A stretch of DNA of 11,809 bases from Chlamydiae bacterium RIFCSPHIGHO2_12_FULL_49_11 (GCA_001794905.1 MGLW01000065.1:1-11809); one strand, 5' to 3'; shown: positions 1 to 11,809, counted from the stretch's first letter. Notes: generated by a model from the letters alone, not told the origin. Made by a program: numbers and translations.

Positions 1-1
1 G

Positions 2-166
2 CTTGCGATCATGGTCGCGGCAATTTACCAAGGCCTGTGCTGCGCATCGGCAATCCAGGCGGTGGCAAAACAACAGGGACTTTTCGGCAAAACATTCGTT
101 GTGATTGGGATTGTCGAGTCGTTTGCTCTCTTTGCGTTTGTCTTCTCGCTCCTCCTCCTGTCGTAA
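2..166 (+). CDS. atpK: V-type ATP synthase subunit K (proteolipid/c-ring), 3' part; 5' end lies outside the window
   Basis: Not in the ORF track. Frame +2 translates as LAIMVAAIYQGLCCASAIQAVAKQQGLFGKTFVVIGIVESFALFAFVFSLLLLS*, stop TAA 164-166. Hydrophobic hairpin with the ion-binding Glu in GIVESFALFA, matching the C-terminus of chlamydial AtpK/NtpK as I recall it. Confidence 0.9.
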   Translation, partial: LAIMVAAIYQGLCCASAIQAVAKQQGLFGKTFVVIGIVESFALFAFVFSLLLLS

Positions 167-171
167 TTTCT

Positions 172-199
172 TTTACCAAAACCCGCTTCCTTGTATAAG
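172..199 (+). promoter_or_regulatory. Possible sigma70/sigma66-type promoter for fumC
   Basis: TTTACC (172-177), 16 nt, TATAAG (194-199); only 6 nt before ATG 206. The AAGG(A) here could instead be the ribosome-binding site. Confidence 0.3.
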
Positions 200-205
200 G
201 AAAAT

Positions 206-1585
206 ATGGGGTATCGGGAAGAAGAAGACACGCTGGGGAAGGTAAAGGTTCCCGAAGACAAGTTTTGGGGTGCACAGACGCAACGATCGCTAGAGAACTT
301 TGCCGTTTCCAATGAACTCATGCCGATCGAAGTGATCCATGCTCTTGCCCTCATCAAAAAGCATGCCGCTCATGTCAATGCAGATCTCGGTCTTTTGCCC
401 GAAGAGAAGCAGGCCCTCATCGCCAAAGCTGCCGAAGAAATAGTCGCCGGCCGTTATGATGCCCATTTCCCCCTTACCGTATGGCAAACCGGTTCCGGAA
501 CCCAGACAAACATGAATGTCAACGAAGTGATTGCCAACATTGCAAATGTCCTTGCCGGTACAAGTCTCGGAGCCAAAGCACCGATCCATCCCAATGACGA
601 CGTGAACCGGTCGCAATCGTCCAACGATGTGATCCCGTCCGCAATCGCCCTTGCCGTCACCTCCCTCGTGCACCGGAAGCTGATTCCGGCCCTTTCCGAC
701 TTCATTAAAATGGTCGAGAAGAAGATGAAAGAGTTCAAAGGGGTGGTTAAATGCGGTCGCACCCACCTAATGGACGCGACTCCGCTCACCCTTGCCCAGG
801 AATTTTCTGCTTATGCGGGCTCGCTCTCCGATGCCAAAGAACACATCGAAGCTGCCCTGAAACAAACGGTACGCCTGGCTTTGGGCGGTACGGCAGTAGG
901 AACAGGTTTTACCGCCCACCCCGATTTTGGCGCCCGGGTGTGCATGCGTCTTGATGAAGAGTTAAAGCTTCCTTTCACCGCGTCAGGCAATAAGTTTGCG
1001 GCCCTCTCCACTCTTGATTCGATCCTTCCTCTCAGCAGCGCCCTCCGTTTTCTTGCCGGCGCCCTTTATAAAATGGCTTCCGACATCCGCCTTCTTGCTT
1101 CCGGCCCTCGCTGCGGCATCGGCGAACTCAACCTTCCTGCCAACGAACCCGGCTCTTCGATCATGCCCGGCAAAGTCAATCCCACCCAGTGTGAATCGCT
1201 CACCCAGGTGGCGCTGCAGGTGATGGGCTTTGACGCCGTCGTAGCGATGGCATCAACGCAGGGCCATCTTCAGCTCAATGTGTACCGCCCCATTGTAGCC
1301 TACAACACGATCCGTTCCATCCACCTTCTCGCTGACAGCCTCGTGAACTTTTCCCACCGATGCCTAAAAGGCATCACGCCCAACCTGAAAAAAATCCATG
1401 CCCACCTCGAAAACTCCCTCATGCTGGTAACGGCGCTCAGCTCTCACATCGGCTACGAGCGTTCTGCCCGCATTGCTAAACTTGCTCATGAAAAGGGGAT
1501 TACCCTTAAAGCGGCAACGCTCGAACTCGGCCTTCTGACGGCTGAAGAATTCGACCGCTACGTCGTCCCCGAATCGATGACATGA
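206..1585 (+). CDS. fumC: Class II fumarate hydratase (fumarase C)
   Basis: Motifs WGAQTQRS, VWQTGSGTQTNMNVNEVIAN, HPNDDVNRSQSSND, GRTHLMDATP and the signature GSSIMPGKVNP. ATG 206 (MGYREEEDTLG) fits the usual FumC start (R-x-E-x-D-T/S-x-G) better than the TTG at 191. Confidence 0.97.
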   Translation: MGYREEEDTLGKVKVPEDKFWGAQTQRSLENFAVSNELMPIEVIHALALIKKHAAHVNADLGLLPEEKQALIAKAAEEIVAGRYDAHFPLTVWQTGSGTQTNMNVNEVIANIANVLAGTSLGAKAPIHPNDDVNRSQSSNDVIPSAIALAVTSLVHRKLIPALSDFIKMVEKKMKEFKGVVKCGRTHLMDATPLTLAQEFSAYAGSLSDAKEHIEAALKQTVRLALGGTAVGTGFTAHPDFGARVCMRLDEELKLPFTASGNKFAALSTLDSILPLSSALRFLAGALYKMASDIRLLASGPRCGIGELNLPANEPGSSIMPGKVNPTQCESLTQVALQVMGFDAVVAMASTQGHLQLNVYRPIVAYNTIRSIHLLADSLVNFSHRCLKGITPNLKKIHAHLENSLMLVTALSSHIGYERSARIAKLAHEKGITLKAATLELGLLTAEEFDRYVVPESMT

Positions 1586-1643
1586 TCATTGCTTCAAAAA
1601 ATAGATTTGCTAACAATGAAATAATCAACGATTTAAGATTCAG

Positions 1644-1681
1644 TTATGCTCAAAACTGACAAATGTCGATTTTGAGCATAA
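1644..1681. repeat. 38-bp near-perfect inverted repeat (candidate operator or hairpin) just upstream of the ATPase remnant
   Basis: TTATGCTCAAAA-ct-GACA-aa-TGTC-ga-TTTTGAGCATAA: perfect 12-bp outer arms (1644-1655 / 1670-1681) and 4-bp inner arms. Confidence 0.85.
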
Positions 1682-1690
1682 TAGATTGAC

Positions 1691-2014
1691 ATGAACATCA
1701 TGCTCATTAAAGAAAAGGCTTTTTTGCCTTTTAGTGGGCTGGCTCCGGTTAATGGAGTAACGGCGCAGGATCAGCGCGATACTTTCGCCCGCGAACTTGC
1801 GATTTTGTTTAATCTTCCCCCTTTTACTTTCACAGATTGGAGTGATGCTTTTGCGCATCTATCAAGACATTTCACGGCCAAACCCACTGTCATTCTCTTT
1901 GATGAGATTTCATGGATAGGTTCAAAAGATCCGACATTTGTCTCCAAGTTAAAAGTTTGGTGGGACCTTGTCCTGCAAATCATTCCCATATCATCCTTAG
2001 AACCAGCCGTATAA
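1691..2014 (+). pseudogene. Degraded AAA-family ('archaeal ATPase'-like, ATPase_2-type) ATP-binding protein fragment
   Basis: Retains FSGLAP, TDWSDAF and the Walker B region VILFDEISW...DPTFVSKLKVWWD, but has no Walker A (GRRRxGKS in this family). Apparent frameshift near 1977-1980: the shifted frame reads NHSHIIL (1978-1998), the strand expected before the family CGS motif, then similarity ends. Confidence 0.7.
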
Positions 2015-2034
2015 AATCACTATCCGTTTTTTTC

Positions 2035-2063
2035 TTGTACTTATATCTATTATTGGTAATAAT
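2035..2063 (+). promoter_or_regulatory. Possible sigma70/sigma66-type promoter for the orphan gene
   Basis: TTGTAC (2035-2040), 16-17 nt, (TGg)TAATAA/AATAAT (2057-2063). AT-rich context lowers specificity. Confidence 0.35.
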
Positions 2064-2093
2064 TCAAGCTTATTTTAAGGAAAGGTGAATTTT

Positions 2094-3188
2094 ATGGATA
2101 TTTCTGGAGGAAAAGAGTTGCTGAGTTTTCGGTCTTCTAATTACGTCGAGTATGATGAGACTGATTTTTCAATTGATCCCAAAATTGATGATACTGTTTT
2201 ATCAATTTGTTCCAGATCTGATGTTACGCTTGAAGCAAAAGTAGAGCAATGTTTAGCGGCTATCCGGCAGCATCATGCAGGAAATCTCGATATAGAGACT
2301 AATAAATTGTTATCATACAAATTTAGCAGTGGAGGAGTGCCTCGCGCCGAAGATCCTGTGATCCAAATGCTCGTTCGTAGGGGTGCCTTCTCGTCCCTTC
2401 CTCTCCCGAAACAGTTTGTCTTAGTTGCTAACTACGGGACCGATGATGATGTAGCGCTATTCTTGTGCCACAATCCATCGGGATTTATCCTAGAAGAGAA
2501 TTATATAAGCGCTTATGACTTAGAAGACCTGTTTTGCAACACATCACAACTCGTACGTAGAGCCGTTATCGGTGAGTTAAACCGCCTTTCTGGGGACGAA
2601 ACCCAACAAGAAAATGTAAAAAGATTTGTCGTGAATAGTTTTTGGACAAGTGAGAGTATTTACAAATTAATTTTTTCGAATGCGTTTAGTGAAATCGCAT
2701 TTACCGAGGATATGCTTGCCTCGATCTTTAGTTATTGTTATACGTTTACTGTGGAAGAATTATGTGAGTTAATAAGCAAAGAACCTTCCGCAAATCTGAA
2801 GCAGTTTTTTGATTTTATAGTTTTATTTTATCAATATAGGCCCGATAGAGTTTTACGATTGTATTTGGACAATCGCCCCCAATTTAAAGGCATTCTACCC
2901 GAAGTTATCGAAGCCCCTATTCGCTGGGACCCGAAATACTTTTTTCCGAGCTGCCTGGAATCAATTCAGGAAATGATTTCCCTAATCCCGAAGAGTGGTG
3001 TTTCTAACAAGTTTATTTCTGAAACTTTAAGAAAAATTATGAAGATCTTATCTCGCAATCGAGAAGCTTTAGGTCAAGCTAATTGGAAAGAAATTTGCAC
3101 TCTCATAGCTTCCGAACCCGTTCTTTCCTCACTTCGAAATATGGAATTTTTTTCCGATCAGGCAATCCGTGACATGCTAGAGCTCTAG
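2094..3188 (+). CDS. Hypothetical protein (364 aa from ATG 2094, 367 aa from GTG 2085), AT-rich, apparently helical
   Basis: Long uninterrupted ORF in AT-rich DNA; AAGGAAAGGTGA SD-like sequence ahead of ATG 2094. No catalytic motif, signal peptide or transmembrane segment recognised. Confidence 0.8.
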   Translation: MDISGGKELLSFRSSNYVEYDETDFSIDPKIDDTVLSICSRSDVTLEAKVEQCLAAIRQHHAGNLDIETNKLLSYKFSSGGVPRAEDPVIQMLVRRGAFSSLPLPKQFVLVANYGTDDDVALFLCHNPSGFILEENYISAYDLEDLFCNTSQLVRRAVIGELNRLSGDETQQENVKRFVVNSFWTSESIYKLIFSNAFSEIAFTEDMLASIFSYCYTFTVEELCELISKEPSANLKQFFDFIVLFYQYRPDRVLRLYLDNRPQFKGILPEVIEAPIRWDPKYFFPSCLESIQEMISLIPKSGVSNKFISETLRKIMKILSRNREALGQANWKEICTLIASEPVLSSLRNMEFFSDQAIRDMLEL

Positions 3189-3315
3189 AGAGCGTCAATA
3201 CGAACCTCTAATCTTGAGCGGACTATTTTTTTGGGGCAAGATCAGTCACGTTTTTGAAAATCTTCATGCTCGATAGTTAGCAATTGAATATTTATAATTA
3301 TGGCGTGTCGGCGCA

Positions 3316-3813
3316 TCATGTTCTGGAAAAAAGGAATTTTCCGAATAGGATGGGGTGGCAAAGGGCCTCTTTGAGGATGCGGGGCCATGTCACCATATGG
3401 GCTTCAAATTCGAAGAACGACTCTTCCCGGGCCAGTTGACAGATCAGATCGGAAAAGGGGGGAGGCATGCGTTTCTCCGGAAGGTTTGCCAGGGAGAAAA
3501 AATGGACGGCGCTGACCTCATTTTTACAGGGGATGCCGCGGATGCCGCTAAATTCCATCGTGAAGACGGCCGCCGACCGGATGAAAGGGGGTTTCGGGCG
3601 AAGATTTGCCGCATGTCTCACGTTTTTTACGGAAAAGCCAGTTTCTTCCATCGCCTCTCTTACGGCTGCTTCTTGGAGCGTTTCTTCCTTTTCTTTGCCG
3701 CCGCCGGGAAGAACCCAGACGGGAATATCACGGCGCAAGATCAGTGCAATCTCGGTGCGTCCGGGATTGAAAATAGCCGCAAAAGTACTCTCTATTTCTT
3801 CCATGAACGACAT
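3316..3813 (-). CDS. Nudix (MutT-family) hydrolase
   Basis: Full Nudix box GX5EX7REUXEEXGU = G-GKEKE-E-TLQEAAV-RE-AM-EE-T-GF, preceded by WVLPGG. Start placed at ATG 3813 (MSFMEE) with GGAG just upstream, rather than the ORF-track start at 3873. Confidence 0.9.
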   Translation of the reverse strand: MSFMEEIESTFAAIFNPGRTEIALILRRDIPVWVLPGGGKEKEETLQEAAVREAMEETGFSVKNVRHAANLRPKPPFIRSAAVFTMEFSGIRGIPCKNEVSAVHFFSLANLPEKRMPPPFSDLICQLAREESFFEFEAHMVTWPRILKEALCHPILFGKFLFSRT

Positions 3814-3872
3814 AATAACTCCACTAACAATTAATTCAAATGGGTCATTACGGGAAATTACTTGACAGAGCA

Positions 3873-4388
3873 CTAAAAGGAAACACCGGCTCGGATTTGC
3901 GGGAGAGGCATTACTTCCAATTTGTTTCTGCGCTTTTTCTCTATCCCGTACCTCGTTTCACTTACGAGAAGCTGGGTCGAGACCCCGATATCAAAAAATC
4001 CGCCCGCGCTCCCTTCCGTTCCAATGCGAAGGGGGACGAAAAGTCCCGGATACAATAAAAAGTGGGTTGACATGAGATCAGTGATGTAGGATCCGCCGAT
4101 GCCGGCACTCCCGTACCAGTGAGAGCCAAAATGGAAAAGCTCCGAGTAGGAAGCGGAAAGCATGTTTACGAGGAGGACTGAATGAACGTCAAGATCGAAC
4201 GATCTGTGACTGTTTCGAAAAGAAACCCCGGCTCCGGGCACAATGAGTGTCATGCTCAGATAGGGGACGGCTCTTGTTTCCAGTTGTGCCCAAACCGGCT
4301 GAAAGGCAGCCGTGGGCGCCTGTGGCATCTCGCTCGCAAAGAGTCCGGACAAAGAAGCACAAGTCAAAAATTTAATTATCTTTTTCAT
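3873..4388 (-). CDS. Exported hypothetical protein, possible small outer-membrane beta-barrel
   Basis: N-terminal MKKIIKFLTCASLSGLFA looks like a Sec signal peptide. Alternating Gly/aromatic strands (GAGVSFR, WYGSAGIGGSY, FFDIGVS) and a C-terminal IRAGVSF ending in Phe (BAM beta-signal-like). Confidence 0.7.
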   Translation of the reverse strand: MKKIIKFLTCASLSGLFASEMPQAPTAAFQPVWAQLETRAVPYLSMTLIVPGAGVSFRNSHRSFDLDVHSVLLVNMLSASYSELFHFGSHWYGSAGIGGSYITDLMSTHFLLYPGLFVPLRIGTEGSAGGFFDIGVSTQLLVSETRYGIEKKRRNKLEVMPLPQIRAGVSF

Positions 4389-4398
4389 AATGAATATA

Positions 4399-4428
4399 AT
4401 TATGCCCGATCGGTATTATTTATGTCAA
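4399..4428 (-). promoter_or_regulatory. Sigma70/sigma66-type promoter for the 3873-4388 gene (possibly also the Nudix gene)
   Basis: Minus strand TTGACA (4428-4423), 18 nt, CATAAT (4404-4399); 10 nt to ATG 4388; no SD visible. Confidence 0.55.
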
Positions 4429-4432
4429 CAAT

Positions 4433-7400
4433 TCATAAAAGTGTACAAGATGTTTTTGCCTTGACGGCACCATGAAGTTTTAAAAGATCTTCCACATTGG
4501 GTCTTGCAATATCAAGGGCTGTTTTTCCGCTACTACTTTCCAAATCGACCTTTGCGCCTCCAGAAAGGAGGGCTGCGACAACATCATAATGCCCCATTTC
4601 TGCTGCAATATGGAGAGGAGAATAGCGCGAGGTTGTTACTTTATTTATATCGACGATTCGTACGCTTTGTATTGGAACTGGTTTTCTTTGTAGGGATTGG
4701 AGCGGGATAGGTTCTTGTGGATTTTTCCATAGCTTAAATTGAGATGCCGGTCTGCTCACTGAGAGCAATTTATTTACGATGGCACTGTAACCCTGTTCAG
4801 ATGCATGATACAGGGCAGTCTTTCCGAAGTGATCGGCAACCTCTAGATCAATATTTACATTTTCGAGTAATACCGAGACGATATCAAAGTATCCCAAGTG
4901 ACAAGCGCACATCAAAGGAGTCATTCCGTTACCATTTTGAATATTAATTTGCGCCTGGCTTTGTAATAATTTCTTTACGGCATCTATTTGGTTATATTCT
5001 ACAGCAATGAAAAGAGCCGTCTTACCTTCTTTGTTCGTTGTATCTATCAAGATATTTTGAGAGAGCAAGAATCGGATCACGGCGACGTGCCCTTTTTTAG
5101 CCGCAAATATCAACGGGGTATTCCCAAAAATATCCCGGGTTTGAAGCACATCTGTAATCCGAAGAAGGGGTGCTTTAAGCAAGGCATTGATGGCATCCAT
5201 GTTTCCATTGGAACAAGCCGACATCAAAACGGTCTGTTGTTGAGTGTCTCTAATATCGATGCGTGCCTTATTTAGCAGCAATATTTTAATGGCATCGATG
5301 CGAGCATTTTGAACAGCAAAGAAAAGAGCTGTCATGCTTCGGTTGTTAGTTTGTTCTATCAGGGCACCTTGAGCAAGAAGGTATTGGATCACGGGAACAT
5401 TTCCACCTCTAGCTGCCCACATTAGCGGTGTATTCCCTTGAATATCAGAACAATTCAGTTGGGCATTTGCTATCCTCAGAATTTTTACAATTCTGAGATC
5501 ACCGGCATATGCAGCATGCATCAGAGCCGTTTCTTTTTTTTCATTACAAGATTCGACATCGATATGAAGCTGGATCAAGGTTTCGACCGCTTTTTTATGA
5601 CCATCGGCTGCAGCCTGCATTAGTACTTTGTAGCTTGCCCCGTTTTTTATGTCTGCTCTGGCGCCATTTTGGACCAGGATCGGTATTACTTCATTTCTAT
5701 CTTTCTCTGCAGCATGAAATAGAGCCGTATTTCCCGATAAGTCTACAACTTCGATTTTTGCTTTTTTTTCGAGCAAAAATTTGACCGCCCGGACATGACC
5801 GTGTCTTGCAGCAATCATGAGCGCCGTCCATCCGTTTATATTTTGAGCGTCAATGTTGCCTTGCCATTCAAGCACCATTTGGAGTATTTCCACAGAGCCC
5901 CCTTCTGCCGCACACATTAAAAGGGTCCAATGATCGTGGTCTTTGATGTCCGTTTTGGCGTGACGGTCTTTAAGGAATTTAAATGTGGAGTATCTACCAT
6001 GCAGCGCGGCGATCATTAATGGGGTATGGCCTTTCTCTGTTTGACTCTCAATTTCGGCACCATGTTCCATTAAGATGGTTACAATCCCATCATGACCGCC
6101 GCTCACTGCATACATGAGAGGGGTACATCCATCTTGATCTCTTGCAGTGACTTGTAGCCCTTCAGCAATAAAAAAAAGAGCCGCATCTACATTTCCATAT
6201 TGTGCAGCCACCATGATGGGTGTGACTTTATTACATGAGGCTACATTGGTAGCTTCTCCCGAATCTTTTAGAAAACGGATGATGGTCATATCGCCGTGCT
6301 TGGCAGCAAACAGCATAGGTGTCCAACCCTCTCCATTTTTACTATTTATTTGTTTTGGGTTATAGAGCAGACGCACACTTAAGGCGTTACCTAACTCTAT
6401 TGCAATCATGAAAGCAGTAGTACCATCTTTAGGGTTACCCTCGAAATCGGCTTTGAACACCCTAAGTTTTTCTATCACAGCGGGGTTACTACTTTTTGCA
6501 GCATACACCAATACTCCGCGGCCTTCTTTATCGATCTTTCGAAAATCTGCCCCCCTTTCCAAAAGTTGTGTGACGGTTTCCTCATTCCCGTTCTGAGATG
6601 CAAACATCAAAGCTGTTCGGCCTTGATCGTCATGTTCATCAATAGCTGCTCCGGCGTCTAATAGGTACATGGTTGTGATGTGATGATTATTTTGGGCTGC
6701 GATGAGGAGAGCGCCTCCTTTTCGCTTGAATTGTAAAGTAAGATTAGTGATTTTCATAATCAGTAGACGCACTACTTCTGTATGTCCCATTTGTGCTGCA
6801 TACATTAAAGCGATCTTATGTTCATGATCACGCGCACCGATTTTTGCACAGAATTCAAGTAAAATGCGTACGCTCTCCCGGTTCCCGTTGTATGCGGCAG
6901 CCATGAGCGGAGTCCAGTCGTGAACATCGGGCTGGTGGATATTCGCTGCCCGTTGGCATAATAGTTCTACTATAGCGGGATACTCTCTTGATGCAGCAAT
7001 AAAGAGTGCAGTACGGCCGTTACGATCTCTTTTATCTAGGTTGGCACCCGAGCAGATAAGCCACTCTACAGTTGCGCTATGATTGGCGTGGGAGGCGTGC
7101 ATGAGGGGAGTCCAGTCTTTATTAAAGGCAAAGTTGATATCTACACCACGGTCGTACAACATTTTCGCAATTTCGAGATAGCCCCTTTGTACGGCGACCA
7201 GGAAAGCACTTTGATACTCGATTTTGATGTTGGTAGTAGCGAGCCCATCGAACAATTTTCGTACGATTTCCGTGTCACCGCTATATGCTGCAAGTATTAA
7301 GGGTGCATTTTTCTGGGGATATTTCTTGGTTACCGAGATTCCTCTTTCAAGAAGAAGTTTGGCCATTTCGGAATGATGATAGAATAGAGCGGTCAGGAGC

Positions 7401-11809: not shown

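Follow-up and report, generated by a model that had tools for sequence, protein, structure and literature searches.

To our knowledge, prenylation of bacterial effectors by the host has been shown for only a few proteins of Legionella and Salmonella. The genome of Legionella pneumophila encodes about ten CaaX effectors, and PelE and PelF are geranylgeranylated (PMC4951486, PMC3710333). The AnkB/Pel effectors of this amoeba-adapted intracellular bacterium carry domains of eukaryotic type (in AnkB, ankyrin repeats) and a CaaX box that is lipidated by host enzymes and anchors them to the vacuole or to host membranes (PMC4951486). The type III effectors GtgE and SifA of Salmonella Typhimurium depend on the CaaX cysteine and on host protein geranylgeranyltransferase I (GGTase-I) for membrane association (PMC13423502 and PMC4951486), and GtgE, which ends in CTIL, needs GGTase-I for its membrane localisation (PMC13423502).

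The protein described here, P0001, ends in CTLL and is encoded in the window, that is, the whole stretch of DNA that was analysed (11,809 nt; contig 65 of the genome of Chlamydiae bacterium RIFCSPHIGHO2_12_FULL_49_11, GCA_001794905.1, MGLW01000065.1:1-11809). A preliminary description of the window had predicted host geranylgeranylation from this C-terminal box and the lysines upstream of it, naming AnkB and SifA as precedents, and both do exploit host prenylation (PMC4951486). Like the AnkB/Pel proteins, P0001 combines eukaryote-like domains with a CaaX end. The AnkB/Pel proteins, likened here by description, are small and are delivered by a type IV (Dot/Icm) system, AnkB carrying two ankyrin repeats and an F-box and being farnesylated, whereas P0001 has 2,063 residues, an NB-ARC domain, about 35 repeats and Leu at X, and would probably be delivered by a type III system. 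The boxes of GtgE and P0001 are one conservative residue apart; GtgE itself is a cysteine protease of the 228-residue class from a facultative pathogen and has no domain in common with P0001. Prenylation of GtgE and SifA was proven by experiment, whereas P0001 is known here from sequence alone.

GTPases of the Rho, Rac and Rap families are CaaL proteins and substrates of GGTase-I. P0001 resembles such eukaryotic GTPases in its C-a-a-L end, in a flexible linker rich in Ser and Lys and in a possible second signal of upstream Lys or Cys (as set out in PMC1175975), but it is not a GTPase, has a much weaker basic patch and is encoded by a bacterium (with no prenyltransferase match in its genome). 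Host prenylation as a mechanism is already known. What is new is the lineage, an environmental chlamydia, and the carriers, a MORN protein and kinases alongside a giant NLR-like STAND/ankyrin protein; that CaaX ends turn up repeatedly within a single NB-ARC family, in different chlamydial families, also appears to be new. No paper linking prenylation or CaaX motifs with environmental chlamydiae was found in the literature searched, where the one paper containing both kinds of term (PMC3482391) is unrelated; the survey of Al-Quadan et al. from 2011, reportedly an in-silico screen of CXXX ends, may list chlamydial proteins.

The P0001 gene and its C-terminal end

P0001 was obtained by translation of a minus-strand open reading frame of 2,063 codons, and its features were placed on the window as listed in Table 1. 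The C-terminus reads ...LLKLHGAVKAKTSCTLL, with Cys2060 at -4, or in its longer form ...LLKLHGAVKAKTS-CTLL followed by the stop; the final codons on the minus strand are TGT (4447-4445), ACA, CTT, TTA (4438-4436) and TGA (4435-4433), exactly the end that had been read in the preliminary description. That description had also placed the box on a tail beyond the last ankyrin cap, and the last Pfam ankyrin match (nt 4505-4654) indeed stops near residue 2040, so that about 23 residues lie beyond the repeats. An identical tail was found on a 395-aa fragment from an independent assembly, and the C-terminal end is therefore no assembly artefact; full P0001 is on record in four contigs.

Matches to Pfam were scored against the family cut-offs. 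The NB-ARC domain (PF00931) scored 38.4 bits (cut-off 23.5) and DUF7779 21.9 bits, which is under its cut-off of 27. The motifs GLPGFGKST, LVVYDD, VVVTTTR and GKMPLWL were read by eye from the translation, and P-loop, Walker B, RNBS-B/TTR and GLPL-type motifs, as expected of an NB-ARC STAND NTPase, were all present. The ankyrin array is interrupted near residues 1960-2000 by a low-confidence insert of about 40 residues.

Table 1. Positions of P0001, its parts and the surrounding insert, counted from the first nucleotide of the window
Feature	Position	Strand	Basis
P0001 gene, LRR / NB-ARC / ankyrin protein, 2,063 aa	4433..10624	-	translation, Pfam
CaaX box Cys2060-Thr-Leu-Leu; TGA stop 4433-4435 next	4436..4447	-	codons and genome-wide enrichment
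Linker KLHGAVKAKTS, 11 aa, residues 2049-2059	4448..4480	-	Ser -1; Lys -3, -5, -11; 82% small or hydrophilic
Ankyrin-repeat array, residues about 893-2040, about 35 repeats	4505..7948	-	Pfam and model
NB-ARC STAND NTPase (537-676) and DUF7779 (746-813)	8186..9016	-	Pfam, motifs, homologue search
N-terminal leucine-rich repeats, residues about 16-130	10235..10579	-	LRR_6 (weak); many LRR proteins match residues 15-130
Lineage-specific insert, 7.3 kb: orf171, P0001, doubtful orf159; between nudix and kdsA	3873..11173	.	synteny with L092

Comparison with GGTase-I substrates

According to the PrePS paper (PMC1175975), GGT1 favours Leu or Met at X, Ser or Lys at -1 and further Lys at -1 to -7, prenyltransferase substrates need a flexible hydrophilic linker of 11 residues, and CaaL boxes are open to farnesylation as well. 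The cysteine of P0001 lies exactly four residues from the C-terminus (Cys2060 of 2,063), and both a2 and X are Leu, in agreement with the rule of that paper (an aliphatic a2, and Leu, or else Met or Phe, at X). The small or hydrophilic share of the linker corresponds to the 94th percentile, and with Ser at -1, Lys within -1 to -7 and small hydrophilic residues the tail as a whole fits the published GGTase-I profile. The last 280 residues were modelled from the single sequence with AlphaFold at low confidence; the last 8 residues were coil and the last 24 had pLDDT < 50, which is weak evidence for a flexible linker. The upstream lysines, which had been put forward as a second membrane signal, are real (K2049, K2055 and K2057, three within 15 residues), but they are few, and the patch that they form would be a weak polybasic signal, unlike the K-Ras type. 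Leu at X points to GGTase-I as the enzyme that would act on the tail; since CaaL boxes can also be farnesylated, the type of lipid is the least certain step.

CaaL ends in the genome

ORFs of 100 aa or longer were reduced, by resolving overlaps, to a crude set of 1,091 genes (90% of the genome coding), and expected counts were derived from the internal tetrapeptide frequency. Counted against chance across the genome, as had been proposed beforehand, C-x-[LM]-L ends occurred in 6 of the 1,091 gene-like ORFs (0.20 expected; Poisson 7e-8) and in none of the 2,565 non-gene ORFs with the same minimum length, and exact CTLL ends occurred three times (0.018 expected; 9e-7). The six ends are GHCTLL, DCCTLL, VLCTML, SSCRLL, TSCTLL (P0001) and CCCALL; constant across them are Cys(-4), [LM](-2) and Leu(-1), the arrangement of a CaaX box. 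The codons differ among the three CTLL tails, which are therefore no DNA repeat, and all three CTLL-stop sites of the genome close long frames (2,076, 368 and 229 codons). Across 19 same-family genomes, by comparison, 0 of 40 CTLL-stop sites among the matches listed close a frame as long as a gene (52 codons at most; 26 more pattern matches lie outside this count), and CTLL ends as a family-wide trait were rejected on this count. On these observations the CTLL tail of P0001 is more than chance. Rab-type CC or CXC ends were also sought in the genome, and only two C-x-C ends were found, without pattern.

By Pfam, the CaaL set consists of three kinases, one MORN protein and two ankyrin proteins (P0001 included). 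Two of the kinases (C15 and C57) are Pkinase paralogues with 36% identity that both retain C-x-L-L on unalignable tails, and the third is a weak Pkinase match. Cysteine at -4 was found in 23 gene-like ORFs overall, and a Pkinase, MORN or Ank domain was present in 6 of 6 CaaL proteins vs 0 of the 17 others (Fisher's exact test by hand, about 1e-5). The 17 others were 10 housekeeping proteins (GlgB, RuvC, an ABC-F protein, MnmE, a chorismate-binding enzyme, a tail-specific protease, glycogen phosphorylase, ribosomal protein S8, a recombinase and an amylase-like protein), one HEAT-repeat protein and six proteins without family. The 11-residue linkers of the six CaaL proteins contained more small or hydrophilic residues than the other C-termini of the genome (Mann-Whitney p 0.0018). 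An extra cysteine stands just upstream of the box in two tails (DCCTLL and CCCALL), as in palmitoylated GTPases.

The tail was present on only 3 of 12 kinase-like matches and on 2 of about 13 ankyrin frames, most paralogues being without it; it was absent from the C67 paralogues and, on C31, from an N-terminal paralogue of P0001. Orthologues of the MORN and C67 proteins are missing from the family, which suggests that the CaaL set is young or fast-evolving.

Homologues of P0001

A search of 5.8 billion clustered proteins with the N-terminal 900 residues yielded no orthologue (best match 32% identity over 9%), and a representative protein search returned P0001 itself, its fragments and distant relatives only. 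There was no P0001 orthologue in 40 relatives, where only two distant NB-ARC proteins matched, and none of 21 same-family genomes contained the NB-ARC region of P0001.

With its own 988-aa fragment (P0008) left out, 149 matches were listed for P0001, 82 to the NB-ARC region and 67 others. Among the matches listed, Cys at -4 occurred in 8 of the 82 NB-ARC-region proteins and C-x-[LIVM]-x in 7 of them (CALQ, CIIS, CIVS, CAIS, CTLL after NKKSRKNGC, CSIV and CLIK), and the pattern occurred in none of the other 67, one of which had Cys at -4 (CTWS, from a fungus). The nearest homologue, and the one clear relative, among the matches listed, P0009 (738 aa, NB-ARC and ankyrin repeats, 33% identity, E 1e-43), ends ...RHTSCALQ; its tail has diverged and Cys at -4 is retained, the behaviour by which the preliminary description had meant to recognise a conserved prenylation site.

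NB-ARC homologues were present in 21 other genomes among 400 genomes of the same order. From the chlamydial homologues 33 frames were taken, of which 30 reached a stop codon, and 4 of these 30 had CaaX ends (CLLM, CLVM, CNIL and CYLM; binomial 6e-10 at the internal rate of this genome). The four tails (...KKQSKNKKEICLLM, ...EKKCLVM, ...NKNKSTSCNIL and ...SQGLCYLM) come from three further families, and a lysine-rich stretch precedes the box in two of them, so that other chlamydial genomes, too, have members of this NB-ARC family with a CaaX tail. A further homologue, P0086, has TIR, NB-ARC and TPR regions, ends in CCTLL and is encoded on a bacterial contig with densely packed genes and 37% GC, where it has no neighbour genes in common with this genome.

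The CaaX-tailed NB-ARC/DUF7779 proteins from other genomes of Chlamydiales and from the bacterial contig of 37% GC (P0009, P0086, L180, L191, L197, L202) belong to the same NTPase family as P0001 (23-33% identity) and share with it long ANK or TPR arrays and a CaaX end, which often follows lysines or a second cysteine. They differ from P0001 in having mostly TPR rather than ANK repeats and M, S, Q or L at X, and none is an orthologue. No description of these proteins was found in the literature searched.

Organism, genome context and secretion

The genome is of 1.26 Mb in 71 contigs, 82% complete and 48% GC. Features of an intracellular bacterium with a translocation system were found, namely five TLC-type (ATP/ADP-type) nucleotide transporters, a sctU-sctV-sctW-like cluster (SctU and SctV above NCBIfam cut-offs, with an adjoining SctW-like gene), an Hc1 match (a control Bacteroides matched too) and chlamydial synteny; these markers agree with an environmental chlamydia. 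No type III secretin scored above cut-off in this genome, which is 82% complete. PPTA and Prenyltrans gave no match in the same 82%-complete genome, the Prenyltrans control having matched in no genome.

The fumarase of the window is nearest (60%) to that of a metagenome-assembled genome (MAG) labelled Chlamydiia, and the order fumC, nudix, kdsA is common to the window and a contig of the Chlamydiia MAG (L092). The gap between nudix and kdsA is about 570 nt in L092 vs 7.3 kb here, and among the genes of this genome P0001 has low GC (43%, 7th percentile) and low GC3 (39%, 5th percentile); the P0001 gene was therefore taken as a lineage-specific insert in a chlamydial backbone. GC3 was under the 15th percentile in 5 of the 6 CaaL genes. 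We infer translocation of P0001 from its domains and from the CaaX enrichment; its 2,063 residues are large for a type III substrate.

Proposed role and alternatives

P0001 is, in our judgement, probably a translocated effector of an obligately intracellular, chlamydia-like bacterium that is geranylgeranylated by host GGTase-I and hence anchored to host membranes, in the manner of Legionella AnkB and Pel and of Salmonella SifA and GtgE. The interpretation given in the preliminary description is supported, since the count of CaaX ends and the homologue comparison that it proposed both came out in its favour. The protein would be delivered to the host cytosol, probably via the type III system, where GGTase-I would recognise the C-terminal CTLL and attach a C20 isoprenoid to Cys2060. 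Loss of the -TLL residues and methylation of the newly exposed terminus would follow, trimming of -aaX and methylation being the usual pathway after prenylation. The very large ankyrin scaffold and the NB-ARC nucleotide switch would thereby be tethered to a host membrane on its cytosolic side, with the nearby lysines adding a minor electrostatic bias only, and all six CaaL proteins would use the same host machinery. With six CaaL-tailed proteins in its genome, the bacterium probably uses host enzymes to pin injected proteins on host membranes. The sequences show an enriched motif that in this genome is confined to proteins with eukaryote-type domains and that recurs in the protein family, together with a gene set for intracellular life and no match to a bacterial prenyltransferase; prenylation, secretion (probably type III), membrane targeting, geranylgeranyl over farnesyl, and the target membrane are inferred.

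In a protein rich in Leu, a cysteine could come to stand at -4 by chance, as it presumably did in the roughly 1.6% of the genome's proteins (17 of 1,085) that have Cys at -4 and no sign of function. This is very unlikely for P0001 when six C-x-[LM]-L ends stand against 0.2 expected, when the 2,565 non-gene ORFs supplied none and when the relatives' 40 CTLL-stop sites among the matches listed closed nothing longer than 52 codons; by these counts accident would explain no more than about 1 in 30 of the six CaaL ends. Another use of the same residues, with the cysteine incidental, would be -T-L-L-COOH as a class I PDZ-type ligand (consensus x-S/T-x-hydrophobic), or as a tag for a bacterial protease or for sorting. 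Threonine does occupy a1 in 4 of the 6 tails (CTLL in three, CTML in one), but CRLL and CALL are without Ser or Thr, the constant positions of the set include the cysteine and omit a1, and the homologue ends CLLM, CLVM, CNIL, CYLM, CIIS and CAIS share only the cysteine and an aliphatic a2, all of which makes such a signal very improbable.

Two further explanations leave the box real and unused. The gene or its 3' end might have been taken over from a eukaryote or another symbiont with the CaaX box attached, the protein being undelivered or its tail inaccessible; the position of P0001 in a 7.3-kb low-GC insert missing from the syntenic relative, the low GC3 of five CaaL genes and the eukaryote-like NB-ARC, ANK and LRR domains are all compatible with such an inherited relic. 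It is nevertheless unlikely, since the tail stands on six unrelated protein types with differing codons and unalignable linkers, C-x-L-L is retained in paralogous kinases down to 36% identity, the motif recurs in four chlamydial families and a tail of four residues should decay once it is out of use. Proteins that join NB-ARC to repeat arrays are common as bacterial defence sensors, and P0001 might be an intrabacterial STAND NTPase of that kind, for example an anti-phage NLR-like sensor that stays inside the bacterium and whose tail has no role; its homologue P0086 carries an N-terminal TIR domain and matches the defence models bSEFIR and PDC-S66. The PADLOC models that matched P0001 itself (PDC-M72A, Ankyrin and MzaA) all fell within residues 1591-1896, that is, on the ankyrin repeats only, and the NTPase region matched no defence model, so that the PADLOC outcome does not support a defence-NLR reading. 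A defence role would also leave unexplained the CaaX boxes on kinases, MORN and ankyrin proteins and the polybasic tails of homologues, and we regard it as quite unlikely.

Tentatively, and with considerable doubt, environmental chlamydiae, along with one or more bacteria of other kinds, may inject NLR-like STAND NTPases that are lipidated by the host and so form a nucleotide-switch or oligomerisation platform with a huge ankyrin or TPR binding surface on host membranes. Such a platform might act as a decoy for hubs of host signalling or hijack them, and in this genus the trick would have been extended, it seems in recent times, to a kit of six geranylgeranylated proteins, three of them kinases. 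The CaaX tails described here form a coherent and statistically clear repertoire in an uncultured chlamydia, and the finding suggests membrane-anchored bacterial NLR-like proteins as an effector class. A CaaX end would also serve as a simple, sequence-only marker for effectors in chlamydial MAGs, where effector prediction is otherwise weak.

Neighbouring reading frames

The other two frames of the insert were considered separately. The doubtful orf159 (10726-11205) was rejected as a gene and appears to be non-coding. The frame downstream of P0001, orf171, was considered as a type III chaperone and rejected; it has no family match, and with a signal peptide, a beta-rich sequence and a terminal Phe it looks like a small outer-membrane protein.

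Small ORFs near P0001

The gene for P0001, the LRR / NB-ARC / ankyrin protein ending in CTLL, is followed 45 nt downstream by orf171. The orf171 product carries a signal peptide, many beta-strands and a C-terminus ending in RAGVSF, features by which it resembles a small outer-membrane beta-barrel; no family was matched in Pfam or NCBIfam. The stretch between fumC and nudix is low in GC (39-41%), and neither of its two orphan ORFs was found on the syntenic Chlamydiia relative L092. The shorter looks like a piece of an ATPase; the longer is helical and matched no family.

Features in the window, elsewhere in the same genome (G000) and in other genomes
Location	Strand	Feature
Window 1691-3188	+	Two orphan ORFs (107 aa and 367 aa) between fumC and nudix
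Window 3873-4388	-	orf171, same insert as P0001
G000:C15:29750-32271		Tandem pair of kinase genes
G000:C31:18590-29871		Several large ankyrin proteins, clustered
G257:C1:2096526-2114156 (L180, L191)		Three clustered NB-ARC genes, other chlamydial genome
L205:10001-17257		TIR / NB-ARC / TPR protein, 2,418 aa

Related loci and C-termini

The downstream kinase of the tandem pair ends in CTLL, and its upstream paralogue (450 aa) lacks this end. Among the clustered ankyrin proteins is a 970-aa LRR/ankyrin paralogue of the P0001 N-terminus (27% identity), the C-terminus of which has no CaaX box. In the NB-ARC cluster, two of the three frames end in polybasic CaaX boxes (CLLM and CLVM), and the third is only 236 aa long. 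The TIR / NB-ARC / TPR protein ends in NKKSRKNGCCTLL. Its contig (metagenomic, bacterial, 37% GC) is gene-dense. An ANT(9)-like nucleotidyltransferase and small ankyrin proteins are among the products encoded next to it, and the TIR / NB-ARC / TPR protein itself is recorded on 31 contigs in public data.
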